The notes under the pieces: generated by a model
The model's database searches: none
What the model saw: only the letters and a program-made list of their open reading frames with translations
What the model was told of the DNA's origin: nothing
Sequence record: MN850601.1
Length of the DNA: 64,000 nucleotides
DNA from: Escherichia phage inny
Direction: 5' to 3' (one strand)
Made by a program: the position numbers and the translations under genes
In this document: piece after piece, positions 1 through 64,000 of the stretch
Position numbering within the stretch: the stretch's first letter is position 1
Layout of the letters: every line of letters starts with the position of its first letter

Positions 1-568
1 CATCTCCTTCGTTGGTGTGTATATTAATAAGGTCACAAAACAAAGTCAAGTGTTTTTGTGTTGGATGAAAACGATCTGCTCCTTGATAGATAGGATACTC
101 AAACACACCCTTATGGTAGGAAGCATTGAAGGTTGGCTTCGAACCTTTAACACAAACAATAGCCATCTCTTTAGCGTTACTAAGATAGTTAACACCACTG
201 TTGATGGGTACAGGGTTTGTTTTAATCCATTCGATAGTACGGAACATACGAAAACCAAGCGGTTCAAGGATTTCACGTAGCTCCTGGATCTTCCAGATAT
301 CATACCAAACTATGCAAGTACCACCTTTTCTAAGCACCCTGTAGGCTTCTTTGAATACTTCTTTAAAATAAGGAATATCTACAACATCCCAATCACCGAA
401 GTTGTAAGATACACGGAATCTATCCGTATCTTTTCCAGTAGGCTCTCCAGACTGAAAATTTGTGTCACGAGAAATAGCATATGGTGGGTCAGTAAGAATC
501 AAATCTACACTATTGCTTTCGAGGGTTTGCAGGTAGTTTAATGCAGTGTTGTTTACAAATTCGCTCAT
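1..568 (-). CDS. DNA methyltransferase, beta-class (N6-adenine/N4-cytosine type), partial; 3' end lies beyond window start
   Basis: Truncated by window edge so absent from ORF track; minus-strand ATG at 568 preceded by GAAGGAG; translation MSEFVNNTALNYLQTLESNSVDLILTDPPYAISRD... has DPPY motif near N-terminus, uninterrupted to position 1. Confidence 0.75.
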   Translation of the reverse strand, partial: MSEFVNNTALNYLQTLESNSVDLILTDPPYAISRDTNFQSGEPTGKDTDRFRVSYNFGDWDVVDIPYFKEVFKEAYRVLRKGGTCIVWYDIWKIQELREILEPLGFRMFRTIEWIKTNPVPINSGVNYLSNAKEMAIVCVKGSKPTFNASYHKGVFEYPIYQGADRFHPTQKHLTLFCDLINIHTNEGD

Positions 569-628
569 TATATCTCCTTCAAAGAAAAGGAGCCGTTAGG
601 CTCCTTATATTCACACAATACTTAACTA

Positions 629-1576
629 TTAGAAACAGTGCAGGAAGTTTCGACCATACTGCAAACCAATAGGAGCAAATGGGATATCATCATCGAAATC
701 TTGAACAACAGGTTCTGGTTCTTTCGGTGCTGGTTCTTTCTTCTCTACTTTTTTAGTTTCTTTCTTAACTTCTTGTACTGGGGTAGACATTCCACGGATA
801 GCAGCAGCTACTTTATCAGACAAAGCAAGAACTTCACGAGCAGCTTCAATAATCTCTTCTGCCGTTACAGTTTTACCTGTATGATCACGACAAGCGTTAA
901 GAATTGCGTGTCCAACTGAAGCACCAAGATCATAGTCAGTCACATCAACGCCACGATCTTTAGCAATTTCTGCTTTCAGAGTAACAGTTGCAGATTGTAC
1001 CACACCAGCCAAGTCGAAAGCATCACCTTTCACACCAGCACGTAGAAGCTCCAGAGCGCCGTTTACAGCGTGTCCTGTTTCAATCCCTACGGTATCACGT
1101 TTTTTGTAGTTAGGCTTGCTACCTTCGTTATTAGATGGCTTATTTCCACCTTTTGAAGAAGATTGTGCTTGCTGAACACCTTCTGTTGAAAGAATAGTGA
1201 TTTTACCTTTAGAGGAATTGTAGTATGTTTTGCCATTCCATTCAGAAGGTTTAACATCCATAGTTAGTTCTACACCTTTTTCGATAGTAACCCACTTATC
1301 ACCATCTTTAACTTGCAGGTTTTCATGTTCTGGGTGCAGTTTAACTTCACCTAGGCTAACCCAAACACCTTTATCATCAGCACCAGCACCTTTCTCTTTA
1401 ATAAGCAGGGATGCTTTGTGAGTTGATTCAATTTTCTTATCTGGTTGACCTGCAACCTTAATATAAGAGACTTTCATTTCATCAAACTTATCCAGTTTGA
1501 CATATTCAACGATACCTTCAGCCCAGAATGCTTCTTTTTTAGTACGACGGTCGATTTCAGAATTAATTACTGGCAT
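629..1576 (-). CDS. ssDNA-binding protein-like
   Basis: 315 aa; C-terminal region ...EPVVQDFDDDIPF matches E. coli SSB acidic tail motif (here followed by 15 more residues); Gly/Ser/Asn-rich linker. Confidence 0.45.
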   Translation of the reverse strand: MPVINSEIDRRTKKEAFWAEGIVEYVKLDKFDEMKVSYIKVAGQPDKKIESTHKASLLIKEKGAGADDKGVWVSLGEVKLHPEHENLQVKDGDKWVTIEKGVELTMDVKPSEWNGKTYYNSSKGKITILSTEGVQQAQSSSKGGNKPSNNEGSKPNYKKRDTVGIETGHAVNGALELLRAGVKGDAFDLAGVVQSATVTLKAEIAKDRGVDVTDYDLGASVGHAILNACRDHTGKTVTAEEIIEAAREVLALSDKVAAAIRGMSTPVQEVKKETKKVEKKEPAPKEPEPVVQDFDDDIPFAPIGLQYGRNFLHCF

Positions 1577-1592
1577 AAATTCTCCTCTATAA

Positions 1593-1991
1593 TTACATTA
1601 CTTTAACACAAAACTCTCGTAAAAGAGTAGCGTCAGTTTCTTCCAACAGGTATTTACCAAGACCAATACCAAATCCTATTTCACCACTTTCGAAATGGAG
1701 GATTTGTATCTTTTCTCCACCAAGATTAATTACTTTTGCTTTTCCAGGATTATCCAAAACATCTCGTATTGTATCCTGTAGTAACATAAGCTCACGTTTT
1801 GTGATAGTGGTTTCAGATATCTCTTTGTTTTCTACTCTCACTGTTAAACGATTGTATCCACCAAAGAGACATAGTATTTGAATAAAAAAGGTATTATCTT
1901 GAGGTTCAACATCTTTTTTGGTTAGCTCAAGACGATTAGTTTCTCTACTGTAGAACGTCTCGACTAAGATTTTAGAACGATTATCTGTCAT
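1593..1991 (-). CDS. hypothetical protein
   Basis: 132 aa ORF, co-directional with leftward block. Confidence 0.5.
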   Translation of the reverse strand: MTDNRSKILVETFYSRETNRLELTKKDVEPQDNTFFIQILCLFGGYNRLTVRVENKEISETTITKRELMLLQDTIRDVLDNPGKAKVINLGGEKIQILHFESGEIGFGIGLGKYLLEETDATLLREFCVKVM

Positions 1992-2034
1992 TCAAGTCCT
2001 CATAATAACACATAATTATAATGTTTGTCAACAC

Positions 2035-2628
2035 TTAAATTTTAAATTCTTCATTGTTAAATGAATCCAGTGTACGTACTTCTGGTTCTTTGGGAATGAA
2101 AACGTCTTTTACAAAACGGAACATAGGGAAACGTTCTGCCATTTTACGGACGTGTGCTTCTTTACCCGTGTATCGGTGATTAATAGTACAAATATTAGTT
2201 TTCAGTGCAAATTCAAAATCTGGATGATATACGTAATTTTGACCATCCCAGTAACACAAGCAAATAGCTACATCAAAGTTCCATACGATTTCACTGCGTA
2301 CACCTTCTTCCATGATCATAAAGTTAAACTTAAGATCTTTATAGTATGCTTCAAATACCCATTTCAAATGTGGTAGTTCGGCATAAGTGTGTTCTGTTTG
2401 CTTAGTAAGTTGTTTAACATTACGTGCACCAACACCCAACATCAAAAATTTCTCTACTAGTACGAGTGTATTGTGGTTAGGCATACGCAAGTAAATATCA
2501 ATATCTTGCGCAGGTTTCTCTAATCGCCAGTCACGTACAGCGCCGCCAGCTACAATTGCAAACGGATCTACCAGTTGGCACATACGTAATACTTCTAAAG
2601 CTCGTACTTTTTGATCTTCAATATTCAT
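2035..2628 (-). CDS. nucleotidyltransferase (Pol-beta superfamily; CCA-adding-enzyme head-like)
   Basis: 197 aa; motif IVAGGAVRDWRLEKPAQDIDIY (GGxVRD...DxD). Confidence 0.6.
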   Translation of the reverse strand: MNIEDQKVRALEVLRMCQLVDPFAIVAGGAVRDWRLEKPAQDIDIYLRMPNHNTLVLVEKFLMLGVGARNVKQLTKQTEHTYAELPHLKWVFEAYYKDLKFNFMIMEEGVRSEIVWNFDVAICLCYWDGQNYVYHPDFEFALKTNICTINHRYTGKEAHVRKMAERFPMFRFVKDVFIPKEPEVRTLDSFNNEEFKI

Positions 2629-2767
2629 ATTTTCTCCTATCTCTTATGGTCTTTGCGTTATTCTAGATGTTCAAACATCTAATTATGAAATGGTTTAAAA
2701 GTGCGGAACAACCTTGGCAATCACAGATTGTTCCACATAAAAACTCCTTATAAAACAATATGTTAGA

Positions 2768-5347
2768 CTAGTGACAAGACGCCCATGAGTTACCAACATC
2801 GTAACCAGCAGTGAGAGGTACATTAAGATTGTAATACTCACCAGCTTTATTAACAGCGATAGATGCTAATTCTCCAGCACGACTGTAGGCTGTAAACCAA
2901 CCACCTTTCGGAGATTCATGTACGTTAGCCCAAATCTTGCCAGTACGTTTCTCTTCCTCTTCTTTCCAGGCATTAACCTTATCCAAACATTCTTTATCAA
3001 TTTTCTTTTGTTCTTCTGGATCATCAACTTGAGTCCAACCTAAAGATTCTTTAGAAAACCATTTAAAATGCACCAGATCACGAGTTACTTCAAGCTGTGC
3101 TTCATCGTGATATGCAATCATTTGTTGAACGAATGACTTATTTTTCCAGTCATCAACAAAAAAGTCAACAGCTAATCCTTCTTCTTCGATAAGATCGTCG
3201 TAGATAACCATTGCTCTTTTTGCACAAATAACACCACCACTCTGGAACAGAGAGTTAAGTATTGCGTGTGCAGATCGTGTAGGTACTTTTCTACCATCAA
3301 TACCAAGAATGTATTTCTTACCTGTTTTAACCCAAAAATCATGCAGACGTTCTTTAAGAAGCGCAAGAGGTTTTGCAGCTTCCCAGAAAGCATCGTATAC
3401 AAGTTGTCCTGTATACATATCACTACCTATAGTTTTTGCTACTTTTGCAGCTTGAGCACCATAAGTAATACCATACTTAACAGATTTAGCAGGGCTTCGT
3501 TCAAACTTACGACCAATAGTGTCAGAAATACGTCGAGCCATCATTGTATGAACATCATTAGGTTTTTCCAATAATAGAGCATTACAATATTCGTGTGGTT
3601 CCTGCTCGTACCGCCAACAGTAGTGTGATTCTATTTTTGCCTCAAGAGAATCAAAGTCATAACCAATTTGGAAGTATTTTGGAACTTCTACACCAAATAA
3701 GTTACGCATTTCATATCCGTACAGAGATGTTACACGTGGGATATTTGCTACTAACCTATGTTTCATACGAGACGTAGCTGCATCACACGTTGCAGCAGGG
3801 GTTGGTATACGACCATCAGCCCTTACTGCCGCCAGATAACCTTTATCGTAATCCTCTTCATCTTCTTCCCAATCAGCACCACCACCTAGGATAGAGTTTC
3901 TACGATGTTTATACGTAAGATATTGCACAATCTGCGTAGCATAAGGAAACTTTTCACCCAGTGCTTCCAAGTTAGGACAAATATCTTTCTCTTGCCCTTT
4001 TGTAAAGGAAGGGTTAGTAAGCACTTTAACACCACGACCTTTAGCTTTAGCAATACGATCTCTTAGTTTCCATTCCAAAGTTTCTGGTGTGCACTCCAGA
4101 TGATCACATCTGTCCTGGCAGAAGTTAGATGCTAATGTTTGATCAACATAGTCACGAATAGCTTTCTCCATTTGTGCTTCATCTTTCTTAATCTTAGTGC
4201 CAGATTTAAGAGTGATATCTTTATCTTTATATTCAGATGGACTCCAACCTAAACCAACTAACCAGTTTTTAATATGTGTAGTGTCGTCTAAAGTAGCAGG
4301 TACTGTAGGATCACAAATAGGTTCTTCTGCTGGAATAGGGAGTTTAAACTCTTTACCTAATGCAAATAGCCACCAACCATCTTCTTTTTGTACAAGTTCA
4401 CCAGAATGTTTCTCTGCAAACTTTATCATGTTACTTGAAGGTTCACCATTCTTTTTAAACTGTAGTTTAGGTGGAATGAATGATTTCAAATAACCTTTAG
4501 TAGCAGGTTTAGGAGGTAACACAGGTTCTGCCTCTAAACGACATGCTTCCATTCGAGCATCCAGATCACGAATATTATCTTCTGCTTGTTTCATATTGAA
4601 AGCAAAGCCACGGTGCTCTTGACGTGTAATAATATCAGCTACACGTTGTTCTAAGTTAAAGGGTTCAGACCATTTATTATAATCACCCCACTCTTCCATC
4701 AAATAACGGAATACTGCGGTGTTAGCTTTGTTATCGTAAATACAGTAATACAGCATATCTGCTGCAAATGTTTTAAATCTTTCAGTTTCAGGAATGTTTT
4801 TTCTAAAATCAATTTTAACATCCCCTCCAGCTTTCTTAGATAACTCTGCCAGACTATGACCACCGAAGCGATCAGGGTTTAGTGTCTTACTTAAGATCAT
4901 AGTATCACAAATTTCAATGTTACTATTACCCCAAGTATTGTACTTAATACTGTAGTTGAGTTTAAAAAATAATTTAATTGCCAGTAAGTCAAAGTTAATG
5001 ATGTTATGTCCAACTACTTTGGTAATTTTATAGTTTGAATTACCTTTAAATTTACCTGTTCCATTTACAAAATCAGGAAAATCTTTAAGAGGGAAATGGG
5101 TATATTCTAAATGCTCATATTCCTCCAGTCGGTATTCATACTTTCCGTCAGTCTCAACATACGGACGACCATCGAAAAGATATTTATCACCATCATGGAA
5201 AGCAATAATCTCTCCAGTATCATGACTTTCGCACACAATACAGTGCATTGCAAAACTATCTTTTAAACGATATGGACTTGCCAAGTAATCTACACTTTCG
5301 TCATTAAGCAAGTTGTTACTTTCAATGTCGAAAGTAAAAGCTCCCAT
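2768..5347 (-). CDS. DNA polymerase, family A, with 3'-5' exonuclease domain
   Basis: 859 aa; exo motif FTFDIESNN at N-terminus; motif A-like GYDFDSLEAK, motif B RSPAKSVKYGITYG, motif C AYHDEAQ. Confidence 0.9.
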   Translation of the reverse strand: MGAFTFDIESNNLLNDESVDYLASPYRLKDSFAMHCIVCESHDTGEIIAFHDGDKYLFDGRPYVETDGKYEYRLEEYEHLEYTHFPLKDFPDFVNGTGKFKGNSNYKITKVVGHNIINFDLLAIKLFFKLNYSIKYNTWGNSNIEICDTMILSKTLNPDRFGGHSLAELSKKAGGDVKIDFRKNIPETERFKTFAADMLYYCIYDNKANTAVFRYLMEEWGDYNKWSEPFNLEQRVADIITRQEHRGFAFNMKQAEDNIRDLDARMEACRLEAEPVLPPKPATKGYLKSFIPPKLQFKKNGEPSSNMIKFAEKHSGELVQKEDGWWLFALGKEFKLPIPAEEPICDPTVPATLDDTTHIKNWLVGLGWSPSEYKDKDITLKSGTKIKKDEAQMEKAIRDYVDQTLASNFCQDRCDHLECTPETLEWKLRDRIAKAKGRGVKVLTNPSFTKGQEKDICPNLEALGEKFPYATQIVQYLTYKHRRNSILGGGADWEEDEEDYDKGYLAAVRADGRIPTPAATCDAATSRMKHRLVANIPRVTSLYGYEMRNLFGVEVPKYFQIGYDFDSLEAKIESHYCWRYEQEPHEYCNALLLEKPNDVHTMMARRISDTIGRKFERSPAKSVKYGITYGAQAAKVAKTIGSDMYTGQLVYDAFWEAAKPLALLKERLHDFWVKTGKKYILGIDGRKVPTRSAHAILNSLFQSGGVICAKRAMVIYDDLIEEEGLAVDFFVDDWKNKSFVQQMIAYHDEAQLEVTRDLVHFKWFSKESLGWTQVDDPEEQKKIDKECLDKVNAWKEEEEKRTGKIWANVHESPKGGWFTAYSRAGELASIAVNKAGEYYNLNVPLTAGYDVGNSWASCH

Positions 5348-5410
5348 TCTCCCTCCTTAAAATATTTCTAAAGTCTTAATTTGTTAATACTGTACCACAA
5401 ATTAATTGTT

Positions 5411-5437
5411 TTGTAAAGGGGCTTTCGCCCCTTCTTG
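5411..5437. terminator. GC hairpin (GGGGC-TTTC-GCCCC) just downstream of leftward gene; possible terminator
   Basis: Perfect 5-bp GC stem with 4-nt loop flanked by T-rich sequence, 6 nt after stop of 5438..5833. Confidence 0.35.
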
Positions 5438-5833
5438 TTATTTATTGTCAGCACTTAGTTGTACTTTAATAAGGCAATTAGGGACACCATTGGTATTTCT
5501 CAAGCCTACACGTTCAATTTTAACAGTGCCTGTCAAACCATTAAAAGTGGAAACAATGTTATTAATGTTTTCATCCTTACTAGTGATATCAAGAATAACT
5601 TTATCACTAACATTTTTCAACATACGATCTACAAGCTCTCCCACAAAACCACTGGTAGTTTGAATGAGAAGGTATAGACAACCATCTTCAAACCACAAAT
5701 GTTCACCATAAGCATAACCGTATGGTTCTAATTCTGATCCGTCTTGAAATTTAAACTTAGCAATAGTTTTCGTATAATCATACGCTAAAGCAGAAGGGCA
5801 TACCCCATAGAGGATATTTTCGTTGTCTTTCAT
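5438..5833 (-). CDS. hypothetical protein
   Basis: Track ORF 5438..5962 trimmed to internal ATG (MKDNENILYG...) preceded by AAGGAG, avoiding 119-nt overlap with upstream gene; 131 aa. Confidence 0.5.
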   Translation of the reverse strand: MKDNENILYGVCPSALAYDYTKTIAKFKFQDGSELEPYGYAYGEHLWFEDGCLYLLIQTTSGFVGELVDRMLKNVSDKVILDITSKDENINNIVSTFNGLTGTVKIERVGLRNTNGVPNCLIKVQLSADNK

Positions 5834-5843
5834 ATTTTTCTCC

Positions 5844-7616
5844 TTAATAAGAACCAGCAGAAATATTTTCTGGGTTACTTGTGTATTGATCGTAATCGTG
5901 AAGTGTAGCTGTTTTAATCTCATAAAAGAAACTACCTGCTGCACCAGTCTCTGAAAACTCACGGTTCTTTAGAATGTAGCAATATGTGCGGTTACGTTCC
6001 ATAGGATCTTCAGCTTGTTTATCACGCTCCAGCGCAATTGTGATACCAGCACCTTTAGCAAGGAAGCTACTACCCATTGCATCATCTTCTACAATATGTT
6101 CATTACTATTGTTAGAAGACTTTTTAACGTGTGAAATTACAACAATGGTTATTGCGTACTCTTTCATAATGCGTTTCAGCCACGTCGCAAGTTCCTCTTG
6201 TTGTGACACGTCCATACCAGAAAGCAAGTCAGAATAAGGGTCGATAACAAGAATGGTTACTCCGAAATAAATAATCATTTCCAGAACCTTCTCTTTAATC
6301 ACATCTACGTTAGCTCCACGATCATCACAAACATAGAAACGTGGTGTTCCATCTTCTCGTTCGTAAAAATCACGAATCTTTTCTTCATTATCTTTTAAAA
6401 TCTTTTCCTTCTCTTCTTTCGTTTTACGGTGAAGAGGGATATGCAAGAATGAAGACAGTAAGTTACGAGAATACTTCTTATACGTTGCCTCCAAAGATAA
6501 AATACCAAGAGTATGTTCTGGGTGTGCAAGAATAATGTGTTTCGTAATCTCGTTAACCAACAGTGTCTTACCGATACTTGTTTTTGCAAGTATAACAGTA
6601 ATTTCTTCTTCTACCAAGCCTCCACCTAACATATTTGAAGCAACACGCATGAATGGAGGAAGGGTGATCATTTTAGCTTCCAGGCATTCCAAGGCTGCTT
6701 CATACAGTACGTTAGAAGCGTAAACACCAGCAGGTGTGTACAGTTTAGCTTTGAAAAAGCGATCAATAAAATGATCAATTTTTCCTTCTACTAGTGCCTG
6801 GTTAGGATCTTTAACATCAGTTAGTTCCATCACGTAAACTTTATTACGTGGTAAGATTTTAACACATTTCTCAACTGCTGCACGTCCAGCTTCATCATTA
6901 TCCATACATAGAACAATCTTTTTAAATTGGTCTAAGAATTTATAACGATGTTGAAGCTGCTTATGCAGAGATGTTTCGCCACAAGTACCAGATACTACAG
7001 CAGGAACAGGATATTTACCACCCTTGTTATAATCTTTTAGCATCTGTGTTGCAGCCAGCATATCGTGTTCACCACCAACGATTAGAATAGTACCGCTGTG
7101 GTTACGATATTTAAACTCCCCAAAAAGATCACAATCCTTTCCTGTTTCACCGATAGGATGTGAGAAATCTTTTGGATCGATACGTTGTTTATACCCAGCA
7201 ATATTGTAATCTTTAGTTGTAGGGTATAGTGTTGAAATTACTTCGCCAGTAGCTTCATCGTACATATAACGTACACCGAAAGGCTTAGAGATATCTTCAC
7301 GAATACCGCGATAACCTTTTGGATTAGTTCCAGTGCTGGCTTTTAGTTTATCATGTACTTCTGGATTAAACTCACTACCCAAGATATCCTCCTCTTCAAT
7401 TTCTTCGCCGTGTGCATTTAACCATTTTTGATCAGGGATAGTAAAGCCACAAGAAAAACAATGTGCGCCTCGATGGTCTTCATCGGCATCTAAGCCATAT
7501 ACCATCAAATTGTTTTGTGATCGATCACGCCCTCCTTTCATACAACGAGGACACCCAGTATGTCCTTCTTGACTCAGATCAATGTTATACCCATATTTAT
7601 TTACAACATAAGACAC
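5844..7616 (-). CDS. DNA primase-helicase (T7 gp4-like, DnaG-type primase fused to DnaB-type helicase)
   Basis: 590 aa; N-terminal zinc finger CPRCMKGG...CFSCGF; TOPRIM-like VLCMDNDEAGR; helicase Walker A LAKTSIGKT. Confidence 0.9.
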   Translation of the reverse strand: MSYVVNKYGYNIDLSQEGHTGCPRCMKGGRDRSQNNLMVYGLDADEDHRGAHCFSCGFTIPDQKWLNAHGEEIEEEDILGSEFNPEVHDKLKASTGTNPKGYRGIREDISKPFGVRYMYDEATGEVISTLYPTTKDYNIAGYKQRIDPKDFSHPIGETGKDCDLFGEFKYRNHSGTILIVGGEHDMLAATQMLKDYNKGGKYPVPAVVSGTCGETSLHKQLQHRYKFLDQFKKIVLCMDNDEAGRAAVEKCVKILPRNKVYVMELTDVKDPNQALVEGKIDHFIDRFFKAKLYTPAGVYASNVLYEAALECLEAKMITLPPFMRVASNMLGGGLVEEEITVILAKTSIGKTLLVNEITKHIILAHPEHTLGILSLEATYKKYSRNLLSSFLHIPLHRKTKEEKEKILKDNEEKIRDFYEREDGTPRFYVCDDRGANVDVIKEKVLEMIIYFGVTILVIDPYSDLLSGMDVSQQEELATWLKRIMKEYAITIVVISHVKKSSNNSNEHIVEDDAMGSSFLAKGAGITIALERDKQAEDPMERNRTYCYILKNREFSETGAAGSFFYEIKTATLHDYDQYTSNPENISAGSY

Positions 7617-7628
7617 AGGATTCTCCTA

Positions 7629-7898
7629 CTAAAATGATTCGTTTGTCTCCATAATATATTGCATTTCCAAATCTTCCATATGTTTCTTAAATTGGTAAAC
7701 AATTTCCGATGGGGAAATATCTATATCAAAAAGTTCTTTTGTACCAGAATAAAATCTAATACCATCAACAATAAGACCACCATAATAATCCCAATCACTT
7801 TCTCGTGAGAAAGGGTTAGGTTCTTCATAATAGTAATCTACTTCAACAATAATAGGTTCTTTATTATCTTGTTTATACTCAAAATCAAAAGTGTTCAT
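7629..7898 (-). CDS. hypothetical protein
   Basis: 89 aa ORF in leftward block. Confidence 0.5.
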   Translation of the reverse strand: MNTFDFEYKQDNKEPIIVEVDYYYEEPNPFSRESDWDYYGGLIVDGIRFYSGTKELFDIDISPSEIVYQFKKHMEDLEMQYIMETNESF

Positions 7899-8842
7899 TA
7901 TAAATCCTCGATAAGCAGTCTGCGGGTTTCATTTAAATCATCAATATTGTAGTTATCTCTTACATACTTAGCAAGAGCCAATCCCTTCTCAATACAAACA
8001 TCAGGAGATTCGATTAAGTATTCTACAATATCTTTCCACTCTTTAACTGAATCAGCAAAGAAGATTAGATCTTTAAATTCTTCAGTATAATAGTTCTCTC
8101 GTGGTGAACAAACGAGTGGCAAACCTTTAGCACCAGCTTCAAGAATTTTTAAATTACTTTTGGCATTATTAAAATGATTATTTACTAATGGAGCTATGGA
8201 GATTTGATGACCATCGTATGCTTCCATATAACACTCATAAGGACGAATACCTTCATAAACACAATCTGGTTGAATATCTTCTTTAATTTGCAACCATTGA
8301 GCACTACTTAACTCTTCGTGATCTCTACGAAATCCACATAAAGTTAAATCTTTACCAAAACCAGGAAGAATTGCTAAATCATGTTTATGTGTTTCACTTC
8401 CCGCCCAAACTAGTGGACTTTTAGAATAACGGTCTTTCGTAAGAACAAACTGTCCTTCATCAAAAGGTAATCCGTTAGGCACAATATGTACATTATCATT
8501 GTATTGGCTTAATTCAACCTTTAATGCCGGAGTTGTTGTAGTTACAAGATCGCTTCTTTCAAGGAACCATTTTAGGTCATCTCGGATTTGATTTTCAAAT
8601 AGTCCTTCAAGCATATGCCCTTCAGGAATAATTAAAGAATCATCCAGATCCATTACCAATTTAAACCCAAGTTGTTTAAGAGCCAGGAAACCTGGCTTTC
8701 CACGTGTTGGTACTCCATTGAACACAAAAATATTATGCTTAGGATTAATTGTCAGTTTGCGTTTATATGGCAAAATGATTCTATGAAAATCACATATACT
8801 ATACTTTTCATTTCCGCGTGTGTCAAGAATAATATTAGGCAT
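7898..8842 (-). CDS. glycosyltransferase (GT-B fold-like)
   Basis: 314 aa; C-terminal KILEAGAKGLPLVCSP resembles GT-B donor-binding motif; paralog of next gene. Confidence 0.55.
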   Translation of the reverse strand: MPNIILDTRGNEKYSICDFHRIILPYKRKLTINPKHNIFVFNGVPTRGKPGFLALKQLGFKLVMDLDDSLIIPEGHMLEGLFENQIRDDLKWFLERSDLVTTTTPALKVELSQYNDNVHIVPNGLPFDEGQFVLTKDRYSKSPLVWAGSETHKHDLAILPGFGKDLTLCGFRRDHEELSSAQWLQIKEDIQPDCVYEGIRPYECYMEAYDGHQISIAPLVNNHFNNAKSNLKILEAGAKGLPLVCSPRENYYTEEFKDLIFFADSVKEWKDIVEYLIESPDVCIEKGLALAKYVRDNYNIDDLNETRRLLIEDL

Positions 8843-8853
8843 ATATCTCCTTG

Positions 8854-9828
8854 TTAAAGACTTTCAATAACTTGACGACGCAGTTCATTGGCATCTGCAA
8901 GATTATAATTAAGACGAACGTGTTCTGCAAGCATCATACCACGATCTTCTGTGTATCTAGGGTTCCTCATTAGCTTGACAACTTCATAATGCCAAGATGC
9001 TTTAGAGTCTGCATAGATAACAGCCTTTGCATCTACCGGATTGAAGTACGGCAGCACAGGAGAACAGATAATAGGAAGACCCTTTGCACCTGCTTCCAAA
9101 ATCTTCAAATTGCTTTTACAGTTGTTGAAGTCATTATCTACCAGGGGAGCAATTGCAATACTGTGACCGTCATACACAGACATATACTCACCTAAATTTT
9201 TAATAGCTGGTTTATACTGTGCATTTGGAATCTTACGTTTTATTTTAACCCACTCCGCAGTAGTTAGATACTGACTATTATTTCCAACAGGTGCAGAAGG
9301 ATACACTTCATACCCTGCAATTGTCAATAGTGTATCATCAAATGTATTAGCTACAAGAGATAAATCAGGTTCGTGGCTTGCTCCTCCAGCCCAGATAATA
9401 GGCGTGTCAGAATTACGGTCTTTTGTCAAAGTAAATTGACCTTCGTCGTAAGGTAGTGCGTTTCTAATAACGACAACATTACGATTTAAATGACGAATTT
9501 TGTAAGCTAGGTATTCTGTTGTTACAGTAACAACATCTGCTAACTTGACCATCTCTACAATAGTCTTTGAGTGATTAGTAAATACGCCAGCCATATAATG
9601 TTCAGGATTAAGTGAATAAAAATCATCTAAATCAACAATAATCTTAACACCTTGTGCCTTCAGGCGTTTAACCTCGTCTGCTCCACGAGAATACACTCTA
9701 TTAAAAACTAAAACGTCTTTCTTAGGTTTAAACGTATTTCCAGCAAATGGCATTACAATACGATGGTAATCACAACCACTGCCTAACTTATTATCACACT
9801 TAAGTACAGGAGTATTAGGATTTACCAT
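8854..9828 (-). CDS. glycosyltransferase (GT-B fold-like), paralog
   Basis: Track ORF 8854..9867 trimmed to ATG (MVNPNTP...) with GAGGAGG SD; shares FNRV/FNGV, DLDD and KILEAGAKGLP segments with 7898..8842. Confidence 0.55.
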   Translation of the reverse strand: MVNPNTPVLKCDNKLGSGCDYHRIVMPFAGNTFKPKKDVLVFNRVYSRGADEVKRLKAQGVKIIVDLDDFYSLNPEHYMAGVFTNHSKTIVEMVKLADVVTVTTEYLAYKIRHLNRNVVVIRNALPYDEGQFTLTKDRNSDTPIIWAGGASHEPDLSLVANTFDDTLLTIAGYEVYPSAPVGNNSQYLTTAEWVKIKRKIPNAQYKPAIKNLGEYMSVYDGHSIAIAPLVDNDFNNCKSNLKILEAGAKGLPIICSPVLPYFNPVDAKAVIYADSKASWHYEVVKLMRNPRYTEDRGMMLAEHVRLNYNLADANELRRQVIESL

Positions 9829-10501
9829 ATTTTTGAGCCTCCTCATAAGAGATAAAAGTTTTACCATTGCGAAGATCCTCCAGTGATTGTTTATATTGTT
9901 CCCAGTTTACACCAATCCCCTGTTCTTTCTCTTCTTTTGACAGATTCGCAAAAGGTAAAGGATTATCTCCAAATACATCATCAGGATGGATAAACGCCAT
10001 AATTCGAATAGGACATGGCACGCCTTGAATACCTCGGTTCAAACCTGCCAGTGGAACGCGATGAATCCACTCTGCATCTTCATATCCATAACCGTGGGTG
10101 TATGAGCGGAAATAGCCAGCTTTCTCAATAACTGCACGGGAATACATACCAAACTGGCACATACCTAGTTCCCAAATAACCACTTCCCCTTCAATACCTT
10201 TTACTTTATCTTTAAAGTATTCAGGCATACCAAAGAAATCCCAACCATTTTCCTTCGCCTGTTTTACAAAATATGTTTCCCAACCTTGAACAACAGGATA
10301 GCAATCATCATCAAAAATAAACCAGTAATCATACCCTTCATCATAAAACTTTTTCATCAGTTCATTACGAGCATATGCAACACCTTTTCGTTCACGATCA
10401 TACTGTACAACAAAAGTAGCATTAGGATCAGTCACAAGATAATCTTTAAGAGGACGCTTACCTACAGTAATAACACCAACACCAATTTTTGTATTTTCCA
10501 A
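9815..10501 (-). CDS. glycosyltransferase (GT-A fold-like, DXD motif)
   Basis: 228 aa; YWFIFDDDCYP acidic DXD-type motif typical of nucleotide-sugar transferases. Confidence 0.5.
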   Translation of the reverse strand: MENTKIGVGVITVGKRPLKDYLVTDPNATFVVQYDRERKGVAYARNELMKKFYDEGYDYWFIFDDDCYPVVQGWETYFVKQAKENGWDFFGMPEYFKDKVKGIEGEVVIWELGMCQFGMYSRAVIEKAGYFRSYTHGYGYEDAEWIHRVPLAGLNRGIQGVPCPIRIMAFIHPDDVFGDNPLPFANLSKEEKEQGIGVNWEQYKQSLEDLRNGKTFISYEEAQKYGKS

Positions 10502-10510
10502 AATAACTCC

Positions 10511-11074
10511 TTAAATAATTTTATTCATGTCTTGACAATGTAAAAGGTGTGAAACAGCTTTTCTAGGATCATCATTACCTAAACGGTAGGTGTGAAATAA
10601 ATATAACCCACGTAATAAACCTAGCCTTTTGTTGTTAGCATGTAATGCTTTAGAGAAAATTATATCAAACTGTATTGACCTTTCCTCAAAAGGGATTTCA
10701 TTCCACAGACTCTTACGAAAGAGAAGAAAGAATCCTGCTAAGATAGCATCTGTAGGTACTTCCTCTATTGAGTTTCCCCATTCTAGATGTGCTCTTTTTG
10801 CAATCTCAATGTGGTGTAATATATTCGGATCTTCACTTCTTTCATTATTAAATAATTGATATGTTGATCCCAATCTGTTACAAGATGCACCAAGAACATC
10901 AAAATCAGGATTTGAACGGACAATTGATTCCAGCCAAGCAGGTTGTTCTGGAAGAAGAAACATTGTATCAATGTCTCTTAGGCAAATCCAACTATCTTCT
11001 GGTAAGACACTTATTGTGTCATTGATACCTTTTCCAATATCTCCAGAAAGATAGGGAGTTATGTGAAATATCAT
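10511..11074 (-). CDS. hypothetical protein (possible nucleotide-sugar transferase)
   Basis: 187 aa; CLRDIDTMF DxD-like segment; adjacent to glycosyltransferase genes. Confidence 0.45.
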   Translation of the reverse strand: MIFHITPYLSGDIGKGINDTISVLPEDSWICLRDIDTMFLLPEQPAWLESIVRSNPDFDVLGASCNRLGSTYQLFNNERSEDPNILHHIEIAKRAHLEWGNSIEEVPTDAILAGFFLLFRKSLWNEIPFEERSIQFDIIFSKALHANNKRLGLLRGLYLFHTYRLGNDDPRKAVSHLLHCQDMNKII

Positions 11075-11131
11075 ACTCCCTCCGTATTATTACTTTAGCA
11101 TTTTTAGACTAAAAAGTCCAAATGGTTTTAC

Positions 11132-11326
11132 CTATTGATTACGTTTTGCGAGTTCCATTTGGATAGCTAAACTGTGATCTCGTGCTTCCATATACTCTTT
11201 ATATGTTTCATTAAGATGATCACAACAAACATCACGCAGTTTAATCAGTTTATCTGTAGGGATACCACTAAGATCATCCCAAGATTTTACAACTTCACCA
11301 GTATCATTGATCCCAATGGTTTTCAT
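11132..11326 (-). CDS. hypothetical protein
   Basis: 64 aa; strong SD (AAGGAGG) upstream of ATG. Confidence 0.5.
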   Translation of the reverse strand: MKTIGINDTGEVVKSWDDLSGIPTDKLIKLRDVCCDHLNETYKEYMEARDHSLAIQMELAKRNQ

Positions 11327-11534
11327 CTACAACCTCCTTAATTGCTACAGCACAGTTTTTGCAGATACACTGCCCTTTACCTTTAGAAATCTGAATGTAA
11401 GGTTCATTTTCATTTTCGCCCTTACGTGAGTCATATATTACAGTATTGAAGCACACAACGCAAATATTTTTTAAGATTGTATACTTATCAACTTTCTTTT
11501 TTGTTTTAAAGTTAACTTCAATAACATCAGCCAT
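11304..11534 (-). CDS. Cys-rich zinc-finger-like small protein
   Basis: Track ORF 11304..11582 trimmed to ATG overlapping upstream stop (ATGA); CVVC...CICKNC cysteine pairs. Confidence 0.45.
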   Translation of the reverse strand: MADVIEVNFKTKKKVDKYTILKNICVVCFNTVIYDSRKGENENEPYIQISKGKGQCICKNCAVAIKEVVDENHWDQ

Positions 11535-11812
11535 CAGTGTAACACTCCCAGTATGTTGCTTTGTGACATAACCATAGAACATTCAACATTATCGTGACTA
11601 CGTGAAAAACGTTCCCAAACCTCTTCATCGACTCGTAAAGCTATACAAGGATAGACGTTATCATTGATCATTTCAATTGAATAAACATCCATATTGTCTT
11701 CGTCTTCGATGAACATCATTGCAAACTGTTCTAAATGTTTCCTAATGTAATGTACATCCTCTTCTGTAAGACCAATAACAAGATAACTTGCAACGATAAC
11801 GCCATCTTTCAT
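11534..11812 (-). CDS. hypothetical protein
   Basis: 92 aa ORF in leftward block. Confidence 0.5.
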   Translation of the reverse strand: MKDGVIVASYLVIGLTEEDVHYIRKHLEQFAMMFIEDEDNMDVYSIEMINDNVYPCIALRVDEEVWERFSRSHDNVECSMVMSQSNILGVLH

Positions 11813-11822
11813 CTATATCTCC

Positions 11823-12332
11823 TTAGCGATAAAATTGATGTTCTTTGTAGCGGTACACTAGAACCATATCTTTTTCCCAGTGTGCTCTTATTGTAGATTT
11901 TTTAAAGTATAATGCTCCTTTTGTAATATCTAATGCAATTCGTAATTCTGGAAAATGCGTATCGAGATAAAGTAGACGTTCTGCTATAGCCTTAGCTTCC
12001 TTCCACTTATCACGTTCCATAACGTTGAATGTCTTTGTGTAAGAGAATTGTCCTTTTTGAAACAAAACTTCTTTTATAGTATCAGGGAAATATGAATCTC
12101 TAGCCCTATTCAATACTACATTACCAACAGCAGACATACCGCGCTTTCCTTGATTACGACTTTCTGCATAGATTGCACAAGCTAATAGATTTTCTTTACT
12201 ATCACGCTTTGTACACTTGTGAACTACTTTAGCAGTTTTTACGTTTGCAGCTTCGGCTTGCGCCACAACAGGTGTAAATGTAAAAGCAGTTAAGGATAGT
12301 AACGCAATTGCGACAAAGGTTTTTATTGACAA
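11823..12332 (-). CDS. secreted cell-wall hydrolase (SleB/CwlJ-like)
   Basis: 169 aa; N-terminal signal peptide MSIKTFVAIALLSLTAFTFTPVVAQA; LLACAIYAESRNQG...VGNVVLNRARDSYFPDTIKEVLFQKGQFS resembles Hydrolase_2 family. Confidence 0.55.
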   Translation of the reverse strand: MSIKTFVAIALLSLTAFTFTPVVAQAEAANVKTAKVVHKCTKRDSKENLLACAIYAESRNQGKRGMSAVGNVVLNRARDSYFPDTIKEVLFQKGQFSYTKTFNVMERDKWKEAKAIAERLLYLDTHFPELRIALDITKGALYFKKSTIRAHWEKDMVLVYRYKEHQFYR

Positions 12333-12425
12333 ACTTGCCTCCTATTTTGTTAAACGAACTTTTATTGTAACACAGAAGAGGCTGTTTTGCAAGTGGAGGG
12401 GGGATAATCCCCCTCTTAGACTCTG

Positions 12426-13028
12426 TTAGATATTGTAAACCTTTGTATGAGTTACTACACCATCTTCTACAAAATCAATACGTTCTTGATCCGTAACTAG
12501 TGCAGACAACACTTTAAATTTAATTTTTACACGTTCAAAAGCTGGTTGACCATCTTTAAGATAATTATGTTCGGTTGTCACTGTCTTGTTTACAAAATCA
12601 ACTTTCGCTTTACCGTTTTCGCGCAAGTGGAATGTTTTTCCTGCTTTATACACAATTTCAACATTACCTTCGAGAGTAATTCCTTCAAAAAGTTCACCCT
12701 CTTCTTCATTTTCTTCACTTTTGAACAGACGACGAAACTCTTCCATATCAAGATAAACAACATCTTCAGAATAACTATCAGTAAGGTATGTCTTACCATC
12801 CATTAACCCGAAATATTGCCAGATCGCAGAATAAACATCACTAGTTGATCCAAGGGTTTCTCTGAGTTTAGTTCCACGGATTACTTCATAAACTTCAAAA
12901 TTGAAACCAGACTGCAAAGCATCAAACAGTACATCACTAACTTCTACAGCATAATCTTGATTGTTGTCAACATCCACAAGAAAATTGCCGCTACGAATAA
13001 GTTTTTGACCTTCTAAAGTAATACCCAT
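12426..13028 (-). CDS. hypothetical protein
   Basis: 200 aa; GAGGAG SD upstream. Confidence 0.55.
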   Translation of the reverse strand: MGITLEGQKLIRSGNFLVDVDNNQDYAVEVSDVLFDALQSGFNFEVYEVIRGTKLRETLGSTSDVYSAIWQYFGLMDGKTYLTDSYSEDVVYLDMEEFRRLFKSEENEEEGELFEGITLEGNVEIVYKAGKTFHLRENGKAKVDFVNKTVTTEHNYLKDGQPAFERVKIKFKVLSALVTDQERIDFVEDGVVTHTKVYNI

Positions 13029-13040
13029 TGTTTTCTCCTC

Positions 13041-13072
13041 TTTTATTTAAAATATGCGCCCCGAAGGGCGCT
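13041..13072 (-). terminator. hairpin GCGCCC-CGAA-GGGCGC downstream of terD-like gene
   Basis: 6-bp GC stem followed by AT-rich tract on minus strand, between 13081 stop and next gene's RBS. Confidence 0.4.
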
Positions 13073-13080
13073 ATGATTTA

Positions 13081-13677
13081 TTACTCGAACCAATCGTCGC
13101 CAGCGCCAAACGCTTTAACTACATCGTAAATGTCAAGCCCAGCTTTACCCACACCATACGCTTTCAGTTTCCATTCGCTATCTTCTCGCACCAGGGAGGC
13201 AACGTGGCAAATGGTATTACCTGCAAGTTCTGGAGCTAAGAAATCAAAATCCAGCAGTTCAACGTTACGTTCATCATCGAAGATTTTAAGGAAACCTTCG
13301 GTAGCGTGACCAAGGCGTTTTTTACCCGTTTCGTCATCAATAGTAATTACGAATGCAATTTCCTGTGCTTCAGCAGAGATATTATCCAGCGTAACATCAA
13401 TCTGCTCCATCTGTCCTACACCGTCACGAACATCTTCACCTGCAAAAGTAGAACGTTCAGGATCAAATTTCTGTGCGTAGCATACCAGGTGGCGAGGAGA
13501 CAACAGTTCCGGCAGACCAGATGCATTGTGTCGGCAAATCAGAGCACTAACATCCAGATCCAGTTTTTCGTTAGATTTCCAAGAGAATTCCAGACGAATG
13601 CGTTTCAGTGCTGGTGCAATCTTTTTCAGAGAAACTTTTTCGCTAGAACCTTTTTTCAGGGAAATTTTCTGAGTCAT
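13081..13677 (-). CDS. terD: TerD-family protein (tellurium-resistance TerD/TerE/TerZ domain)
   Basis: 198 aa; ISLKKGSSEKVSLKK, DLDVSALIC, AFVITIDD, FLKIFDDERNVELLDFDF, EWKLKAYGVGKAGL align with canonical TerD from memory. Confidence 0.85.
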   Translation of the reverse strand: MTQKISLKKGSSEKVSLKKIAPALKRIRLEFSWKSNEKLDLDVSALICRHNASGLPELLSPRHLVCYAQKFDPERSTFAGEDVRDGVGQMEQIDVTLDNISAEAQEIAFVITIDDETGKKRLGHATEGFLKIFDDERNVELLDFDFLAPELAGNTICHVASLVREDSEWKLKAYGVGKAGLDIYDVVKAFGAGDDWFE

Positions 13678-13749
13678 AATTTATTATCTCCTTTGTTGTT
13701 AATTTACGTTGTCTATTTTACTAATCTTTTCTACAAAGTCAAGCGTTTT

Positions 13750-14544
13750 TTACGCTTTTGCTCCAAATTTTTTAACCCACTCGCCAAACTCTTCGGATAG
13801 CAGTTTATCGTAAAGTTCTTCGTCAGACAAGGACAAATCTGCAATACCGATAAAATCAACATTATCGTATTCTTTTGCCAAGTCTTTCAGGAATTTAAAG
13901 TTTGCATTACCTACACCAACCATAAACCAGTAAACAGGAGTGTTGCGGTGTTTGTTCAGCAAACTACGTACTGCTGAAGTATCCATGTTCTCCCCGTCAG
14001 TTTGGAAGAAAATCATTGCAGGAGTACGATCAACTTGTGCATCAGTATCTACAACCTGTTCTACAACAGTACGTGTAACTTCTACACGTTCTTTTTTACC
14101 AGTTAGTTTAGCAAGGAAGCCCTTAGCCGGAACTTCTTCATACTCAACGACTTCGCGTGTAATATTTTTCATAGGTACACTACCGAAGTATGTATCATAG
14201 ATCTCTTGCATTACTGGAGCATAAGCTGTACCACCATTGATGCAAACATTAGACATACAAGAGCCGACATAATCATCATATACATCAGCCGTTGCAGGAG
14301 GCAGTTCAAAAGAAGAACTATTGAAAGCCCACATGTCAATCTGTGCATTATCATCAAACTTCATACCAAACGGCAGCAGCTTACCTACAAAATCACTGAC
14401 AGTGCCATCACGATACAGCTCACACATACTACCCGAAATATCTAAGGCGCTACCTACACGAAGAACAACATCGTTAATCTTTTTCTTACGCAGGGATACA
14501 GTAAGAGTTTCTTGACGTTTTTTAAGACTGATTTTATTGGACAT
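13750..14544 (-). CDS. von Willebrand factor A (vWA) domain protein, TerY-like
   Basis: 264 aa; MIDAS motif VGSALDISGSM; N-terminus MSNKISLKKRQETLTVSLRKK echoes the TerD N-terminal motif. Confidence 0.7.
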   Translation of the reverse strand: MSNKISLKKRQETLTVSLRKKKINDVVLRVGSALDISGSMCELYRDGTVSDFVGKLLPFGMKFDDNAQIDMWAFNSSSFELPPATADVYDDYVGSCMSNVCINGGTAYAPVMQEIYDTYFGSVPMKNITREVVEYEEVPAKGFLAKLTGKKERVEVTRTVVEQVVDTDAQVDRTPAMIFFQTDGENMDTSAVRSLLNKHRNTPVYWFMVGVGNANFKFLKDLAKEYDNVDFIGIADLSLSDEELYDKLLSEEFGEWVKKFGAKA

Positions 14545-14545
14545 A

Positions 14546-14815
14546 TTATTTCTCCTTTCTGACTGTAATGTTAGTAACTTCTAAATCCACTTCTACCACT
14601 TCTGTATCATATAAAATACAGTTAAGTTGACCTCTTTGTGAACCGTTCAGACACATTGCTTGGTTTGTATTAACCTTAATAAACACTAAGTTTCTGAACG
14701 TATCTAAACCAGCATCTTGATAGGCAACATAATATACGAATGTATCACCTGTGTCAAGTTCTCCAAAACATTTAGGTTCATCTGATTTGTCGTCTTTGAT
14801 ATTAAATTTAAGCAC
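14546..14815 (-). CDS. hypothetical protein
   Basis: 89 aa ORF. Confidence 0.5.
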   Translation of the reverse strand: MLKFNIKDDKSDEPKCFGELDTGDTFVYYVAYQDAGLDTFRNLVFIKVNTNQAMCLNGSQRGQLNCILYDTEVVEVDLEVTNITVRKEK

Positions 14816-15371
14816 TGTCTTCTCCTTTACCTGCTCTCAAGCCTAAATAGAAAGCCTCTCTGGTGATCTTTTGCAACTCGTTTAAAGAGATAGTTACAAC
14901 TAAATCATCTTCAATTTCTAGCTTTGAGTCTTCTTCTGTCTCAATGCAAGTATTATGCACTTTGTGGTAAGGATTGTCAACACGTTTAAATTTATTATTT
15001 TCAGTGCTGAAGAAGCAATCTGGATCTTCTTCCCCATCACCCCAACCCTGGTTAGGATCTTCTTCAGATCTTTCTGTTGGGATCTCGCCTGTAAAGTGCT
15101 CTTCTAATACCAGAGCAATCCCATCTCCAAGATCGGAAGAGAACATCAAATTACAAACTTCTTCCCAAGGCATAGACCACTTAAATCTTTTACGATTGCC
15201 ATGTTTATCTTCTTCGTTAGAGAAAACACTACCATAGCTATCATAATTCCCATACATCTCTTCGACAACCTTACCACCTTTCAAAAGAAATAGGTAGCAA
15301 GGAGAGCCATCGAAAGAGGTAGAAAGAGCAGCATTACCAGACTCTTTGCACAAGAAACTAAAACACCCCAT
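14808..15371 (-). CDS. hypothetical acidic protein
   Basis: 187 aa ORF. Confidence 0.5.
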   Translation of the reverse strand: MGCFSFLCKESGNAALSTSFDGSPCYLFLLKGGKVVEEMYGNYDSYGSVFSNEEDKHGNRKRFKWSMPWEEVCNLMFSSDLGDGIALVLEEHFTGEIPTERSEEDPNQGWGDGEEDPDCFFSTENNKFKRVDNPYHKVHNTCIETEEDSKLEIEDDLVVTISLNELQKITREAFYLGLRAGKGEDSA

Positions 15372-15571
15372 TATACACCAGCCTTAAGATCAATTAAAGC
15401 CAAAGTTGTTTCAGAGTGTGTTTGCTCGTCTACAGGTGCAGTCATATGATAATACAAAAAATCTTCGGCATCATACCAATCTGATTCTTGACCTTGTTTC
15501 CAACCATCAATGAAAGCATCTTCCATAATGGTTTGCAATTCTTCACGAGTTAAGTGAATATCTTTACTCAT
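15371..15571 (-). CDS. hypothetical protein
   Basis: 66 aa ORF, overlapping stop/start with neighbours. Confidence 0.45.
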   Translation of the reverse strand: MSKDIHLTREELQTIMEDAFIDGWKQGQESDWYDAEDFLYYHMTAPVDEQTHSETTLALIDLKAGV

Positions 15572-15777
15572 TACACATTTTCCTCTTTTACCAATTCCAT
15601 TGTTGAATTGTCAAAACCATCTTTAGAAGAATAGGTATAGACAGCACGTAGTTCTCGCAGGACAGTGAATACATTAGGATCATCTAACCAAGCATCCTGG
15701 AGGAGAACATAACGATCTTCATTGTCATACTGGACAGCAATCATAGAGCCAGACAGTTTGTAAATTTTAATATTCAT
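15571..15777 (-). CDS. hypothetical protein
   Basis: Track ORF 15571..15804 trimmed to ATG (MNIKIYKL...) with AAGGAG SD. Confidence 0.45.
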   Translation of the reverse strand: MNIKIYKLSGSMIAVQYDNEDRYVLLQDAWLDDPNVFTVLRELRAVYTYSSKDGFDNSTMELVKEENV

Positions 15778-15790
15778 AATATATTTCTCC

Positions 15791-16894
15791 TTAAAGTAGA
15801 CCACGTTTAACAGTTTGAATCATACCATCTTCAAGAGATTGCACTTCTTGAATGTAATCAATACGAGCAGCACGGGCTTCAGTGTTGATTCGGTTAGTTT
15901 CTTCCAACATTTTAACTAAGTTTTCTTGATCACGACGCAATGTTTCAATATCCAATACTTGACGATTAGCAAGTTGTGTAGCTTCAATCTGGTTTTGTGC
16001 AGCCAGATCACTACCCATTGCAATAGCAGCATTAAATTCATTCAGTACGTTGTTCTGTGTATCGGCTGCTTTCTTCTGGCGCAGACTTTCAATATACATA
16101 GAAAAGTTTGCAGAGTAAGCAGGAATAACATTGTTCACAATATTACGGGCTGATCGCATCAAACTTGCAGATACTTTCTGCATACTTTGTACACGTGGCC
16201 CCATCTGAACGCACAGTAAGCGTAAGGCTTTCAGGTCTGCAATACGAATTTCAAGCAGATCCATAGTGTCACGAGTACGTTGACGCTCTTCTACTTCATT
16301 TTCAGGTAGTGTATTAAGGCGAACTTCTTCTTTTTCATAAGTAGCTGTTAGAAGCTCTATATCCCTGTTTAAGCTAAGAGCATATTTTGCAATAGCCTCC
16401 TCTAAACGTTGCAGATATCGTAAAGAATCTTCTTCTTTTTTCAAGTCTGTTTGGAGTGTCTTTACCAAACCCTCAATACGATTATTGATGGTGTCAAATT
16501 CTCCAAACAAATCTTCTTTCATACCTAATACTTTCTTAACTAACTTACCTAAACCTTTAGATTGTTTAATAGAATTAGGATCAAGTTGCTTTGCTTGCTT
16601 AATAAGTGCAGTTAAACGTTCACTCATTTCATCTCCCTGAGATGAACGCTGGTGTTTAAGCACTTCAGCATTAAGGTTACGAAGAGTAAGTCCTGCATCA
16701 GCACCAACTTGTTCAATCTCTTCACGAGACATTGGAGGCAGCATTTGTACAGGTCGTGCAACAGCAGGGGCATATACAGGACTTGCATCCATAGCACTTG
16801 GAGCAAACAAAGACTTACTTTTTTCTGTTGTTGCCGTGAATACACTCATTTCAGACGGTTTGCTTTTTACGGCACTGATAAAAGGACTGGACAT
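15791..16894 (-). CDS. TelA/KlaA-like toxic-anion-resistance family protein
   Basis: 367 aa, coiled-coil rich; KQLDPNS and C-terminal LDIETLRRDQENLVKMLEETNRINTEARAAR resemble TelA family as recalled; sits inside the Ter-like cluster. Confidence 0.6.
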   Translation of the reverse strand: MSSPFISAVKSKPSEMSVFTATTEKSKSLFAPSAMDASPVYAPAVARPVQMLPPMSREEIEQVGADAGLTLRNLNAEVLKHQRSSQGDEMSERLTALIKQAKQLDPNSIKQSKGLGKLVKKVLGMKEDLFGEFDTINNRIEGLVKTLQTDLKKEEDSLRYLQRLEEAIAKYALSLNRDIELLTATYEKEEVRLNTLPENEVEERQRTRDTMDLLEIRIADLKALRLLCVQMGPRVQSMQKVSASLMRSARNIVNNVIPAYSANFSMYIESLRQKKAADTQNNVLNEFNAAIAMGSDLAAQNQIEATQLANRQVLDIETLRRDQENLVKMLEETNRINTEARAARIDYIQEVQSLEDGMIQTVKRGLL

Positions 16895-16962
16895 TCAATT
16901 TCCTCCATATTCTTTAGTAGATGGTGATACCTCTGTACCACCATCATAACACAAATTAAGTA

Positions 16963-17814
16963 TTAAACAAACATATCTAAATAATTTGTAGTAATAAATG
17001 CTCCATCTGCTTCCAGATTAACATAACCAGTAGCATTAGTGGTTAAGAAATCCAGATCGAAGGACTCTTTAACACCCCGTACCTCAACACGAGAGATATC
17101 GAATACAGGTAGTGTAACAGCCTCTTCGTGCAATACCGTACCTTTGTAGGTTGCCTTAATGATAAACTTGATATTACCCGTTCCAGCATCATACAAAACA
17201 CTTTCAAACCCTTTGAGAGTATATTTATCACCAGAAGTGAAGTGCAAAGTTGCTTTGTTTACAGTACGTTTTTTACGAGGAGTTCCTTTCACACGTTTAT
17301 GATCACTACGTTTTTTGTATTTAGGAATGAATACAAACGATACACTCTCAAGAAAGGTATCAACATCAAGGATTTTAATATCCTCTGTTGCAGCAAATTT
17401 TGAAGTCGTTGCATCAAAATGCTTTTCCCTGCGATCATACATAAAGATATCAAACCGATCTTCTAAATCAAACAAATTATGTATTTTAATTTCAGAATGC
17501 TTGCGCATTGCAGCAACCTTGAACTCTTCAAAACGTGGGTGTTCTACAAGTTCTTCAAGTTTTACACCAAAGACAGTATATTGCTTCGAAGTCTTTTCTG
17601 GTGTTGGCATTACAGAAGCATAATCACCGATTGCGCTCTTAAAGCAAAATTGTTCTTGACCTGTATTTTTACCAACGAATTTACAGTATTCGTCATTGTG
17701 CATACTTTCCTTAGTAGTACCAACAAACTCAAAACCATCTTTATTCTTCTCAAGGATTTCTTGATTAAAGATCCAACCTTCCAGGCGATATACTTTACCA
17801 ACTTCTAGTTTCAT
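16963..17814 (-). CDS. hypothetical protein
   Basis: 283 aa ORF. Confidence 0.55.
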   Translation of the reverse strand: MKLEVGKVYRLEGWIFNQEILEKNKDGFEFVGTTKESMHNDEYCKFVGKNTGQEQFCFKSAIGDYASVMPTPEKTSKQYTVFGVKLEELVEHPRFEEFKVAAMRKHSEIKIHNLFDLEDRFDIFMYDRREKHFDATTSKFAATEDIKILDVDTFLESVSFVFIPKYKKRSDHKRVKGTPRKKRTVNKATLHFTSGDKYTLKGFESVLYDAGTGNIKFIIKATYKGTVLHEEAVTLPVFDISRVEVRGVKESFDLDFLTTNATGYVNLEADGAFITTNYLDMFV

Positions 17815-17849
17815 CTGTTTCTCCTTCTTATTTAATCTGTATTAAATTA

Positions 17850-18440
17850 TTAACGACGACGTGAGCTACTAAAACTACGTTTCGACGAAGAATAACTTTT
17901 CGAAGACTTACTATAAGAGCTAATAGGGCTTGAGTAAGACTTACGAGCAGAGTAATCACTATTCACTTTTGTTGTTGACGGGCGTGAATACGTTTGTACA
18001 CTTTGCTGCTTAATTGTGTTTTGTTTAGTGGTTGTATATTTATTTCCTTGTTTATCATAAAAACTATGCTTTTGTGTTGTATATGCTTTACTGTTAGTTG
18101 TAGGAGCAGCGTTGTTATTAATAATTGTTGTACTGCTACCACCATCTCTATAACCGCCACCGCCACTATTACCACTCAACATATGACCAAGAAGCATACC
18201 TGTAGCAAACTCACCTACACCAGAAGAACCACTGCCGCCTCCTTGCACAACAACTGTTGAAGGTTGTGCAGGTGCTGCTTGAACAACTTGAGGTGCAGGT
18301 TGATTTACATATTGTTCATCTACCATCTGATTTGGTGTTTGTTGGTAACGTTGATTTTGTACATTTTCAGAATCATCACAACCTACCAGCAATGCACTAC
18401 CTAATACAACTGCAACAATAAAAGATTTAATGTTTTTCAT
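17850..18440 (-). CDS. lipoprotein
   Basis: Track ORF trimmed to ATG (MKNIKSF...) with GAGGG SD; signal peptide + lipobox LLVGC; Gly-rich then S/Y-rich tail. Confidence 0.6.
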   Translation of the reverse strand: MKNIKSFIVAVVLGSALLVGCDDSENVQNQRYQQTPNQMVDEQYVNQPAPQVVQAAPAQPSTVVVQGGGSGSSGVGEFATGMLLGHMLSGNSGGGGYRDGGSSTTIINNNAAPTTNSKAYTTQKHSFYDKQGNKYTTTKQNTIKQQSVQTYSRPSTTKVNSDYSARKSYSSPISSYSKSSKSYSSSKRSFSSSRRR

Positions 18441-18633
18441 TTGTAACCCTCTCATTTAAAGTCTCAACACAATTTTTAAAATCCCTAGAGAAACAATACA
18501 TCTGTTCTCCGTTCCTGTTGATAGTAATTGTATGGTTATCAATATATGTTGTCAAGATAAAAATCAAACAAAACAACCCTAGAGCAAAACAAATATTTTC
18601 AAACAGAATCCAAAGAACACGTAAAACCACCAT
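18427..18633 (-). CDS. small hydrophobic protein
   Basis: 68 aa with hydrophobic stretch; short and overlapping. Confidence 0.3.
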   Translation of the reverse strand: MVVLRVLWILFENICFALGLFCLIFILTTYIDNHTITINRNGEQMYCFSRDFKNCVETLNERVTNEKH

Positions 18634-18672
18634 CAGATCACCTCAACAAAGCCCCCGAAGTGGCTTAATGAA

Positions 18673-19650
18673 TTAAGCAACAGTCTGGTCTTCTTTTTCA
18701 GGGAAGATTAAACTTGCAATAACACCCAACCCAAGAGTACCTAACACAATATACATACTGATCGTCGGATCAATGTGTGCTGGCAGGAAACTCACTTTTG
18801 CGTGCAGAGTTTCTGCAAACGGATGATACATCAGTTTTACACCCACAAACACCAGGACTACGATAACTGCTTTCTCCAGATGAACCAAATACTTCAGTGC
18901 AACACTAAGAACAAAGAACAGAGCACGTAAACCTAAGATTGCACAAAGCATCGAAGAGAACACCAGCAGAGGTTCTTGTGTCACTGCAATTACTGCTGGA
19001 ACAGAGTCTACTGCAAAGATTACGTCTACCATTTCCATTACAAACACACAAACCAGAGCCGGAGTTGCTACACGAACACCATTTTTGATTGTGAAGAACT
19101 TCTCACCATCCATCTGATCAGATACAGGGAACAGCTTACGAACAATACGAGTAGCCCAGTGTTTAGAGTAATCAATTTCTGCATCATTATCCCCAGCGAA
19201 TACCATTTTAGCCGCACAGAAAAGGATGACAGCACCGAAGAAGATATTAACATACCAGCCCAAACTCAACAAGTAAGTACCTACTGCTACAAACACACCT
19301 CGGAAGACAATTGCACCTGCAATACCCCAAAGTAGAATCTTGTGCTGCAAGTGTGTGCTTTTAATACCAAAACTTGCGAAGACTGCCACAAATACTACTA
19401 AGTTATCTACAGAAAGAGATTTCTCCAACACATAACCACTCAAGAACAAGCTCGCAAAATCAGCACCGTGTTGGAAGTATACAAAACCATAGTAGGCTAA
19501 TGATACCCCAATCCAGAAAATTGACCAACCAATTGCAGATTTAAATGAGATCTCTTTGTTTTCTCTGTGTCCAAAGAAGTCAATACAAATCGACAAGACT
19601 AAAATACCCACTAAAACAACCACATCAATAATTGGGAAACCCAGTTGCAT
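18673..19650 (-). CDS. terC: TerC-family integral membrane protein
   Basis: 325 aa polytopic; LEKSLSVDNLVVFVAVF and AVDSVPAVIAV repeat motifs. Confidence 0.8.
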   Translation of the reverse strand: MQLGFPIIDVVVLVGILVLSICIDFFGHRENKEISFKSAIGWSIFWIGVSLAYYGFVYFQHGADFASLFLSGYVLEKSLSVDNLVVFVAVFASFGIKSTHLQHKILLWGIAGAIVFRGVFVAVGTYLLSLGWYVNIFFGAVILFCAAKMVFAGDNDAEIDYSKHWATRIVRKLFPVSDQMDGEKFFTIKNGVRVATPALVCVFVMEMVDVIFAVDSVPAVIAVTQEPLLVFSSMLCAILGLRALFFVLSVALKYLVHLEKAVIVVLVFVGVKLMYHPFAETLHAKVSFLPAHIDPTISMYIVLGTLGLGVIASLIFPEKEDQTVA

Positions 19651-19664
19651 TCTTTTCTCCTCTT

Positions 19665-19690
19665 TAATGCGGAGGACAATCCTCCGCTCT
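19665..19690 (-). promoter_or_regulatory. hairpin GCGGAGG-N5-CCTCCGC in 5' leader of terC-like gene
   Basis: 7-bp inverted repeat 15 nt upstream of the terC-like start. Confidence 0.3.
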
Positions 19691-19727
19691 ATGTCTTATA
19701 CTATAAACTGTTTTTAAAGAAAGTCAA

Positions 19728-19976
19728 CTAGTTCAGTTCTGTAATTTTAAGTTTATCTTCTTTGTTAATGATAGGGAAAGCTACAGCATCACCTACGTCA
19801 TCAATAAAGCAAATAGCAATACCACCTTCCACTTTGCTAATCTGACCATTAAAGGCATGATACGGGGCAGGAACTTGATCTCCATCTTCAAGGAGAATAG
19901 CCTCGTAAACCTTGCCGATAGTACAATCACGAGTGTTTCTAAATTTTTCAAGCACTTCAACATTTACTTTACGCAT
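19728..19976 (-). CDS. hypothetical protein
   Basis: 82 aa ORF. Confidence 0.5.
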   Translation of the reverse strand: MRKVNVEVLEKFRNTRDCTIGKVYEAILLEDGDQVPAPYHAFNGQISKVEGGIAICFIDDVGDAVAFPIINKEDKLKITELN

Positions 19977-19990
19977 ATAAAAATCCTCTC

Positions 19991-20197
19991 TTATTTGTTA
20001 GATTGAAAGATACCACGAAGTACCGCAAGAATGAACGTCACACAGACTACACTCCAAAACGTTACAGGAACATGATGCCAGTCTAAACCGATAATGTCAA
20101 TCATATAGTTGTATGCTAAAAGCAGTAGCCAACTAGGGATTAACACAATCAAGAACACAACAATAAAACAACCTAATACTGCTAAAACACCTGCCAT
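19991..20197 (-). CDS. small membrane protein
   Basis: 68 aa, two hydrophobic helices. Confidence 0.5.
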   Translation of the reverse strand: MAGVLAVLGCFIVVFLIVLIPSWLLLLAYNYMIDIIGLDWHHVPVTFWSVVCVTFILAVLRGIFQSNK

Positions 20198-20206
20198 ACT
20201 TTCTCC

Positions 20207-20923
20207 TTATTTCAGTTTGTAAACAATTACATTTAAACCTTTGTTCACTAGAGTTTCTTCGATCATAAGTTTTACAATATTCCAAGAACCTCCAGCCAAA
20301 CCACAACCAAGCATTGGTAAACCTACAATTTTACCGCCTGAAGATACAACATCGTCTCCCATACTATCTAACGCATTGTAGATAGCTTCATAATTCAGGT
20401 CACGCTTACCTTCCTCACGACGACTATAACCATATTGTCCATATAAATTATAAATTGTCAAATTGTTTTCTGTATATTTGGTAAACGTACCTAATTTTTT
20501 ATAATCACCACGTTTAGTGGCACAATCTGCTTTAAACGCACCAGGCCACTTGCTTTTAATTTTTGGTGCAATACCACTACCCATAGTGCAAAAACAGTTA
20601 CAGCAGTGTGCTATAGCGTCTATATCGCCTCTCTCGGCTGCTGCTAAAAGATCACCGTATACCTCAATGATACCTGCCGGATAACTTGTTACAATTTCAT
20701 CTTCCCAATACATTTTCTCTACACCACCGATCAGTGCAAAGTTTTGTGTAATGCGATCATCAATATAGTTAAGACCTGAAACATACACAGCGTATTCATC
20801 CTGTGCTGTAATACCTTGCACACGAATTCTTAAGACACCATCTTTATCTGTTGCTACACGCCCAAAATCTTTTTCTGTAATATTGGTGATAGGATCTCCG
20901 AAAGTCATTACTTTATTAGACAT
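20207..20923 (-). CDS. macro-domain (ADP-ribose binding/processing) protein
   Basis: Track ORF trimmed to ATG (MSNKVMTF...) with AAGGGGA SD; IDAIAHCCNCFCTMGSGIA and LPMLGCGLAGGSW resemble macro motifs. Confidence 0.6.
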   Translation of the reverse strand: MSNKVMTFGDPITNITEKDFGRVATDKDGVLRIRVQGITAQDEYAVYVSGLNYIDDRITQNFALIGGVEKMYWEDEIVTSYPAGIIEVYGDLLAAAERGDIDAIAHCCNCFCTMGSGIAPKIKSKWPGAFKADCATKRGDYKKLGTFTKYTENNLTIYNLYGQYGYSRREEGKRDLNYEAIYNALDSMGDDVVSSGGKIVGLPMLGCGLAGGSWNIVKLMIEETLVNKGLNVIVYKLK

Positions 20924-21773
20924 AATAATCCCCTTTAACATTAGGTTTGTTGATAATGTTGCTTTCAAAAAATTGACGTAGGAAATCAAAGTTCTCTTTG
21001 TATTTTTCAATGTTATTGTAACCTTCTGCAAGGCAACCAAAGAACAGTTGTTCTACATAATACAAAGGAAGTTGTGAAAGTGCAATTTTAAAATCAACTT
21101 CGCTTTGACTCATTAGATACTTAATAGGACGAACCAAACATTTAGCATCAGCTTCTTGCTTAATCATTTTAATAAAAGCTGCCAGATTATTGATATAGTT
21201 GAAGTTAAGTGCAGCTTCGGTGTTGGCTTCTGTACCTTCATACTTTGCAAAGTACAGGAAAAACGTATCGTTTTCAACACCTTCTTTGTCTAAAATTTCA
21301 ATAAGTTTTTCTTCGTGTGTTCCTGTAATATTAACATCATCAATGAAAATCAGAGTTTTATTACCCCAGAAATCACGATTGATAGAGAAAGTGTCACCAT
21401 CGATCAAAGCCTTACGATCTTCTTTGCTAAGAAATCCATAATCATTGATATAGCTCACTTTACGATGAACGATATCCCACTCCACTGGTTTACCACCTTT
21501 GATAGAGATTAGGTAGTTGAGGTGATCTACAAAATGTTCAGATAACACTGTAGCTGCATTTTTCACATAGTTATATGGAGATGGAATAACAACAAAACTT
21601 TCATTTACCAGTCGTTCTTCATACTTAGAAAAGAAACTTTCAGCCAGAATGCGCCCCATTCTTTTTGCTGCCTGGTTACTACCAAACTTTAGTTTGGAAT
21701 AATCTGCAATGTTAAATTTTGCTTCCTTCAGGTTAGTAAAAGTATTAGCAAAATGTTGAATTTGATTACGCAT
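20916..21773 (-). CDS. phosphoribosyltransferase (PRTase)-like protein
   Basis: 285 aa; TLIFIDDVNITGTH resembles PRPP-binding motif. Confidence 0.5.
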   Translation of the reverse strand: MRNQIQHFANTFTNLKEAKFNIADYSKLKFGSNQAAKRMGRILAESFFSKYEERLVNESFVVIPSPYNYVKNAATVLSEHFVDHLNYLISIKGGKPVEWDIVHRKVSYINDYGFLSKEDRKALIDGDTFSINRDFWGNKTLIFIDDVNITGTHEEKLIEILDKEGVENDTFFLYFAKYEGTEANTEAALNFNYINNLAAFIKMIKQEADAKCLVRPIKYLMSQSEVDFKIALSQLPLYYVEQLFFGCLAEGYNNIEKYKENFDFLRQFFESNIINKPNVKGDYYV

Positions 21774-22422
21774 TAATAAGTTCCTCTTTTTTAAGTTTAG
21801 CCAACAAGTCTTCTGGATTAATAATATGACAGAACTTCATCCCTATGTCAACAGCTTTTCCATCATAAATCAAACTATCTCCAACGTGTAAAATCTCTTC
21901 TGGTGCGAGATCAAACGTCACCATTTCATCAAAAGAGAGTTTAAAAAACCTAGGATCTGGTTTACACAAGCAAAACTCGTCAGAAAAATGCATAAAGTCA
22001 AATGGTAATTTTGTTAAGCCAGAATATACAGCTAAGAAACTACCTGGTACAAAATTAGTATTGCTCTTAATACTCAAAGAGTAGGTTGAACTTAGCTCTT
22101 CCAACTTCTTGCAAAGTTCAGGATTCAATGTTGGAGGATGTTTTATAAACATTGCCAAACAATCTCTTTTTAACCCATCCACTTTATCAAGATCAATGTT
22201 CAAACGAGTAGAAAGTGTTACCCAAGCATCCTTAGACGTTCCACAAATGCCTTTTTCTGCTTTTAAATCCAAGAAAGTTTTTACCTCTTTGTATACGGTA
22301 GCTGCTTCTGCCTCAGAGCAAGAGGCATACTCGGCAATAACCTTGTTGCGCTCTTCTGCATACAAAGGGTTAGCAGTAATAAGAGTATTCCATACATCAA
22401 AAGAAATATGCTTAACAGTCAT
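21766..22422 (-). CDS. HAD-superfamily hydrolase
   Basis: Track ORF trimmed to ATG (MTVKH...) with GGAGGA SD; motif I ISFDVWNTL, motif IV HVGDSLIYDG. Confidence 0.55.
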   Translation of the reverse strand: MTVKHISFDVWNTLITANPLYAEERNKVIAEYASCSEAEAATVYKEVKTFLDLKAEKGICGTSKDAWVTLSTRLNIDLDKVDGLKRDCLAMFIKHPPTLNPELCKKLEELSSTYSLSIKSNTNFVPGSFLAVYSGLTKLPFDFMHFSDEFCLCKPDPRFFKLSFDEMVTFDLAPEEILHVGDSLIYDGKAVDIGMKFCHIINPEDLLAKLKKEELINA

Positions 22423-22591
22423 TTTTAATCCTCCGTCCAAAAGAATATCATCTGCTTAATTTTATTGATTTCTTGATGTAGTAACTTTCCAGCATGTGAT
22501 TGATCTTTAATATTGACAGCAAGAATTTCAAGTTCCGTTAGTTTTTCTTGGATAGCTTTATATTCATCATCTGTAAGCATTTTCTTCCCCT

Positions 22592-22783
22592 TTAGAATGG
22601 TAATCTTTGTATGTCACTTATCCCCACACCAAGAAGTCTAGCAATATCCTTATCTAAAAGCAACTCTTTTTGTTCTAAAATGTTAATCAGATCTCCTAAT
22701 ACTTCTTTAATGTCACGATCATTTTTAGCAACGTGACCACCTGCTGTATCAACTTTATCTTTAAAAACAAAGTAATGATCCAT
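22592..22783 (-). CDS. hypothetical protein
   Basis: Track ORF trimmed to ATG (MDHYF...) with GGAGGG SD; 63 aa. Confidence 0.45.
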   Translation of the reverse strand: MDHYFVFKDKVDTAGGHVAKNDRDIKEVLGDLINILEQKELLLDKDIARLLGVGISDIQRLPF

Positions 22784-22795
22784 AATACCCTCCAT

Positions 22796-22828
22796 ATAAA
22801 TAAAGGAGGCTTTCGCCTCCTTTTATCA
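22796..22828 (-). terminator. hairpin GGAGGC-N4-GCCTCC with flanking T tracts
   Basis: Perfect 6-bp stem immediately downstream of AAA ATPase gene stop. Confidence 0.45.
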
Positions 22829-22829
22829 C

Positions 22830-23990
22830 TTAGTAAGAACGACCACCAAACACATACTCTGTGTAGTTTTTACGTTCTTTGTTTTTAATAACAACTTCAA
22901 TGTTGTTGCCTTTATCATCGGTGAACACAAAGTGATAACCGTCACCACCCATTGTACGGATGTGTTTTTCATCATACGTCAGCAAGATACGGTCTACACC
23001 CCAGTAGTAGTCACCTTCTTCATCTTTGTCTTCTACTGTAACGACCCCTTCCATTTCAGGAAGATGCTCCTCTCCTAGCTTATGGTCTACAGCTACAACA
23101 TAACGATTACCGCTAAACAAACCCTGTGCTGTCATACCGTCAATATCGGTATCTGCCGAAACATCTCCTGTACGATCTACACCGTTAACTTTCAGGAGTT
23201 TAACTTCTTTTGCAGCATAGCGGTGTTCAGTAATACTGATACCCATTAATGCAAGTGCATCAGAGAATTTGTCATTAGGGTAACGGTTAAGTTCTTCTAC
23301 TAGTGACTGAACAATATCAAAGTTCAAGTCCACGGAAAGATTATAAAGCGTTTCAAAATCTGGTAAAAAGGCTTTGTTCTCCAGATTTTTAGCCAGATAG
23401 TCATCCATAGTAGCTTTAGGTAGTTTCTTATAGCTAAAACTGTAGAAAATACGGCTAGGACGATTACGCAAAAATTCTGATACATAACCATCATTTTTAG
23501 TCAATACAAACAGCTTGTCATAGCCACCTACACCATCCAGCAGAGTAAGCAAACCATCCTGTGCATCTTTTTCAGCATACAGTTTATCAAATTCATCGAT
23601 CATAATCATCACAGGTTGTGTGATTTTAGACATAAAATTGATAAAGCCTTCGCCATTAAAAGCACTACCGATAGAAATAGTAGGAATACCCATTTCACGA
23701 AGAGCAGAAGACAGCATTTTAGCTTGCAAAGTTTTACCACTACCCTTCGTACCCTCAAGGAGAACACCTGTGTTTTTACCTTTGCGGCTAAGGAACGTCT
23801 TGATAATACGTTCTGATTTATCATCAGTATCACCGTATGTTACTGAAGGGACTTCCATATCGTTTTTAGGATACAGGAAGAACTCACCACTTTGAGTAAC
23901 ACCTACACCAAAAGTTCCTGCTGGAATTTCTTCAATATCTGTACCAGATTTCTGACGCAGGAAGATTTGATTGCCGAATACTGTAAACAT
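22830..23990 (-). CDS. AAA+ ATPase (classic AAA clade)
   Basis: 386 aa; Walker A GTKGSGKT, Walker B IMIDEFDK, LLTLLDG, FLRNRPSRIFYSF; paralog of 39536..40663. Confidence 0.75.
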   Translation of the reverse strand: MFTVFGNQIFLRQKSGTDIEEIPAGTFGVGVTQSGEFFLYPKNDMEVPSVTYGDTDDKSERIIKTFLSRKGKNTGVLLEGTKGSGKTLQAKMLSSALREMGIPTISIGSAFNGEGFINFMSKITQPVMIMIDEFDKLYAEKDAQDGLLTLLDGVGGYDKLFVLTKNDGYVSEFLRNRPSRIFYSFSYKKLPKATMDDYLAKNLENKAFLPDFETLYNLSVDLNFDIVQSLVEELNRYPNDKFSDALALMGISITEHRYAAKEVKLLKVNGVDRTGDVSADTDIDGMTAQGLFSGNRYVVAVDHKLGEEHLPEMEGVVTVEDKDEEGDYYWGVDRILLTYDEKHIRTMGGDGYHFVFTDDKGNNIEVVIKNKERKNYTEYVFGGRSY

Positions 23991-24010
23991 AGTTTTCTCC
24001 TCTATTTAAT

Positions 24011-24481
24011 TTAGTCAGATTCCCAAATGTTGTCTTTCTTAACCCACATTCGTTGATTATCTGAACCTCTATAACGTTTCGTTGTTGGTTGATTCATATC
24101 ATACTTACCATCTATCACTATGTCAACCAGTTTTTTAATTTTCTCTGGAATTTCTTCAAAAAGATATCCTGTATATAAGACAATATCTTTTTTGTTTCCA
24201 AAACAATCTCTTACCTTCTCAAGAACATACTCTACAGTGTCAATGTTCTCTTTGTCAAGAGGTTCACCACCTAAAACTGTTAATCCTTTAATGAAAGGTC
24301 GAGATAAATCTTCCAAGATAAGATCTAATGTTTCAGTAGTGAACTCTTGTCCGTAGTTATACGACCAGGCTTTCTGGTTAAAGCAGCCACGGCAACCGTG
24401 GCTACAACCGCTCACCCACAAAGAGCATCTTACACCATCACCGTTGAGCATGTCAACAGGTTCATATCCGGCGTAATTCAA
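24011..24481 (-). CDS. nrdG: anaerobic ribonucleotide reductase activating protein (radical SAM)
   Basis: 156 aa; LNGDGVRCSLWVSGCSHGCRGCFN (CxxxCxxC cluster); directly downstream of nrdD. Confidence 0.9.
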   Translation of the reverse strand: MNYAGYEPVDMLNGDGVRCSLWVSGCSHGCRGCFNQKAWSYNYGQEFTTETLDLILEDLSRPFIKGLTVLGGEPLDKENIDTVEYVLEKVRDCFGNKKDIVLYTGYLFEEIPEKIKKLVDIVIDGKYDMNQPTTKRYRGSDNQRMWVKKDNIWESD

Positions 24482-26277
24482 AAATGTTTCTCCCTTTCTA
24501 GTACCTCTTGCATTTTACCTTTATTATAAGGGCGAGAGTTAGGGGCAGAAAGGTATCCTGACACTCTTCTGATTACAGATATAGATTCTTCCTCATGATT
24601 GCCACAACTTGGACACTCGAAGCCTTTAGCTGTTGCCTTAAATTCACCATGAAAACCACATTTGAAACACTGATCTACAGGTTGGTTCACGCCAAAATAA
24701 GGAATTTTGTTGTAGGCATAATCTACAAGAGTTTCCAGTGCTTGCAAGTTATTTTTAAGGTTTGGTGTTTCTACATAACCTATGTTCCCACCGTTACTGA
24801 TTTGTGCAAAACCTTCCTCATAATCCCACTTTTGGAACGGGGTAGTGTGCATCCACACAGGTTGATGGAAAGAGTTTGTCAAGTAGTCACGATCAATAGA
24901 ACCAGGATAGCGATCATTTAATGCTTTGGCAAATTTATAGCACAAGGATTCTGCTGGTGTTCCATACAAACTAAAAGCTAAACCAGAACGTTCTTTAAAT
25001 GTGCCACAGATATCCTTCATATATTGAAGGATGTTTTTACCCATTGCTTTTGGATTGGTGTTACCTGGGTATAAAATCTCCATAGCTTCTGCTAAACCTA
25101 CATAACCGATACTAATAGAGGCATAACCACCTTCAAATAGTTTACCAATCTCTTCATTAGCTTCTAGTCGAGCTAAAGCCCCTTCCATAAACAATGTAGG
25201 GTTTTGAGATGCTTTGGTATGTCTAATACGGTTAACACGTAGCATATGTGCCTTATACGCCATCTCCATATGTTGTTCCAACAGTTCAGTAAATAAGATG
25301 CCCTTTTCACGGGACTCTGCTGCAATGATAGGTAAGTTTAAAGAAACTACGCCTAAGTTGAAACGACCATCATATTTTTCACCTTGCTCTGTTGCATAGT
25401 ATGACAAGAAGCTACGGCAACCCATGCTTGTGACGCGACCATCTGAAGATCCTGTAACTTCTTTATTTAAAGGTACAGAGATAAAATCAGGATAAATGCG
25501 TTCAGCACAACACTCCATTGCCAGTTGCTTCAAATCATAGTTTGGATCGCCAGCTTTCATGTTAACACCATCTTCCAAGAAGAAGATAACTTTAGGAAAC
25601 ACAGGAGTTACCCTATCTTTTCCCAATCCTTGTTTGTGCACCATTAGGTAGTTTTTAGTGATCATTCTACCAAAAGCAGAGGTATCCAAACCTAAACTAA
25701 TTGTTATAAAAGGTGACTGACCATTTACACTCATTAGAGTGTTCACCTGGTAGATTAAAGTTTGCATTGCATCATAGACCTGTTTATCTACCATACGCAT
25801 AGCAATATCATAATCGCCAACATCGGCATATATTTTATTAAAACTTGCTTTAACGTATTGACTAAGCCCAGTATCAACATGTGCACAAGTTTGTCCACCA
25901 TATTGGCTAGAAGCTACTGCTTGAATAATTTGAGTTAGGACAGTAGTCGCTACACCGATAGATTTTGGTTTTTCAATATGTGCATTACCAATACGGAAAC
26001 CGTTCTCAAGCATATCTTGGTAATTTACCAGGCAACAATTAGTTAAAGGTGAGAGTAAATAATCTAAATCGTGAATGTGACCATACCCACTTTTATGCCA
26101 TTCTGCCAGATCTTCCGGTAAAATATGGGTCATTGCCATGTGCTTGCTTAGGATACCTGCTAGTAAGTCTCGGTGAGTATTAACAATCATTGCAGGTTTG
26201 TTTGCATTTTCACGAGTAAATTCTTCGGATGTTTGTTCGAGGAATCCGATTACATCCTCATATAGTTTTTGGGTCAT
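24478..26277 (-). CDS. nrdD: anaerobic ribonucleoside-triphosphate reductase
   Basis: Track ORF trimmed to ATG (MTQKLYED...) with GGAGGA SD; C-terminal zinc ribbon CFKCGF...CPSCGN and glycyl-radical region IRRVSGYLSAPNSRPYNKGK. Confidence 0.92.
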   Translation of the reverse strand: MTQKLYEDVIGFLEQTSEEFTRENANKPAMIVNTHRDLLAGILSKHMAMTHILPEDLAEWHKSGYGHIHDLDYLLSPLTNCCLVNYQDMLENGFRIGNAHIEKPKSIGVATTVLTQIIQAVASSQYGGQTCAHVDTGLSQYVKASFNKIYADVGDYDIAMRMVDKQVYDAMQTLIYQVNTLMSVNGQSPFITISLGLDTSAFGRMITKNYLMVHKQGLGKDRVTPVFPKVIFFLEDGVNMKAGDPNYDLKQLAMECCAERIYPDFISVPLNKEVTGSSDGRVTSMGCRSFLSYYATEQGEKYDGRFNLGVVSLNLPIIAAESREKGILFTELLEQHMEMAYKAHMLRVNRIRHTKASQNPTLFMEGALARLEANEEIGKLFEGGYASISIGYVGLAEAMEILYPGNTNPKAMGKNILQYMKDICGTFKERSGLAFSLYGTPAESLCYKFAKALNDRYPGSIDRDYLTNSFHQPVWMHTTPFQKWDYEEGFAQISNGGNIGYVETPNLKNNLQALETLVDYAYNKIPYFGVNQPVDQCFKCGFHGEFKATAKGFECPSCGNHEEESISVIRRVSGYLSAPNSRPYNKGKMQEVLEREKHF

Positions 26278-26290
26278 TAATCCTCCGTGG

Positions 26291-26318
26291 AAAATAAAAG
26301 CCAGCATTAAGCTGGCTT
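26291..26318 (-). promoter_or_regulatory. stem-loop AAGCCAGC-N5-GCTGGCTT + T tract abutting nrdD RBS (terminator/attenuator)
   Basis: 8-bp perfect stem followed on minus strand by TTTTATTTT, about 14 nt upstream of nrdD ATG. Confidence 0.5.
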
Positions 26319-26366
26319 TAGGGTGGATCTTTATTTTAAATCTTTTTCGTAAGATTGTCCTTGATC

Positions 26367-27317
26367 TTAGTCAAGGTTTTTGGTAATACGTGTACAACCA
26401 TCAGAAGTCAAACCGTCAACTTGAGTTTCCCAAGTGCCATGAATATTTCGGAACAATGTTGTTACACCTTTTGGTTCATTAATAATGATTGCCATAACAA
26501 GTTTAGGATCGATAACAGACATAATCTTTTCCTCAATACCCTCTGTAATAACATTATTACGCACAATATTAATTACATCTTCTTGTACAGAAAGGGTACT
26601 TACGTTCTTAAGAGTATATACCTGCTGCGTAGTGTAAATGATACGAACATAACTTACAGAACGAGTAGGCACAGGTTTACGCGGTCGGCGAAAACGTGGT
26701 TTTGGTGAAGATTCAGTCTTACTTTCATTTTTTGAATAATACTCCTCAAACAGTTTAGTAAATGTTTTTACATCAACTACAAACCGATCTTTCCTATATG
26801 GAGAATTCTTATGTGCACCATTAATACCACTGTTTTCATCGAAGAAAGTAATGTTTTCTTCAGTTGAATATGTTAGATAATGGTTTGCATCTTTCCAATG
26901 TGGTTGTGGACAATGCGGATTACAAACGGAAAGCAGATAACTAATATCTTCTTCCGTTGCACTAGTATCCAAGAAACACGTATTATGCACAGTCAGTTCT
27001 ACTTTTGCAACCATATCCATTTCTTTATCCTCATTGGCAAGATATTCAGTACGAATAATCTCCAGAAAACCTTCAGGTGTTACTTCCATAAATGTGTATT
27101 CAGGGTGAAGTTCCATATATTCAAATCCACAACCATCTAATTGCTGTAGGAAGTTAGGATAGAAGAACAAGTCATTAACACTATGAATCAGATCATTGAT
27201 TTCTGCTTCAGATGTGTAACCAAAACTTTTGTGAATTGCTTCATTAAGAATATGCAGGATACCCATCTCTTCTGCTGCTTTTTTAACTTCCAGTTTATTA
27301 GCGTAAAATGCAATCAT
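26367..27317 (-). CDS. hypothetical protein
   Basis: 316 aa ORF. Confidence 0.55.
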   Translation of the reverse strand: MIAFYANKLEVKKAAEEMGILHILNEAIHKSFGYTSEAEINDLIHSVNDLFFYPNFLQQLDGCGFEYMELHPEYTFMEVTPEGFLEIIRTEYLANEDKEMDMVAKVELTVHNTCFLDTSATEEDISYLLSVCNPHCPQPHWKDANHYLTYSTEENITFFDENSGINGAHKNSPYRKDRFVVDVKTFTKLFEEYYSKNESKTESSPKPRFRRPRKPVPTRSVSYVRIIYTTQQVYTLKNVSTLSVQEDVINIVRNNVITEGIEEKIMSVIDPKLVMAIIINEPKGVTTLFRNIHGTWETQVDGLTSDGCTRITKNLD

Positions 27318-27334
27318 TATGTTCTCCTTCTAAA

Positions 27335-27769
27335 TTAGTTTAAAATTTCTTTGGCAATGGTAGAAGCAAGTTTTCCATCATATTGATTAGGATACTCTGC
27401 TTTAAGGTGTTTCATCATATCTGGCATTTTCTTGCCTGTCAAGGCAAATTCTTCAGCAATCGCTCGAAGGTCATCTTCAGATAGCATTTCTGGTAAATAT
27501 TTTTCCAGAGTGGTGATATCACGCATAGCTCGCTCACATTTGCTAATGGAAGCATTAACTTTCTTAAGTGAGTCTAGCTCCTCTTTAGCGTGTGCAATAC
27601 CAATCTTAACAATGTTAATCATAATATCATCTTCTGATTTATTTAGATTTGCCTTTTGAGTACGAGCAAGGTCAAACTCACCAATAATATTAGTTAACAA
27701 AGCAAAAGCACCCTTATCGGTTGTACGTGCTAAGATACGATCTGCTTTCATTTGTGTCACAATAGACAT
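27335..27769 (-). CDS. GatB/YqeY-domain protein
   Basis: 144 aa; KYLPEMLSEDDLRAIAEEF...MKHLKAEYPNQYDGKLASTIAKEIL resembles YqeY family. Confidence 0.65.
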   Translation of the reverse strand: MSIVTQMKADRILARTTDKGAFALLTNIIGEFDLARTQKANLNKSEDDIMINIVKIGIAHAKEELDSLKKVNASISKCERAMRDITTLEKYLPEMLSEDDLRAIAEEFALTGKKMPDMMKHLKAEYPNQYDGKLASTIAKEILN

Positions 27770-27781
27770 TCTATTCTCCTC

Positions 27782-28354
27782 TTATTTGCTAATGCTTTGA
27801 ATCTTATTTACAACACGGTTTATTGCCAGTGAAGCCCTAGGCTCCGCAATACCTGTTGCATAGATATAAGGATGACCTTTTGGAGACTCCCTTATACCGA
27901 ATGAACCTAATTCTAAACCATATTCATCTTCTACGTCAACCCCAATATTAGTGGGTACTAAATATGTTTTAACTCCATAATAAGTAGAGAAGAAACAGCG
28001 CATAGAGTTAGCATACTCTTCAATTGTAGCATCAGGGTAGAACTCAATCAACTCCAATTTCAAGAAAATATTAAAATGAGTATCATCTAAATTTTCTTCT
28101 GTACGGTAACATGGTGTTAGTGCCATATAAGGATTACCTGCTGCAAATTCAAAACCATCCTTCTCCATTTGCAGGAAAGATTGTTCTGCACTGGCTACAT
28201 AGTATTTACCGTTAGGATGCCCTAATGGGCGATCCTCTTTATTTTCTGGTAGTGTGTACGCCAGTATATCAGCATCCACGAGATATGGAACTTCCAACAT
28301 CTGTGCAAACCGACCATAGTAATCAATAGCTTGAGCTATTACTTCAACATTCAT
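27782..28354 (-). CDS. hypothetical protein (possible class II aaRS-like minimal catalytic core)
   Basis: 190 aa; YRTEENLDDTHFNIF (motif-2-like fRxE...HxxxF) and GLELGSFGIRE (motif-3-like); tentative. Confidence 0.5.
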   Translation of the reverse strand: MNVEVIAQAIDYYGRFAQMLEVPYLVDADILAYTLPENKEDRPLGHPNGKYYVASAEQSFLQMEKDGFEFAAGNPYMALTPCYRTEENLDDTHFNIFLKLELIEFYPDATIEEYANSMRCFFSTYYGVKTYLVPTNIGVDVEDEYGLELGSFGIRESPKGHPYIYATGIAEPRASLAINRVVNKIQSISK

Positions 28355-28602
28355 GAGCGACCTCCATTGCGGAATGCACGTTTAGTAATGTTCGACATAG
28401 TGATCAAATCTTGAAGCGTCATATCAGGAAAATGCTGTTCAAGAACACCTTCAACAGCGCCTACAATATCTGATAACTCGATAAGTTGCATCAGCTTGCA
28501 ATCTTGATCAATAGCATCCTGAAGTTCATAAAGCTCTTCTTGAATTTTAGCAATAGAACCATATTCCTCTTTGCTAATCTCCTTCAAATGATACCCTGCC
28601 AC
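28351..28602 (-). CDS. hypothetical protein (possible MazG-like all-alpha NTP pyrophosphohydrolase)
   Basis: 83 aa; EEL.EL.DA and E.V.E glutamate-rich helices; C-terminus resembles 56277..56594 product. Confidence 0.4.
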   Translation of the reverse strand: MAGYHLKEISKEEYGSIAKIQEELYELQDAIDQDCKLMQLIELSDIVGAVEGVLEQHFPDMTLQDLITMSNITKRAFRNGGRS

Positions 28603-28612
28603 TTTAACCCCC

Positions 28613-30349
28613 TTAGTTTACCAGTTTATTTATATCTGGTAAAAGATTTATTTCACCTAAAAAATCACCTTCACCTTCCTCTAACCAACTCTCATATGCT
28701 TGTGCATGATTATAGTTACCATCAAAAGAATCTGCAACAAATTTTTCTACAGCTTTTCGAGATGTGCCAGTGCCAAATACACCAAGTTTAATACCATTGA
28801 TCGGTAAAGTGGTGCTTGTTGGTACTTTCTCTGTTGCAACACGGTTAATATCTATAATCTCCTGTACGGTTGTGTTCCATTGTAAGCATTTAACACAACG
28901 GGTATGCGCTACATACAGTAGGTTTCGCTCTGCCTCTTCCAGTCCTATCCATTGACCAGTCTTTTTATCATAGTTGGAAGGAAAATCATTAGCAACAATA
29001 ACCTGATCCCACTCCAAACCTTTAGACTTGTGTGCTGTAGTCAGTGTGACTTTTGCTGTAGGAGAATTTCTATGCGTTCTAAGTGTATGTGCTATAGTGT
29101 TTGCCTTACCAGAAACTACGATGTTTAACAAGCGTTTAGCATCTGGATCAGCCTCTGCACACTCAACAAATTCATTCCAGTCTGCGTAAGGTAATACAGT
29201 TTCATGTTTTACTTTCTCAATATCTCCTCTCCGAAGAGCATTAACACTATCTACCATAGAGATAAAATCCCTGGTATCTACGTTAATAATAATTTCTTCC
29301 CCATCTGCAATACGATCCATTGCCTCCATAAGCAAGGTTAAATTCTTGCGAAAGATGATAGTGTAAGGTTTTGTATAGTCTACAACATCTGATTTGTAGC
29401 TACCTACTACAGTATCAAAGCCTTTACCAACCAAAGGATGACGCAAAGGTTCTTTATCGCTTAAAATCATATTGGCAATGTTTGCCACTTTGGGGCCAAA
29501 ACGGAAGCAAGCAGTTAATGGAAGCTCTGCCCCATATGTAGAGGTTTCCTTCATCATATTTTGGCTTCCACGGAACTGGTAGATGCTCTGATATTCGTCA
29601 CCCACCACTACTACTTGTTTTGCAGATTTAGCATTTCGCAGAATAGACAAGAATGCAGGGTTAACATCCTGAAATTCATCACCAAAAATAATATCATAAC
29701 CAAGATCAGCACCAGATAATTCAAACAATTTTACATAGGTATCATGCGTCATCAAAGTATCTGTATTAGGATCGATGCGCTCTCGCCACAATTGTTTTGC
29801 ATACTTAACTACTTCTGTAATTAGTTTGTGTTCGTTAATACCTTTTCTTTTAATATCTGCAAGATGTACACTAGGAAAATGTTTACGGCTGATAAAAGGA
29901 TCATCCGAAAATTCAAACTTACCTACGGTTTGCTTGATCATTAAACCAATCATAGCACGAGTTAAAAGTGTTTTCCCTCGTTTATCAATAAGATTATTAA
30001 TCTTAAATTTCTTTGCTATCTCACTACCTGTACCTGCAACGTTAACATACTGTCCTTCTGGTCGTGACAGTTTTGCACGTAAACGATGATCCAGGAATTG
30101 ATAGCAAATAGAATGCAATGTACGGCATTCTACATTTAGTGGCATCTTACGTCGTGCTTCTTCTGCCATGCTTTTATTGAAAGCTAAGTAAAGAATGCGA
30201 TCTTCTGTACTGTTAGCCAGCAAATAAAGTGTTGACGTTTTGCCTGATCCAGATTTAGCTTGGATAGTTAAAAAGCGATGGTCTGGAAAAGCCTCCTTAA
30301 TAGCTGTTTGCTCTTCTGTTGGAGTGAAGCTCAACTCTTTCTTAGCCAT
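28613..30349 (-). CDS. UvrD/Rep-family superfamily 1 DNA helicase
   Basis: Track ORF trimmed to ATG (MAKKELSF...); Walker A AKSGSGKTS, motif II FGDEFQDVN. Confidence 0.8.
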   Translation of the reverse strand: MAKKELSFTPTEEQTAIKEAFPDHRFLTIQAKSGSGKTSTLYLLANSTEDRILYLAFNKSMAEEARRKMPLNVECRTLHSICYQFLDHRLRAKLSRPEGQYVNVAGTGSEIAKKFKINNLIDKRGKTLLTRAMIGLMIKQTVGKFEFSDDPFISRKHFPSVHLADIKRKGINEHKLITEVVKYAKQLWRERIDPNTDTLMTHDTYVKLFELSGADLGYDIIFGDEFQDVNPAFLSILRNAKSAKQVVVVGDEYQSIYQFRGSQNMMKETSTYGAELPLTACFRFGPKVANIANMILSDKEPLRHPLVGKGFDTVVGSYKSDVVDYTKPYTIIFRKNLTLLMEAMDRIADGEEIIINVDTRDFISMVDSVNALRRGDIEKVKHETVLPYADWNEFVECAEADPDAKRLLNIVVSGKANTIAHTLRTHRNSPTAKVTLTTAHKSKGLEWDQVIVANDFPSNYDKKTGQWIGLEEAERNLLYVAHTRCVKCLQWNTTVQEIIDINRVATEKVPTSTTLPINGIKLGVFGTGTSRKAVEKFVADSFDGNYNHAQAYESWLEEGEGDFLGEINLLPDINKLVN

Positions 30350-30350
30350 T

Positions 30351-30827
30351 TCAACCTCTCTTAATTTGTTTAACAAGCATAGGAACAAAATCTCGTTTTA
30401 AAATTTGTTCAATAATATGATCAGGTAGCTGTTGGAAATTATAATTAAAAGCTACTGTCTCACCTTTAGGTGTTTCTACCCGCACATATAACATGTTACG
30501 AAGTTTATCCACTTGTGCTGTATATTCTAAACCATGTAATTGATGCATTGCAAACATCAAGTCATCAGTTTCAGTTTGGAATCTATCATTTGCTTGCATT
30601 AAGGACAAGGTAAAAGGTAGATTTTCCCTAAGAGCCACCTTCTTAGGAACTAGTGAAGGAAAATACTCACCAATAACTTCCTGTGTAAGCTGGATACACT
30701 CTTTTTCAAGTTGGTTTTGTTCCTTAAGTTCACAAACACTTTTTTGTAAAGTGTTAACCTCTTTTTGCAAAGCTGCTAGTTGAGCACTTAACTTTCTTTT
30801 TTGATTACGACCAAAACGTTTAGACAT
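30351..30827 (-). CDS. hypothetical protein
   Basis: 158 aa; N-terminal coiled coil. Confidence 0.55.
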   Translation of the reverse strand: MSKRFGRNQKRKLSAQLAALQKEVNTLQKSVCELKEQNQLEKECIQLTQEVIGEYFPSLVPKKVALRENLPFTLSLMQANDRFQTETDDLMFAMHQLHGLEYTAQVDKLRNMLYVRVETPKGETVAFNYNFQQLPDHIIEQILKRDFVPMLVKQIKRG

Positions 30828-30835
30828 ATTTCCCC

Positions 30836-31351
30836 CTAGTAAAACCCTTTAACAATCTGTATTAACTCGGCACAACGGTTGACCAACTTTTCCTCATACA
30901 ATACACGTTGTGGCATATGTTGTATAATATACTCCATTTGCTCATGCCATGTCCACTTTTCTTTTTTGTCTGGGATAACATCACTAGCACGAGAATTATC
31001 TTTTAATGTTTGTATAATCCAATTGCTTGGAAAGTGCTCTCCACCTTTCTTAAATGGTTTATAGTGGCCTAGAGTGAATTGAGAATCCCCTGTTAGAGCA
31101 CCCAATTTATTTAAATGGATAATCAAACTACGAAACACGTAGTATTCATAGATGTTATCCACCGTATAGCAAGCATAATATTTCAAGATGCCCTTATCTC
31201 GCGGATACTTACCAACATCCAGATTGCACCAGTTGACATTTTCTGGATCATAGTGGTGTTCCTTAAGCCATATTTCTCTTTCATCAAAGTCTGGATATAT
31301 TACCGCCCTGCTTACAGAGTCAACAAGTGGAAATTGAGCATCAAAAAACAT
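30836..31351 (-). CDS. hypothetical protein
   Basis: 171 aa ORF. Confidence 0.55.
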   Translation of the reverse strand: MFFDAQFPLVDSVSRAVIYPDFDEREIWLKEHHYDPENVNWCNLDVGKYPRDKGILKYYACYTVDNIYEYYVFRSLIIHLNKLGALTGDSQFTLGHYKPFKKGGEHFPSNWIIQTLKDNSRASDVIPDKKEKWTWHEQMEYIIQHMPQRVLYEEKLVNRCAELIQIVKGFY

Positions 31352-31372
31352 TATATTTTCCTTATTGGTTTG

Positions 31373-31738
31373 TTAAACGTTTTCTAAATCTTTTAAGGCA
31401 TTACCCAACGTTAGAACAATAACATCGTTTGCTGCCTCTTCCCCATTGATATTGGTGAAATTTGGTGTGACAAAAGTAACCATATAAAACTCGTCTACCT
31501 GGAAGACAGCAATAACACCATCCATCTTAACATCTTGACGAAAGGAAAAACCAATCATCTTCTCTTGCAAAGGCATATCCCCTTCCTTCATTACCGCTAG
31601 GGAGTTTTCAGGAATGTTATATTTATCTGCTCCGATGTAGATGTACGTAATGTTATCTTTATCGTGATGATACAGGGTTGCTTTTTCCATATCTAAACCT
31701 GACAGATCAAATACGTTAATTTCTTGTGTAGTCTTCAT
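31373..31738 (-). CDS. hypothetical protein
   Basis: Track ORF 31373..31813 trimmed to ATG (MKTTQEINVF...) with GGGAGGA SD. Confidence 0.5.
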   Translation of the reverse strand: MKTTQEINVFDLSGLDMEKATLYHHDKDNITYIYIGADKYNIPENSLAVMKEGDMPLQEKMIGFSFRQDVKMDGVIAVFQVDEFYMVTFVTPNFTNINGEEAANDVIVLTLGNALKDLENV

Positions 31739-32102
31739 AAATATCCTCCCAAATCCAATAATCATCTGTGTAAGTAGGATGCCTTTTATCCCACTCTGTT
31801 CTAGCCCAAGCAACCGCTGCTACTAACACATCACCATGACAAGGTTGAGGTGAGCAGAAGCAAACTAAGTCTTTCCCTTCTAATTCTAACAAATCCTCAA
31901 GAGTGATTTTACCACAACGAATTTGTTCCCACAACCACTCTTTATATCTTTGTATAGTTGACCCTCGTGGTTCATCATCCTTTAACTTAAAAGGATTTGC
32001 AAACTTTGAGGCTTTTAACCCCATATGAGGCATAGCTCTGCCAATGTAAACTGCACCTTCAGGTATTACTTTACCTAAGTGGTAAAAATTTAATACTTTC
32101 AT
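31716..32102 (-). CDS. conserved hypothetical protein with CxC...PxPCHxD motif
   Basis: Track ORF trimmed to first ATG (MKVLNFYH...); motif GKDLVCFCSPQPCHGDVL. Confidence 0.5.
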   Translation of the reverse strand: MKVLNFYHLGKVIPEGAVYIGRAMPHMGLKASKFANPFKLKDDEPRGSTIQRYKEWLWEQIRCGKITLEDLLELEGKDLVCFCSPQPCHGDVLVAAVAWARTEWDKRHPTYTDDYWIWEDIYEDYTRN

Positions 32103-32103
32103 A

Positions 32104-32454
32104 TTAACCCAAACACATCTGTGCAATCAAGCCCTGTATAAATTTATTAGCTTCTTTACTGTCGTAGTCAGTCTCTTCTGGATATCCATCTTCATCGTAC
32201 ACAACTGTACCTTCAATATACCCTGCCTCAATTAAGGCGCGGATCATATCAAATTGCCAGCATGAGTTACCAAATGGACGTTTACCATTAAAACACTCTT
32301 CTTCTCTCCATAACGTAGAGAGTAGTTGTCGGAAATATTCCCGTACAGTGACAGTACCAAGATCTGAATCCTCAAACATAACATCCAAGGCATCAGGATT
32401 GCTTTTCTCTACATAAGGAATATATTTAACACCATTAATAGTTACATCAAGCAT
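32104..32454 (-). CDS. hypothetical protein
   Basis: 116 aa ORF. Confidence 0.5.
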   Translation of the reverse strand: MLDVTINGVKYIPYVEKSNPDALDVMFEDSDLGTVTVREYFRQLLSTLWREEECFNGKRPFGNSCWQFDMIRALIEAGYIEGTVVYDEDGYPEETDYDSKEANKFIQGLIAQMCLG

Positions 32455-32817
32455 TTATTTCTCCTTATCATCATATTCTAGGAACATATCTGCACGATAT
32501 GCTTTACGCTCTTCAAACTTAGCAGGATCTACAACAATAAGCAATACAAGGTTAACATCTAAATACTTCTTAACAAATAGAAATAAATCTTTTCCACAGT
32601 TAAAACCTACACCAGTATAGGCATCCCCATATTGATCTACTGATTTAATCTTCTTACTAACCGTACACTCTATGCTATTCTTTTCTTCTTGGTATAAGGC
32701 TTTCCCACCCCAATATGTAAAGAATTTAGTACCGTCAGCACCAAGTTTAAAACCCTCTGTTGCATGTCCCGCAAATGAAAGTAAACATAACCAAGTGATC
32801 ATCAGGTACTTTAGCAT
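32455..32817 (-). CDS. secreted/periplasmic hypothetical protein
   Basis: Track ORF trimmed to ATG (MLKYLMITWLCLLSFAGHA...), signal-peptide-like N-terminus. Confidence 0.5.
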   Translation of the reverse strand: MLKYLMITWLCLLSFAGHATEGFKLGADGTKFFTYWGGKALYQEEKNSIECTVSKKIKSVDQYGDAYTGVGFNCGKDLFLFVKKYLDVNLVLLIVVDPAKFEERKAYRADMFLEYDDKEK

Positions 32818-32818
32818 T

Positions 32819-33301
32819 TTAACCACCCAATTGCAAATGTTTAGAAAGAACAATATCCCACTGATCACCACAACCGTTATCTATGCGGAACATAATGTAC
32901 GTATCATCTTCTTCTACAACATACCGTACCTCATAGGAGTTACAACAGCCTTCCCAATTTTTAACGGCTTCTGGTGTATGATGTGTAAGAATTTCATTAC
33001 CATCATATGACCAAAACAAAGGGGTAAGGTTTTCGAAGGTCAGTGAAGTAGGGTTTACTTCGTCTTTAACTGCTTCCTCATATTCCTTATGCGTTTGTAC
33101 TGCTTTAGTTAGTGTACTCATGTCTATCTCCTTTTCTCCTTCTTGACTATAGAGGATAGCGAACTCTCTAAACTCCACTTCACGCCATGTTTTCAGGTAG
33201 TGCTTTATAATTTTATCAACATCTGCCTGTTCAACATTACTTTTCAAGCAATAGTAGTCATGGTCTTCACCCATTCTACCCCATATGCTATACATTATCA
33301 T
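32819..33301 (-). CDS. hypothetical protein
   Basis: 160 aa ORF. Confidence 0.55.
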   Translation of the reverse strand: MIMYSIWGRMGEDHDYYCLKSNVEQADVDKIIKHYLKTWREVEFREFAILYSQEGEKEIDMSTLTKAVQTHKEYEEAVKDEVNPTSLTFENLTPLFWSYDGNEILTHHTPEAVKNWEGCCNSYEVRYVVEEDDTYIMFRIDNGCGDQWDIVLSKHLQLGG

Positions 33302-33569
33302 CTGATTGATCCTTCACATTGCTCTTGGCATACACAGGAATAACATCATGGTGATCTTTATTACTTTCGTCTGTTAAAGCCCAAAACAACTTACCTGCCG
33401 GATGTTTAAAGATGTAAGCAATAGGTTCCTCTTCCTGTGCCTCTTTGCTACGGATGCCATCCCGCCAGGCAAGCCAAGTGTAGATCATCATCTCTTGACG
33501 TTCTTCTTCATTAGGCCACAGATGGGGTAGAAAGTTTTTATCAAACCATTGCTTAAATTCTTCAGTCAT
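33288..33569 (-). CDS. hypothetical protein
   Basis: 93 aa ORF. Confidence 0.5.
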   Translation of the reverse strand: MTEEFKQWFDKNFLPHLWPNEEERQEMMIYTWLAWRDGIRSKEAQEEEPIAYIFKHPAGKLFWALTDESNKDHHDVIPVYAKSNVKDQSDDNV

Positions 33570-33579
33570 AGTCTACTCC

Positions 33580-33744
33580 TTAGCGTACAAAATTAACTTC
33601 TGCTTCTTTCAGCTTTGACACTTCTACATAACCACCATGATCATCTTTAATCCATTCTTTTCCTTTACGGATGATAACAGGATATGTAGAGTGAGTAAGT
33701 TTAGGTACAGATCTTTTTGTTTTAGTGATAGAAATGTTTTGCAT
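33580..33744 (-). CDS. small hypothetical protein (about 54 aa)
   Basis: Below ORF-track size cut-off; ATG preceded by AAGGAG; MQNISITKTKRSVPKL...; coordinates approximate. Confidence 0.35.
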   Translation of the reverse strand: MQNISITKTKRSVPKLTHSTYPVIIRKGKEWIKDDHGGYVEVSKLKEAEVNFVR

Positions 33745-33804
33745 AGTAATCTCCTTAGTAAACTTTACATAGAGTTTAGATTATTTAGTAGGTAGAGTCA
33801 ATAA

Positions 33805-34071
33805 CTAATTACTGTTAGATCTGTATTCTGTCTTCCATTCACAATGGTAAACTTCAACAGGTTCTAACTTCCAATGTTCAGGAACTAATTCAGGGCAATA
33901 TCTACAAAAGAGAAATAGATAGATAACTAAGACAGGTATTAAATAGTAAAATGGTATACGATCATAACCATACTTACGAGATAACATGTAGACATATAGA
34001 TAGGGTATAACAATTAATCCTATAACTATAAGTAAGAAGAGAAGTATAAACCTTAGTGTAGTAACACCCAT
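33805..34071 (-). CDS. small membrane protein
   Basis: 88 aa, two hydrophobic helices. Confidence 0.5.
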   Translation of the reverse strand: MGVTTLRFILLFLLIVIGLIVIPYLYVYMLSRKYGYDRIPFYYLIPVLVIYLFLFCRYCPELVPEHWKLEPVEVYHCEWKTEYRSNSN

Positions 34072-34235
34072 AGCATTCTCCTATACAGTAATATACTCTG
34101 TTCCTGCCCCTCCATGAGTGACAGGAACAATATCTATAGAGAATACTAACTCGCTTCGCTCGTCACCTTTCAGGTTTAGGGTAGCATGTTTTTCTGAAAA
34201 AGTCAATACTCTCCACAAAACTTTACAAAATACTT

Positions 34236-34508
34236 TTACATAGGTACAACAGAGTCTGTTTTGAAGTCGTACATATGATTTACACCTGTGATTTTTGACA
34301 TAGAGATTGCACGTTTAGCACCTGCAATTACCTGGTCTGTCTTCTTAATCTCTTCACGGAACTTACGTACAGTTAAAGAGAAGAAACGATGATCCATCCA
34401 TTGACGATTCACACGATCACGCTTGAAGTGACGGAAATCTTCAATCTGTTTATTGCGCAATCGGCGCAGTACATGCAATAGTTTATAGTAAGGGTGTTTA
34501 TTTTTCAT
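34236..34508 (-). CDS. hypothetical basic protein
   Basis: 90 aa, Arg/Lys-rich. Confidence 0.5.
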   Translation of the reverse strand: MKNKHPYYKLLHVLRRLRNKQIEDFRHFKRDRVNRQWMDHRFFSLTVRKFREEIKKTDQVIAGAKRAISMSKITGVNHMYDFKTDSVVPM

Positions 34509-34511
34509 AAT

Positions 34512-34940
34512 TTATTCTCCAAATCGAAAATCGTCAATATCATCAAACCATACACAATGGCGAGTCCTTTCTTTTTCTGTTGCAGACATTGTTTCAACAG
34601 CTTTAGGACTAAGCACAACAGGAATGTAACGAACAGGTCGTTCATAATAGTAGCCATACTTTTCTGTATTAGCTGCCTCAAAGACTTTACGGCGTTCTTC
34701 AAGATCTTCTATGGTGAATCCTACCATATAACCATCATGTTTGCTACCCCATCCTTCCTCACTTTCAACAATCGGGATATAAAAGCCGTTACGCGTCCCT
34801 GACGCTGGTTCTTCTTGAGCCTGAAGGCAAGCCTCCCATCCTGCTTTAAAGACGTTATAGAGCGATTTACGCACGTTATGAGTGCCGCTTTCGCTTGCTG
34901 GATAGAGTTCATTAAATTTGTCTTGGATTTGTTGTGTCAT
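34512..34940 (-). CDS. hypothetical protein
   Basis: 142 aa ORF. Confidence 0.55.
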   Translation of the reverse strand: MTQQIQDKFNELYPASESGTHNVRKSLYNVFKAGWEACLQAQEEPASGTRNGFYIPIVESEEGWGSKHDGYMVGFTIEDLEERRKVFEAANTEKYGYYYERPVRYIPVVLSPKAVETMSATEKERTRHCVWFDDIDDFRFGE

Positions 34941-35083
34941 ACTCGCCCCTTAGTGATTATTTGACCAGCTAAACAAATAGCTTGTAGTACAATAAAGAAG
35001 TAGCCTAATTTTACACTACCCAATACCCAGAATGCAATGTTTGCAAACAAACAAAAAGCAATATTAAGTCTAAAGAATAACAT

Positions 35084-35284
35084 TTAATCCCCTTCATATT
35101 TAGGTAAAGGCATATATGCCACAATAGGAGGGTAATCAAAGTGAAAATGATGGTTCACCACAATAATCTTACCAGACATACTTTTATGCACTTCACAATA
35201 CCCTTTTCCACCATCTTCCATTACCACCACATACTCACCTAGTGGGATATCGTATGGGTCTTCTACTTTTACCCATTCTGTCAT
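35084..35284 (-). CDS. hypothetical protein
   Basis: 66 aa ORF. Confidence 0.45.
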   Translation of the reverse strand: MTEWVKVEDPYDIPLGEYVVVMEDGGKGYCEVHKSMSGKIIVVNHHFHFDYPPIVAYMPLPKYEGD

Positions 35285-35550
35285 TTTGGAAACACCTCTT
35301 GTCCATCTTCATGCATTTGTAGTAAAGTTTCACAGATTTCATACACATCTTGATATGTTACAACTGAGAGATCAGATTCTTGATCTTCGACAAGCATAGC
35401 ACAAAGAGCTTTAATGTCAATACCTTTACAATGTTCCGTAGCTATACGGTACATTTCACCATCCTCCCAAACAATTGGTTGCGGAAGCAAAACGTCTGTA
35501 CCATCTTCACAAGTTACAATGTAGTCTGCAATATTATCACGAATTTTCAT
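35281..35550 (-). CDS. hypothetical protein
   Basis: 89 aa ORF. Confidence 0.5.
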   Translation of the reverse strand: MKIRDNIADYIVTCEDGTDVLLPQPIVWEDGEMYRIATEHCKGIDIKALCAMLVEDQESDLSVVTYQDVYEICETLLQMHEDGQEVFPK

Positions 35551-35804
35551 TGTACTACCCCCTTAAATCCAGATGTGCTGCCAGTTTTAACTTTTGCTTT
35601 AAGATGTTCCAACTCTACCATAGGTGTTGCTACTTGTATAGGATTTTCCTCAACCTCATGGATATAATATTCATAATAAGCATACTTACCAATAGAGTGC
35701 AGATACTTAATTGCATGTTCAGGCGAATCTGCTTCGACATACCCTAAATCTTTTGTGGTACGACCTTCGCAATCACCTTCGGTAGTTACATGATAAAGTG
35801 TCAT
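35547..35804 (-). CDS. hypothetical protein
   Basis: 85 aa ORF. Confidence 0.5.
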   Translation of the reverse strand: MTLYHVTTEGDCEGRTTKDLGYVEADSPEHAIKYLHSIGKYAYYEYYIHEVEENPIQVATPMVELEHLKAKVKTGSTSGFKGVVQ

Positions 35805-35953
35805 AAAACCTCCTCATAGTAAGGTAAAGCCTTGATCAGTTGTTCTGAAGTGCCATTTTGTACCCACGTAACACCATTGTCAACAGAAACATACCCTTTT
35901 TTGTCAATAAATTTACGCAGACAGCCAGTGAACTTATTTTTGTAGATAACCAT
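35801..35953 (-). CDS. small hypothetical protein (about 50 aa)
   Basis: Below track cut-off; GGAG upstream of ATG; stop overlaps next start (ATGA); coordinates approximate. Confidence 0.35.
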   Translation of the reverse strand: MVIYKNKFTGCLRKFIDKKGYVSVDNGVTWVQNGTSEQLIKALPYYEEVL

Positions 35954-35962
35954 GTTTACTCC

Positions 35963-37066
35963 TTAATCAATTTTTTCACTAACAAAATTTTTTATATTTT
36001 CATAATCTTCTAGATTATATGTTTCTGTATATCCATCCGGTAGCCACTCTTTTAAGCATAAAGAGCGGTTAAAACATTTTTTAACTTCTTTCTCCAAAGC
36101 GAAAATAGTAGCATAATCTCCACTGAAACTGTCAAGTAGATAATGCTTAAACATGCTGTTTTTACTTTGCTCTTTGATTCTACGATCAATATCTACCGTA
36201 ATCCCTGCTTTCAAGCAGGTATAAAACGGAGAAACCAATTTTTGTATATAAAAACACCAATTTGATTGTTGGTTTTCGGTGTACGGAATTTCTTTTACTC
36301 TTTTTTGCTTTTTAACATTCATCTCTGTAAAGGGTAATGCTTTATAGAGTGATGTTTGACCGTGGCGTGTCTCTACAGAAAGAACTCCCATATCAACAAA
36401 CATATTTATAATATTGCGTACCTGACGATCACTAACCATTCCAATATTAGCTAATGTTTTTTGAGTAGCGTAACATTCTTGCCCTTGTTCATTGAATCCA
36501 GCTATATAGCTATAGATTTCAACGGCTGGCAGTGTAGCGGTGTATTCATTACCAGATGGTGAATACCATTTTTTAAACATTTTCCATTCTGTAGGGGGAA
36601 GCTGTTCAGGAACAGCTTTAACAGTAGATACTTGCTCTGTCTGTGGCTTTTCTGCATTTACAGAGGCTTTCGCTTCTCTTGGGGGAGTAATATGTGCATC
36701 TGTGAGAGGTAGCGCACGTAATTTTAAAGGACGTTTTGGAATTCGTTCTCCGACCTCTTCTAAAAGACCGATTTTAATCATAATACCAATCAATTCATTA
36801 ACTGTCTTACGGCTACAGCTACAAACTTTACTTAACTTCGTTTGTGTTTCAAAACATATTCCCCCTGATTTATCCCAATCTGAAACATAGCAATATAATT
36901 TTTGCATTTCTACACTAAACTTAACTTTTCCACCACCAACACTTGAGGAGTAGATAAACTCAATCTCACAAAAGTAATGAGGTATATTCAAAGTTCGGTC
37001 TTTAATTTCTCCTGTTTGTTTATCAACATACTGGTATTTTTCACGAATCAATTTAATTTTAGACAT
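35963..37066 (-). CDS. putative DNA-binding protein with two helix-turn-helix-like segments
   Basis: Track ORF trimmed to ATG (MSKIKLIREK...) with AGGAG SD; HTH-like SRKTVNELIGIMIKIGLL and SDRQVRNIINMFVDMGVL. Confidence 0.5.
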   Translation of the reverse strand: MSKIKLIREKYQYVDKQTGEIKDRTLNIPHYFCEIEFIYSSSVGGGKVKFSVEMQKLYCYVSDWDKSGGICFETQTKLSKVCSCSRKTVNELIGIMIKIGLLEEVGERIPKRPLKLRALPLTDAHITPPREAKASVNAEKPQTEQVSTVKAVPEQLPPTEWKMFKKWYSPSGNEYTATLPAVEIYSYIAGFNEQGQECYATQKTLANIGMVSDRQVRNIINMFVDMGVLSVETRHGQTSLYKALPFTEMNVKKQKRVKEIPYTENQQSNWCFYIQKLVSPFYTCLKAGITVDIDRRIKEQSKNSMFKHYLLDSFSGDYATIFALEKEVKKCFNRSLCLKEWLPDGYTETYNLEDYENIKNFVSEKID

Positions 37067-37103
37067 TAGAATAATCTCCTTATAAATCACGCTTAATGCG
37101 CTA

Positions 37104-37286
37104 CTAAAGTGAATGAGGATCATTTACCTTTTTTTGTTTGATATTCTCTGCTGCTTCAGTAATGATTTCTAACATCAAATCACTGACCATAATTTGCCTT
37201 TTCTTGGCTTCAGCAAATAAAACCTTGAAGATTTCAGGGTCAACGTGTAGGTAAGTGCGCGGAATTGGTTTCTTAGTTTCGCTCAT
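37104..37286 (-). CDS. ribbon-helix-helix (CopG/Arc-like) small DNA-binding protein
   Basis: Track ORF trimmed to ATG (MSETKKPIPRTYLHVDPEIFKVL...) with AAGGAG SD; beta-strand + two helices pattern. Confidence 0.45.
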   Translation of the reverse strand: MSETKKPIPRTYLHVDPEIFKVLFAEAKKRQIMVSDLMLEIITEAAENIKQKKVNDPHSL

Positions 37287-37299
37287 AGTTTTCTCCTTA

Positions 37300-37653
37300 T
37301 TACATCCACAGATTATGGAAATACTTAGCAAACAAAATACGACCTTCTAAACGATCTTGCCGCTGTTTTTCATTAACTTCTTCTGGTGGAGTTGAGTCCT
37401 TAAAAGAAGACTCCATTTTTTCAAGAATTTCTAACCAGTGTTCTGCTGCTCGTTCTTCCATATAAGGTAGATAGTCACCTTTAGCGTGTGGGTACATCCG
37501 ACGAAGTAACCCACTAGGAATTTTAACATTGTTTGTGGCTATCACTTTTGCACGATATGCAGAAAGTGCATTGTAGATCAGTTTACTTAGTGTCACATCT
37601 AGATCAAGAAGATCACTCTCTTCAAATTGAATTTCATCGTGTACAATTTTCAT
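37300..37653 (-). CDS. hypothetical protein
   Basis: 117 aa ORF. Confidence 0.5.
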   Translation of the reverse strand: MKIVHDEIQFEESDLLDLDVTLSKLIYNALSAYRAKVIATNNVKIPSGLLRRMYPHAKGDYLPYMEERAAEHWLEILEKMESSFKDSTPPEEVNEKQRQDRLEGRILFAKYFHNLWM

Positions 37654-37664
37654 ATCACTCTCCT

Positions 37665-37955
37665 TTATAGTAAAACACGTTTTGCACTGCTTGGTGCATT
37701 GTCGAACATGTTTATCACTTTGTCAAGTTTGTGTATTAACTCGTTCGTAATGTTCCACTCTTTGTATGATCTCCATTGTTTCTTATTCTCACCTACCTGG
37801 TGTAAAACTTTGATTGGTGCATTCAAACGTACATTGCGTTCTTTGTCCTCTTCAAAAGAGGCTAACCATTTTTCGTTATGCCCATGAACAGCAATAATAA
37901 TGCCAAAACCATCAAAAGTTTCTGTAATATTCTTAGTTGCTAGTGTGATGTTCAT
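37665..37955 (-). CDS. hypothetical protein
   Basis: 96 aa; first gene of leftward block. Confidence 0.5.
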   Translation of the reverse strand: MNITLATKNITETFDGFGIIIAVHGHNEKWLASFEEDKERNVRLNAPIKVLHQVGENKKQWRSYKEWNITNELIHKLDKVINMFDNAPSSAKRVLL

Positions 37956-38014
37956 ATCTAACCTCTTTTGTTACGATGCACACAGAGTACCAGAAATTAA
38001 TTTCAGATCAAGTA

Positions 38015-38042
38015 TTGACATACTGTTTTATTGTGCTAATCT
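38015..38042 (+). promoter_or_regulatory. sigma70-like promoter (TTGACA-N16-TAATCT) at strand-switch region
   Basis: Consensus -35 with spaced -10-like hexamer about 35 nt upstream of first rightward gene. Confidence 0.4.
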
Positions 38043-38074
38043 TAATGCATACACAAATGAGAGGAGATAAACGA

Positions 38075-38626
38075 ATGCAAAACATCGATCTGACTTGGAT
38101 AGAAGCCAAAGAAGCAATGTTAAAAGGCAAACGCGTTAAACATAAATACTTCTGCGAAGGAGAATGGTTTGAAATGTGTAACCGATCCATTGTAGATGAA
38201 AAAGGGAATGACATGCAACAATGGTTCAAAAATGAAATTTGGCAGGGAACAGGTTGGTCTATAGTTGAAGAGCAGCCTAGCTCAAGCGCACTGTTTAGCC
38301 CTATTATGTATCGCGTTATCGGTGCTTTAGTTGTTGATCACGGGATTGCAGTGGAAAAAGAATGCTGGGAAGAGGTATCTTTTTTCAACCTGGCTTCTTA
38401 TGCAAAAAGCCATATGCACTTGTTTGAAGAAGGGGATGAATTTGTTCTTCGTATGCGATATGGCAAAGAATTCAGATTACCACTTGATAACGATGTAGAC
38501 ACTGTTGTAAAATGGTTAGCAGAGCATTACGCTTACGATGCAATTTGTGGTCGCAGCTTCGGCAACGAACGCTGGGACATGATTTGTGAAAAATATGATT
38601 TTGAGCCGGAGTACGGAGTTTTATAA
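38075..38626 (+). CDS. hypothetical protein
   Basis: Track ORF 37976..38626 trimmed to ATG (MQNIDLTW...) with GAGGAG SD. Confidence 0.55.
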   Translation: MQNIDLTWIEAKEAMLKGKRVKHKYFCEGEWFEMCNRSIVDEKGNDMQQWFKNEIWQGTGWSIVEEQPSSSALFSPIMYRVIGALVVDHGIAVEKECWEEVSFFNLASYAKSHMHLFEEGDEFVLRMRYGKEFRLPLDNDVDTVVKWLAEHYAYDAICGRSFGNERWDMICEKYDFEPEYGVL

Positions 38627-38877
38627 TGTTAAGTATCAAACCTAAAATGATAACAGAAGACGAAGCAGACTTTATTTTCAAATGTGGACGTGTATGGAGA
38701 GAATTCACAAAAGGGAATGAAGTGGTGGTTGTTGTCGAACACAAGATATCTATCCAGGATCTGTTTGGACAATATGTTGATGTTATTAAATTAGGTATTG
38801 ACAAGGGTTTAGTTGAGGTGTTAACATTAGATCAAGTTGAAGCAGAGCACCTCGACAAAGTAGTGGTTGAATTTTAA
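38626..38877 (+). CDS. hypothetical protein
   Basis: 83 aa ORF. Confidence 0.5.
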   Translation: MLSIKPKMITEDEADFIFKCGRVWREFTKGNEVVVVVEHKISIQDLFGQYVDVIKLGIDKGLVEVLTLDQVEAEHLDKVVVEF

Positions 38878-38897
38878 AATACAGATGGGAGAAAGGT

Positions 38898-39071
38898 ATG
38901 AGTTTCTTTGTTACAGTATTTATGGCTATCTGGATTGTAGTCTCACTCGTTCTTTTCCTGGTGGGTTGTCTGGAAGAGATTAAGAAAGCGGTTATTTGCG
39001 GTTTCTTTGGCTTTATTATCTCTCCTGCCTGGATGTGGTTCTTCATTATGATTGGTTTCCTTAAAAGGTAA
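38898..39071 (+). CDS. small membrane protein (57 aa)
   Basis: Below track cut-off; GGGAGAAAGGT upstream of ATG; MSFFVTVFMAIWIVVSLVLFLVGCLEE... Confidence 0.4.
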   Translation: MSFFVTVFMAIWIVVSLVLFLVGCLEEIKKAVICGFFGFIISPAWMWFFIMIGFLKR

Positions 39072-39085
39072 GTGAGGAATAAAGA

Positions 39086-39523
39086 ATGAGTAAAACAAAC
39101 GCAATCGCAGATAAAGCAACTGATGTACTTCTGAACATGGTTAACGTCACTATTCAAACAATGAGTGATGTTGTAGAGTTTGGAAAACAACAAATTCCAG
39201 AAGTAATTCATCAATTATTAATGTGGAAAGCAGTATCCGCAGGTTTATGGCAACTTTTTAGTATTTGCTTTATGTTTATTACTTTTATTGTTGTGCGGAA
39301 CCTCATAAAAGCAATTAAAGATAAAGAATGTCTGTGGTCACGAGATCGCTATGGTGAGGTATCTGCTTTGCCTATTGTTGGTCTTGTTGTCTGTGCTTTC
39401 TTTTTCTTTTTAGGATTTGTTATTTTCTTTTCGAATTTCGATTGGCTAAAAATTATTATTGCACCAAAAGTGTATCTGATTGAATTTGCTGCTGATTTAA
39501 TTCGTTCATCTCAACAAAGATAA
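39086..39523 (+). CDS. membrane protein (two TM helices)
   Basis: 145 aa; GAGGAA SD; hydrophobic segments. Confidence 0.55.
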   Translation: MSKTNAIADKATDVLLNMVNVTIQTMSDVVEFGKQQIPEVIHQLLMWKAVSAGLWQLFSICFMFITFIVVRNLIKAIKDKECLWSRDRYGEVSALPIVGLVVCAFFFFLGFVIFFSNFDWLKIIIAPKVYLIEFAADLIRSSQQR

Positions 39524-39535
39524 AAGGGGTTTAAA

Positions 39536-40663
39536 ATGAAATACACGATTTATGGTGATATTGTAAGTGTAAATAAAGATATGGGCGTGGAATCTAACTA
39601 TCTTCCACCTGGATTCTATACTGTTAGTCGTGATCCCCTTGGCAATTACTTTTTAAGCCGTGGTAATCTAACAGGTGTACCGGATGTTCTGTATGGTGAA
39701 ACAGAAAAACGAGCAAATCACGTTATTCGTACATTCCATCGCCGGAGTGCACAAGGTAAAAACACAGGTTTGCTCCTGACAGGCACTAAGGGCAGTGGTA
39801 AAACTATGTTAGCCAAACTCATTAGTCGTGACCTTGTAGAAGAAGGTATTCCAACTATTATGGTTACTCAAGCCTACAGCGATGCTAATTTCATTGAACT
39901 TATTAGCAAGATCACCGACAAAGCAGTGATTATTTTTGACGAGTTTGATAAAGTATATGAGAAGAAACAAGATCAAGAAGCACTTCTCACTTTGTTAGAT
40001 GGTACTGGCAGTGGTAATAAACTGTTTATTCTAACTAAAAACAGTGGCTTTATCTCTGAATTCTTTCTAAATCGTCCTAGTCGTGTGTTTTATAATTTTA
40101 ATTATGATAAAATCTCACTAGAAACTATGATTGACTATTTAGATAAAAACCTGGATAACAAAGCACACTTTGATAATTTCCAAAGGCTTTGGGATGTAAG
40201 TTTAGAGTTGTCCTTTGATGTGATCCAAGGTATAGTAGAAGAACTTAATTTCTACCCTGATTTATCCTTTAAAGAATGCATCTCTATGATGGGCGTTTCT
40301 TTGGGTGGTGGTAATAAGTGGGATATCAGCAGCGTTGTTATTAATGGGAAACTTCAGAAAGTTAGCTGGGTATCTAGTTGGCATAACTTCACACCTGCAA
40401 TCTTTTTAGGTGGCTCGTGCACACTAGACGTGTACTTGTCATCTCCAAGTGATGCAGACTCTAAAGAAGCCCTTGCTAATAGCTCTTACGTGGTTTTTGA
40501 TGATGAAGGAGATGCTCGAATTCCATTGAATGCGACAAAAATGAAAGCAGATCTTATTACAGGCGGTAAAATCGTTGTGTTTAGTGATGATCCAGAAGAT
40601 TCTTTCCGTATTGTTCTGGAACCAACTATCACCAATGGTGCAACTTTGGCAAGCGTGTTTTAA
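39536..40663 (+). CDS. AAA+ ATPase (classic AAA clade), paralog of 22830..23990
   Basis: 375 aa; Walker A GTKGSGKT, Walker B IIFDEFDK, LLTLLDG, FLNRPSRVFYNF. Confidence 0.75.
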   Translation: MKYTIYGDIVSVNKDMGVESNYLPPGFYTVSRDPLGNYFLSRGNLTGVPDVLYGETEKRANHVIRTFHRRSAQGKNTGLLLTGTKGSGKTMLAKLISRDLVEEGIPTIMVTQAYSDANFIELISKITDKAVIIFDEFDKVYEKKQDQEALLTLLDGTGSGNKLFILTKNSGFISEFFLNRPSRVFYNFNYDKISLETMIDYLDKNLDNKAHFDNFQRLWDVSLELSFDVIQGIVEELNFYPDLSFKECISMMGVSLGGGNKWDISSVVINGKLQKVSWVSSWHNFTPAIFLGGSCTLDVYLSSPSDADSKEALANSSYVVFDDEGDARIPLNATKMKADLITGGKIVVFSDDPEDSFRIVLEPTITNGATLASVF

Positions 40664-40679
40664 GTAAGCCAGCAAATAA

Positions 40680-40702
40680 AAACCCGCTCCGGCGGGTTTT
40701 CT
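40680..40702 (+). terminator. rho-independent terminator
   Basis: AAACCCGC-TCCG-GCGGGTTT followed by TCTTG, 17 nt after ATPase stop. Confidence 0.6.
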
Positions 40703-40737
40703 TGTATTGATGCCAGATTTAATAAGAGGAGTAATAG

Positions 40738-41910
40738 ATGACAGCACCAAAATCATGGGAACAATATAAAGAAGAATTAACACCCCTTGCTAAAAATCGC
40801 AATATTCAAATCCGGGGTTATGTTGGTGAATGGAAAGGGAACAAGACTAAACTTAAGCTATCTTGCCCTAAACATGGAGAGTGGAACACCACGAACATTA
40901 ATGATTTTAAGAAGGGACGTGGTTGTCCTATCTGTTCTGGTAAGAAGCCGTTAACATGGGAAACAGAATTGCCGATCTTGGAAGAGATAGCACAGAAGAG
41001 GGGGTATCAGGTGTTAGGGTACGTGGGAGAATGGAAAGGGAATAAAACAAAACTTGATTTGTTGTGTCATTGTGGTAATAAATGGGATACTACAAGTATT
41101 AACAATTTTAAACGTGGTAGCGGTTGTCCACAATGTAAGAGGGAGAGACAAACAATGTCCGACGATCAACATATTGCAGATTTCTTTTCTACAGGGGAAT
41201 TTAAGGAAGGCACTATCTTCACCAATACAGGGAAACGTAACAAGCGTGATGCAGTATGGATGGTTGAGTGTCCTGTTTGCTCCCATGATGAATATGTTCA
41301 AGCAGGTGTTTGTGATGGTAAATTTTACTCTGCAGGACATAACCTTAAACAAGGGTATATTCCGTGTCGTTGTGGGAACTATCAGTATACAGAAGACCAG
41401 ATCACCTATAGGGTAAAAAAGGAAGTAGAAGGGAAAGGGTATGTCTGGGTAGATTGGATTACCAAACCCTCTTCTATAGGTAAGTTTAAATATCTTTGTC
41501 TTGTGCATGGTGAGCAGATAGGGAGTGCTCGTAATTTATTAAGCCTCGGTCAAGGTTGTCCACAGTGTGCTGGTCATAATCAACAGCAATTATATATTAA
41601 TATTGTTAAAGATAATGATATTATAGTTGCTCTTAAGTTTGGTATATCTAAAGATAGCGATAGACGATTAAACGGTCAAAATAGCCGTAATCTGTTTTTT
41701 ATGGAGCGTATTTGTTTATATGATTTTAGCACAGTGAAACAATGTAGGGCTGCTGAAAGAGCTATAAAGAAAAAATTAAAAACTGGTATTTTAACGGCAA
41801 GAGAGTTGAAAGATGGTTATACAGAAACAGTAAGTGTTTCTGATTTGGAAAATCTTCAAAAAATTATTACACAATATGGTGGCAAATTAGTATACAGTAA
41901 GGAGATGTAA
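40738..41910 (+). CDS. multi-zinc-ribbon repeat protein (possible nucleic-acid-binding/nuclease)
   Basis: 390 aa; four repeats of GYVGEWKGNKTKL...W.TT.IN.FK.G.GCP.C type; CxxC pairs. Confidence 0.55.
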   Translation: MTAPKSWEQYKEELTPLAKNRNIQIRGYVGEWKGNKTKLKLSCPKHGEWNTTNINDFKKGRGCPICSGKKPLTWETELPILEEIAQKRGYQVLGYVGEWKGNKTKLDLLCHCGNKWDTTSINNFKRGSGCPQCKRERQTMSDDQHIADFFSTGEFKEGTIFTNTGKRNKRDAVWMVECPVCSHDEYVQAGVCDGKFYSAGHNLKQGYIPCRCGNYQYTEDQITYRVKKEVEGKGYVWVDWITKPSSIGKFKYLCLVHGEQIGSARNLLSLGQGCPQCAGHNQQQLYINIVKDNDIIVALKFGISKDSDRRLNGQNSRNLFFMERICLYDFSTVKQCRAAERAIKKKLKTGILTARELKDGYTETVSVSDLENLQKIITQYGGKLVYSKEM

Positions 41911-42462
41911 ATGCGGATTACTGATAAGTATGTGTTCTTCTTCTCGGCAAAAGATGAATTTAGCAACTGGTATCTATCATCTTTTATTGAACCTTTAGCT
42001 CCCAAGTATAATAATTCTATTACAAGTTCTGTTGAATTTACTTGTGTGGAACAATATATGATGTGGAGAAAAGCATGTTTGTTTTATGATTACAACATTG
42101 CATCTTCTATTTTAACCGGAGATCTAAGATATACAGGAGAAAAAGAACAGGCATATTATAAGCGACTAGGTAGATTAGTTAAAGATTACGATGAAGCTAC
42201 TTGGACTTCTTTACGGGAGAAGATTGTCAAGCGTGGTTTGTATCTTAAATACACACAAAATGAAGATCTCAAAAATAAACTTATCGCTTACGCAGATAAG
42301 GAGTTCGTAGAGGCAAGCCCTTATGATTCTATTTATGGTATCAAAATGGGAATGTGGGATCGTGATGTGGAAAATAAGGACTGTTGGAAAGGACAAAATC
42401 TTTTAGGAAAATGGCATACAGACCTTGCTGTTTATCTAAAAGCACAATCTGATATTTCCTGA
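41911..42462 (+). CDS. NADAR (YbiA-like, DUF1768) domain protein
   Basis: 183 aa; FFFSAKDEFSNWY, FTCVEQYMMWRKA, EASPYDSIYGIKMG, WKGQNLLGKW align with YbiA as recalled. Confidence 0.7.
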   Translation: MRITDKYVFFFSAKDEFSNWYLSSFIEPLAPKYNNSITSSVEFTCVEQYMMWRKACLFYDYNIASSILTGDLRYTGEKEQAYYKRLGRLVKDYDEATWTSLREKIVKRGLYLKYTQNEDLKNKLIAYADKEFVEASPYDSIYGIKMGMWDRDVENKDCWKGQNLLGKWHTDLAVYLKAQSDIS

Positions 42463-42678
42463 TATTTTGAAAATTTTTATTTTTATAAAAAGGGGTGTGG
42501 GTTTCATGTACGGAAATCCACCCTCTGAATAATATATCCAGAGTAAATATTATTCTGTACTCTGTTAATAAAGTATTTAATTTGTTTGTTTGACTATGGT
42601 ATCTGATCTTTAAAAGACATACTATCTCTTAACTACTACTTATAACAGAACAGTAAAATCATTTTTATAAAAAGTACA

Positions 42679-42885
42679 AAATTATTTAAAGTTTTTACAG
42701 ATTTTTGGGTACAAATTTTGAAAATGAAAAGTTCAAGTTTGGTCAAAATTATTTAAAGTTTTTGTACGTATTTCTGTCCAGATTTTGAAAATGAAAACTT
42801 CAATTTTTTAAAAATTCCCCAGTTTATTTAAAGTTTTTTTGCCTTTTTCCGTAGAAAAATCAAAAATGAAAAGTTCAATTTCGTG
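42679..42885. repeat. three tandem copies of a ~66-bp unit (ATTTAAAGTTTTT ... TTTGAAAATGAAAAGTTCAA)
   Basis: Direct repeats seen at about 42679, 42746, 42811. Confidence 0.7.
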
Positions 42886-42899
42886 TTTTTATAGGTGTG

Positions 42900-43015
42900 T
42901 TAATGAGAATCATTTTCGTTTGTAAATGAGAATCATTATCATTTAACTATGTAAGTGATAATCATTCTCAGTAAGAGAATGAGAATCATTAGCAAATGAG
43001 AATTTTCTCATTTAG
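42900..43015. promoter_or_regulatory. cluster of five ATGAGAATCATT-type palindromic boxes (Fur-box-like)
   Basis: atgagaatcatt x2, gtgataatcattctca, aatgagaatcatt, aatgagaattttctcatt; ATGAGAATCATTATC matches 14/15 of the Fur consensus core. Confidence 0.45.
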
Positions 43016-43244
43016 AGAATAACGCGCAGGGGCGGTGTTTGTCTCGCGCTCCCGTGTCCCCTCGCCATACAATAAGAATAGCATAACCAACAACAAAAGC
43101 AAGCGATTATTTTTATCTTTACATTTCTTTACAAATTTATTTTAGACGAGCTACCGGCGATCAACCTTCCAACCAGTGCCCCCTGGTATGTTAGCCCCGC
43201 CTTTACGCCGTGGGGGTGGCGTTTCCTCTTCTGTATGTAAAACA

Positions 43245-43272
43245 GTATAAGCCCGATCCCTGGGCTTGTCAA
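43245..43272 (-). promoter_or_regulatory. orphan sigma70-like promoter (TTGACA-N17-TATACT) reading leftward into GC-rich non-coding DNA
   Basis: Reverse complement of tgtcaa...agtata; no ORF with plausible start downstream. Confidence 0.35.
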
Positions 43273-43274
43273 GA

Positions 43275-43541
43275 TTATTTTTTGTTTTCTTGCCAGGATA
43301 GGACACCTAACCAAAAATACATGTCGCCCCGCGCCCCTGGCGGGATCTTGCTTTCCCCGCCGCCACTACAAGCCCATAGATAACCATTAGCGAACGGATC
43401 AAAATGATCTATTTCTTCCACCTTATGATCGCCCAGGTTGAGAACGGTTTCAACCTTTAAGCCCGTTGCGCTTGCTACCTGGTGCACCGTGCCGCCTTGC
43501 CAGCCTAATGAGTGCATGAGGTGTAGAGTAGTATTTGTCAT
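43275..43541 (-). CDS. hypothetical protein
   Basis: 88 aa; led on minus strand by hairpin + CATCAAAGAAAGGG RBS like the rightward cassettes. Confidence 0.5.
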   Translation of the reverse strand: MTNTTLHLMHSLGWQGGTVHQVASATGLKVETVLNLGDHKVEEIDHFDPFANGYLWACSGGGESKIPPGARGDMYFWLGVLSWQENKK

Positions 43542-43544
43542 GGT

Positions 43545-43640
43545 ATCGCCCTTTCTTTGATGTGCGCCCTGGTTGGCGCGGTAGAAAGATAATAGCCCTT
43601 TCCTTTATAGATAGCAAGCAAAAAAAAGAAATGAAAAAAA
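43545..43640 (-). promoter_or_regulatory. promoter + stem-loop cassette (minus-strand copy)
   Basis: On minus strand: TTGCTT-N17-TATTAT, then hairpin GCGCC-N6-GGCGC, then ACATCAAAGAAAGGG. Confidence 0.4.
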
Positions 43641-43664
43641 GATTAAAAAAGGGGTTGACGTTCC

Positions 43665-43693
43665 TCACCTGGTAGCGTATTATTCATCTTGTC
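43665..43693 (+). promoter_or_regulatory. sigma70-like promoter (TTGACG-N17-TATTAT)
   Basis: Divergent from minus-strand cassette. Confidence 0.4.
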
Positions 43694-43810
43694 GAGGGGG
43701 GCGAGGCACAACGACAATAAACAAAAGGAGGGCGCAATGTAGGACGGGCAAAGGTGAGGATCTCCATAATCCACCGTCACAATAACATTACTTATAAAAG
43801 GTTGATAACG

Positions 43811-43906
43811 ATGATCAAGAAAGAAAACAGCTTGACGGTTGGAACGATTAACGCTATCATTCTTGCCGTTCCATTTTGGATTGTAGTTGCGGTTATTATT
43901 TTTTAA
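43811..43906 (+). CDS. tiny hydrophobic peptide (31 aa), speculative
   Basis: MIKKENSLTVGTINAIILAVPFWIVVAVIIF; weak SD. Confidence 0.25.
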   Translation: MIKKENSLTVGTINAIILAVPFWIVVAVIIF

Positions 43907-43914
43907 AAATATTC

Positions 43915-43970
43915 TTGACAACGTTTTTTAATCTGATAAGATGTATCACATAGGGCGGCAATAGTGCCGC
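43915..43970 (+). promoter_or_regulatory. early promoter + 5' stem-loop cassette
   Basis: TTGACA-N16-TAAGAT, then CATAGG + hairpin GCGGCA-ATAG-TGCCGC. Confidence 0.55.
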
Positions 43971-43994
43971 TCATAACAGAAGAGAGAAATAATC

Positions 43995-44267
43995 ATGGCA
44001 TCATATAGCGCATCAATGATCGTAATGGGCATCACTGGTAAACCTATGCGCGGTGGCGGATCTTTCGCTAACATCAATATTGATGGGCGTTTATCCCTGG
44101 ATGCAGCGATCACCGTGGCACGGGAAACATTTAAAAAAGAATGTAATTTCAATAAACAAGATTATCTCGGTTTCGCTATTGAAAAAACCGCGCGATTTGT
44201 GGATTATAAAAGCCCGAAAATGATCGACACTACACTAAAAGCGCAAGATGTAGCGTTTTTGCTTTAA
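43995..44267 (+). CDS. hypothetical protein
   Basis: 90 aa; follows cassette. Confidence 0.55.
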   Translation: MASYSASMIVMGITGKPMRGGGSFANINIDGRLSLDAAITVARETFKKECNFNKQDYLGFAIEKTARFVDYKSPKMIDTTLKAQDVAFLL

Positions 44268-44269
44268 GT

Positions 44270-44330
44270 CTTGACACTGAAAAATAATTTGGTAATATAT
44301 ACTCCATAAGGCGGGAAATGGTTTCCCGCC
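44270..44330 (+). promoter_or_regulatory. early promoter + 5' stem-loop cassette
   Basis: TTGACA-N16-TAATAT, hairpin GGCGGGAAA-TGG-TTTCCCGCC, then CATCAAAGAAAGGG. Confidence 0.55.
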
Positions 44331-44355
44331 AGGCCATCAAAGAAAGGGTAACACA

Positions 44356-44718
44356 ATGAGCAAGCAAATCAATACTATCATGTTAAACCTGGTATCTTTC
44401 CGCGACGACGTGAAAAATCTTCCACGTGATGCAGTGGATGCACGGATCGAAAGCTATCGCTCACAGATCGCAACGCTACCGCTAAAACGTGATCAACATG
44501 CCGCTAATATGATGCTTAATGCTATGCTTAAAAAGATGATTCAATGTGATCTTACCCTGGCTTATGAATATGCTGGCGATCTCTTTGTAACATATAGCAA
44601 GCCCGTACCAGGTATGAGCACAACGGAAGAATTGCATGCCTTAAATCTGCGACAAGATGCATGGGATAACATGCGCCGTGTTATGGTATGGGTAGAAAGC
44701 GGTAAAATTTACGAATAA
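44356..44718 (+). CDS. hypothetical protein
   Basis: 120 aa; follows cassette. Confidence 0.55.
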   Translation: MSKQINTIMLNLVSFRDDVKNLPRDAVDARIESYRSQIATLPLKRDQHAANMMLNAMLKKMIQCDLTLAYEYAGDLFVTYSKPVPGMSTTEELHALNLRQDAWDNMRRVMVWVESGKIYE

Positions 44719-44724
44719 AAACGG

Positions 44725-44778
44725 TTGACATTGCACTAAAACCTGATAAGCTATCTTAAAGCGGGAATAGTTCCCGCT
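44725..44778 (+). promoter_or_regulatory. early promoter + 5' stem-loop cassette
   Basis: TTGACA-N16-TAAGCT, hairpin GCGGGAA-TAG-TTCCCGC. Confidence 0.5.
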
Positions 44779-44796
44779 TACATAGGATAAAACTTT

Positions 44797-44943
44797 ATGA
44801 AACAATATGTAATGAGTATTCACACCAAAAACGGCGCTACTGTTACGACTCCGGCACGGTTTGCACTTGTAAACCGTTGCAAGAGACTAAAACGAGAGCT
44901 AAAAAACAACCGTGCAACGGGCTTTAAACGCTGGGGAGGATAA
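44797..44943 (+). CDS. small basic protein (about 48 aa)
   Basis: Below track cut-off; MKQYVMSIHTKNGATVTT...KRLKRELKNNRATGFKRWGG; coordinates approximate. Confidence 0.4.
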   Translation: MKQYVMSIHTKNGATVTTPARFALVNRCKRLKRELKNNRATGFKRWGG

Positions 44944-44945
44944 TC

Positions 44946-45206
44946 TTGTTTTTTCTAAAAGTTTTTGATAATGTGATCGCTTTTGAACATGCTACAACGT
45001 TCAACCTGGCGAGATACGCTATCAGGTTTAAAGATAATGTTTATCCCCGTGCTGGCGGCGGTTACACTATTTTTAATCATCGTAATGCGCAACTAACAGA
45101 TATAACGAATCCAGATCCTGGGGTGTATCGCATAGGCTGGCTACCGTCAAAAGACGCGGCAAGCATGTTTAAGGTATGTAAACTACTAACAGAAGAGGCG
45201 AACTAA
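44946..45206 (+). CDS. hypothetical protein (TTG start)
   Basis: 86 aa; GGAGGA 5 nt upstream of TTG, coupled to previous stop. Confidence 0.4.
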   Translation: MFFLKVFDNVIAFEHATTFNLARYAIRFKDNVYPRAGGGYTIFNHRNAQLTDITNPDPGVYRIGWLPSKDAASMFKVCKLLTEEAN

Positions 45207-45207
45207 C

Positions 45208-45762
45208 ATGGGGCGTGAATATGTGATCCAGTCCTGGGTAAAGCATGATGCTAATGATCCGCGCATAATACCAGATGACATGATCGATCACATGGTAGGA
45301 TATAGCGGGGAGCAGATAGGAAATCGAGCGGCAAAGAGCAACGGCAACACAAAGGCGCGATCCGTTCGCCCTGGTTGGCTGGCAAATGGTAACGCTGACA
45401 TTGCAAGCGCCGCAGATCCAAGCGATGACGCTAAAAATAATCCCTTATACAGCATTGATCCGGCTTTTAAGGTGTTAGAAGAGTATCCCGCTAAATTAGC
45501 CGCACTAGATAAGGCATACGAAGAAAAGCGCATGGCATGGACTGTATACAACACCGCTAAAATGGTGCTAGATGCAAAATTGATTAAAGCCCAGGAGAAG
45601 ATCAATAAACTTGTTGCAGTAGCGCAAGAGGAAGACCAGGACGACCAGGAGGAAGAGGAAGAAATCATGCCTACCCTGGAAGAGGAAGAGATCCAGCCAT
45701 ACATGCCGACGGAAGAGGAAAAAAGACAAGCCCTAAAAAATTATGAAAATTGTATTGTGTAA
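45208..45762 (+). CDS. hypothetical protein with strongly acidic C-terminal region
   Basis: 184 aa; QEEDQDDQEEEEEIMPTLEEEEIQPYMPTEEE. Confidence 0.55.
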   Translation: MGREYVIQSWVKHDANDPRIIPDDMIDHMVGYSGEQIGNRAAKSNGNTKARSVRPGWLANGNADIASAADPSDDAKNNPLYSIDPAFKVLEEYPAKLAALDKAYEEKRMAWTVYNTAKMVLDAKLIKAQEKINKLVAVAQEEDQDDQEEEEEIMPTLEEEEIQPYMPTEEEKRQALKNYENCIV

Positions 45763-45765
45763 GGC

Positions 45766-45871
45766 TTGACATATGCAAACAAGCCCCGTAATATGTACCA
45801 CATAAAGCGGGGCAACGCCCCATAAGGTGAAATAAAAAATCACTTGACACCTGAAATCAGTAAGCTATAAT
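45766..45871 (+). promoter_or_regulatory. tandem early promoters, first with stem-loop
   Basis: TTGACA-N17-TAATAT + hairpin GGGGC-AAC-GCCCC; then TTGACA-N16-TATAAT. Confidence 0.5.
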
Positions 45872-45908
45872 GCTTATATAGATTGAAACATTACTAAGGA
45901 ATAAAAGC

Positions 45909-46088
45909 ATGGCTATTATTGCAAATACTGAGATCGTAGGTTTAGATTCTATCATCCTGGCATATGAGGAAGCTATAGAAATGTATGTGGTTTCCTATGG
46001 TGATTATATCCGTGAATATAAATCTATTGATCTAGCTTTTGAATGTTATATTCGCCAGGTCAATAAAGCCTATGATGATTATCGTTAA
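45909..46088 (+). CDS. small hypothetical protein (59 aa)
   Basis: Below track cut-off; AAGGA upstream; MAIIANTEIVGLDSIILAYEEAIEMYV... Confidence 0.4.
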   Translation: MAIIANTEIVGLDSIILAYEEAIEMYVVSYGDYIREYKSIDLAFECYIRQVNKAYDDYR

Positions 46089-46107
46089 AAGTTTTAGTCT
46101 TGTGCTA

Positions 46108-46136
46108 TTGACAACGAACGATAGTACAAGCATAAT
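46108..46136 (+). promoter_or_regulatory. sigma70-like promoter (no stem-loop)
   Basis: TTGACA-N17-CATAAT. Confidence 0.4.
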
Positions 46137-46183
46137 AACTTTTATCGGGAATACTCCTAACTAATCAAAAGAGATTAAAGACT

Positions 46184-46549
46184 ATGGCTAAAAATATCAA
46201 TGTTTCTGCTTATGCTACCCTGGCTAACACTGCTAAAATTGAACTATCCAGCATTGAAGCGGTACATATTAGCGCCCGTCGCTGGTTTCAAAAGTCTTAT
46301 GGTAATACTTATTTCTCTTTGATGGTTGACGTTGAGATCGGCGGTAAACTGATTGAAGTCGTTAACGTTCCGTTTCAATATGGTTATGGTGATCATTTTG
46401 ATACCGTTGCCCTAGAAGAGTTTAGCAAGGTTATCAACCTGGAAGGTAAAGACTTTTCAAATTATGCTTACCTTTCCCGTTTTTGCCGTGACAATGGGAT
46501 CGCTGTATACAGTCATGCAAGCGATGTTAAACGTAAAAAAGATCTATAA
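46184..46549 (+). CDS. hypothetical protein
   Basis: 121 aa ORF. Confidence 0.55.
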   Translation: MAKNINVSAYATLANTAKIELSSIEAVHISARRWFQKSYGNTYFSLMVDVEIGGKLIEVVNVPFQYGYGDHFDTVALEEFSKVINLEGKDFSNYAYLSRFCRDNGIAVYSHASDVKRKKDL

Positions 46550-46555
46550 AAAGCA

Positions 46556-46612
46556 TTGACAACAGAAAGAAAAAGAGTAAACTGTATCACATCAGGACGG
46601 GGAACGGTTTCC
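46556..46612 (+). promoter_or_regulatory. early promoter + 5' stem-loop cassette
   Basis: TTGACA-N16-TAAACT, hairpin GGGGAA-CGGT-TTCCCC, then CTAACAAAGAGAG. Confidence 0.5.
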
Positions 46613-46638
46613 CCCTCCTAACAAAGAGAGAAATAAAA

Positions 46639-46821
46639 ATGGCTAAATGCACTATCTGTAAGAAAGAAATAGTATTAGTTCCAAGCGCCCGTGAACGTGC
46701 CGCTAAGTTCGGTGGCAAACCGTCAGACTATACGAAAATGTTTACTACCCATGCAGCTTGTCAGGTAGCAAAACGTTCACAAGAAAGCGTAGAATTAATG
46801 CGTAAACTTTCCAAAAAATAA
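46639..46821 (+). CDS. hypothetical protein
   Basis: 60 aa; follows cassette. Confidence 0.5.
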   Translation: MAKCTICKKEIVLVPSARERAAKFGGKPSDYTKMFTTHAACQVAKRSQESVELMRKLSKK

Positions 46822-46823
46822 TA

Positions 46824-46883
46824 TTGACAAAGTATTTTATTACTATATAATGGTTTACATCGAGAGCGGGAATAGTTCCCGCC
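46824..46883 (+). promoter_or_regulatory. early promoter + 5' stem-loop cassette
   Basis: TTGACA-N16-TATAAT, hairpin GCGGGAA-TAG-TTCCCGC. Confidence 0.55.
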
Positions 46884-46906
46884 TCACTGAAAAAGAGATT
46901 AACATC

Positions 46907-47146
46907 ATGGCTAAATCAAAAATGTTCTTAGGTCACAAAAATAAAACTCATTGGAATGTAAGCCTTTGGATCAACAACGATGAAGGTTTTTATAATCTTG
47001 CGCGTGAATTTATCGCAGCTAACACCAATAAGAATGACGCAGCGCGGGATATGATGTTATTCCTTGAAAGTATGGATCAAGATAAAACGCCAGACGGTTA
47101 CAAGTTCAGTAAAACTGCAATCCGTGCCGCTATGGTAGGAATGTAA
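46907..47146 (+). CDS. hypothetical protein
   Basis: Track ORF 46850..47146 trimmed to ATG after cassette (MAKSKMFLGH...). Confidence 0.5.
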   Translation: MAKSKMFLGHKNKTHWNVSLWINNDEGFYNLAREFIAANTNKNDAARDMMLFLESMDQDKTPDGYKFSKTAIRAAMVGM

Positions 47147-47155
47147 TAAAATAGC

Positions 47156-47216
47156 TTGACACTGTTTTTTATTCTGGTATAGTTTATCACATAGGGCGGG
47201 AAATGGTTTCCCGCCA
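47156..47216 (+). promoter_or_regulatory. early promoter + 5' stem-loop cassette
   Basis: TTGACA-N17-TATAGT, CATAGG + hairpin GGCGGGAAA-TGG-TTTCCCGCC, AAATCAAAGAAAGG. Confidence 0.55.
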
Positions 47217-47237
47217 AATCAAAGAAAGGTTATTATT

Positions 47238-47465
47238 ATGGCTATCGTTATTGTTCGCGTATCCGGTACGGTTGGAAGCTCCCAAGTAGTAGCAGTTATC
47301 ACCGAGAAGAAAGGGGATGATCTTCACTCTTCCTTGAATAGCTGGGCGGTCGCTAACTTCGGGCAATGGTCGAGCGTTGAGTACATCGAATCCTACCAGG
47401 TGCCAACGATTAGCCTAACAGATCTGAATGTTGATCGCTTGTTGTGCCTGGATGGATTAAACTAA
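47238..47465 (+). CDS. hypothetical protein
   Basis: 75 aa; follows cassette. Confidence 0.5.
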   Translation: MAIVIVRVSGTVGSSQVVAVITEKKGDDLHSSLNSWAVANFGQWSSVEYIESYQVPTISLTDLNVDRLLCLDGLN

Positions 47466-47473
47466 AAATAATC

Positions 47474-47530
47474 TTGACAAGATAACTAAAATCAGTAAAA
47501 TGTAATGCATAGGGCGGCAATAGTGCCGCT
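47474..47530 (+). promoter_or_regulatory. early promoter + 5' stem-loop cassette
   Basis: TTGACA-N16-TAAAAT, CATAGG + hairpin GCGGCA-ATAG-TGCCGC. Confidence 0.55.
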
Positions 47531-47552
47531 CATAGTAAGAGAGATTATCAAA

Positions 47553-47768
47553 ATGGCTAATATCCGCACACTGTTAAAAAATGCAAGTCAAGTTTTATTT
47601 TCAGATGACGAGTATTTCAACAAAGACATTACAGGCGTGAAAAATTTAAAAGACGTGAAGGATGTTATCGGTATCCGTGGATCTTTACGTAAAGGTGACA
47701 TATACGGTAACAAGGTGCAATATAAACTGTCAAAAGATTATGATTTTACTTTGACAATTATTTCATAA
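47553..47768 (+). CDS. hypothetical protein
   Basis: Track ORF 47505..47768 trimmed to ATG after cassette (MANIRTLL...). Confidence 0.5.
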   Translation: MANIRTLLKNASQVLFSDDEYFNKDITGVKNLKDVKDVIGIRGSLRKGDIYGNKVQYKLSKDYDFTLTIIS

Positions 47769-47774
47769 AACCGC

Positions 47775-47836
47775 TTGCAATACTGCAAAAATAAAGTAAA
47801 CTGTATTCATCAAGGCGGTGGAATAGCCCACCGCCT
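47775..47836 (+). promoter_or_regulatory. early promoter + 5' stem-loop cassette
   Basis: TTGCAA-N17-TAAACT, hairpin GGCGGTGG-AATAGC-CCACCGCC. Confidence 0.5.
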
Positions 47837-47859
47837 AACAAAGAGAAGAGGAAAACATC

Positions 47860-48030
47860 ATGATCACTTTCGCTACCCGTGAAGCCGCTCGCAACGTTGC
47901 ACGTAAAGTTAACGCCGCCAACCTGGGCGCTACGCTTAAAGCCCCGGTAAAAGATGAATCAGGTAAATGGATCTTCCCTGGTTTGCGTCACGCTGATAAG
48001 CTGGGAACGTTAACGTTAAAAAATAAATAA
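47860..48030 (+). CDS. small hypothetical protein (about 56 aa)
   Basis: Below track cut-off; MITFATREAARNVARKVNAANLGATLKAPVKDESGKW...; coordinates approximate. Confidence 0.4.
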   Translation: MITFATREAARNVARKVNAANLGATLKAPVKDESGKWIFPGLRHADKLGTLTLKNK

Positions 48031-48037
48031 TATCCGC

Positions 48038-48098
48038 TTGACAGTAGCATGATTTATAAGTAAAGTAACAACAACGGCGGGAAATGGTTTCCCGCCAT
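48038..48098 (+). promoter_or_regulatory. early promoter + 5' stem-loop cassette
   Basis: TTGACA-N17-TAAAGT, hairpin GGCGGGAAA-TGG-TTTCCCGCC. Confidence 0.55.
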
Positions 48099-48116
48099 CA
48101 ATAAAGAGATAAGATT

Positions 48117-48476
48117 ATGAAATCAGCAAAAGCAATTAAAACTTATATTGTGTCGGCTATTTCTTTTGAAGGTACTACAACCGAAAAAGAAAAGATCACC
48201 GAACTGATGCGCCGTTTTAACTCTGAATACTGGTATCCCGATAATCAAAAACGTTACAATTATAACGTGATCAAGGCGATAGCCTCATGGTTACAAGGTT
48301 TACCGTCAGAAATCAATATTGCTTTTGATTATAACGAGATCGATCACTTATTAATTGAATGGAAGTACATAAAAGAAACAAGCAAAGAAACAACCGTTAC
48401 CCGTGAGCGGGAAAATTATTGGTTATATATTGCAAGCATGATCGTAATCCTGGCAAAACAGCATAACGTGGCGTAA
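48117..48476 (+). CDS. hypothetical protein
   Basis: 119 aa; follows cassette. Confidence 0.55.
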   Translation: MKSAKAIKTYIVSAISFEGTTTEKEKITELMRRFNSEYWYPDNQKRYNYNVIKAIASWLQGLPSEINIAFDYNEIDHLLIEWKYIKETSKETTVTRERENYWLYIASMIVILAKQHNVA

Positions 48477-48490
48477 TTAAGAGGAAAAAC

Positions 48491-48628
48491 ATGAACGCAT
48501 CACAGCAGATCGAAAAATTCAACCGCAGCAAGGCGCGTAAAGATTGGAACGAAGAGATCACCAAAAAAGGCGACAAGCGGAACAAAACAAAGAGAGATCG
48601 CAGCACAAAAAGATACTGGAACGAATAA
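48491..48628 (+). CDS. small basic protein (about 45 aa)
   Basis: Below track cut-off; AAGAGGAAAAAC upstream; MNASQQIEKFNRSKARKDWNEEITKKGDKRNKTKRDR... Confidence 0.35.
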   Translation: MNASQQIEKFNRSKARKDWNEEITKKGDKRNKTKRDRSTKRYWNE

Positions 48629-48633
48629 CAAAA

Positions 48634-48656
48634 AAGGGCGCTTATTGCGCCCTTTT
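48634..48656 (+). terminator. rho-independent terminator
   Basis: AAGGGCGC-TTAT-TGCGCCCTTTT. Confidence 0.6.
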
Positions 48657-48746
48657 AGCTTATATAGAGGCTTGTTACCCATAGGCAATGGTAACGCCAG
48701 GATAAGCCTATAAACCACGTTAGACAGCTTTACAGGAGCTTTAAAA

Positions 48747-48929
48747 ATGAAATTAGAAGAAATAAGCAAGGCACTAGCCCAGGGGCAAAGGTTAAACGCC
48801 CGTTATCGTGATCAATATGGCTTCATAACCAGCGGCGTGATCCTGGGGATTGAAGGCAATAAGATTTTTATTGACACGTTGAAAAACGTTGTATATAGTG
48901 ACAATATAATCTCAATAAAACATATATGA
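48747..48929 (+). CDS. hypothetical protein
   Basis: 60 aa; AGGAG SD. Confidence 0.45.
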   Translation: MKLEEISKALAQGQRLNARYRDQYGFITSGVILGIEGNKIFIDTLKNVVYSDNIISIKHI

Positions 48930-48937
48930 GGCAAGAA

Positions 48938-49339
48938 ATGAAAAAATTATTGATCGCTGGTTTAATCTCTTTTGGCATGGTTGGAACATCTAGCGCGGCG
49001 ATATCCTCCACAGTAGCAGAATTAAGCGCCGTTGATGCAATGGAAAACGTGATGCTTATTAATAATGCGATCCCCGATGAAATCATGGAGGATTCACACA
49101 TGATCGCTTATGGTGCTGTTACACAACTAACGGCAAAAATAGATAAATCTATTGTTAATGGCTTAAATGAAGATGTACCATGTGAAATTATTACCAGTGT
49201 GCTCACTACTCAAAATTTTACGCCGTGGTTAAAAAGTATTCAAAAAGTACACAGTACAGCCGCAGATCGTAGCAATGAAAAACTAGTGTCAGCACTTGCA
49301 ACGTATACCCTGGCAAAATGCACCGAGATAAAAGATTGA
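48938..49339 (+). CDS. secreted hypothetical protein
   Basis: Track ORF trimmed to ATG (MKKLLIAGLISFGMVGTSSAA...), signal-peptide-like. Confidence 0.55.
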   Translation: MKKLLIAGLISFGMVGTSSAAISSTVAELSAVDAMENVMLINNAIPDEIMEDSHMIAYGAVTQLTAKIDKSIVNGLNEDVPCEIITSVLTTQNFTPWLKSIQKVHSTAADRSNEKLVSALATYTLAKCTEIKD

Positions 49340-49364
49340 CAACATAGAAAGCACGTTATAAGAT
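49336..49364 (+). promoter_or_regulatory. sigma70-like promoter (no stem-loop)
   Basis: TTGACA-N17-TAAGAT. Confidence 0.4.
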
Positions 49365-49386
49365 ACACACAACAAAGGAGAACTAC

Positions 49387-49689
49387 ATGAACGGCATAGC
49401 TAAAACGTTTTTTCTTTTTTCTGGTGTAAATGATCCATCAATAAAAGTCGATAGTGTAAAAGAAAACAATACTATCACCGCTAAATTGTTTCAAGATGAA
49501 ACAAATAACGTGCTAATCATTAATCTTAAAGAAATAACGAAAGGTTATTGTACTATTGCTTACCATGCAATCTATCATGCTGGTACTAGTGAGGAAGTGC
49601 AAACAAGCAACAACGAAAGCGCGGCGCTACCTGGTGATCTGGTGCTGGGCGTTATCAGTTTAATTGTCAATGATTTTTTTAAGGAGTAA
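49387..49689 (+). CDS. hypothetical protein
   Basis: 100 aa; AAAGGAG SD. Confidence 0.55.
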   Translation: MNGIAKTFFLFSGVNDPSIKVDSVKENNTITAKLFQDETNNVLIINLKEITKGYCTIAYHAIYHAGTSEEVQTSNNESAALPGDLVLGVISLIVNDFFKE

Positions 49690-49693
49690 AACC

Positions 49694-49789
49694 ATGCCCT
49701 ATTTACATTTATTTTTCGGGATCTTATTGTCAGGATCTTTTTTCTTCTGTATACTTGTTTCTATTGTAAACCACGTTTTAAGACATTAA
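49694..49789 (+). CDS. tiny hydrophobic peptide (31 aa), speculative
   Basis: AAGGAG SD; MPYLHLFFGILLSGSFFFCILVSIVNHVLRH. Confidence 0.25.
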   Translation: MPYLHLFFGILLSGSFFFCILVSIVNHVLRH

Positions 49790-49798
49790 GGAAACAAC

Positions 49799-49918
49799 AT
49801 GAAAATTATTCCCGTACAGTATAGCGTAATAAATCCAGCATATGAGGAAGGAAGGAAAACAAGCATGGTTTTATGTTATATTGCTACTATAGCCATGTTG
49901 TTATATATTGTGTTTTAA
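49799..49918 (+). CDS. tiny membrane peptide (39 aa), speculative
   Basis: MKIIPVQYSVINPAYEEGRKTSMVLCYIATIAMLLYIVF. Confidence 0.25.
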   Translation: MKIIPVQYSVINPAYEEGRKTSMVLCYIATIAMLLYIVF

Positions 49919-49947
49919 TAGGTTTTATAGTTGTACGCTTTAAAGGC

Positions 49948-49975
49948 TTGACAATTTTTTGTTATGCTTTAAAAT
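49948..49975 (+). promoter_or_regulatory. sigma70-like promoter (no stem-loop)
   Basis: TTGACA-N16-TAAAAT. Confidence 0.4.
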
Positions 49976-50018
49976 ATATCTTGAAAACGGCAAAGGCCGC
50001 AAACAAAAGGGTAAAATT

Positions 50019-50342
50019 ATGAAATCTGTGATAGGTGTTTATTTGGATAACTCTGATTTTTTCTATCATCGCGCGCGTTTACTTGATGCTATTGAAATGA
50101 TAGAATCAGGCTTTAAAGAGTATCGCCTTGCACATGATGACCTGGAAGCATTACAGGGCAATAGTGTTTTTACATTGCAAGCGAAAGCACTATGCAAAAG
50201 CCGGATCGAGATTGCGAGCAAAAAGATAGAACGCGGCATGTCCTGGTTGCGCACCGCAGAAATCAACATGGGGCAATGGTACGGCGAAAACTTAGAAAAT
50301 AAACATACTTTTGTCAATGTAGAAAATATTGAAGATTATTGA
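50019..50342 (+). CDS. hypothetical protein
   Basis: Track ORF 49959..50342 trimmed to ATG (MKSVIGVY...). Confidence 0.5.
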   Translation: MKSVIGVYLDNSDFFYHRARLLDAIEMIESGFKEYRLAHDDLEALQGNSVFTLQAKALCKSRIEIASKKIERGMSWLRTAEINMGQWYGENLENKHTFVNVENIEDY

Positions 50343-50343
50343 T

Positions 50344-50406
50344 TGACAGCACACCGAACGGGTAGTATATTGTATCTCATAGAGCGGGGAAATGGTTTCC
50401 CCGCCT
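50344..50406 (+). promoter_or_regulatory. early promoter + 5' stem-loop cassette
   Basis: TTGACA-N17-TATATT, CATAGAG + hairpin GCGGGGAAA-TGG-TTTCCCCGC. Confidence 0.55.
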
Positions 50407-50424
50407 TAAAAGAAGAGATAAGCT

Positions 50425-50709
50425 ATGAAGATCACAAAAGCACTTTCCAACTATGCAGCACGTCGCGGCTTATGTTTAACCGTTGAAAACTTAGGGAAAG
50501 AAGATTTTTTGTGCTTTTGGGAGCTTGAGAATGATAATGAGTGGATCTTCTCTTATTCTATCTGCGAAGATCAAAACGGTTGTTTATTAACCTGGCGCGG
50601 TAATATCTATCTACCGGAAGAAATCAAAGAAGAATTACCAGGCACGATCATGACTGAGAAACAGCTTAAGGAAGTGATTAATTTTGTAGGGCAAAACATT
50701 AAAAAATAA
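50425..50709 (+). CDS. hypothetical protein
   Basis: 94 aa; follows cassette. Confidence 0.55.
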   Translation: MKITKALSNYAARRGLCLTVENLGKEDFLCFWELENDNEWIFSYSICEDQNGCLLTWRGNIYLPEEIKEELPGTIMTEKQLKEVINFVGQNIKK

Positions 50710-50710
50710 T

Positions 50711-50771
50711 TTGACACTAGGCAAACAACGTAGTAAAGTTTATCACATAGGGCGGCAATAGTGCCGCTCAT
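50711..50771 (+). promoter_or_regulatory. early promoter + 5' stem-loop cassette
   Basis: TTGACA-N17-TAAAGT, CATAGG + hairpin GCGGCA-ATAG-TGCCGC (near-identical to 43915 and 47474 copies). Confidence 0.55.
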
Positions 50772-50790
50772 AACAGAAGAGAAACAAATC

Positions 50791-50961
50791 ATGATCCCGA
50801 CTATGTTTTATGTATCGCGCAAAGGTCACAATATTTTTTGGTCTGAAGATTTAAATGAAGCCATGACGTTTGCCCGTGATCGTGTAGCTATCGGTGGCGT
50901 TAACATCACCGTAACCGATGAAAACGGCATTGAATACTATAACGGCGACGATGAAGAGTAA
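50791..50961 (+). CDS. hypothetical protein
   Basis: Track ORF 50761..50961 trimmed to ATG after cassette (MIPTMFYVSRKGHN...). Confidence 0.45.
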   Translation: MIPTMFYVSRKGHNIFWSEDLNEAMTFARDRVAIGGVNITVTDENGIEYYNGDDEE

Positions 50962-50965
50962 TTAA

Positions 50966-50992
50966 TGAGGCGGGGGAGTATTCCCCGCCGTC
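50966..50992 (+). promoter_or_regulatory. 5' stem-loop without obvious own promoter
   Basis: GGCGGGG-N-CCCCGCC hairpin then GTCAATAAAGAGG before ATG of 51009. Confidence 0.4.
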
Positions 50993-51008
50993 AATAAAGA
51001 GGTAAATC

Positions 51009-51278
51009 ATGAAAATATCTTTGGACGTTGCAATCAAGGCCATCGAATCCGGTTACACCCTGGTAAAAGATGATAAGGCTAAAACCGTGCACCACGTTAA
51101 CAAGGAAACAGGCGAAAGCATGATCACATATAAAGCCGCCTACTTTCTCCAATCAGTAGCAGATCCGCGCGTACAACGCCAGGTTACGGCGGCTATTGCT
51201 AAAAAATTATGTGCTTTACAGGGTACAAGTTTTAACGAGATCGCCCCGTGTTTTGACTGGTCGAGCTTGAAAAAATAG
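51009..51278 (+). CDS. hypothetical protein
   Basis: 89 aa ORF. Confidence 0.55.
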   Translation: MKISLDVAIKAIESGYTLVKDDKAKTVHHVNKETGESMITYKAAYFLQSVADPRVQRQVTAAIAKKLCALQGTSFNEIAPCFDWSSLKK

Positions 51279-51280
51279 TT

Positions 51281-51340
51281 TGACAATACGCGGTTATCTG
51301 GTAAAGTGTACGACATAGGGCGGGGCAATAAGGCAACGCC
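51281..51340 (+). promoter_or_regulatory. early promoter + 5' stem-loop cassette
   Basis: TTGACA-N16-TAAAGT, CATAGG + GC-rich hairpin (GGGCGGGGCAATAAGGCAACGCCC). Confidence 0.5.
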
Positions 51341-51360
51341 CATTAATGAGGGTAGAATCA

Positions 51361-51465
51361 TGTTAGAGAAAATTTTCACGGTTGTAGTAGTGGGCCTGGC
51401 GTTATCGGTTGGAGTGGTTGCAACTATGGCTAACATGATCCTATCTTCCCACGGTATTGGATAAG
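51361..51465 (+). CDS. tiny membrane peptide (about 34 aa), speculative
   Basis: MLEKIFTVVVVGLALSVGVVATMANMILSSHGIG; coordinates approximate. Confidence 0.3.
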
Positions 51466-51474
51466 GTGAATCAA

Positions 51475-51690
51475 ATGATCACGAATAAGACAGGTAAAAC
51501 GGAATTCTTGCGCGGCTTGCAAATAGGTAAACCTGAGATCTGGCATTGCACTAAATCCGCGCATAATGAAATGAAAGATTTTACCGCTACTTTACAACGT
51601 GTTAAAATATCTATCACGCAGAAAAAAGCCTTGTTAGTAGTAGAAAACGAGATACCGCAAACCATTATTATTGTCGAGCGTACAGCATGA
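51475..51690 (+). CDS. hypothetical protein
   Basis: Track ORF 51457..51690 trimmed to first ATG (MITNKTGK...). Confidence 0.45.
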   Translation: MITNKTGKTEFLRGLQIGKPEIWHCTKSAHNEMKDFTATLQRVKISITQKKALLVVENEIPQTIIIVERTA

Positions 51691-52073
51691 AAACTGAAAT
51701 CATTATTGAAATCATCAACGGTTATAAAGAAGCCTTTATTTTTGCTGAATCAGCCAGGGATCATGAAGGTAATTTTATAGATGACATGACTGATCATGAG
51801 TTTTCAGATCAAGCCCATCAGCGGATCATACATGACGTGGCGGCGTTTTGTGATGCCAATGATGCCGCTATCTCTGAGGCAATGAGCGACGGCGCTACAG
51901 CAAACCAGATCGGGAATGACTTACATTTCACCCGTAACGGTCACGGTGTAGGCTTTTGGGATCGCCCTGAAATATACACTACTAACACCGCCAACCGCCT
52001 AACAAATGCAGCTAAATTAATGCCATCGGTGCATGCTTACATTGGTGAAGATAATTTGATTTATATTGAATAA
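51687..52073 (+). CDS. hypothetical protein
   Basis: 128 aa; start overlaps previous stop. Confidence 0.55.
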   Translation: MKTEIIIEIINGYKEAFIFAESARDHEGNFIDDMTDHEFSDQAHQRIIHDVAAFCDANDAAISEAMSDGATANQIGNDLHFTRNGHGVGFWDRPEIYTTNTANRLTNAAKLMPSVHAYIGEDNLIYIE

Positions 52074-52079
52074 AAAGTA

Positions 52080-52137
52080 TTGACACCGATCCCCAATATG
52101 GTACTATTTACCACGTAGGCGGGAAGTGGTTTCCCGC
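52080..52137 (+). promoter_or_regulatory. early promoter + 5' stem-loop cassette
   Basis: TTGACA-N16-TACTAT, hairpin GGCGGGAAG-TGG-TTTCCCGCC. Confidence 0.5.
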
Positions 52138-52161
52138 CAGGTAATCAAAAAGGTAAATACT

Positions 52162-52551
52162 ATGCGCAACCTGGTTTCTGTTTCTAACGTTGAAAAATTT
52201 CAATCTTTACAGGGTATCGTTAACAACGTAGCGCCTTTTTTAGTCAACGGCTTGATTGCAAAGATGAAAAATAAACATCATGCGGCATGGTCTGCTTACT
52301 GCTTTGATAATGATGAAAAAGCGGCTGAAATGATGTTAAATATGCTGTTAGACAGTGTAGAATCATCTTTACCGGAAAACATCGCAGAAGAGATCACCTA
52401 TCGTTATAATATGGCGATCACTTACCAGGAGGTTGCGCAATTCAACATGATGGATGATGACGAACAACAGGATCAGGAAATGTTTTGGGAGTATGCAGAT
52501 CGTCAATCGGCTTTTGATGAAAAATTAGCGATGTATTATAACGAATATTAA
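52162..52551 (+). CDS. hypothetical acidic protein
   Basis: Track ORF 52126..52551 trimmed to ATG (MRNLVSVS...); acidic MMDDDEQQDQEMFWEY. Confidence 0.55.
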   Translation: MRNLVSVSNVEKFQSLQGIVNNVAPFLVNGLIAKMKNKHHAAWSAYCFDNDEKAAEMMLNMLLDSVESSLPENIAEEITYRYNMAITYQEVAQFNMMDDDEQQDQEMFWEYADRQSAFDEKLAMYYNEY

Positions 52552-52566
52552 TACACGGTAAAAGAA

Positions 52567-52592
52567 AGGGGCGCACTAAGCGCCCTTTTTTG
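52567..52592 (+). terminator. rho-independent terminator
   Basis: GGGGCGC-ACTAA-GCGCCCTTTTTTG. Confidence 0.6.
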
Positions 52593-52936
52593 TATTCTTT
52601 TTTCACGATGGAAGTAACACGTAAAGAATAGGCGTAAAGGTGGCGTAAAACAGCCTAAAACCGATTATAACCGCTTAAACAAGGTAATAATGATTAATCA
52701 CCTTGCCAGGATGAAAAAGCTGTTATAAAGCTATTTAGAGCGTTTAAAGCACATAGGAAATAATTTGCTTTTTATCTTGCCTTTTATCCTGCTTTTGATT
52801 ATTATTATGGAACGGGCGGCACCTGGGAGCAGGGGAAGATAATCACCGGACGATCTTATTATATATTGATAGCTTCCACCTATCAAATAACAAAACATCA
52901 AAGAAATAAACTATCAAATCTTTACAATTCTACCTA

Positions 52937-52996
52937 TTGACACCGGATCGCCCTTATACTAAGATGTATCACGTAAGGCGGGAAGTGGTTTCCCGC
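52937..52996 (+). promoter_or_regulatory. early promoter + 5' stem-loop cassette
   Basis: TTGACA-N17-TAAGAT, hairpin GGCGGGAAG-TGG-TTTCCCGC. Confidence 0.55.
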
Positions 52997-53015
52997 TCAA
53001 TATAGGAATCATATC

Positions 53016-53246
53016 ATGATCGAACAAATTAAACGCGCTGAAGCTATTAACGGCAATGTGATCTATTCTGTCAGCAATAACGAAAAAGGCGTACCCTATG
53101 CAGCGGTGATAGTACAGCCTGACGGTGATTATTGGTTTACTGTATACGGATCTTATTCTTTTGGGCGTCCAGTACATGATAAAATTTTGAAAGTAGCTAA
53201 TCCCACTGGGAAGAATATCACAGTAGAAAAATTTTTTGAAAAATAA
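53016..53246 (+). CDS. hypothetical protein
   Basis: 76 aa; follows cassette. Confidence 0.5.
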   Translation: MIEQIKRAEAINGNVIYSVSNNEKGVPYAAVIVQPDGDYWFTVYGSYSFGRPVHDKILKVANPTGKNITVEKFFEK

Positions 53247-53321
53247 CTTGCTTTATAGCCTCTGTTAACTTATAGTTATCGTGTAGGGCAAATCATTTTA
53301 AACGGTAAACGAGGAATCACC

Positions 53322-53705
53322 ATGAGCAATATCATCAACCTGGCGGCTACTGTAAACGGTAAAGATTTTAACGGCGCTGTAGATCGTGATCCTATGTGGT
53401 GCTTATCAGTGTTTAAAGGTGACTTGGTTGAAGTTAGAACAACCGAAGGGTATAGCGATGATTATAAATGCGAGATCCATTTACATAACTGGTACACGGG
53501 TAAAACTTATGCGCTGAATCACGCGTTTATCGGGAAAATTGAATATCGCGAGATGATCGACGAAGAAACGGGGCAAGATTTTAGCCAGCATGTTTATATT
53601 CGTTCCGAAACATTAGCCGAACGTTTGATCGAGAAAATGAAAGCAAAAAATAAAATTAATTTATCTCATTGGATTGATATAACAAACGATCCGGCTTATA
53701 AGTAA
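53322..53705 (+). CDS. hypothetical protein
   Basis: 127 aa; GAGGAA SD. Confidence 0.55.
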   Translation: MSNIINLAATVNGKDFNGAVDRDPMWCLSVFKGDLVEVRTTEGYSDDYKCEIHLHNWYTGKTYALNHAFIGKIEYREMIDEETGQDFSQHVYIRSETLAERLIEKMKAKNKINLSHWIDITNDPAYK

Positions 53706-53719
53706 ATAACATTTCACAC

Positions 53720-53748
53720 CAGGGCGCACAAAGCGCCCTTTCTTTTTA
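53720..53748 (+). terminator. rho-independent terminator
   Basis: GGGCGC-ACAAA-GCGCCCTTTCTTTTT. Confidence 0.55.
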
Positions 53749-53951
53749 CCTAAAGAAAGATGATAGCTTTTACCTATCAAAAACGTTCACCGAAAAAAGT
53801 GAATAGATCGCGGTATCGAGCTAATCAAGGAGCAGATGAACAACCATACCATGAAGATCATAAGGCGCTTACAACGTGTTTTAGACCGCTTATTTTTAAT
53901 TTCTTCATGCAACTATCTGGCAAAAACAGCCTTTTTCTTGTCTTTCCCCTT

Positions 53952-54025
53952 AAATGATAATCATTCTTATCTATAGCTGATTATTTATGCAATAAATTGC
54001 ATAATGCAATAATGATAATCATTCC
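53952..54025. promoter_or_regulatory. two Fur-box-like palindromes
   Basis: AAATGATAATCATTCTTATC and ATAATGATAATCATTC against consensus GATAATGATAATCATTATC. Confidence 0.45.
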
Positions 54026-54319
54026 TAACTTAAGACCATCTAACCTATAAAATAATAAGTTATCTAACTAAATTAAAACTAATTATCTCACTTTTATTTA
54101 TAACTTACTGTTACTATCTCATTGATAACATTGTATTAAACAACAATAACTAATATAAATCATTACTAAGCTAAATATAATCTATCTAACCCTTAAAACT
54201 ACAATTATAATCTATCGAATTGTTGCACAAAGTAACTATTAAATTGTTAGTAACATTACTAAATAATTCACATCCTATCTATTTATGATCTAATCTTTAC
54301 CTTCCTATCTATTACTTAG

Positions 54320-54371
54320 ATAATCATTTCATACAGTAACCATTTCATGTAGTAATCATTCCATACAATAA
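54320..54371. repeat. three tandem ~17-bp iteron-like repeats
   Basis: taatcatttcatacagtaac / catttcatgtagtaat / cattccatacaataac. Confidence 0.6.
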
Positions 54372-54503
54372 CTATAACAAGAAATATAATTCGCAAGCGT
54401 ATCATTAGCAGCCTATGCCGGACACATAGGCGGCTAATAATAACGCAACTACACACCCCACATAATAACCATCACCGATAGTCATTATTTGTGCTTATGT
54501 AGC

Positions 54504-54563
54504 TTGCAACAACTGCAAGCGCAACAATATACAATTGTATATTGTATCCCTTACATTGTTGCG
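54504..54563. repeat. nested inverted repeats around a perfect 20-bp palindrome
   Basis: TTGCA-ACAAC-TGCAA; GCAACAAT ... ATTGTTGC flanking CAATATACAATTGTATATTG. Confidence 0.6.
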
Positions 54564-54892
54564 GTGCGTTATTATTAGCTAATGTTTAGAACATTGGCTA
54601 TAATATAAGCTAAATAATAAGCTATACAATAATAAACATCGTGAATAATGATGCTGATGATCATAATGCGCCACCTTCCAGGGGGCGCTATGTGAACACA
54701 AAGAAATCTTTCTTGTCAAGAAAAATATTAACACTATTGCGCAAAATTATTTATATATGAATAGATGGTTTTTCATACTATTGTTATTATTTATCGGGCA
54801 TAGTTATAGCCTATTTGTTGAGCCTACTCTTTTAAAAGCGCAATAAAGTAGAATTATCTTGATTTTTAGTCGGTTTTATAGTACAGAAAGTA

Positions 54893-54915
54893 TGCAAATG
54901 ATAATCATTATCAAC
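54893..54915. promoter_or_regulatory. near-consensus Fur-box-like palindrome
   Basis: AAATGATAATCATTATC matches 16/17 of Fur consensus TAATGATAATCATTATC. Confidence 0.5.
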
Positions 54916-55078
54916 TATCTTCCACGGGTGGCACTATTTCACGCCAGATCATTTCATTTGGCAAGGTGTATATAGATGTTTAGACTTGCCAAGCCATTGA
55001 TTTACTTAGAATTTATCTGTTTTGTTGTGAGTAGTACCTTTCTTGCTCAGAAAATAATCAAAAGTCTTATAAGTCATT

Positions 55079-55110
55079 GAATGATAATGCAAATGATAAT
55101 TATTCTCATT
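55079..55110. promoter_or_regulatory. tandem Fur-box-like half-sites
   Basis: GAATGATAATGCAAATGATAATTATTCTCATT. Confidence 0.4.
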
Positions 55111-55229
55111 GATATTTGAGGGGGACGGTCGGCAGAAATCGGGGGGGCGCTGAAAATCGCGTTAAGCACCTCTCGCAAGCGAGCAGTGTTTTGCGGCAAG
55201 TTATTGATATTATTGACTTTACGCTTATG

Positions 55230-55342
55230 AAAAGGGGGTGTGTCGAAATAAATCGGGTATACCGGAAAATTTTTGTGGCATAGATATTTATTTGTCTATA
55301 TTATGTACAAAGGGGTGTGTTAAAAATAATAGGTATATATAG
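55230..55342 (+). promoter_or_regulatory. two copies of conserved motif AAAGGGG(G)TGTGT-N11-12-GGTATA upstream of rightward late-type block
   Basis: aaagggggtgtgtcgaaataaatcgggtata and aaaggggtgtgttaaaaataataggtatata; partial third copy near 42489. Confidence 0.35.
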
Positions 55343-55470
55343 AATAATTGATAGGGAAATCCTATACTAATCCCTCCATTAATGATGTTCCTAGATTACT
55401 GTTCTTGTAATAGATGAAAAGACGCTGTATAATGTGTGGCATGAAACGTAAACTTATAAAGGAGTCTGAT

Positions 55471-55848
55471 ATGTGTGTCCCTCTCAGCAGTCCACTGCTG
55501 TTAGAATTTTACAAAGCATGGATGGAAGATCATTCCTCAATGCATCGTGAGAATGTTGGTTTGTGTATTTGCCTTATGGATTATCTGGCAACCACTATGT
55601 CAAAGAAAAAACCTACGCAAGAAGATATAGAACATTTCAAGATGGTTCGTAGTAAAACGTTAGAAGAGATGAAATTGCAATTCACGTGTGCTGGGCTATC
55701 CTCCTTCCTGCCCTTTAATGATGACCTTCTGTGTTATGAAGATGAAGGTAAGAAACATTCTTGCCATACTAACCCAGGGAGATTGCAGTGGGTGAAAGAT
55801 CGTATTGCCGATTCATGTTTGGTGTTAGGGGGTGGTAATGAAAAGTAA
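55471..55848 (+). CDS. hypothetical protein, paralog family A (LLEFYKAW...CHTN..RLQWVKDRI)
   Basis: Track ORF 55414..55848 trimmed to ATG with AAGGAG SD (MCVPLSSPLLLEFYKAWMEDH...). Confidence 0.55.
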   Translation: MCVPLSSPLLLEFYKAWMEDHSSMHRENVGLCICLMDYLATTMSKKKPTQEDIEHFKMVRSKTLEEMKLQFTCAGLSSFLPFNDDLLCYEDEGKKHSCHTNPGRLQWVKDRIADSCLVLGGGNEK

Positions 55849-56206
55849 TATTCCGTTGAGTAGTGCAGCTTTAATACGATTCTATAAAGCATGGATTGCC
55901 AACCATCCGGCAATGAATCGCACAACGAGTGGCTTGTGTGGTTGTCTGGTAGATTATGTAGATGATTTTGTTGGCGAGGTAACTAGAGAAGAAGATAAAA
56001 GATGGCGTGATCGTTTGTTGGATAGTTTGAAATACGAAATGAGGAAACAATTTACATGTGCAGGACTGGACTACAATCTTCCGTTCAATGTAGATTGCAT
56101 GGATTACCTTTCAGAGTGTATAGACTTGGCGTGTCATACCAACACGTTACGTCTTCAATGGGTGAAAGACAGAATCGAAGATGCAAATAATGCTTGCATT
56201 GAATAG
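55838..56206 (+). CDS. hypothetical protein, paralog family A
   Basis: Track ORF trimmed to ATG (MKSNIPLSSAALIRFYKAWIANH...); shares GLCGCLVDY, FTCAGL, LPFN, CHTNTLRLQWVKDRIED. Confidence 0.55.
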   Translation: MKSNIPLSSAALIRFYKAWIANHPAMNRTTSGLCGCLVDYVDDFVGEVTREEDKRWRDRLLDSLKYEMRKQFTCAGLDYNLPFNVDCMDYLSECIDLACHTNTLRLQWVKDRIEDANNACIE

Positions 56207-56276
56207 AAATGTCTGTACACTGTGTTCCATAAGATATGCAATATCGCGCATAACAAACTACTAATGAGAGGTGTAA

Positions 56277-56594
56277 ATGAGAACCTTAGCTTTGTATATT
56301 GATCCTCACTCCATTCGAGAAATGCGAGATGTACAACAGGACTATGAATTCTACCCAGAAATTTGTGAACGCTATGAAACTATTCTTAGTTCTGTAGAAG
56401 ATCCAGATACTAGTGAAACAGGTGTTTCCCACTTACTGTGGATGTTGAATGAAATTCAGGATGGGTGTAATGGTATGTCTGAAACCAAACGCCATCGTTG
56501 GCTAGGCTATATTCAGGGTGTTATGGTTATGAAAAACCTTATTACAGTGAATGATGAACGTAATGCTACACGCCCTGTCTTTAATGGAGCATAA
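56277..56594 (+). CDS. hypothetical protein
   Basis: 105 aa; GAGAGG SD. Confidence 0.55.
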   Translation: MRTLALYIDPHSIREMRDVQQDYEFYPEICERYETILSSVEDPDTSETGVSHLLWMLNEIQDGCNGMSETKRHRWLGYIQGVMVMKNLITVNDERNATRPVFNGA

Positions 56595-56595
56595 C

Positions 56596-56811
56596 ATGAA
56601 AAGCATTCAGGTGTGTATTGAAAATAATTGTGGTTATCTGGGGTTGACACACGTTGCTTTCCCTCTTATGTTAGATGCCGATATCGCTTACAGCGGAGTT
56701 GCTTATGTGTCATTCAAGACAATGAGCCAAGTACCTGGCTGGAAGTGGGAAGTAGTTGATGTTGTTGAAGGAGAAGACTATGTTTTCCTTCCACACGAAT
56801 ATACTGTTTAA
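56596..56811 (+). CDS. hypothetical protein
   Basis: Track ORF 56551..56811 trimmed to ATG (MKSIQVCIENN...). Confidence 0.5.
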   Translation: MKSIQVCIENNCGYLGLTHVAFPLMLDADIAYSGVAYVSFKTMSQVPGWKWEVVDVVEGEDYVFLPHEYTV

Positions 56812-56826
56812 AAAGAGGAAAAGAAG

Positions 56827-57003
56827 ATGGATAAACAAACTACTGTATACTTAGTAACAAAGAATACCCCAGGCTGGAGCCAATGCAGCACTGTACCTTA
56901 CAAAATCTGTGCAACATTAGAACTAGCACAACGTGCAGAAGCAGAAGTGAATGCCATGCAATACAGCTATGGTGAAATCATTCCTTTTACTCTTGAACAA
57001 TAA
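56827..57003 (+). CDS. small hypothetical protein (about 58 aa)
   Basis: Below track cut-off; AAGAGGAAAAGAAG upstream; MDKQTTVYLVTKNTPGWSQCSTVPYKI... Confidence 0.4.
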   Translation: MDKQTTVYLVTKNTPGWSQCSTVPYKICATLELAQRAEAEVNAMQYSYGEIIPFTLEQ

Positions 57004-57014
57004 GGAGTTGTGTA

Positions 57015-57467
57015 ATGTTTGAAATTGGTAAAGTGTATCGTTTTAAGAACCCATCTTATATCCGTAAGTTTGCTAACGTGTCTGAGTGCAATAGCAGGAT
57101 TGCTTCTTTTTTAGGTGATTCCTATTTTCGTGTATTAGATGTGGATGACTGGTATGGTGTCACTGCTTTGCAATCCTTAGCAGGAGAACAAGAAATTATC
57201 GCTCAAAATGAAGGAGACTTTCTTCAGTGTTACACGTTACTTGCAAAAAGTGAGTTTGAGTATTTTGTAGAAGTCTTAGAGGAAGCACCAAAAAGTAAAC
57301 ACGAAGAGAAATACCTGCTTGTAGTGGATGGAGTTCCGATCATGGAAACCATCTCCCGTGAGGAAGTTGAAAAAGAGGCGAAACGTTACAAGCTGGATCG
57401 TACACAGAGTGTAGTTGAAGTCTATTCTCTTGTTGGTGTTGCAGATATTAGTGTGAACATCGTATAA
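57015..57467 (+). CDS. hypothetical protein
   Basis: 150 aa; AAGGAG SD. Confidence 0.55.
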   Translation: MFEIGKVYRFKNPSYIRKFANVSECNSRIASFLGDSYFRVLDVDDWYGVTALQSLAGEQEIIAQNEGDFLQCYTLLAKSEFEYFVEVLEEAPKSKHEEKYLLVVDGVPIMETISREEVEKEAKRYKLDRTQSVVEVYSLVGVADISVNIV

Positions 57468-57470
57468 TAT

Positions 57471-57683
57471 ATGTGTAATGACAGATACATTCTTCGTGTA
57501 TCTGATAAGTCTCCTATGTTTGACTGGCGGGGCTGGTGGCTACTAGCTCCGATGCAAGGTCTGACAGACGTGGAAAAGGAGGCTTATGTGTATACAAAAG
57601 AAGAGATAGAAGATAGCCTTTATTTGACAGATAACATTAAGAATGGTATCTTTGAGTGTAAATTGAAAGGAGAGGAAGAATGA
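57471..57683 (+). CDS. hypothetical protein
   Basis: 70 aa; no clear SD. Confidence 0.4.
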   Translation: MCNDRYILRVSDKSPMFDWRGWWLLAPMQGLTDVEKEAYVYTKEEIEDSLYLTDNIKNGIFECKLKGEEE

Positions 57684-57979
57684 CTATTACAGAAAAACTG
57701 CGCTGTATTGCAAAGCAAAGTGGAGAAGGTTTATGGTTTCCTATTGAGGAAATTATTCAGGACTGTTATGATCAGGCTAAGACTGGCAAATACTCCAAAG
57801 CATTTAAACCGTCTGTTTTCGGTTTGGATGACTATCCAAAAAATGAACAAGCAAAGAAACGACAAGTTGATTTGATTGATCTTGCTATGGAAGCACTACG
57901 AGAGCATGGGCTTAGTAAGGTGTATGCTTTAAACACCAAAGAGGGTTTTGTAGATTCAGTGATCGTAGATTGGTATTAA
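57680..57979 (+). CDS. hypothetical protein
   Basis: 99 aa; AAAGGAGAGG SD. Confidence 0.55.
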   Translation: MTITEKLRCIAKQSGEGLWFPIEEIIQDCYDQAKTGKYSKAFKPSVFGLDDYPKNEQAKKRQVDLIDLAMEALREHGLSKVYALNTKEGFVDSVIVDWY

Positions 57980-57988
57980 GGAGAGATC

Positions 57989-58207
57989 ATGCAAGACAAC
58001 AGTGGATGTAACCTGACTGTAGGTGATACTGTTATTTACACACCGATGAAACCCAATGATTTTCCTATGCTCGGTACTGTTGTAGATATTACAGACCGTT
58101 TTGTCACCATCTCTACAGGAGATATGCAGGTTGTACGTGATCGCAGAAATATCACCCGCTTTACGGACACTAAAACAACATCTGAGAAGTGGTATCCTGT
58201 ACACTAA
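57989..58207 (+). CDS. hypothetical protein
   Basis: 72 aa; AAGGAGAG SD. Confidence 0.5.
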   Translation: MQDNSGCNLTVGDTVIYTPMKPNDFPMLGTVVDITDRFVTISTGDMQVVRDRRNITRFTDTKTTSEKWYPVH

Positions 58208-58221
58208 AAGGAGTGTGTAAC

Positions 58222-58563
58222 ATGAAAAGCAGCCCCTATTTGCTAGAATTTTATAAGTGGTGGTTAGAACAAGAAGATACAAACTTTAGCAAAAAGCATT
58301 ATGGTCTTTGCACGTGTCTTGTAGACTTCTTATACAATATTGCTTGGATAAAAGATGTTGAGAGTGTATCAAAGCTCCAATCCTCTGTACGAGAGGAAAT
58401 GAAGGAACAGTTTAAGAAAGCGGGTTTGAACCATTTACATCCGTTTAATACGGATTTCTCGCACTACTTTACGGAAACAGAACTAGGCATTGCACACCTT
58501 AATAAAGAACGTGTACAATGGGTGATTGATCGTATTCGTGATATGGAGGAATACAATGGTTAA
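58222..58563 (+). CDS. hypothetical protein, paralog family A
   Basis: Track ORF trimmed to ATG (MKSSPYLLEFYKWWLEQ...); GLCTCLVDF, LHPFN, RVQWVIDRIRD. Confidence 0.55.
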   Translation: MKSSPYLLEFYKWWLEQEDTNFSKKHYGLCTCLVDFLYNIAWIKDVESVSKLQSSVREEMKEQFKKAGLNHLHPFNTDFSHYFTETELGIAHLNKERVQWVIDRIRDMEEYNG

Positions 58564-58765
58564 GTTTAAAACTTTCTGTGCAATCACTGTTTGTCTTATT
58601 CTTGCATACGTGTTATTCTCTAGTATCATTCGTTTAGGTGAGTATATGGCAAGAGAAGCTCGTGAAAGTGAAGCTAAAAAAGAACAGTGCATCGTGTTAA
58701 AGCACCAAAGGGATGCTGAAAAATTTCTTGAACAGGATTGTGGGCGCTATGTGAATTATAATTAG
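58556..58765 (+). CDS. small membrane-anchored protein, paralog family B
   Basis: Track ORF trimmed to ATG (MVKFKTFCAITVCLILAYVLF...); C-terminus KEQCIVLKHQRDAEKFLEQDC matches 63553..63777. Confidence 0.5.
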   Translation: MVKFKTFCAITVCLILAYVLFSSIIRLGEYMAREARESEAKKEQCIVLKHQRDAEKFLEQDCGRYVNYN

Positions 58766-58774
58766 GAGGGAAGT

Positions 58775-59023
58775 ATGTTAGATATTTTTACCTTTGATCG
58801 TGTTGGTACACCGATTACCGAAGAAGAACGTACCAAAATTGAACAAGAATTGGATGCTTTACGTGCGTCTCTTACAGACACAGCCTCACTACAACGTGAA
58901 GCTGCACATCTCACAGAGATCACTGGTATTCAGTGGAACACGGAGTGGGTTGTAATTACAATTGAAGCGGATATTTGGGGACATGAAGAGACGCTACGTA
59001 CCGGAGTAGTAACGGTTTGGTGA
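58775..59023 (+). CDS. hypothetical protein
   Basis: 82 aa; AGGAGGG SD. Confidence 0.55.
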   Translation: MLDIFTFDRVGTPITEEERTKIEQELDALRASLTDTASLQREAAHLTEITGIQWNTEWVVITIEADIWGHEETLRTGVVTVW

Positions 59024-59069
59024 TAGATGTTATTCTTTTGTGTTTCTTGATATATAAATAGGAGGGTTT

Positions 59070-59294
59070 ATGGTAAAACGTCTGGAATGGGATGCGTGTA
59101 CTGCTCACGCTTGTCACTGTGATATTGTTGAAGATCCTAATGGAGAGATGGTGTATTATGAGGATTACGAAGCATTGCACAATGCTGTGATTGCTTTACT
59201 GGATGATATTAGCTCACGCTATCCAGGACAACAATTCACGTGTCCACATATCCAACTATTAGCCGAACTTACGGAGTATCCAAGTGTTCCATAA
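59070..59294 (+). CDS. hypothetical Cys/His-rich protein
   Basis: 74 aa; AGGAGGG SD; CTAHACHCD ... CPH. Confidence 0.5.
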   Translation: MVKRLEWDACTAHACHCDIVEDPNGEMVYYEDYEALHNAVIALLDDISSRYPGQQFTCPHIQLLAELTEYPSVP

Positions 59295-59295
59295 T

Positions 59296-59463
59296 ATGGG
59301 TGTCCCTGAACAACTGCTCTTTATTGTAGGATTAGTAGGCTTATTGGCGGCTGGCGCTAAAGCCGCTTCTCACACGCATTACATAATGTTAAGATTTCTG
59401 TTCCTACTCCCTTCTATCCTTGTATTATTAGTCATATTGATTGATAACATTTTTCACAATTAA
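59296..59463 (+). CDS. tiny membrane protein (about 55 aa), speculative
   Basis: MGVPEQLLFIVGLVGLLAAGAKAASHTHYIMLRFLFLLPSILVLLVILIDNIFHN. Confidence 0.3.
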   Translation: MGVPEQLLFIVGLVGLLAAGAKAASHTHYIMLRFLFLLPSILVLLVILIDNIFHN

Positions 59464-59472
59464 GGAGAGGTT

Positions 59473-60057
59473 ATGAGTAAAATTATACCAAGCAGTTATG
59501 AATTATTGCAGTTTTATGTATATTACTTAGACTGGGTTAATAGATCGAATGTTAAAGACAATGCGATGTTTAGTAAAAACATCTGTTTAACAGAAAGTAT
59601 CTTCCGTTATTGGCACACAGGCAGAAAGTGTACACACAGTGAAGCTATGCGCATTGTAGGTGAATACCTGGAGCAATTGCAAAAAGCAGAACTTCCTGTC
59701 CTTCACCCATTCAACGAATCTAAAGAAGAATTAGAACAAGAGTGTAGAGAAGGTAAGTGCCATTTAAATGAAAAACGTATCGAATGGGTGAGGCAACGTT
59801 TAGCCGATGCAGGGAATCCTCCTAGTGACTCTGACTATACGTGGTATGATGTAGAGGGTTTAGTTCAAGGTTTTGAGGCTTGTGCTATAGGTAATACCAA
59901 CTTTGCCAAAGTTTTATGCGAGGTTTATGATCTGGCAGATAAAATCCGAAATCACGGATGGAAACAAGAGCATAAAGAATCATATGAACGCCTTGACAAG
60001 ATTTTCAAACAGATCTATTCTAACCACAAAGAGATGTTCCAAATGGAGGATGTGTAA
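59473..60057 (+). CDS. hypothetical protein, distant member of paralog family A
   Basis: 194 aa; AAGGAGAGG SD; LLQFYVYYLDW, LHPFN, RIEWVRQRLAD. Confidence 0.55.
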   Translation: MSKIIPSSYELLQFYVYYLDWVNRSNVKDNAMFSKNICLTESIFRYWHTGRKCTHSEAMRIVGEYLEQLQKAELPVLHPFNESKEELEQECREGKCHLNEKRIEWVRQRLADAGNPPSDSDYTWYDVEGLVQGFEACAIGNTNFAKVLCEVYDLADKIRNHGWKQEHKESYERLDKIFKQIYSNHKEMFQMEDV

Positions 60058-60743
60058 TGAAAGAGATTATGTTTGAAGGGCATCGTTACGAAGTTCCAGA
60101 CAATGCAAATTTCATGGCTCGTGATATCACTGGAGATGTGTTCTGGTTTGAAGATGAACCTGTGTTTTCTTCGAACAAACACTGGTTTTCACAACAATCT
60201 TCTTCGGAAAATATGACTTTTGGCTACGTAGAGCCTAAAGTGCGCTGCAAAGCAGCTTCTTCTTTGGTAAAAATTTCCCAAGATGATCAAGAAAATACTC
60301 CAGATGTTGTTAGTGCACTACTGAAGTACATTGCAGAACTTGAGAAGAAAATTAAAGAAGCAGAAACTAAGGTGAAAGCACGATCAGCCATCATTGAAGC
60401 TATGTCTGAACGTATCTTAGAGCTAGAAGATTTGTGTGGAGAGGCTTATCAAGTGGTTGGTGCGCTGGCTTGTGAAGCACAAATGTTTGAAACTTCAGAA
60501 CAAGTTTCACATATGTTAGATAATTTGAGTGAATGTAAAATGATTCATGATGATGTATTGCCATTTTGTTGCAATGTTAACAAAACAGAGCAAACACAAG
60601 ATTCAGAAACAGTTTATGTTCCGCTAATGTGTGTTCCAGATCATCTAAAAGGTGTATTCTCTTGTAAATGGTCGCTGTTGAGCGTTACTAATTGTGGTGA
60701 AAACTATTCTGCCAACATTGAATTGCTAAAACACGTTAAATAA
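60057..60743 (+). CDS. hypothetical Cys-rich protein
   Basis: 228 aa; GGAGGA SD; coiled-coil centre. Confidence 0.55.
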   Translation: MKEIMFEGHRYEVPDNANFMARDITGDVFWFEDEPVFSSNKHWFSQQSSSENMTFGYVEPKVRCKAASSLVKISQDDQENTPDVVSALLKYIAELEKKIKEAETKVKARSAIIEAMSERILELEDLCGEAYQVVGALACEAQMFETSEQVSHMLDNLSECKMIHDDVLPFCCNVNKTEQTQDSETVYVPLMCVPDHLKGVFSCKWSLLSVTNCGENYSANIELLKHVK

Positions 60744-60753
60744 GGAGAGTAAT

Positions 60754-61158
60754 ATGTGGTCTGTTAAAATCAAATATAATGCGCAGTATTATGGTGGAAA
60801 GCCTTACGAAGTTGTTATTTGTGACTGTATCTCTAAAGAAGTTGCACAGCTTTGTGGCGCTGGTGTTAGTGAAGCTATGAACAAAATGCATAACTCGACT
60901 GTGCGTTACCTGGATCAAGATATTCCAGAAGATGTAAATGACTATGCTTACGAAGTTATTTACAGTGAAGGTAAGAAGCTCTCTATTGAAGATGCACTTA
61001 AAGCACTACCTGCTATGTGCAGCCCAACGCCAGAAGCAGTTAAAGAGGTTTTACCAGAATCCAACCCCGATGAATATGCTTCTATGGTTGCTTCAGATAT
61101 GTGGAATCTCTGTCGAGAAACTATGATTAAAAATCTTGTGGAAATGGCGCATGAGTAA
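60754..61158 (+). CDS. hypothetical protein
   Basis: 134 aa; AAGGAGAG SD. Confidence 0.55.
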   Translation: MWSVKIKYNAQYYGGKPYEVVICDCISKEVAQLCGAGVSEAMNKMHNSTVRYLDQDIPEDVNDYAYEVIYSEGKKLSIEDALKALPAMCSPTPEAVKEVLPESNPDEYASMVASDMWNLCRETMIKNLVEMAHE

Positions 61159-61369
61159 AACACACTTTATACATCCGTTTGATCCAAAGAACAAGGCGGT
61201 TATACACCGCCGTTGGACTGAAACGCGCATTACAAAATGTCCTGTGCCAGCAGCACAGGAATATAACAAAACATATAAAGCAGAATTTGTGGAGTACACC
61301 TTTGTAAATAACAAAGGGAAGGAGGTTTATGTTCCAGAATACTGCCTTTGGATAAAATGGGAGGAATAA
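61151..61369 (+). CDS. hypothetical protein
   Basis: Track ORF 61136..61369 trimmed to ATG (MSKTHFIHPF...). Confidence 0.5.
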   Translation: MSKTHFIHPFDPKNKAVIHRRWTETRITKCPVPAAQEYNKTYKAEFVEYTFVNNKGKEVYVPEYCLWIKWEE

Positions 61370-61536
61370 TGCAAACATTTTTTATCGACAAGTTCAATAA
61401 AAGTATGAACACGTGGATGGCAACATTCACTATGCAATTTGCGTCATTTAAAGAAGCTCAAGAATGGTGCGATCAACACAAGGATTTTGATTTTTACTAT
61501 CAAGTTAATGCAAACCTTTCTCCAGAGGAGAAATAA
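61369..61536 (+). CDS. small hypothetical protein (55 aa)
   Basis: Track ORF 61348..61536 trimmed to ATG with GGGAGGA SD (MQTFFIDKF...). Confidence 0.45.
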   Translation: MQTFFIDKFNKSMNTWMATFTMQFASFKEAQEWCDQHKDFDFYYQVNANLSPEEK

Positions 61537-61537
61537 T

Positions 61538-61882
61538 ATGTTGGCTGATATTGAAATCCTTATGTACCGACAAGGTATGATCAAAATGTGGTTAGATTCT
61601 TTTAGCAACATATACTGCACAGTACGATCAGCAGACGAGCGTAAAACGCTTATTTTATCTGCTATTGTTGATAAACAACGTTTCTTCAAAGAAATTTTGC
61701 AAACAGGCTTCTCCGATGCAGGAGTAGAAATTGCAACTCTTAGTCTTGGGGTGCTGTCTTACTTGGAATCTGTTGTTTTATATGTCTTCTCTTTAGAGGA
61801 AGACTTGCAATTCGAAGCATTAAAACTTATCTTAGATGCTGCAATTGACATAGAACAAAATCGAATTGATTCTTTTGAATAA
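61538..61882 (+). CDS. hypothetical protein
   Basis: Track ORF 61439..61882 trimmed to ATG with GGAGAAATAAT upstream (MLADIEIL...). Confidence 0.5.
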   Translation: MLADIEILMYRQGMIKMWLDSFSNIYCTVRSADERKTLILSAIVDKQRFFKEILQTGFSDAGVEIATLSLGVLSYLESVVLYVFSLEEDLQFEALKLILDAAIDIEQNRIDSFE

Positions 61883-61897
61883 AATAAGGAGAAAACT

Positions 61898-62356
61898 ATG
61901 AAAGAGGTTAAACATTATCCACATGGTCGTAGTTTTGTAGCTGTATGGCATGTTCCTGCTCGTAATGAACTATTTTGTGCATCTTTTCATTACAAAGATG
62001 GACAATATTTCACCTATGACGAGACGATGGATGATTTTATCCCAGAGTGCGATCATGGGTATACACCAATGTTCTTTAAACGTATGAAAGCTCGTTTCTT
62101 CGTTACAGATGTTGATGGTGAACCTACTTGGCACATCGAAGAAGATTGGCAAGATTCTGTGGATATTAAAGAAGCCCCAGAATGGGCTACACTACTGGTA
62201 CACGTCAAAACCCCTACTCTTGACGTTATGGCGTGGGTTAATCATGATGATACCCATTACCAATACATAAATGGTAGCACAGAGATTTCTGGTGAGATTA
62301 TTGGTCGTTGGAAGCCTACGAATCAGGTTGCTATTGTCGGGTATAAGACAGTATAA
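61898..62356 (+). CDS. hypothetical protein
   Basis: 152 aa; AAGGAG SD. Confidence 0.55.
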   Translation: MKEVKHYPHGRSFVAVWHVPARNELFCASFHYKDGQYFTYDETMDDFIPECDHGYTPMFFKRMKARFFVTDVDGEPTWHIEEDWQDSVDIKEAPEWATLLVHVKTPTLDVMAWVNHDDTHYQYINGSTEISGEIIGRWKPTNQVAIVGYKTV

Positions 62357-62357
62357 T

Positions 62358-62552
62358 ATGAAAAATAGTGTAGATTGGGATGATTTATCCGATTTTGAAA
62401 AATGGTTCTTAGGTAGTGGTTGTTATGCAGATGGGGATCTCGAAAGAGATCCTTCTGGAAACTACACTATGCCATTAACCCAAGGTTTTTATGAGTGCTG
62501 GTGCGCAGCACAAAACAACGTACTGAATAAGGAGACAACACAATGCAATTAA
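62358..62552 (+). CDS. hypothetical protein
   Basis: Track ORF 62271..62552 trimmed to ATG (MKNSVDWDDL...). Confidence 0.45.
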   Translation: MKNSVDWDDLSDFEKWFLGSGCYADGDLERDPSGNYTMPLTQGFYECWCAAQNNVLNKETTQCN

Positions 62553-62782
62553 ACATCGGACAACCAATTTTTGATGCAGATACTGGTCAATATGCAGTGA
62601 TTGTTGCTCGTATGAGCGGTGATGACCTTATTGTTTCAGAACTACTCGGATCAGATCCGCAACTGCGCGTAGTATGTGACCTATATCTTCGAGACGAAAG
62701 TGATCGCATTGCACTGAAAGAAGATGGTATGCTCTACTATACCTGGACTAGAGATCCTGGGGTAACGGAGGTAGAGGTATAA
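62543..62782 (+). CDS. hypothetical protein
   Basis: 79 aa; AAGGAGA SD. Confidence 0.5.
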   Translation: MQLNIGQPIFDADTGQYAVIVARMSGDDLIVSELLGSDPQLRVVCDLYLRDESDRIALKEDGMLYYTWTRDPGVTEVEV

Positions 62783-63081
62783 TGGTAAGGAATAGGGGTT
62801 TACATAAAAGAAGACACCTTACTTACTGGCATCGTAAAGTACATGAACCTGTATCAAAGAAAGAATGGCAATATCTGCCTTATGGGAAGGAGCGAAGAAA
62901 GTATCTGTTAGCTCATTTAAGGGTACATGGTTCTCTTCCTGTTAACAGTAAGTGGCAATTGCAAACAGCTTATGACGAAGATATGAAATATCTGTTAAAG
63001 AGAGGCATTATTTGCCTTGTTAAGATAGGGCGATGGAAATCTCGTCAATCTTATATCGTACTTAAACAGGAGAAACCATGA
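62782..63081 (+). CDS. hypothetical basic protein (possible winged-helix DNA binding)
   Basis: 99 aa, Arg/Lys-rich; GGAGGTAGAGG upstream. Confidence 0.5.
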   Translation: MVRNRGLHKRRHLTYWHRKVHEPVSKKEWQYLPYGKERRKYLLAHLRVHGSLPVNSKWQLQTAYDEDMKYLLKRGIICLVKIGRWKSRQSYIVLKQEKP

Positions 63082-63329
63082 ATATCAAAGATGTTGTAGC
63101 ATATGTAGAAGATGAAGTTAAAAACCATACAAGTTTACTGAAAGTAATGGTTGTGGTTAAAGATGGTATTGGACAAGTAAACGTACAACATGTCTTATCT
63201 GACACTGTATACAATGTGTTTGAATGTAAAGAAACACCTCATGGAGTACGTGTGGTTTATATTGATAACAATTTCAAAGAATGTGTGAGACATACCTTAG
63301 AAGATGAACTAAGGATCACAATCTTATGA
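63078..63329 (+). CDS. hypothetical protein
   Basis: 83 aa; AGGAGAAACC SD. Confidence 0.5.
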   Translation: MNIKDVVAYVEDEVKNHTSLLKVMVVVKDGIGQVNVQHVLSDTVYNVFECKETPHGVRVVYIDNNFKECVRHTLEDELRITIL

Positions 63330-63499
63330 GTTATTATGTTGTACCTTATGCCAATAAGTGGAGAGTAAGAGAAACTTGTTTTCTATTCTCCTGGTGGGCT
63401 ACGTTCGGAGATGGTTGTGGAAATGATACAGGAAAGCCTGTAGAGTACGACACAAAAGAAGAATGTGAACAATGGATAAAATTAACACAAAGATGTTGA
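63326..63499 (+). CDS. small hypothetical protein (about 57 aa)
   Basis: Below track cut-off; MSYYVVPYANKWRVRETCFLFSWWATFGDGCGND...; coordinates approximate. Confidence 0.35.
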   Translation: MSYYVVPYANKWRVRETCFLFSWWATFGDGCGNDTGKPVEYDTKEECEQWIKLTQRC

Positions 63500-63552
63500 C
63501 ACGATCTTAACTTCTTGTTAGTATCAATGTGTACTAACGATAAGGAGGGTTT

Positions 63553-63777
63553 ATGAAGTCTGTAAACAAGTTGCAACAATTTTTGTTATCAACAGCAATC
63601 TCTTTGCTTTTGTTAATTGGTATTCTGTATGGTGCATCTAACTTGTACAATCTACATAATGATGTAGAACAGAACAAAGAGAAGTGCATCATTCTAAAAC
63701 ACAATAAACAAGCAGAAGATTTCTTAAAGAATAAGTGTTACAACTACATTGATTATGAGGAGACAAACAATGATTAA
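63553..63777 (+). CDS. small membrane-anchored protein, paralog family B
   Basis: 74 aa; AAGGAGGG SD; TM helix then KEKCIILKHNKQAEDFLKNKC. Confidence 0.5.
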   Translation: MKSVNKLQQFLLSTAISLLLLIGILYGASNLYNLHNDVEQNKEKCIILKHNKQAEDFLKNKCYNYIDYEETNND

Positions 63778-64000
63778 AGAATTAGGTATGCGAGTATACA
63801 GTGAGTGGACTCCAAGCAATGGCCCAGGAGTTGTTGCAGCTAAATGTATCAATGGTCGTATTGAGTACCTGGAAGGGTATGAAGATAATGAAGAGTTAGT
63901 AGATTATGCTAAATCTTTTATTGAAGATGATACAGACTTTATTGTATTATATGATACAGGAGAGTTAGAGTATGGATATGATGGAGATGGGGATATCTTT
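63770..64000 (+). CDS. hypothetical protein, partial (3' end beyond window)
   Basis: GAGGAGACAAACA upstream of ATG; MIKELGMRVYSEWTPSNGPGVVAAKCINGR... open to window end; coordinates approximate. Confidence 0.4.
   Translation, partial: MIKELGMRVYSEWTPSNGPGVVAAKCINGRIEYLEGYEDNEELVDYAKSFIEDDTDFIVLYDTGELEYGYDGDGDIF

Follow-up and report, generated by a model that had tools for sequence, protein, structure and literature searches.

We observed that two adjoining genes of Escherichia phage inny, one coding for a minimal class II aminoacyl-tRNA synthetase (aaRS)-like protein and the other for a MazG-like protein, form a conserved unit. A preliminary description of the window (the whole 64,000-nucleotide stretch of sequence record MN850601.1 that was analysed) had grouped them with a GatB/YqeY-domain protein as a trio; the new result is that the pair, and not the trio, is conserved. 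The pair is a putative, widespread two-part enzyme, which its sequences place in large phages, giant viruses, CPR bacteria and DPANN archaea alike. Our best guess is that it forms seryl-adenylate and has a nucleotide of dNTP-pool metabolism, and not tRNA, as its target. For the full proposal, in which a two-subunit enzyme uses seryl-adenylate on a nucleotide for (d)NTP-pool or DNA-precursor metabolism, we would put the probability at about 0.4.

The pair as the conserved unit

The three genes lie at 27335-28602, all on the minus strand, exactly where the preliminary description had placed them. The MazG-like gene (28351..28602, minus strand; phrog_6408) has a GTG start with AAGGGGG upstream, and its 83-aa product resembles an all-alpha NTP pyrophosphohydrolase subunit of the HisE/MazG type. 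The aaRS-like gene (27782..28354, minus strand; phrog_4806) encodes a minimal class II catalytic core of the SerRS type, 190 aa in length. The YqeY gene (27335..27769, minus strand) starts 12 nt downstream of the aaRS-like gene and codes for a free-standing YqeY (GatB C-terminal-like) protein of 144 aa. A Shine-Dalgarno-like sequence precedes each of the three genes. The stop codon of the MazG-like gene and the start codon of the aaRS-like gene overlap in an ATGA (28351..28354, minus strand) with GGAGG 7 nt upstream, which suggests translational coupling from the MazG-like to the aaRS-like gene; the identical 4-nt overlap was seen in 19 other loci of the pair. A consensus scan found a terminator-like hairpin at 26297..26319 on the minus strand (9-bp stem with 5 GC pairs, followed by a T-rich tail). 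Transcription of a unit running helicase, MazG-like, aaRS-like, YqeY and a 316-aa ORF would stop there, before nrdD. The nrdD-nrdG genes lie about 2 kb from the pair. Labels for the three genes are not new, since GenBank OK272470 names them GatB/YqeY protein, putative seryl-tRNA synthetase and putative phosphoribosyl-ATP pyrophosphatase.

In 77 of the 81 viral loci surveyed, the aaRS-like gene adjoined the MazG-like gene and ran in the same direction; the order of the two was swapped in 12 and they were fused in 5. This adjacency, together with the translational coupling and the natural fusions, bears out the grouping of these two as one module. More than 110 database proteins of 260-300 aa, from CPR bacteria, DPANN archaea and giant-virus-type contigs, are fusions of the two. 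The predicted structure of a fused protein (pLDDT 96.6, pTM 0.91) gives a confident model in which the arrangement of the domains appears fixed; a search for solved structures spanning both domains found none. In the loci and fusions surveyed the MazG-like protein was never met alone, being always accompanied by the aaRS-like core or fused to it. The two genes occur in 272 and 262 phage records with nearly identical host lists. The aaRS-like family comprises about 1,600 clusters at 50% identity, and the profile of the fused form gives 2,638 matches.

The third gene behaved differently. The assignment of the 144-aa product to the GatB/YqeY family was confirmed, with a PF09424 score of 30.3 bits against a cut-off of 27 and a match to Bacillus subtilis YqeY (1ng6, E=1.1e-4); it also matched 8xjg (E=0.01) and phrog_1460 (E=1.5e-36). 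The gene adjoins the pair only in phi92-like phages, which make up 3 of the 81 viral loci, and outside these phages no YqeY appeared among the matches listed for the 126 immediate neighbours of the pair. Its own distribution is also different (151 phage records, with Vibrio the most common host). On these grounds the trio was rejected as a functional unit; YqeY is a lineage-specific neighbour picked up in phi92-like phages, outside the conserved module.

Our literature search found no paper on the aaRS-like/MazG-like module, and a comparative paper on jumbo phages (PMC7824862) makes no mention of it. PADLOC gave no match for the aaRS-like, MazG-like or YqeY proteins or for the fused form, and a role in defence or anti-defence was set aside for the three proteins on this absence of matches.

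The SerRS-type core and its HisE/MazG-like partner

The likeness of the 190-aa protein to class II aaRSs, proposed from short motifs, is well beyond chance: the family profile matches the SerRS 2dq3 with E=7.7e-5, and the structures closest to the core are SerRSs of several lineages, including the Pyrococcus horikoshii and eukaryotic enzymes. The two strings on which the proposal had been based are both present in the protein, YRTEENLDDTHFNIF at residues 83-97 and GLELGSFGIRE at residues 146-156. They had been read as motifs 2 and 3. The former is indeed motif 2, with R84. The latter is not motif 3; a motif comparison with canonical SerRS places it instead at the strand bearing E148 and S151, which is the 'E-L-A-S' segment in SerRS. 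The true motif 3 is ATGIAEPRASLAI, at residues 166-178, with T167 and the invariant R173. Motif 1 lies around V22-P23, and motif 2 in full spans residues 80-101 (R84, F97, E101).

The preliminary description would have dropped the assignment if there were no class II fold and no conserved ATP-binding arginines. The antiparallel beta-sheet catalytic fold of class II aaRSs is present, and R84 and R173 are invariant in the family, so the assignment stands. P23 is nearly invariant, and the equivalents of these residues are invariant in 117 fused homologues. S55/E57, E101, E148/S151 and T167 are likewise invariant in the family alignment. In the HMMER and hhalign alignments to SerRS, which cover only the N-terminal half of the protein, S55-A-E57 aligns with the SerRS T-A-E, and TPCYR84 and F97-x-K-x-E101 fall on motif 2 of SerRS. 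By-eye motif comparison matched E148-L-G-S151 and T167...P-R173 with the 'ELAS' and 'T....PR' of canonical SerRS. The positions matching the SerRS active site showed no variation among 43 phage-type homologues or among 117 fused ones. We take S55/E57, E101, E148/S151 and T167 to have the serine- and adenylate-related roles of their counterparts in published SerRS structures.

The protein starts at motif 1, the alignment to SerRS beginning at about residue 178 of SerRS. There was no match to the Seryl_tRNA_N domain, and the N-terminal tRNA-binding arm is absent, as is an anticodon domain. In SerRS, the N-terminal coiled-coil arm recognises the long variable arm of tRNA-Ser. Bacterial-type SerRS has this arm and about 425 aa, whereas the core described here has 190 aa, no such arm and always a HisE/MazG-like partner. 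Relative to SerRS the motif-2 loop is short by 6 residues, and H93 stands in place of the second motif-2 arginine of SerRS, a residue which we read as contacting the ATP gamma-phosphate. No match to TIGR00414 or NCBIfam was obtained for the 190-aa protein, and a fused homologue scored 17.8 bits on TIGR00414 against a cut-off of 301.65. The label 'histidyl tRNA synthetase' carried by phrog_4806 was considered and rejected, since neither an anticodon-binding domain nor a partnership with HisG was found; a HisRS or HisZ identity does not fit.

The small protein had been described as a glutamate-rich, all-alpha protein reminiscent of MazG and HisE, and it does carry the metal-binding signature of that group. 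All 48 sequences compared share Y4, H5, I9, K19, E22, E23, E26, E42 and D45; the EExxE(12-28)ExxD motif is present with the spacing EExxE(15)ExxD, and it aligns with HisE 2a7w and MazG-like 1vmg. These two were also the top PDB profile matches of the family, at a weak E of about 0.04-0.05, and hhalign against one genuine MazG gave a weak E=0.2. Pfam PRA-PH was matched by 37 of the 48 family members (E<1, best E=2.6e-5), the protein of the window scoring 14.5 bits, below the cut-off of 21.3. The assignment to MazG/HisE thus draws on motif conservation and weak profile matches, and is to be read as probable. In the model of the fused protein this region is predicted to be helical, with three helices. 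Its acidic helical hairpin and its size, close to that of the smallest members, are those of the superfamily of MazG, integron MazG, HisE and dimeric dUTPase; unlike these, it falls below the Pfam threshold in the window and has invariant segments of its own, an N-terminal G-Y-H and a C-terminal T-x-R-A-F-x-x-G-x-R. In four jumbo-phage loci a cupin-like 'HDH' domain is fused to the MazG-like protein; it had no Pfam match and was found nowhere else, and it was set aside. Both members of the pair are acidic (pI about 4.6), which is uninformative for function because many aaRSs are acidic too.

Neighbours of the pair in cellular and viral genomes

In cellular genomes the pair is often found beside the gene for a small uncharacterised radical SAM protein, NrdR, or NUDIX/MazG genes. 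In loci of WWE3, Woesebacteria and Saccharibacteria, nrdR directly adjoined the pair in divergent orientation, for fused as well as split forms. No NrdR boxes were found between nrdR and the pair in the CPR loci at a threshold of at least 12 of 16 consensus matches. In another CPR group, wHTH-NUDIX and canonical MazG genes adjoin the pair; ThyA, DHFR, NDK and PRK are near it in an archaeon, and the RNR large subunit, PolX and PolB on a giant-virus-type contig. The immediate viral neighbours were heterogeneous, with nucleotide-metabolism genes making up about 7 of 126.

The radical SAM partner (about 230 aa) was present in 8 of 14 fused cellular loci. Its best matches were weak, namely the NTP-using MoaA and viperin and a W-cofactor maturase, and its PDB profile matches were generic. 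We tried to identify it as NrdG, MoaA, QueE or viperin, and all scores were far under the cut-offs; one of the radical SAM partners weakly matched EpmB (E=0.0016). There is no such gene in the window, whose NrdG (156 aa) is a different protein, and there were five weak matches only across the viral loci. As the partner is missing from the window and from nearly all viral loci, the phage and cellular systems may differ in function.

Full-length SerRS is also present in the cellular genomes that carry the aaRS-like protein, indicating that the latter is no SerRS replacement. In three cellular lineages a canonical SerRS lies within 6 kb of the pair, and several of the genes near it in archaea have to do with tRNA or RNA, which would also fit a role linked to tRNA.

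Proposed reaction and the alternatives

We propose that the 190-aa and 83-aa proteins would be the two subunits of one enzyme, which in many other genomes is a single fused polypeptide. The large subunit would be a SerRS-derived core that has lost every tRNA-recognition element but has kept a complete ATP site and those residues which line up with the active-site motifs of SerRS, and it would convert serine (or a small amino acid much like it) and ATP to seryl-adenylate and PPi. Serine as the substrate, the formation of an adenylate and a physical complex of the two subunits are what we infer from the active-site residues, the linkage and the fusions. The small subunit would hold a Mg2+-nucleoside triphosphate, which it could cleave between the alpha and beta phosphates. 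More speculatively, the seryl-adenylate would be used on the nucleotide held or made by the small subunit, giving an aminoacyl-nucleotide or a related adenylate-transfer product, with a role in (d)NTP-pool or DNA-precursor metabolism and not in the charging of tRNA-Ser. In favour of such a role are nrdD-nrdG near the pair in the window and the nucleotide-related neighbours in the cellular and giant-virus-type loci; the heterogeneous viral neighbours and the outcome of the NrdR-box search count against it. A wider version of this idea is rather unlikely in our estimate. In it the pair would be at the heart of a so far unrecognised system of nucleotide metabolism, whose seryl-adenylate chemistry on an NTP would make or process a novel aminoacyl- or serine-derived nucleotide that matters to DNA-precursor supply; in cells this system would be NrdR-linked and have a radical SAM enzyme of its own.

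Several GenBank records annotate the aaRS-like protein as a seryl-tRNA synthetase, and it could be a genuine one reduced to a minimum, with tRNA binding supplied in trans, here by YqeY. The fully conserved SerRS-type active site, the nearby SerRS genes in three cellular lineages and the tRNA-related genes near archaeal loci fit such an enzyme. So does the YqeY gene downstream, as the YqeY domain of Deinococcus radiodurans GlnRS raises its affinity for tRNA (PMC1865053). That domain, however, is fused and acts only in cis (PMC1865053), whereas the YqeY of the window is free-standing and is not found beside the pair outside phi92-like phages. The coiled-coil arm is missing, the motif-2 loop is short, the partner that is always present, an acidic HisE/MazG-like protein, is not an RNA binder, the 64-kb window contains no tRNA genes, and the cellular carriers keep a full SerRS. 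We therefore consider a true SerRS improbable. A regulatory reading, modelled on HisZ with HisG/HisE, has the core sensing serine and/or ATP and controlling the MazG-like protein as a house-cleaning (d)NTP pyrophosphatase, so that pools are tuned during infection. The complete catalytic motif of the small subunit and the NrdR, NUDIX and MazG neighbours in CPR genomes would suit it. HisZ, however, is HisRS-derived and has lost its catalytic motif residues, while the core here is SerRS-like and retains all of them: the motif 2 and 3 arginines, the proposed Mg-binding glutamate and the adenine-stacking phenylalanine are invariant in about 160 sequences, which argues for catalysis and not mere binding. 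There is also no HisG-like gene, and the small partner is shorter (83 aa, three helices). Pure sensing is in our view quite unlikely.

Two further readings keep the catalysis and change the acceptor. SerRS reportedly makes Ap4A from seryl-adenylate, and the pair might be an Ap4N synthase in which the gamma-phosphate of an NTP placed by the MazG-like subunit attacks the adenylate, serine being catalytic; alternatively, the small subunit might degrade such products. A partner suited to holding Mg-NTP and a fused form whose domain arrangement is confidently predicted to be fixed would agree with this. It leaves the radical SAM partner of cellular genomes unexplained, and H93 replaces the second motif-2 arginine, so that we find it very unlikely. 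The amino acid could also go to a protein or carrier, of which the small partner might be one; in cells the radical SAM enzyme would then remodel the amino acid. The association of an aaRS paralogue lacking tRNA function with a radical SAM enzyme echoes EpmA (PoxA/GenX) and EpmB, which act on EF-P, and the weak EpmB match of one partner points the same way; here such coupling occurs only in the CPR/DPANN versions. EpmA, however, descends from LysRS and is paired with a lysine 2,3-aminomutase, EpmB, about 340 aa long, in contrast to the SerRS-like core and the partner of about 230 aa, and an EpmA/EpmB-type system was rejected, the partner being not EpmB-like overall and absent from the window. 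The amino acid:[carrier protein] ligases, such as Bll0957 (PDB 3mey), are truncated relatives of SerRS about 300 aa long that stem from the methanogen-type enzyme and are encoded beside carrier-protein genes, whereas the partner here is nucleotide pyrophosphatase-like. Neither the cellular neighbourhoods of the pair nor the families listed for its 126 immediate viral neighbours (25 of the 38 that matched) included a PP-binding (phosphopantetheine) carrier gene, and what is invariant in the small protein is the HisE/MazG catalytic set, with no single acceptor residue. Protein aminoacylation is accordingly the most doubtful of these readings.

Class II aaRS paralogues that work without tRNA (HisZ, AsnA, EpmA and the amino acid:carrier protein ligases) each revealed a new use of aminoacyl-adenylates. 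The pair, with its seryl-adenylate chemistry still a proposal, persists in large viruses and in symbionts with reduced genomes (CPR, DPANN), for which the supply of nucleotides is understood least. The database names 'histidyl tRNA synthetase' and 'seryl-tRNA synthetase' are misleading, as they imply a phage translation enzyme. Defining the reaction of the pair would correct these annotations and add to the non-canonical functions of aaRSs, and it could bring to light a novel nucleotide metabolite, or a step in the control of the dNTP pool, that is manipulated by phages.

The gene block and its SerRS-type core

The preliminary description had proposed a trio of genes for a GatB/YqeY-domain protein, a class II aminoacyl-tRNA synthetase (aaRS)-like protein and a MazG-like protein. 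We recovered these three ORFs where it had placed them, all on the minus strand. In the direction of transcription, the block runs from a UvrD-type helicase (30388-28613) through the 83-aa MazG-like gene (28602-28351), the 190-aa aaRS-like gene (28354-27782) and the YqeY gene (144 aa, 27769-27335) to a 316-aa ORF (27317-26367). The 83-aa gene has a GTG start six bases past AAGGGGG, and its TGA shares bases with the start ATG of the 190-aa gene (ATGA), which is preceded by GGAGG; good Shine-Dalgarno sequences also precede YqeY and the 316-aa ORF. A strong terminator-like hairpin (26319-26297, minus strand) separates this block from nrdD and nrdG, so the 83-aa/190-aa module and nrdDG, although neighbours, are probably not co-transcribed.

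Over 4.1 kb, the region is 97-99% identical to Escherichia phages of the genus Justusliebigvirus (phi92-like, Stephanstirmvirinae), among them outra, Eryne and JLBYU50. The gene labels of the preliminary description are not new, since GenBank OK272470 already carries 'GatB/YqeY domain-containing protein', 'putative seryl-tRNA synthetase' and 'putative phosphoribosyl-ATP pyrophosphatase', and other records, like PHROG 4806, name the central one 'histidyl tRNA synthetase'. The record MG065639.1 ('Campylobacter phage A150', host C. jejuni; hits H29 and H88) shows 98-100% protein identity (tblastn) to genes of E. coli phi92-like phages, and is probably mislabelled or a contaminant.

Some further features of the window were also observed. 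The 316-aa ORF is named 'ribonucleotide reductase' at PHROG 15930 and in several GenBank records; it had no match in Pfam, NCBIfam, PADLOC or PDB sequences, among the fetched loci, just 4 had homologues, and the label looks unsupported. The helicase has 591 aa in the window versus 924 aa in phage VEcB (L130:2514-5288); ALITA, muut and other relatives likewise have about 1 kb more in this region. The additional sequence is internal to the gene, perhaps an intein or some other insertion. Upstream of nrdG, at about 18300-23990 (minus strand; by correspondence with L001:1-5691, a related record), that record's annotation gives tellurium-resistance/TelA-like proteins, a phosphatase and an AAA-type ATPase, which may form a Ter-type stress or metabolite module. 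Near 38 kb (about 37000-39000), the GC skew changes sign, negative before and positive after, consistent with a switch of the main coding strand.

When the 190-aa protein was searched as a single sequence, we obtained Pfam tRNA-synt_2d at E=0.21 and no match in the PDB. A profile of 43 homologues matched the Aquifex SerRS 2dq3 at E=7.7e-5, followed by AspRS, further SerRSs and PylRS. All three class II motifs were found: motif 1 around V22-P23, motif 2 at T80-P-C82-Y-R84...F97-L-K99-L-E101, and motif 3 at T167-G-I-A-E-P-R173. The two peptide strings quoted in the preliminary description are present (residues 83-97 and 146-156); the second, which had been taken for motif 3, instead corresponds, in the motif comparison, to the E148/S151 strand, the 'ELAS' segment of canonical SerRS. 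The N-terminal coiled coil is absent, and relative to SerRS six residues are missing from the motif-2 loop. Judged from its sequence, the protein is without any tRNA-recognition element, and we take it to be a SerRS-derived, putatively adenylate-forming core that very likely retains serine activation. Against the definition of a seryl-tRNA synthetase it failed on two points, having no tRNA arm and no family score above the cut-off.

An RNA polymerase alpha C-terminal domain (PF03118, 27.3 bits; cut-off 23.8) is attached to the N-terminus of the aaRS-like protein at two viral loci (L065:3743-4597 and, on a 308-kb contig, L078:3743-4597). This domain is a helix-hairpin-helix module that binds DNA or protein.

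The HisE/MazG-like partner, gene linkage and YqeY

Nine residues (Y4, H5, I9, K19, E22, E23, E26, E42 and D45) were invariant in 48 diverse homologues of the 83-aa protein. The family shows K-EExxE(15)ExxD, the signature of all-alpha NTP pyrophosphohydrolases, and these residues align in both of the best PDB matches of the profile, HisE 2a7w (E=0.042) and the MazG-like SSO3215 1vmg (E=0.051). Pfam PRA-PH was matched by 37 of the 48 members (best E=2.6e-5) and MazG by 6; the window protein alone stayed below the PRA-PH threshold (14.5 versus 21.3 bits), and hhalign against one genuine MazG protein was weak (E=0.2). These individually weak but consistent matches make a HisE/MazG-type assignment likely.

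We examined 80 IMG/VR loci with relatives of the 190-aa protein (29-98% identity, contigs of 9 to 578 kb) and the GenBank locus, 81 in all. A homologue of the 83-aa protein was present on the same strand in 77, always within about 1.4 kb of the aaRS-like gene and mostly abutting or overlapping it. The 4-nt overlap of the window recurred in 19 loci, the order was reversed in 12, and the pair formed a single ORF of 262-266 aa in 5; no other protein family recurred in more than 8 loci. Among 50,697 phage records, the 190-aa protein occurred in 272 (Escherichia 111, Acinetobacter 61, Caulobacter 13, Pectobacterium 10, others) and the 83-aa protein in 262 (112, 53, 13 and 10 in the same hosts, others), an almost identical host breakdown.

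The 144-aa protein scored above the Pfam YqeY threshold (30.3 versus 27 bits) and matched B. subtilis YqeY 1ng6 at E=1.1e-4. YqeY occurred in 151 of the 50,697 records (Vibrio 52, Escherichia 45), and its near-identical matches (n=55) equalled the number of phi92-like records matching the window region. A Pfam scan of 126 immediate neighbours of the pair, leaving out the window's close relatives, listed neither YqeY nor any dominant family; NrdD, RNR subunits, ThyA, dCMP deaminase and a dATP/dGTP diphosphohydrolase domain were scattered among them. Since its host breakdown differs from that of the pair and none is listed beside the pair outside the window's close relatives, YqeY is a lineage-specific, incidental neighbour outside the module, and the proposed trio reduces to a conserved pair.

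Large-phage contigs (155-578 kb) also encode a MazG-like module fused to an N-terminal domain of about 200 aa (L033:3043-3990, L041:3175-4002, L051:2953-3858, L049:4552-5421). This domain has a conserved 'HDH...G..Y...FH' pattern and looks cupin-like, with no match in Pfam.

Fused proteins and their cellular neighbours

An exhaustive profile search (E<=0.001) returned 1,594 cluster representatives, almost all of 175-200 aa; in a subgroup of 260-275 aa, the aaRS-like core is followed by the MazG-like module, joined at the conserved G-Y-H. A fused-profile search gave 2,638 proteins, of which the best 120 were almost all fused. We found no solved structure spanning both domains; the predicted structure of one fused protein (pLDDT 96.6, pTM 0.91) implies, as a model, a defined domain arrangement. 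Fused proteins came, among other sources, from Woesebacteria (905-kb contig), Woesearchaeota, Nanoarchaeia and Spechtbacterales, and from contigs with eukaryotic-virus hallmarks (ankyrin, UCH, RING, PolB, intein-bearing RNR). A GTDB scan with one genome per species yielded 38 loci, all in MAGs and mostly from DPANN archaea and CPR bacteria (Saccharibacteria, Woesebacteria, WWE3, Magasanikbacteria, Spechtbacterales), with a few from other phyla. As full-length SerRS is retained in these cellular genomes, the aaRS-like protein does not replace it.

Of the 14 GTDB loci with a fused gene, 8 also have a radical SAM gene (about 230 aa) that directly adjoins or overlaps it, on the upstream side in CPR genomes and on the downstream side in archaeal ones. 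This family (221-256 aa; L093, L098, L100-L105, e.g. L100:6786-7472, and L082:7234-8004) has the motifs CxxxCxxC, GGGEP and YTNG, and is missing from the window and from almost all viral loci. It scored far under every curated family, the weak best matches being MoaA, tungsten-cofactor maturase, viperin and NrdG2. The cupin-like domain of the large phages might be an oxygen-dependent counterpart of this partner, which was found in anaerobic CPR/DPANN genomes.

In WWE3 (L098), Woesebacteria (L103/L082, and another contig of 835 kb) and two loci of Saccharibacteria (L111, L115), NrdR is encoded directly beside the pair in divergent orientation, the pair being fused in some of these loci and split in others; no canonical NrdR box was found between nrdR and the pair. 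A second CPR group has a wHTH-NUDIX protein and canonical MazG as divergent neighbours, and one archaeon has ThyA, DHFR, uridine kinase and NDK nearby. Within 6 kb on either side, nine archaeal loci (L092, L093, L097, L099-L102, L104, L105), some of them lacking the radical SAM gene, encode an uncharacterised protein of about 280 aa with no Pfam match (e.g. L100:5008-5862, minus strand); in each of the four loci with a listed layout, it directly adjoins the fused gene in divergent orientation.

A proposed enzyme and its alternatives

The two folds with their motif sets, the strict gene linkage and the fusion were all observed. They argue well for the 83-aa and 190-aa proteins together being one enzyme, whose core, from its motifs, would bind ATP and serine and form the adenylate. 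The acceptor may be a nucleotide on the HisE/MazG-like module and not a tRNA, with a possible role in (d)NTP-pool metabolism. A purely nucleotide reading has observations against it: several archaeal neighbours are tRNA- or RNA-related, and three unrelated cellular lineages have a full-length canonical SerRS at a distance of 1-5 kb from the fused gene (L082:13810-15084, L086:8960-10285, L097:3810-5105), which is commoner than chance by a rough estimate of about 0.3 cases expected within 6 kb.

A minimal tRNA-charging SerRS aided by YqeY would recall the YqeY fused to D. radiodurans GlnRS, which increases tRNA affinity, in cis only (PMC1865053); with the tRNA arm absent and the motif-2 loop shortened, we consider this unlikely. 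Just as improbable is a HisZ-like role, in which the 190-aa protein would be the regulatory subunit and the 83-aa protein the house-cleaning pyrophosphatase. Synthesis of Ap4N by the core is a still poorer candidate, and an EpmA-like aminoacylation of protein appears the least probable of the four.

Our literature search found no paper on an aaRS-like/MazG-like module; the phage RXM genome paper lists a 'SerRS', as an annotation name only, two genes from two MazG genes (PMC8953757). What is new is that the 'synthetase' is a SerRS core without the tRNA arm and occurs obligately with a HisE/MazG-like module, as a pair or as a fusion; YqeY is incidental. The range of the family takes in CPR, DPANN and giant viruses, together with linkage to NrdR and a radical SAM partner of its own, and the module would belong among the non-tRNA aaRS paralogues.

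Follow-up and report, generated by a model that had tools for sequence, protein, structure and literature searches.

A putative homing endonuclease of Escherichia phage inny with four tandem CapR zinc-finger modules and a T5orf172-type C-terminal domain

Organization of the locus

The window analyzed in this study is a stretch of 64,000 nucleotides from Escherichia phage inny (sequence record MN850601.1), a phage of the genus Justusliebigvirus (phi92-like) within the subfamily Stephanstirmvirinae. The locus of interest lies between the genes for an AAA ATPase (39536-40663) and a NADAR protein (41911-42462). Its reading frame is complete, encodes a protein of 390 amino acids and has the coordinates given in a preliminary description made from the sequence alone (Table 1). 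The frame ends with a TAA codon at 41908-41910, and the start codon of the NADAR gene follows immediately.

A G+C hairpin with a run of Ts, putatively a terminator judging from its sequence, lies upstream of the reading frame and is kept in four related phages. It is followed by a Shine-Dalgarno-like GAGGAG, and the equivalent site in phi92 carries an annotation as ribosome-binding site. The endonuclease gene is a separate reading frame with its own ribosome-binding site. A search for tRNAs in the ORF-poor stretch downstream found none.

When the protein was compared with family collections, PHROG 681 ("endonuclease") matched it with an E-value of 3e-87, and no match was obtained in NCBIfam. 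Searches of the PDB by sequence, performed with the whole protein and with a profile of the C-terminal alignment, returned only antibody chains and NtrC, all with E>0.2.

Table 1. Features of the endonuclease locus in the window
Feature	Position	Strand	Description
Terminator-like G+C hairpin with T-run	40679..40700	+	Pattern scan and sequence; 3' of the ATPase stop codon (40663) and 5' of the endonuclease ATG
Shine-Dalgarno-like GAGGAG	40726..40731	+	Read from the sequence; 6 nt 5' of the ATG
ORF	40738..41910	+	ATG start, 390 aa; four CapR zinc-finger modules and a T5orf172 nuclease domain
CapR module R1	40753..40941	+	aa 6-68; Pfam CapR E 4.7e-12, 46.3 bits alone
39-nt DNA direct repeat	40816..40854 and 41017-41055	+	82% identical, 201 nt apart
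CapR module R2	40954..41142	+	aa 73-135; Pfam CapR E 1.2e-16, 61.0 bits alone
CapR module R3	41152..41379	+	aa ~139-214; Pfam CapR E 5e-14, 52.7 bits alone
CapR module R4	41383..41574	+	aa 216-279; Pfam CapR E 3.6e-4, 21.1 bits alone, below the cut-off of 24.2
T5orf172 / GIY-YIG-like nuclease domain	41575..41907	+	aa 280-390

An array of four CapR modules

The Pfam family CapR (PF21817) matches the protein in four stretches, with 145.4 bits over the whole protein and a gathering cut-off of 24.2, and the four tandem zinc-binding modules of the preliminary description were thereby confirmed. The boundaries of R1 were taken from jackhmmer. Putative zinc ligands could be assigned to each module: C43/H46 and C63/C66 in R1; C110/C112 (or H111) and C130/C133 in R2; C178/C181 and C210/C212 in R3; and C254/H257 and C274/C277 in R4. 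The two pairs of ligands of a module are separated by about 17-28 residues, as the CapR homology domain requires.

By sequence comparison, the similarity between repeats is far above chance: R1 and R2 share 51% identity along 67 amino acids (E 6e-26), and for R1 and R4 the identity is 31% (E 7e-8). R3, the most diverged copy, has a CxxC...CxC set of ligands; it shows no pairwise similarity to R1, R2 or R4 and is recognizable by profile only. For this reason, the consensus initially drawn for the repeats (GYVGEWKGNKTKL...) describes R1 well, and R2 if a shift of one residue is allowed at the first ligand pair, but does not extend to R3 nor to R4, which is a diverged copy as well.

Conservation of the ligands was scored in 53 homologues with identities of 25-91%. 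Most ligands are retained in those homologues that have the module concerned, H46 and C112 being more variable. C130 and C133 are invariant (53/53), and C112 is found in 10 of 34 homologues. In R1, C43 is kept in 48 of the 53 proteins and H46 in 29. The cysteines of R3 are retained in 48-52 homologues out of 53, and the ligands of R4 in 49-52.

The modules had been described as zinc ribbons. That they are zinc-binding repeats agrees with our analysis, but the ribbon label is probably wrong. In the structural model, the second ligand pair leads into a helix in R2 (H131-137) and in R4 (H275-279); moreover, the Pfam families DUF4379, annotated as "probable treble clef zinc finger", and DUF723 match the same modules, albeit more weakly than CapR. 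Because of the predicted helix and the DUF4379 annotation, a treble-clef finger probably fits the modules better than a zinc ribbon. The model of the full-length protein reached a pTM of 0.51, and Foldseek searches with it gave meaningless matches only, a consequence of the domain arrangement being undefined in the model.

The C-terminal domain

As the preliminary description stated, the repeats are followed by a distinct C-terminal domain (aa 280-390). Its match to Pfam T5orf172 (PF10544) is marginal: the score is 20.7 bits when the complete protein is scanned and 22.7 bits when the domain is scanned alone (cut-off, 20). A match to MUG113 was below threshold. When 27 diverse C-terminal domains of the family were searched, 15 matched T5orf172 and 12 matched MUG113 with E<=0.01.

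Ten residues are invariant in the 53 homologues mentioned above: Y286, K300, G302, R310, Q314, E340, D359, G360, E363 and T364. All the invariant residues other than cysteines lie inside the C-terminal domain. An AlphaFold2 model of aa 280-390 has high confidence (pLDDT 95.8, pTM 0.88) and shows a beta-beta-alpha-beta-alpha order, with R310 and E340 placed in two helices (H28-38 and H54-67, respectively). Foldseek E-values were not significant (0.29 and worse). The domain displays what appears to be an altered version of the GIY-YIG motif: "LYI", containing Y286, stands for GIY, and K300-F-G302 for YIG, so that the second tyrosine of the classical motif is replaced; R310 and E340 complete the set. 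An hhalign comparison with the ICP1 nuclease Odn placed K300-x-G302, R310 and E340 opposite K138-x-G140, R148 and E180, with an E-value of 0.0024 and a probability of only 12%. In the same alignment, D359-G-Y-T-E363-T lies opposite D198...E202-T203 of Odn.

On the evidence of sequence and predicted fold, the C-terminal domain is a T5orf172-type member of the GIY-YIG superfamily whose putative active site appears to be intact. No clear catalytic motif had been visible at first sight because the classical GIY-YIG motif is altered. The earlier remark holds for HNH motifs; a GIY-YIG motif is, however, present in modified form.

A different assignment is suggested by a match of the protein to PHROG 559, labelled "HNH endonuclease" (E 2.5e-25), and by matches to "endonuclease" genes of T5-like phages: the protein might be an HNH-type endonuclease, or else a zinc-ribbon protein unrelated to nucleases in which cysteine-rich repeats are incidental. 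We consider either option extremely improbable. The PHROG 559 match covers aa 8-184, and others aa 1-135, which are only CapR modules shared through domain shuffling. No HNH family was detected in a Pfam scan of the protein at E<=1, and the C-terminal domain matches T5orf172 and MUG113 and has a predicted GIY-YIG-like fold. As for incidental repeats, the similarity between modules is statistically robust. Hence, at the level of sequence and predicted fold, both options are refuted.

Another possibility is that the protein is chiefly a regulator that binds specific DNA sequences, in the manner of PLE CapR or I-TevI, with a nuclease domain that is inactive or rarely used. CapR modules alone suffice for promoter binding and repression (PMC8096241), I-TevI is also an autorepressor (PMC10448857), and the inny gene belongs to an early/middle operon and is located directly 3' of the terminator-like hairpin. 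Conservation speaks against this possibility, which we view as improbable: the putative catalytic residues are invariant in homologues with identities down to 25%, and no part of the gene is better conserved than the nuclease domain, unlike what would be seen in a decaying or idle domain.

Relationship to known systems

The inny gene is a typical member of a class that has been described already, that of putative phage homing endonucleases. Homing endonucleases of the T5orf172 type in which CapR zinc fingers are repeated are known from the studies of Netter et al. (2021, PMC8096241) and Barth et al. (2023, PMC10448857). CapR, DUF723 or DUF4379 fingers were reported in 200 of 229 T5orf172 homing endonuclease genes, often repeated as "beads on a string", and their copy number changes through recombination between repeats (PMC10448857). 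The set of phages examined in that study includes the Justusliebigvirus Muut (PMC10448857). The preliminary description was thus right in noting a resemblance to DNA-binding modules of free-standing phage nucleases, as the protein combines CapR fingers with a T5orf172 domain. Comparison with individual systems can be summarized as follows:

(i). The homing endonucleases gp174, gp165, gp121, gp53 and gp130 of Vibrio phage ICP1 and their relatives (PMC10448857) share with the inny protein the N-terminal tandem zinc fingers and the C-terminal T5orf172 domain, as well as changes of repeat number by recombination and the occurrence of multiple paralogues per genome. They differ in that identity to the inny protein is only ~28% and that ICP1 belongs to a phage lineage other than the Stephanstirmvirinae. 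Furthermore, in its lineage the inny gene is fixed at one locus rather than variably present, and its neighbors are the ATPase and NADAR genes, whereas the survey emphasized structural, terminase and RNR genes.

(ii). CapR, which represses the capsid operon and is encoded by the PLE satellite of V. cholerae, and whose origin has been traced to T5orf172 homing endonucleases of ICP1, binds DNA by means of a CxxC...CxC zinc finger in which the four cysteines are needed, as seen by EMSA with Cys-to-Ser mutants (PMC8096241). The inny modules match the CapR profile, and R3 shares the pattern of ligands that is essential for DNA binding by CapR. However, PLE CapR is a satellite-encoded transcriptional repressor without nuclease domain, while in the inny protein four modules are joined to a nuclease domain that appears to be intact. 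Zinc-dependent, sequence-specific DNA binding by modules of this type has been shown only for PLE CapR (PMC8096241).

(iii). Odn (gp88 of ICP1), an origin-directed nuclease (Barth et al. 2021, PMC8263062), possesses a nuclease domain of the same kind: E340 corresponds to E180, R310 corresponds to the conserved arginine, and the DGxxET motif is common to both proteins. Mutation of E180 abolishes cleavage by Odn in vitro and in vivo, and Odn is the only member of the T5orf172 family for which nuclease activity has been shown (PMC8263062).

(iv). In I-TevI of phage T4 the nuclease domain is N-terminal, the reverse of the order found in the inny protein. I-TevI and SegA-G of T4 have the classical GIY and YIG tyrosines, while the inny protein has LYI and KFG. 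The DNA-binding part is different too, as a multi-finger array is found in the inny protein, and a helix-turn-helix with a single structural zinc finger in the classical GIY-YIG homing endonucleases of T4.

(v). The GIY-YIG (URI) nucleases SLX1 and At-HIGLE are eukaryotic repair enzymes with RING/PHD partners; they are 14-16% identical to the inny protein, and the likeness is one of fold only.

Given that the architecture and the evolution by repeat recombination were described between 2021 and 2023, and that near-identical genes have been deposited under the names "endonuclease" or "CapR homology domain-containing protein", the gene itself adds little to current knowledge. Its modest added value lies in a natural series of alleles with three, four and five fingers at one locus, joined to a conserved nuclease domain. 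The alleles belong to well-studied E. coli phages, namely phi92 and the BASEL phages PaulScherrer and EmilieFrey. The series may thus provide a convenient system to relate the finger array to the target specificity of T5orf172 nucleases, and to study marker exclusion in co-infection.

Distribution and synteny

Several Escherichia phages of the genus Justusliebigvirus have genes with 99-99.9% DNA identity to the inny gene, and for ZYD, Nernie, outra and Paula the identity is 99.9%. The near-identical records annotate the product as "endonuclease" or "hypothetical protein", and UniRef names one relative as "CapR homology domain-containing protein". The gene occupies the same position in all of the ~54 Justusliebigvirus records with an ATPase gene of 90% identity or more, and among close relatives it is always located between the AAA ATPase and NADAR genes. 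In the sister genus Phapecoctavirus, where synteny was checked in some genomes only, phAPEC8 and nieznany also have the endonuclease gene after the ATPase gene, and the proteins are 56% and 38.5% identical to that of inny, respectively. Presence/absence polymorphism was not found among these close relatives (the ~54 Justusliebigvirus records and the Phapecoctavirus genomes checked).

A different arrangement is seen in two more distant members of the subfamily, FKP3 of Klebsiella and Tr1 of Citrobacter, with ATPase proteins 74% and 71% identical to that of inny, respectively. Both the endonuclease gene and the NADAR gene are absent after the ATPase gene in these two phages, and a DNA methyltransferase gene is found in their place in FKP3. 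Hence, the gene is fixed among close relatives and varies in presence at the subfamily level.

The preliminary description had indicated that its interpretation would fall if the C-terminal domain belonged to a non-nuclease family and the gene were syntenic and conserved in all relatives. The gene is indeed conserved and syntenic among close relatives, but its C-terminal domain is nuclease-like. As synteny alone holds, the interpretation stands and is supported by our analysis.

Fixation among close relatives has additional implications. The sporadic occurrence expected of a homing endonuclease gene is not observed at this level, and the gene is therefore a poor fit to an actively spreading selfish element. 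On the other hand, the gene is a free-standing intergenic reading frame, and its family is scattered over many loci and lineages, as is typical of homing genes. A tblastn search located the family at 1005 places in 526 phage records, which means several copies per genome, with hosts that include Escherichia, Vibrio, Klebsiella and Aeromonas, among others. The matches comprised "putative homing endonuclease" genes of ICP1 (E 3e-23) and genes of T5-like phages annotated as endonuclease.

Allelic variation in the CapR array

Alleles of the gene differ in the number of modules. Three modules are present in EmilieFrey (325 aa), four in inny (390 aa) and phi92 (396 aa), and five in PaulScherrer (467 aa), and alleles with a different number of modules are found in genomes that are otherwise nearly identical. 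In the family as a whole, 85 of 121 members have a T5orf172-like domain preceded by between two and seven modules, with three or four as the commonest numbers, while the remaining members have similar finger arrays with other C-terminal regions.

A DNA alignment that included the 3' part of the ATPase gene, the endonuclease gene and the NADAR gene permitted comparison of the array with its surroundings. Relative to inny, the DNA that encodes the repeats is 55-88% identical, whereas the T5orf172-coding part and the flanks are 95-99% identical. Divergence is uneven within the array: in phi92, identities are 79% for R1, 87% for R2, 55% for R3 and 57% for R4. On either side of the gene, the flanking DNA has 97-99% identity in each of the four comparisons, and no boundary of exchange could be seen.

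In most comparisons dS is 0.25-1.6 in the array and ~0.1-0.15 in the flanks. Lower values were obtained where a module is still shared, as in R1 of PaulScherrer (0.06) and R4 of EmilieFrey (0). The dN/dS ratio ranges from 0.2 to 0.9 in the array, from 0.14 to 0.24 in the nuclease domain and from 0.00 to 0.05 in the flanks. Since dN/dS is below 1 and not only dN but also dS is raised in the array, these estimates point to exchange of modules with diverged alleles combined with relaxed constraint. For the same reasons, positive selection was discarded as the sole cause of array divergence.

Recombination between repeats could also contribute to variation. The 39-nt direct repeat of Table 1 is a plausible substrate for recombination events that change the number of modules.

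Possible function of the protein

The view that we consider fairly likely, based on sequence comparison and structure prediction, is that the gene encodes an active, free-standing endonuclease of the T5orf172 branch of the GIY-YIG superfamily, specific for a DNA site, in which the fingers provide targeting and the C-terminal domain cuts, with homing or marker exclusion as the outcome. Binding of zinc and of DNA, cleavage, a target site and homing are properties that we infer for the inny protein. In such a scheme, the four CapR modules would fold independently, as beads on a string, and would jointly read an extended DNA site. The array would position the GIY-YIG-like domain, and nearby DNA would be cut; E340 would bind the metal ion used in cleavage, and R310 and Y286 would contribute. 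During mixed infection, cleavage would affect the genome of a related phage that differs in sequence at or near the locus, and repair from the genome that carries the nuclease would copy the gene and its flanks, resulting in homing or marker exclusion. Recombination between repeats and exchange with diverged alleles would alter the array, and the enzyme might be retargeted in this manner.

The main alternative, which we judge rather unlikely, is that the phage maintains the gene as a domesticated nuclease whose array is aimed at a fast-evolving enemy or competitor, be it a satellite, a co-infecting relative or host DNA. Under this view, the array would be hypervariable as a result of an arms race. 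The presence of the gene at one locus in every close relative is in favor of this alternative, and so is the combination of a strongly conserved nuclease domain, with the low dN/dS given above, and an array that varies in sequence and copy number. There is also a precedent in Odn, a T5orf172 nuclease that acts by destroying PLE satellites (PMC8263062), and the window itself contains an Odn-like gene at a distance of 3.6 kb; furthermore, the adjoining NADAR gene could have a conflict function too. Fixation can, however, result as well from an old, completed homing sweep, and the raised dS of the array is a sign of allele exchange rather than of positive selection alone. A PADLOC search gave no match to the protein. 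Likewise, a search for the DNA of the gene in distant mode, directed to copies of the gene and not to target sites, found no match among 5,426 complete E. coli genomes, and therefore gives no evidence for a chromosomal or satellite copy. Altogether, fixation and a hypervariable array fit a weapon and a homing endonuclease equally well.

A bolder version is that the gene encodes a fixed nuclease, beneficial to the phage and retargetable, whose array of 3-5 modules, swapped and reshuffled among genomes with an identity of 95-99% elsewhere, tracks a fast-evolving target such as alleles of rival Justusliebigviruses or satellites of E. coli phages. We regard this proposal as doubtful. If it were true, a readable code relating modules to the DNA that they recognize might exist.

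Additional observations

Besides the gene with the CapR array, the window contains a second T5orf172 gene, a paralogue on the reverse strand (35963-37123), which is the Odn-like gene of inny. It encodes two wHTH/RepA_N-like domains, was found in five phage records only, and corresponds to a nuclease of Inny, Muut and Mt1B1_P17 that Barth et al. (2023, PMC10448857) described as Odn-like and putatively directed against satellites. On a different matter, four records deposited as "Campylobacter phage" correspond, by their sequence, to Justusliebigviruses of E. coli.

Genes flanking the endonuclease

The gene for the CapR-T5orf172 endonuclease, which carries four CapR-type zinc-finger modules ahead of its nuclease domain, lies between an AAA-type ATPase gene and a NADAR-domain gene. 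The ATPase, labelled "FtsH-like protease" or "ATPase or Zn metalloprotease" in other records, is 100% identical over 375 aa (tblastn) in PaulScherrer, EmilieFrey and phi92, related phages whose endonuclease alleles differ in module number. This identity is in sharp contrast with the variability of the adjoining nuclease gene. On the other side, the endonuclease stop codon directly abuts the NADAR gene, whose ribosome binding site is inside the 3' end of the endonuclease gene. Klebsiella phage FKP3 and Citrobacter phage Tr1, the two relatives without the endonuclease at this locus, have no NADAR gene there either. The endonuclease and NADAR genes may travel together; alternatively, the locus could be no more than a site for variable cargo.

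Features of the endonuclease neighborhood
Feature	Coordinates	Strand	Details
Flexible region around strand switch	34500-38700		
Second T5orf172/MUG113-type nuclease gene	35963-37123	-	386 aa
AAA-type ATPase gene	39536-40663	+	
NADAR-domain gene	41911-42462	+	Pfam E 2e-36; PADLOC candidate model PDC-M42C E 2e-34
ORF-poor stretch	42463-43990	both	about 1.5 kb

In the ORF-poor stretch downstream of NADAR, no reading frame on either strand exceeds about 90 aa and ARAGORN detected no tRNA; annotated related genomes have only tiny hypothetical ORFs at the equivalent position.

A second nuclease gene in a flexible region

The C-terminal domain of the second nuclease is similar to that of the endonuclease (phmmer E 3e-9). 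The N-termini differ, however: the second nuclease has two HTH_36/DnaD_N-like winged-helix domains in place of zinc fingers. An odn-like RepA_N+T5orf172 gene (resembling the PLE-destroying nuclease Odn of phage ICP1), encoding a putative anti-satellite nuclease, has been reported in Inny, Muut and Mt1B1_P17 (Barth 2023, PMC10448857), and the second nuclease gene matches this description. Megablast matched it in just 5 phage records; coverage was 64% in muut, while Mt1B1_P17 and BI-EHEC match its 3' half only.

The surrounding region, within which GC skew changes sign near 38 kb, is only 30–68% covered in most Justusliebigvirus genomes, and approximately 1.3 kb containing the odn-like gene is absent from many of them. 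The CapR-T5orf172 gene, 3.6 kb from the odn-like gene, is by contrast fixed.

Additional observations

The metagenomic relative P0025 (669 aa) harbors three fingers and a T5orf172 domain (aa 221–333), with three further finger modules behind them. It may represent two adjacent genes fused, or a nuclease domain embedded within a finger array.

Four GenBank records labelled as Campylobacter jejuni phages ("Campylobacter phage" A145, A110a, A150 and C3; MG065645, MG065689, MG065639 and MG065656, respectively) share 93–98% identity with E. coli Justusliebigviruses at the loci that were compared. All four probably represent mislabelled or contaminant genomes.

Follow-up and report, generated by a model that had tools for sequence, protein, structure and literature searches.

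A stand-alone NADAR gene of an Escherichia Justusliebigvirus, very probably an AdfN-type counter-defence against DarT1

Escherichia phage inny carries a gene that very probably encodes a stand-alone phage NADAR ADP-ribosylglycohydrolase, the Bas60-type AdfN ('anti-DarT factor NADAR'), which would repair DNA modified by DarT1. The gene (41911..42462, + strand, 183 aa plus stop) lies in a window of 64,000 nucleotides, the whole stretch of DNA analysed here, taken from sequence record MN850601.1. DarT1 attaches ADP-ribose (ADPr) to the guanine N2 amino group of DNA, stopping phage replication, and NADARs hydrolyse the bond (PMC11543638 among others); guanine-linked ADPr hydrolysis on nucleic acid has been reported for representatives of all NADAR families. 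A sequence-only reading of this DNA, made from the raw letters without search tools, had already proposed a NADAR that removes ADPr from guanine as a counter to DarT. It thereby correctly recognised a phage counter-defence gene whose biology was published in 2025. That hypothesis was correct and is in essence already demonstrated, because an essentially identical protein has been tested (main text of PMC11825919); the function of the gene can be considered known since that of its near-identical orthologue (98-99%) is published.

The window is DNA of a Justusliebigvirus-type E. coli myovirus. The 5 kb around the NADAR gene are 99.5% identical at the nucleotide level to Escherichia phage Paula, and show 95-99% identity to some forty other Justusliebigvirus phages (Stephanstirmvirinae), including the BASEL phages JohannJBalmer and PaulScherrer. 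In phage outra the NADAR protein is 100% identical in amino acid sequence. A tblastn search finds homologues in 716 phage records, and in 55 of these the protein is at least 95% identical.

The NADAR open reading frame starts with an ATG at 41911 and runs without interruption to its stop codon (42460-42462); the strand opposite it is closed by many stops. A Shine-Dalgarno sequence, AAGGAG (41899..41904, + strand), can be read directly from the sequence 6 nt 5' of the ATG. The four motifs on which the gene was originally recognised are all present in the translation: FFFSAKDEFSNWY at residues 9-21, CVEQYMMWRKA at residues 45-55, EASPYDSIYGIKMG at residues 134-147 and WKGQNLLGKW at residues 159-168.

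Profile searches bear out the assignment to the NADAR family. Pfam PF08719 matches with E=2.3e-36 (126 bits against a cut-off of 35.1), residues 13-168 of the protein aligning to profile positions 9-154 of 163; phrog_1017 (E=4.4e-50) and the PADLOC model PDC-M42C (E=1.9e-34) agree. When the single sequence was searched against solved structures, the NADAR of Phytophthora nicotianae (PnNADAR, 8bau) was the sole clear match (E=2.5e-12, 50.5 bits), with E. coli K-12 YbiA (2b3w) marginal at 17.5 bits and E=0.033. We also built a phage-family profile of 11 sequences, the NADAR protein plus ten phage homologues at 35-62% identity; against solved structures it found 8bau at E=7.1e-36 and 2b3w at E=5.1e-15, and no DarG1-type structure at E<=1. 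An AlphaFold2 model made from the single sequence was of unusably low confidence (mean pLDDT 47.8, pTM 0.42), so that the fold assignment rests on sequence and profile homology. By that homology, membership of the NADAR superfamily is far beyond chance, and a YbiA-like core fold is predicted. The earlier label 'YbiA-like' thus holds at the level of the superfamily; close kinship to E. coli YbiA does not (17.5 bits, as against 50.5 for PnNADAR), and the term is a loose one.

The predicted active site can be followed residue by residue. The ADPr-contacting residues of PnNADAR, and those supported by mutagenesis, are given by Schuller et al. 2023 (PMC11543638). Numbering in the deposited 8BAU chain equals theirs plus 2, the sole offset that fits all 13 residue types, and the residues were mapped onto the phage protein through a HMMER alignment. 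All 13 contact residues map, 11 of them to identical residues: E43 to E47, K50 to K54, K75 to K84, G78 to G87, R79 to R88, V81 to V90, Y84 to Y93, W89 to W98, R93 to R102, E125 to E134 and D130 to D139. The other two changes are conservative (D86 to E95, W133 to Y142). Among the 11 diverse phage sequences of our alignment, only 35-62% identical overall, E47, K54, K84, G87, R88, W98, E134 and D139 are invariant. We predict an active site comprising E47, K54, K84, R88, W98, R102, E134 and D139. The position equivalent to PnNADAR E125 is of particular use for classification: it is Glu (E134, in an EASP motif) in the NADAR protein and in all 10 other aligned phage homologues, which places the protein in the generic/YbiA class and not in the T4 'phage NADAR' class, where a His stands.

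The closest characterised protein is AdfN^Bas60, and it is the same gene. Locus tags show PaulScherrer to be Bas60 and JohannJBalmer to be Bas62, and the identity with AdfN^Bas60 was set by these bas60_ and bas62_ tags together with synteny. The proteins bas60_0111 and bas62_0106, both annotated 'putative YbiA-like N-glycosidase', occupy the syntenic position after AAA ATPase and endonuclease genes, are likewise of 183 aa, and are stand-alone, with no adjacent DarT. Identity of the NADAR protein is 180/183 (98%) to bas60_0111, with the substitutions N62S, A96D and A178T, and 182/183 (99%) to bas62_0106, with the substitution A96T; none of these falls at a mapped ADPr contact residue. The differences therefore amount to three substitutions (Bas60) or one (Bas62) in another phage isolate. 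The main text of PMC11825919 calls Bas60, Bas61 and Bas62 Vequintavirinae; in GenBank they now stand under Justusliebigvirus, a genus of Stephanstirmvirinae.

Johannesman et al. 2025 (Nat Commun 16:1598, PMC11825919) gave the NADAR of Bas60/61/62 the name AdfN^Bas60, and their main text supplies the functional evidence. AdfN^Bas60 neutralised the DarT1 toxin in uninfected E. coli, with no other phage factor, and when it was expressed ectopically in DarTG1 hosts the DarTG1-sensitive phages RB69, T5 and Bas25 plated at full titre again. Thymidine-modifying DarTG2 was unaffected. In the phylogeny published there, AdfN^Bas60 groups with bacterial NADARs that are neither DarT-associated nor YbiA, and from this clustering its acquisition is taken to be independent of that of T4's AdfN. 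For AdfN^Bas60 the data come from in vivo work, which implies hydrolysis of guanine-linked ADPr, the purified-enzyme assays and catalytic mutants of that main text being described for AdfN^T4 only. The ectopic and in vivo assays against DarT that the sequence-only reading proposed have thus largely been done by others, on the orthologue. A deletion in a native phage (Bas60/61/62 or any Justusliebigvirus) is not reported in the literature examined, which for PMC11825919 means its main text, and searches on DarTG with Justusliebigvirus, or on a Stephanstirmvirinae macrodomain, returned nothing relevant. This very allele presumably behaves as its orthologue does, and the native phage would be expected to rely on it.

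Compared with the known NADAR types, the protein is of the generic stand-alone type, and not of the DarG1, T4 or K-12 YbiA type. Membership of each of these three was considered and rejected, at least one defining feature failing in each case. AdfN^T4 (gp30.3) is alike in being an orphan phage NADAR that removes guanine-linked DNA ADPr and counters DarTG1, and in having a Glu and a Lys seven positions apart (E36/K43 in T4, E47/K54 here). The T4-type enzymes differ in the His that stands in place of E134 and that the literature (PMC11543638 among others) describes as characteristic of T4-like NADARs. They differ also in behaviour: AdfN^T4 is fully active only in a T-even context and cannot by itself rescue from DarT1 toxicity, which AdfN^Bas60 can (main text of PMC11825919; PMC11125620). 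The two are mutually undetectable by BLAST or PSI-BLAST and were acquired independently, according to the main text of PMC11825919.

DarG1 (of E. coli C7 and G. lovleyi) hydrolyses guanine N2-ADPr and neutralises DarT1, as the NADAR protein probably does by analogy, and the Lys that DarG1 requires in vivo (C7 K115, equivalent to Pn K75) is K84 here. DarG1, however, lies in an operon with DarT1, whereas the phage gene has no ART gene beside it, its upstream neighbour being an endonuclease gene. The N-terminal beta1-beta2-alpha1 extension of DarG1 is also absent; the NADAR profile match already starts at residue 13 of 183, too early to leave space for one. At the position of the DarG1-specific catalytic Asp (C7 D171) the phage protein has Glu (E134), as do PnNADAR and YbiA. 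YbiA itself (2B3W; COG3236/TIGR02464) shares the superfamily, the core fold and the Glu at the catalytic position, and is reached by the phage-family profile (E=5e-15), but it is distant from the NADAR protein itself (E=0.033). YbiA serves as a housekeeping N-glycosidase for riboflavin damage, is encoded in an operon under LexA control and gives no protection from DarT1 in vivo (PMC11125620). PnNADAR remains the best solved relative, all 13 contacts aligning, the YbiA-class Glu (E125, here E134) included. It differs in its low overall identity, its eukaryotic origin, the lack of any known counter-defence role, and at two contacts (W133 and D86, against Y142 and E95 here).

With these residues a mechanism can be outlined, in which the roles of individual side chains would follow the description of the PnNADAR co-crystal. 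A host toxin of DarT1 type would modify the guanine N2 amino group in phage DNA, blocking replication. The NADAR enzyme would then bind the ADPr moiety, the pyrophosphate being held by K54, R88, W98 and R102, the adenine stacking on Y93 and the distal ribose being positioned by E47/E134, and would hydrolyse the N-glycosidic bond. Unmodified guanine would be restored and the phage could replicate. By analogy, the activity is probably specific to guanine-linked DNA ADPr, because AdfN^Bas60 failed against DarTG2, which modifies thymidine. The earlier reading had spoken of immunity that ADP-ribosylates DNA or protein; for DNA, at guanine, this stands, while nothing indicates protein de-ADP-ribosylation.

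The gene is also an orphan, given that no DarT is adjacent to it in the window; the annotation of 45 kb of the related phage Bas62 shows none either. Its cellular kin are remote. In a scan of species-representative bacterial genomes, the best cellular relatives were at most 43-46% identical, from Caballeronia/Burkholderia, Kofleriaceae, Paenibacillus, Brachyspira and others, and no enterobacteria were among the best 80. The 131 open reading frames immediately flanking these relatives were scanned against Pfam, and 25 of the 105 families found were listed. Recurrent among the families listed are a phage-type recombination directionality factor (8), microbial PARG (6), NUDIX (5), NrtR (4), Hen1 (4) and NAPRTase (2), which is an NAD/ADP-ribose and RNA-repair context; no DarT is among those 25 families.

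Three other readings of the gene have to be weighed against a DarT1-directed DNA repair enzyme. By the nearest, which extends that reading more than it opposes it, the generic-family NADAR would also clear cytidine-ADPr and RNA guanosine-ADPr, with targets beyond DarT1 such as pierisin/ScARP-like or unknown defence toxins. By sequence the protein is nearest to the generic type (PnNADAR), with Glu at the E125 equivalent. Enzymes of the generic NADAR family and those of YbiA type remove C-ADPr from DNA and RNA, which DarG1s and the T4 NADAR do not (Toxins 2026, PMC12945103), and all NADAR families tested remove RNA G-ADPr. Johannesman et al. (PMC11825919, main text) themselves remark that such counter-defences may also act on other systems that ADP-ribosylate DNA or RNA. 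Yet no cytidine-ADP-ribosylating phage-defence system is known, and the promiscuity of NADARs in vitro does not predict protection in vivo (PMC11125620), so we regard this wider range as a possibility on the doubtful side. It is quite improbable that the protein acts instead on soluble ADPr derivatives, or binds them, or inhibits an NAD-consuming effector, be it by degrading ADPr-derived immune signals or without catalysis, in the way that a NADAR-like phage protein inhibits Retron-Eco1. Soluble ADPr derivatives were proposed as targets of phage NADARs by Iyer et al. 2022 (PMC9503650). Another phage NADAR protein works without enzymatic activity (Carabias et al. 2024, Retron-Eco1, as remarked in the main text of PMC11825919), and Nudix/NrtR, NAPRTase and PARG genes adjoin the cellular relatives. 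Against this, AdfN^Bas60, nearly identical in sequence, acts directly against a toxin that modifies DNA and lets phages grow again, the NADAR protein keeps the complete set of catalytic residues, and the Retron-Eco1 inhibitor is a protein of a different phage lineage. Neither soluble-ADPr nor non-enzymatic action is needed for the published AdfN^Bas60 phenotype; either may be an additional role.

Less credible still is a housekeeping N-glycosidase of YbiA type, acting on reactive riboflavin-pathway intermediates (Frelin et al. 2015), even though database labels point that way. The NADAR protein passes NCBIfam TIGR02464 ('riboflavin biosynthesis intermediates N-glycosidase', ribofla_fusion) with 109.8 bits against a cut-off of 73.7, but this model covers the whole NADAR domain and therefore has no power to separate subfamilies. 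The match does explain GenBank labels of orthologues and homologues such as 'YbiA-like N-glycosidase'; the name 'GTP cyclohydrolase II' given in phage SF1-1 goes back to a riboflavin fusion protein matched by structure. The match to E. coli YbiA itself is weak beside that to PnNADAR, and the published phylogeny (PMC11825919, main text) places AdfN^Bas60 among non-YbiA, non-DarG1 bacterial NADARs. No riboflavin genes lie near the NADAR gene in the phage, and no riboflavin enzyme is among the 25 families listed beside the cellular relatives. The reading of the gene as a DarT1-countering AdfN bears on annotation, many GenBank records giving 'hypothetical protein', 'YbiA-like N-glycosidase' or 'GTP cyclohydrolase II', and it could help in selecting phages for therapy or typing that are likely to withstand E. 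coli with DarTG1.

The window also holds a macro-domain gene (20207..20941, - strand, 244 aa) at a locus separate from the NADAR unit, its product having a C-terminal macrodomain of TARG1/SCO6735/DarG-like kind. The match to Pfam Macro has E=3e-7 (30.8 bits, cut-off 22). Its best match in NCBIfam and PADLOC is the DarG macrodomain (E about 1e-13), at a score far under the equivalog cut-off. Among solved structures the best matches include S. coelicolor SCO6735 (5e3b, E=3.4e-15), human TARG1 (E=3.7e-10) and BT1257, with T. aquaticus DarG a weak match (E=1e-3). SCO6735 and TARG1 are reported to reverse the thymidine-ADPr made by DarT2 (PMC12945103 among others), and chimalliviruses are protected by AdfM, an orphan DarG2-like macrodomain. 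Because these relatives reverse T-ADPr and AdfM protects chimalliviruses, it is reasonable to regard the macro protein as a candidate thymidine-ADPr hydrolase that may serve against DarTG2.

Homologues of the macrodomain are found in 2,907 phage records, those of T4-like phages among them. Macro and NADAR co-occur in DNA viruses above chance, and 27% of myoviruses carry NADAR (PMC9503650); given this frequent co-occurrence, the presence of two ADPr folds in one phage is common, and already known, among large myoviruses. The second fold that the sequence-only reading reported is real, but the macro gene is not linked to the NADAR gene, from which it lies 21 kb away, on the opposite strand. It has a Macro-PRTase-HAD cassette of its own, overlapping a ComF-like PRTase gene (PF15610, 1.3e-41) that is followed by a HAD hydrolase gene. 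A NADAR-Macro operon or functional cassette was rejected on the distance, the opposite strands and these separate neighbours. A looser partnership can still be imagined, in which a broad-spectrum NADAR (also acting on C-ADPr and RNA G-ADPr) and the separate macrodomain, as candidate T-ADPr hydrolase, would form a two-enzyme toolkit against ADP-ribosylation of G, C and T bases in Justusliebigviruses. The broad spectrum is suggested by the generic Glu-type active site of AdfN, nearest to PnNADAR and not of DarG1 or T4 type. We hold this toolkit to be unlikely; if true, it would mean that E. coli has base-ADP-ribosylating defences beyond DarT1 and DarT2.

The immediate neighbours of the NADAR gene are an AAA ATPase gene and an endonuclease gene, and the 1.5 kb downstream are essentially non-coding. 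Over the whole window, neither the tRNA scan nor the Rfam scan gave a match. The endonuclease gene (40738..41910, + strand) encodes a putative homing-type endonuclease of 390 aa with three CapR-homology zinc-finger repeats and a T5orf172 domain (Pfam CapR, E=5.9e-43; T5orf172, E=6e-4; phrog_681 endonuclease, E=3.4e-87). Its TAA (41908-41910) directly adjoins the NADAR ATG. This arrangement suggests that the two genes are co-transcribed, and perhaps that their translation is coupled too. The endonuclease gene would share the transcription unit, but we draw no functional link from this; the length of its product differs between relatives (467 aa in Bas60, 335 aa in SF1-1). A strong terminator-like hairpin (40679-40700) lies before the pair, and a sigma-70 promoter scan gave no convincing promoter directly 5' of the pair, after that hairpin. 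Beyond the NADAR gene, an imperfect GC-rich hairpin with 14 paired bases (42491..42526, + strand) begins 29 nt past the stop codon and has no T-tract. The terminator scan made no call there; the RNA of 42455-42545 folds at -22.1 kcal/mol (z=-2.04), and the structure could perhaps be a transcript-end or stabilising hairpin.

The gene lying directly 5′ of the NADAR gene, which it adjoins, encodes a putative homing endonuclease combining CapR-repeat zinc-finger and T5orf172 elements (40738-41910, + strand). Its size differs among close relatives: 390 aa in both inny and Bas62 (phage JohannJBalmer), 467 aa in Bas60 (phage PaulScherrer; L002 1739-3142) and 335 aa in Shigella phage SF1-1 (L004 1446-2453). 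Because of this length variation the megablast matches are split in two, and the variation suggests that the endonuclease beside the counter-defence gene is a mobile or decaying selfish element.

A mobile setting is also suggested for the cellular relatives of NADAR, the closest of which, among the matches listed, are from Caballeronia/Paraburkholderia (∼40–43% identity). Directly 5′ of NADAR in these relatives is a gene for a Gp3-like recombination directionality factor (PF18897). This family was found in 8 of the 131 ORFs directly flanking NADAR in cellular relatives (best E = 5.6e-41), and loci with the gene just upstream of the NADAR match include L013, L015, L019, L020, L025 and other Burkholderiaceae loci. 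Such adjacency suggests that the ‘bacterial’ NADAR copies in Burkholderiaceae are carried by prophages or integrative elements. In GenBank the majority of orthologues are still called ‘hypothetical protein’. The homologues of SF1-1 (L004 3001-3543) and Klebsiella phage KP12 (H36) are labelled ‘GTP cyclohydrolase II’, a name that in SF1-1, according to the record note, was carried over from a riboflavin-biosynthesis fusion protein matched by structure; the label looks like a spreading mis-annotation.

The macrodomain gene (20207-20941, − strand) is one member of a three-gene cassette on the − strand (20207-22440) whose neighbouring ORFs overlap or abut, together with genes for a HAD-family hydrolase (21766-22440, −) and a ComF-like PRTase_3 phosphoribosyltransferase (20916-21773, −; PF15610, E = 1.3e-41). 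The macrodomain protein has an unassigned N-terminal extension of ∼90 aa, and its full-length form including this extension is limited to ∼56 phage records; a literature search on the extended protein and the cassette found nothing. The cassette may be a module for nucleotide or ADP-ribose processing, or one directed against the thymidine-modifying defence DarTG2.

The NADAR gene is followed by a gene-poor stretch of ∼1.5 kb containing three AT-rich units in tandem (42661-42881), ∼70 nt each with 72% identity to the first and each closed by a TTTGAAAATGAAAAGTTCAA-like sequence. In the related phage alia ‘repeat_region’ features are annotated under the same 5-kb match. Possibilities for these units are iterons/an origin or a promoter array.

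Fur-box-like palindromes are clustered at 42902-42990, ∼450 bp 3′ of the NADAR stop codon, where three exact copies of AATGAGAATCATT (at 42902, 42925 and 42978) are interleaved with three further copies bearing two mismatches. Exact copies of the Escherichia coli Fur-box core, AATGATAATCATT, lie at 53953, 54011 and 54897; sites also noted outside the cluster are 53953-53965, 54011-54023, 54897-54909 and 55092-55110. Allowing up to two mismatches, the window holds 18 matches versus 4.55 ± 2.08 expected, a count reached in 0 of 100 shuffles. The sites may serve as phage promoters under the control of host Fur, as a decoy for Fur or as targets of a phage protein.

Further downstream, two convergent GC-rich terminator-like hairpins (43197-43228, +; 43267-43249, −) are set in an intergenic region that is AT-rich elsewhere, overlapped by a sigma-70-like promoter (11/12) on the − strand (43272-43244). 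The hairpin pair at 43197-43267 is likely a border between transcription units.

Two AAA+ ATPase genes on opposite strands (22830-23990, −, 385 aa; 39536-40663, +, 375 aa) appear to be paralogues: their domain layout is identical and they resemble each other in N-terminal sequence. The latter matches phrog_2376 ‘ATPase’ (6.6e-108), and records of relatives label it ‘FtsH-like protease’ or ‘ATPase or Zn metalloprotease’; a domain search of it found the AAA module only, with no protease domain detected. An auxiliary gene out of the ordinary for a lytic phage encodes a TerC-family integral membrane protein of 325 aa (18673-19650, −; PF03741, E = 1.4e-38).
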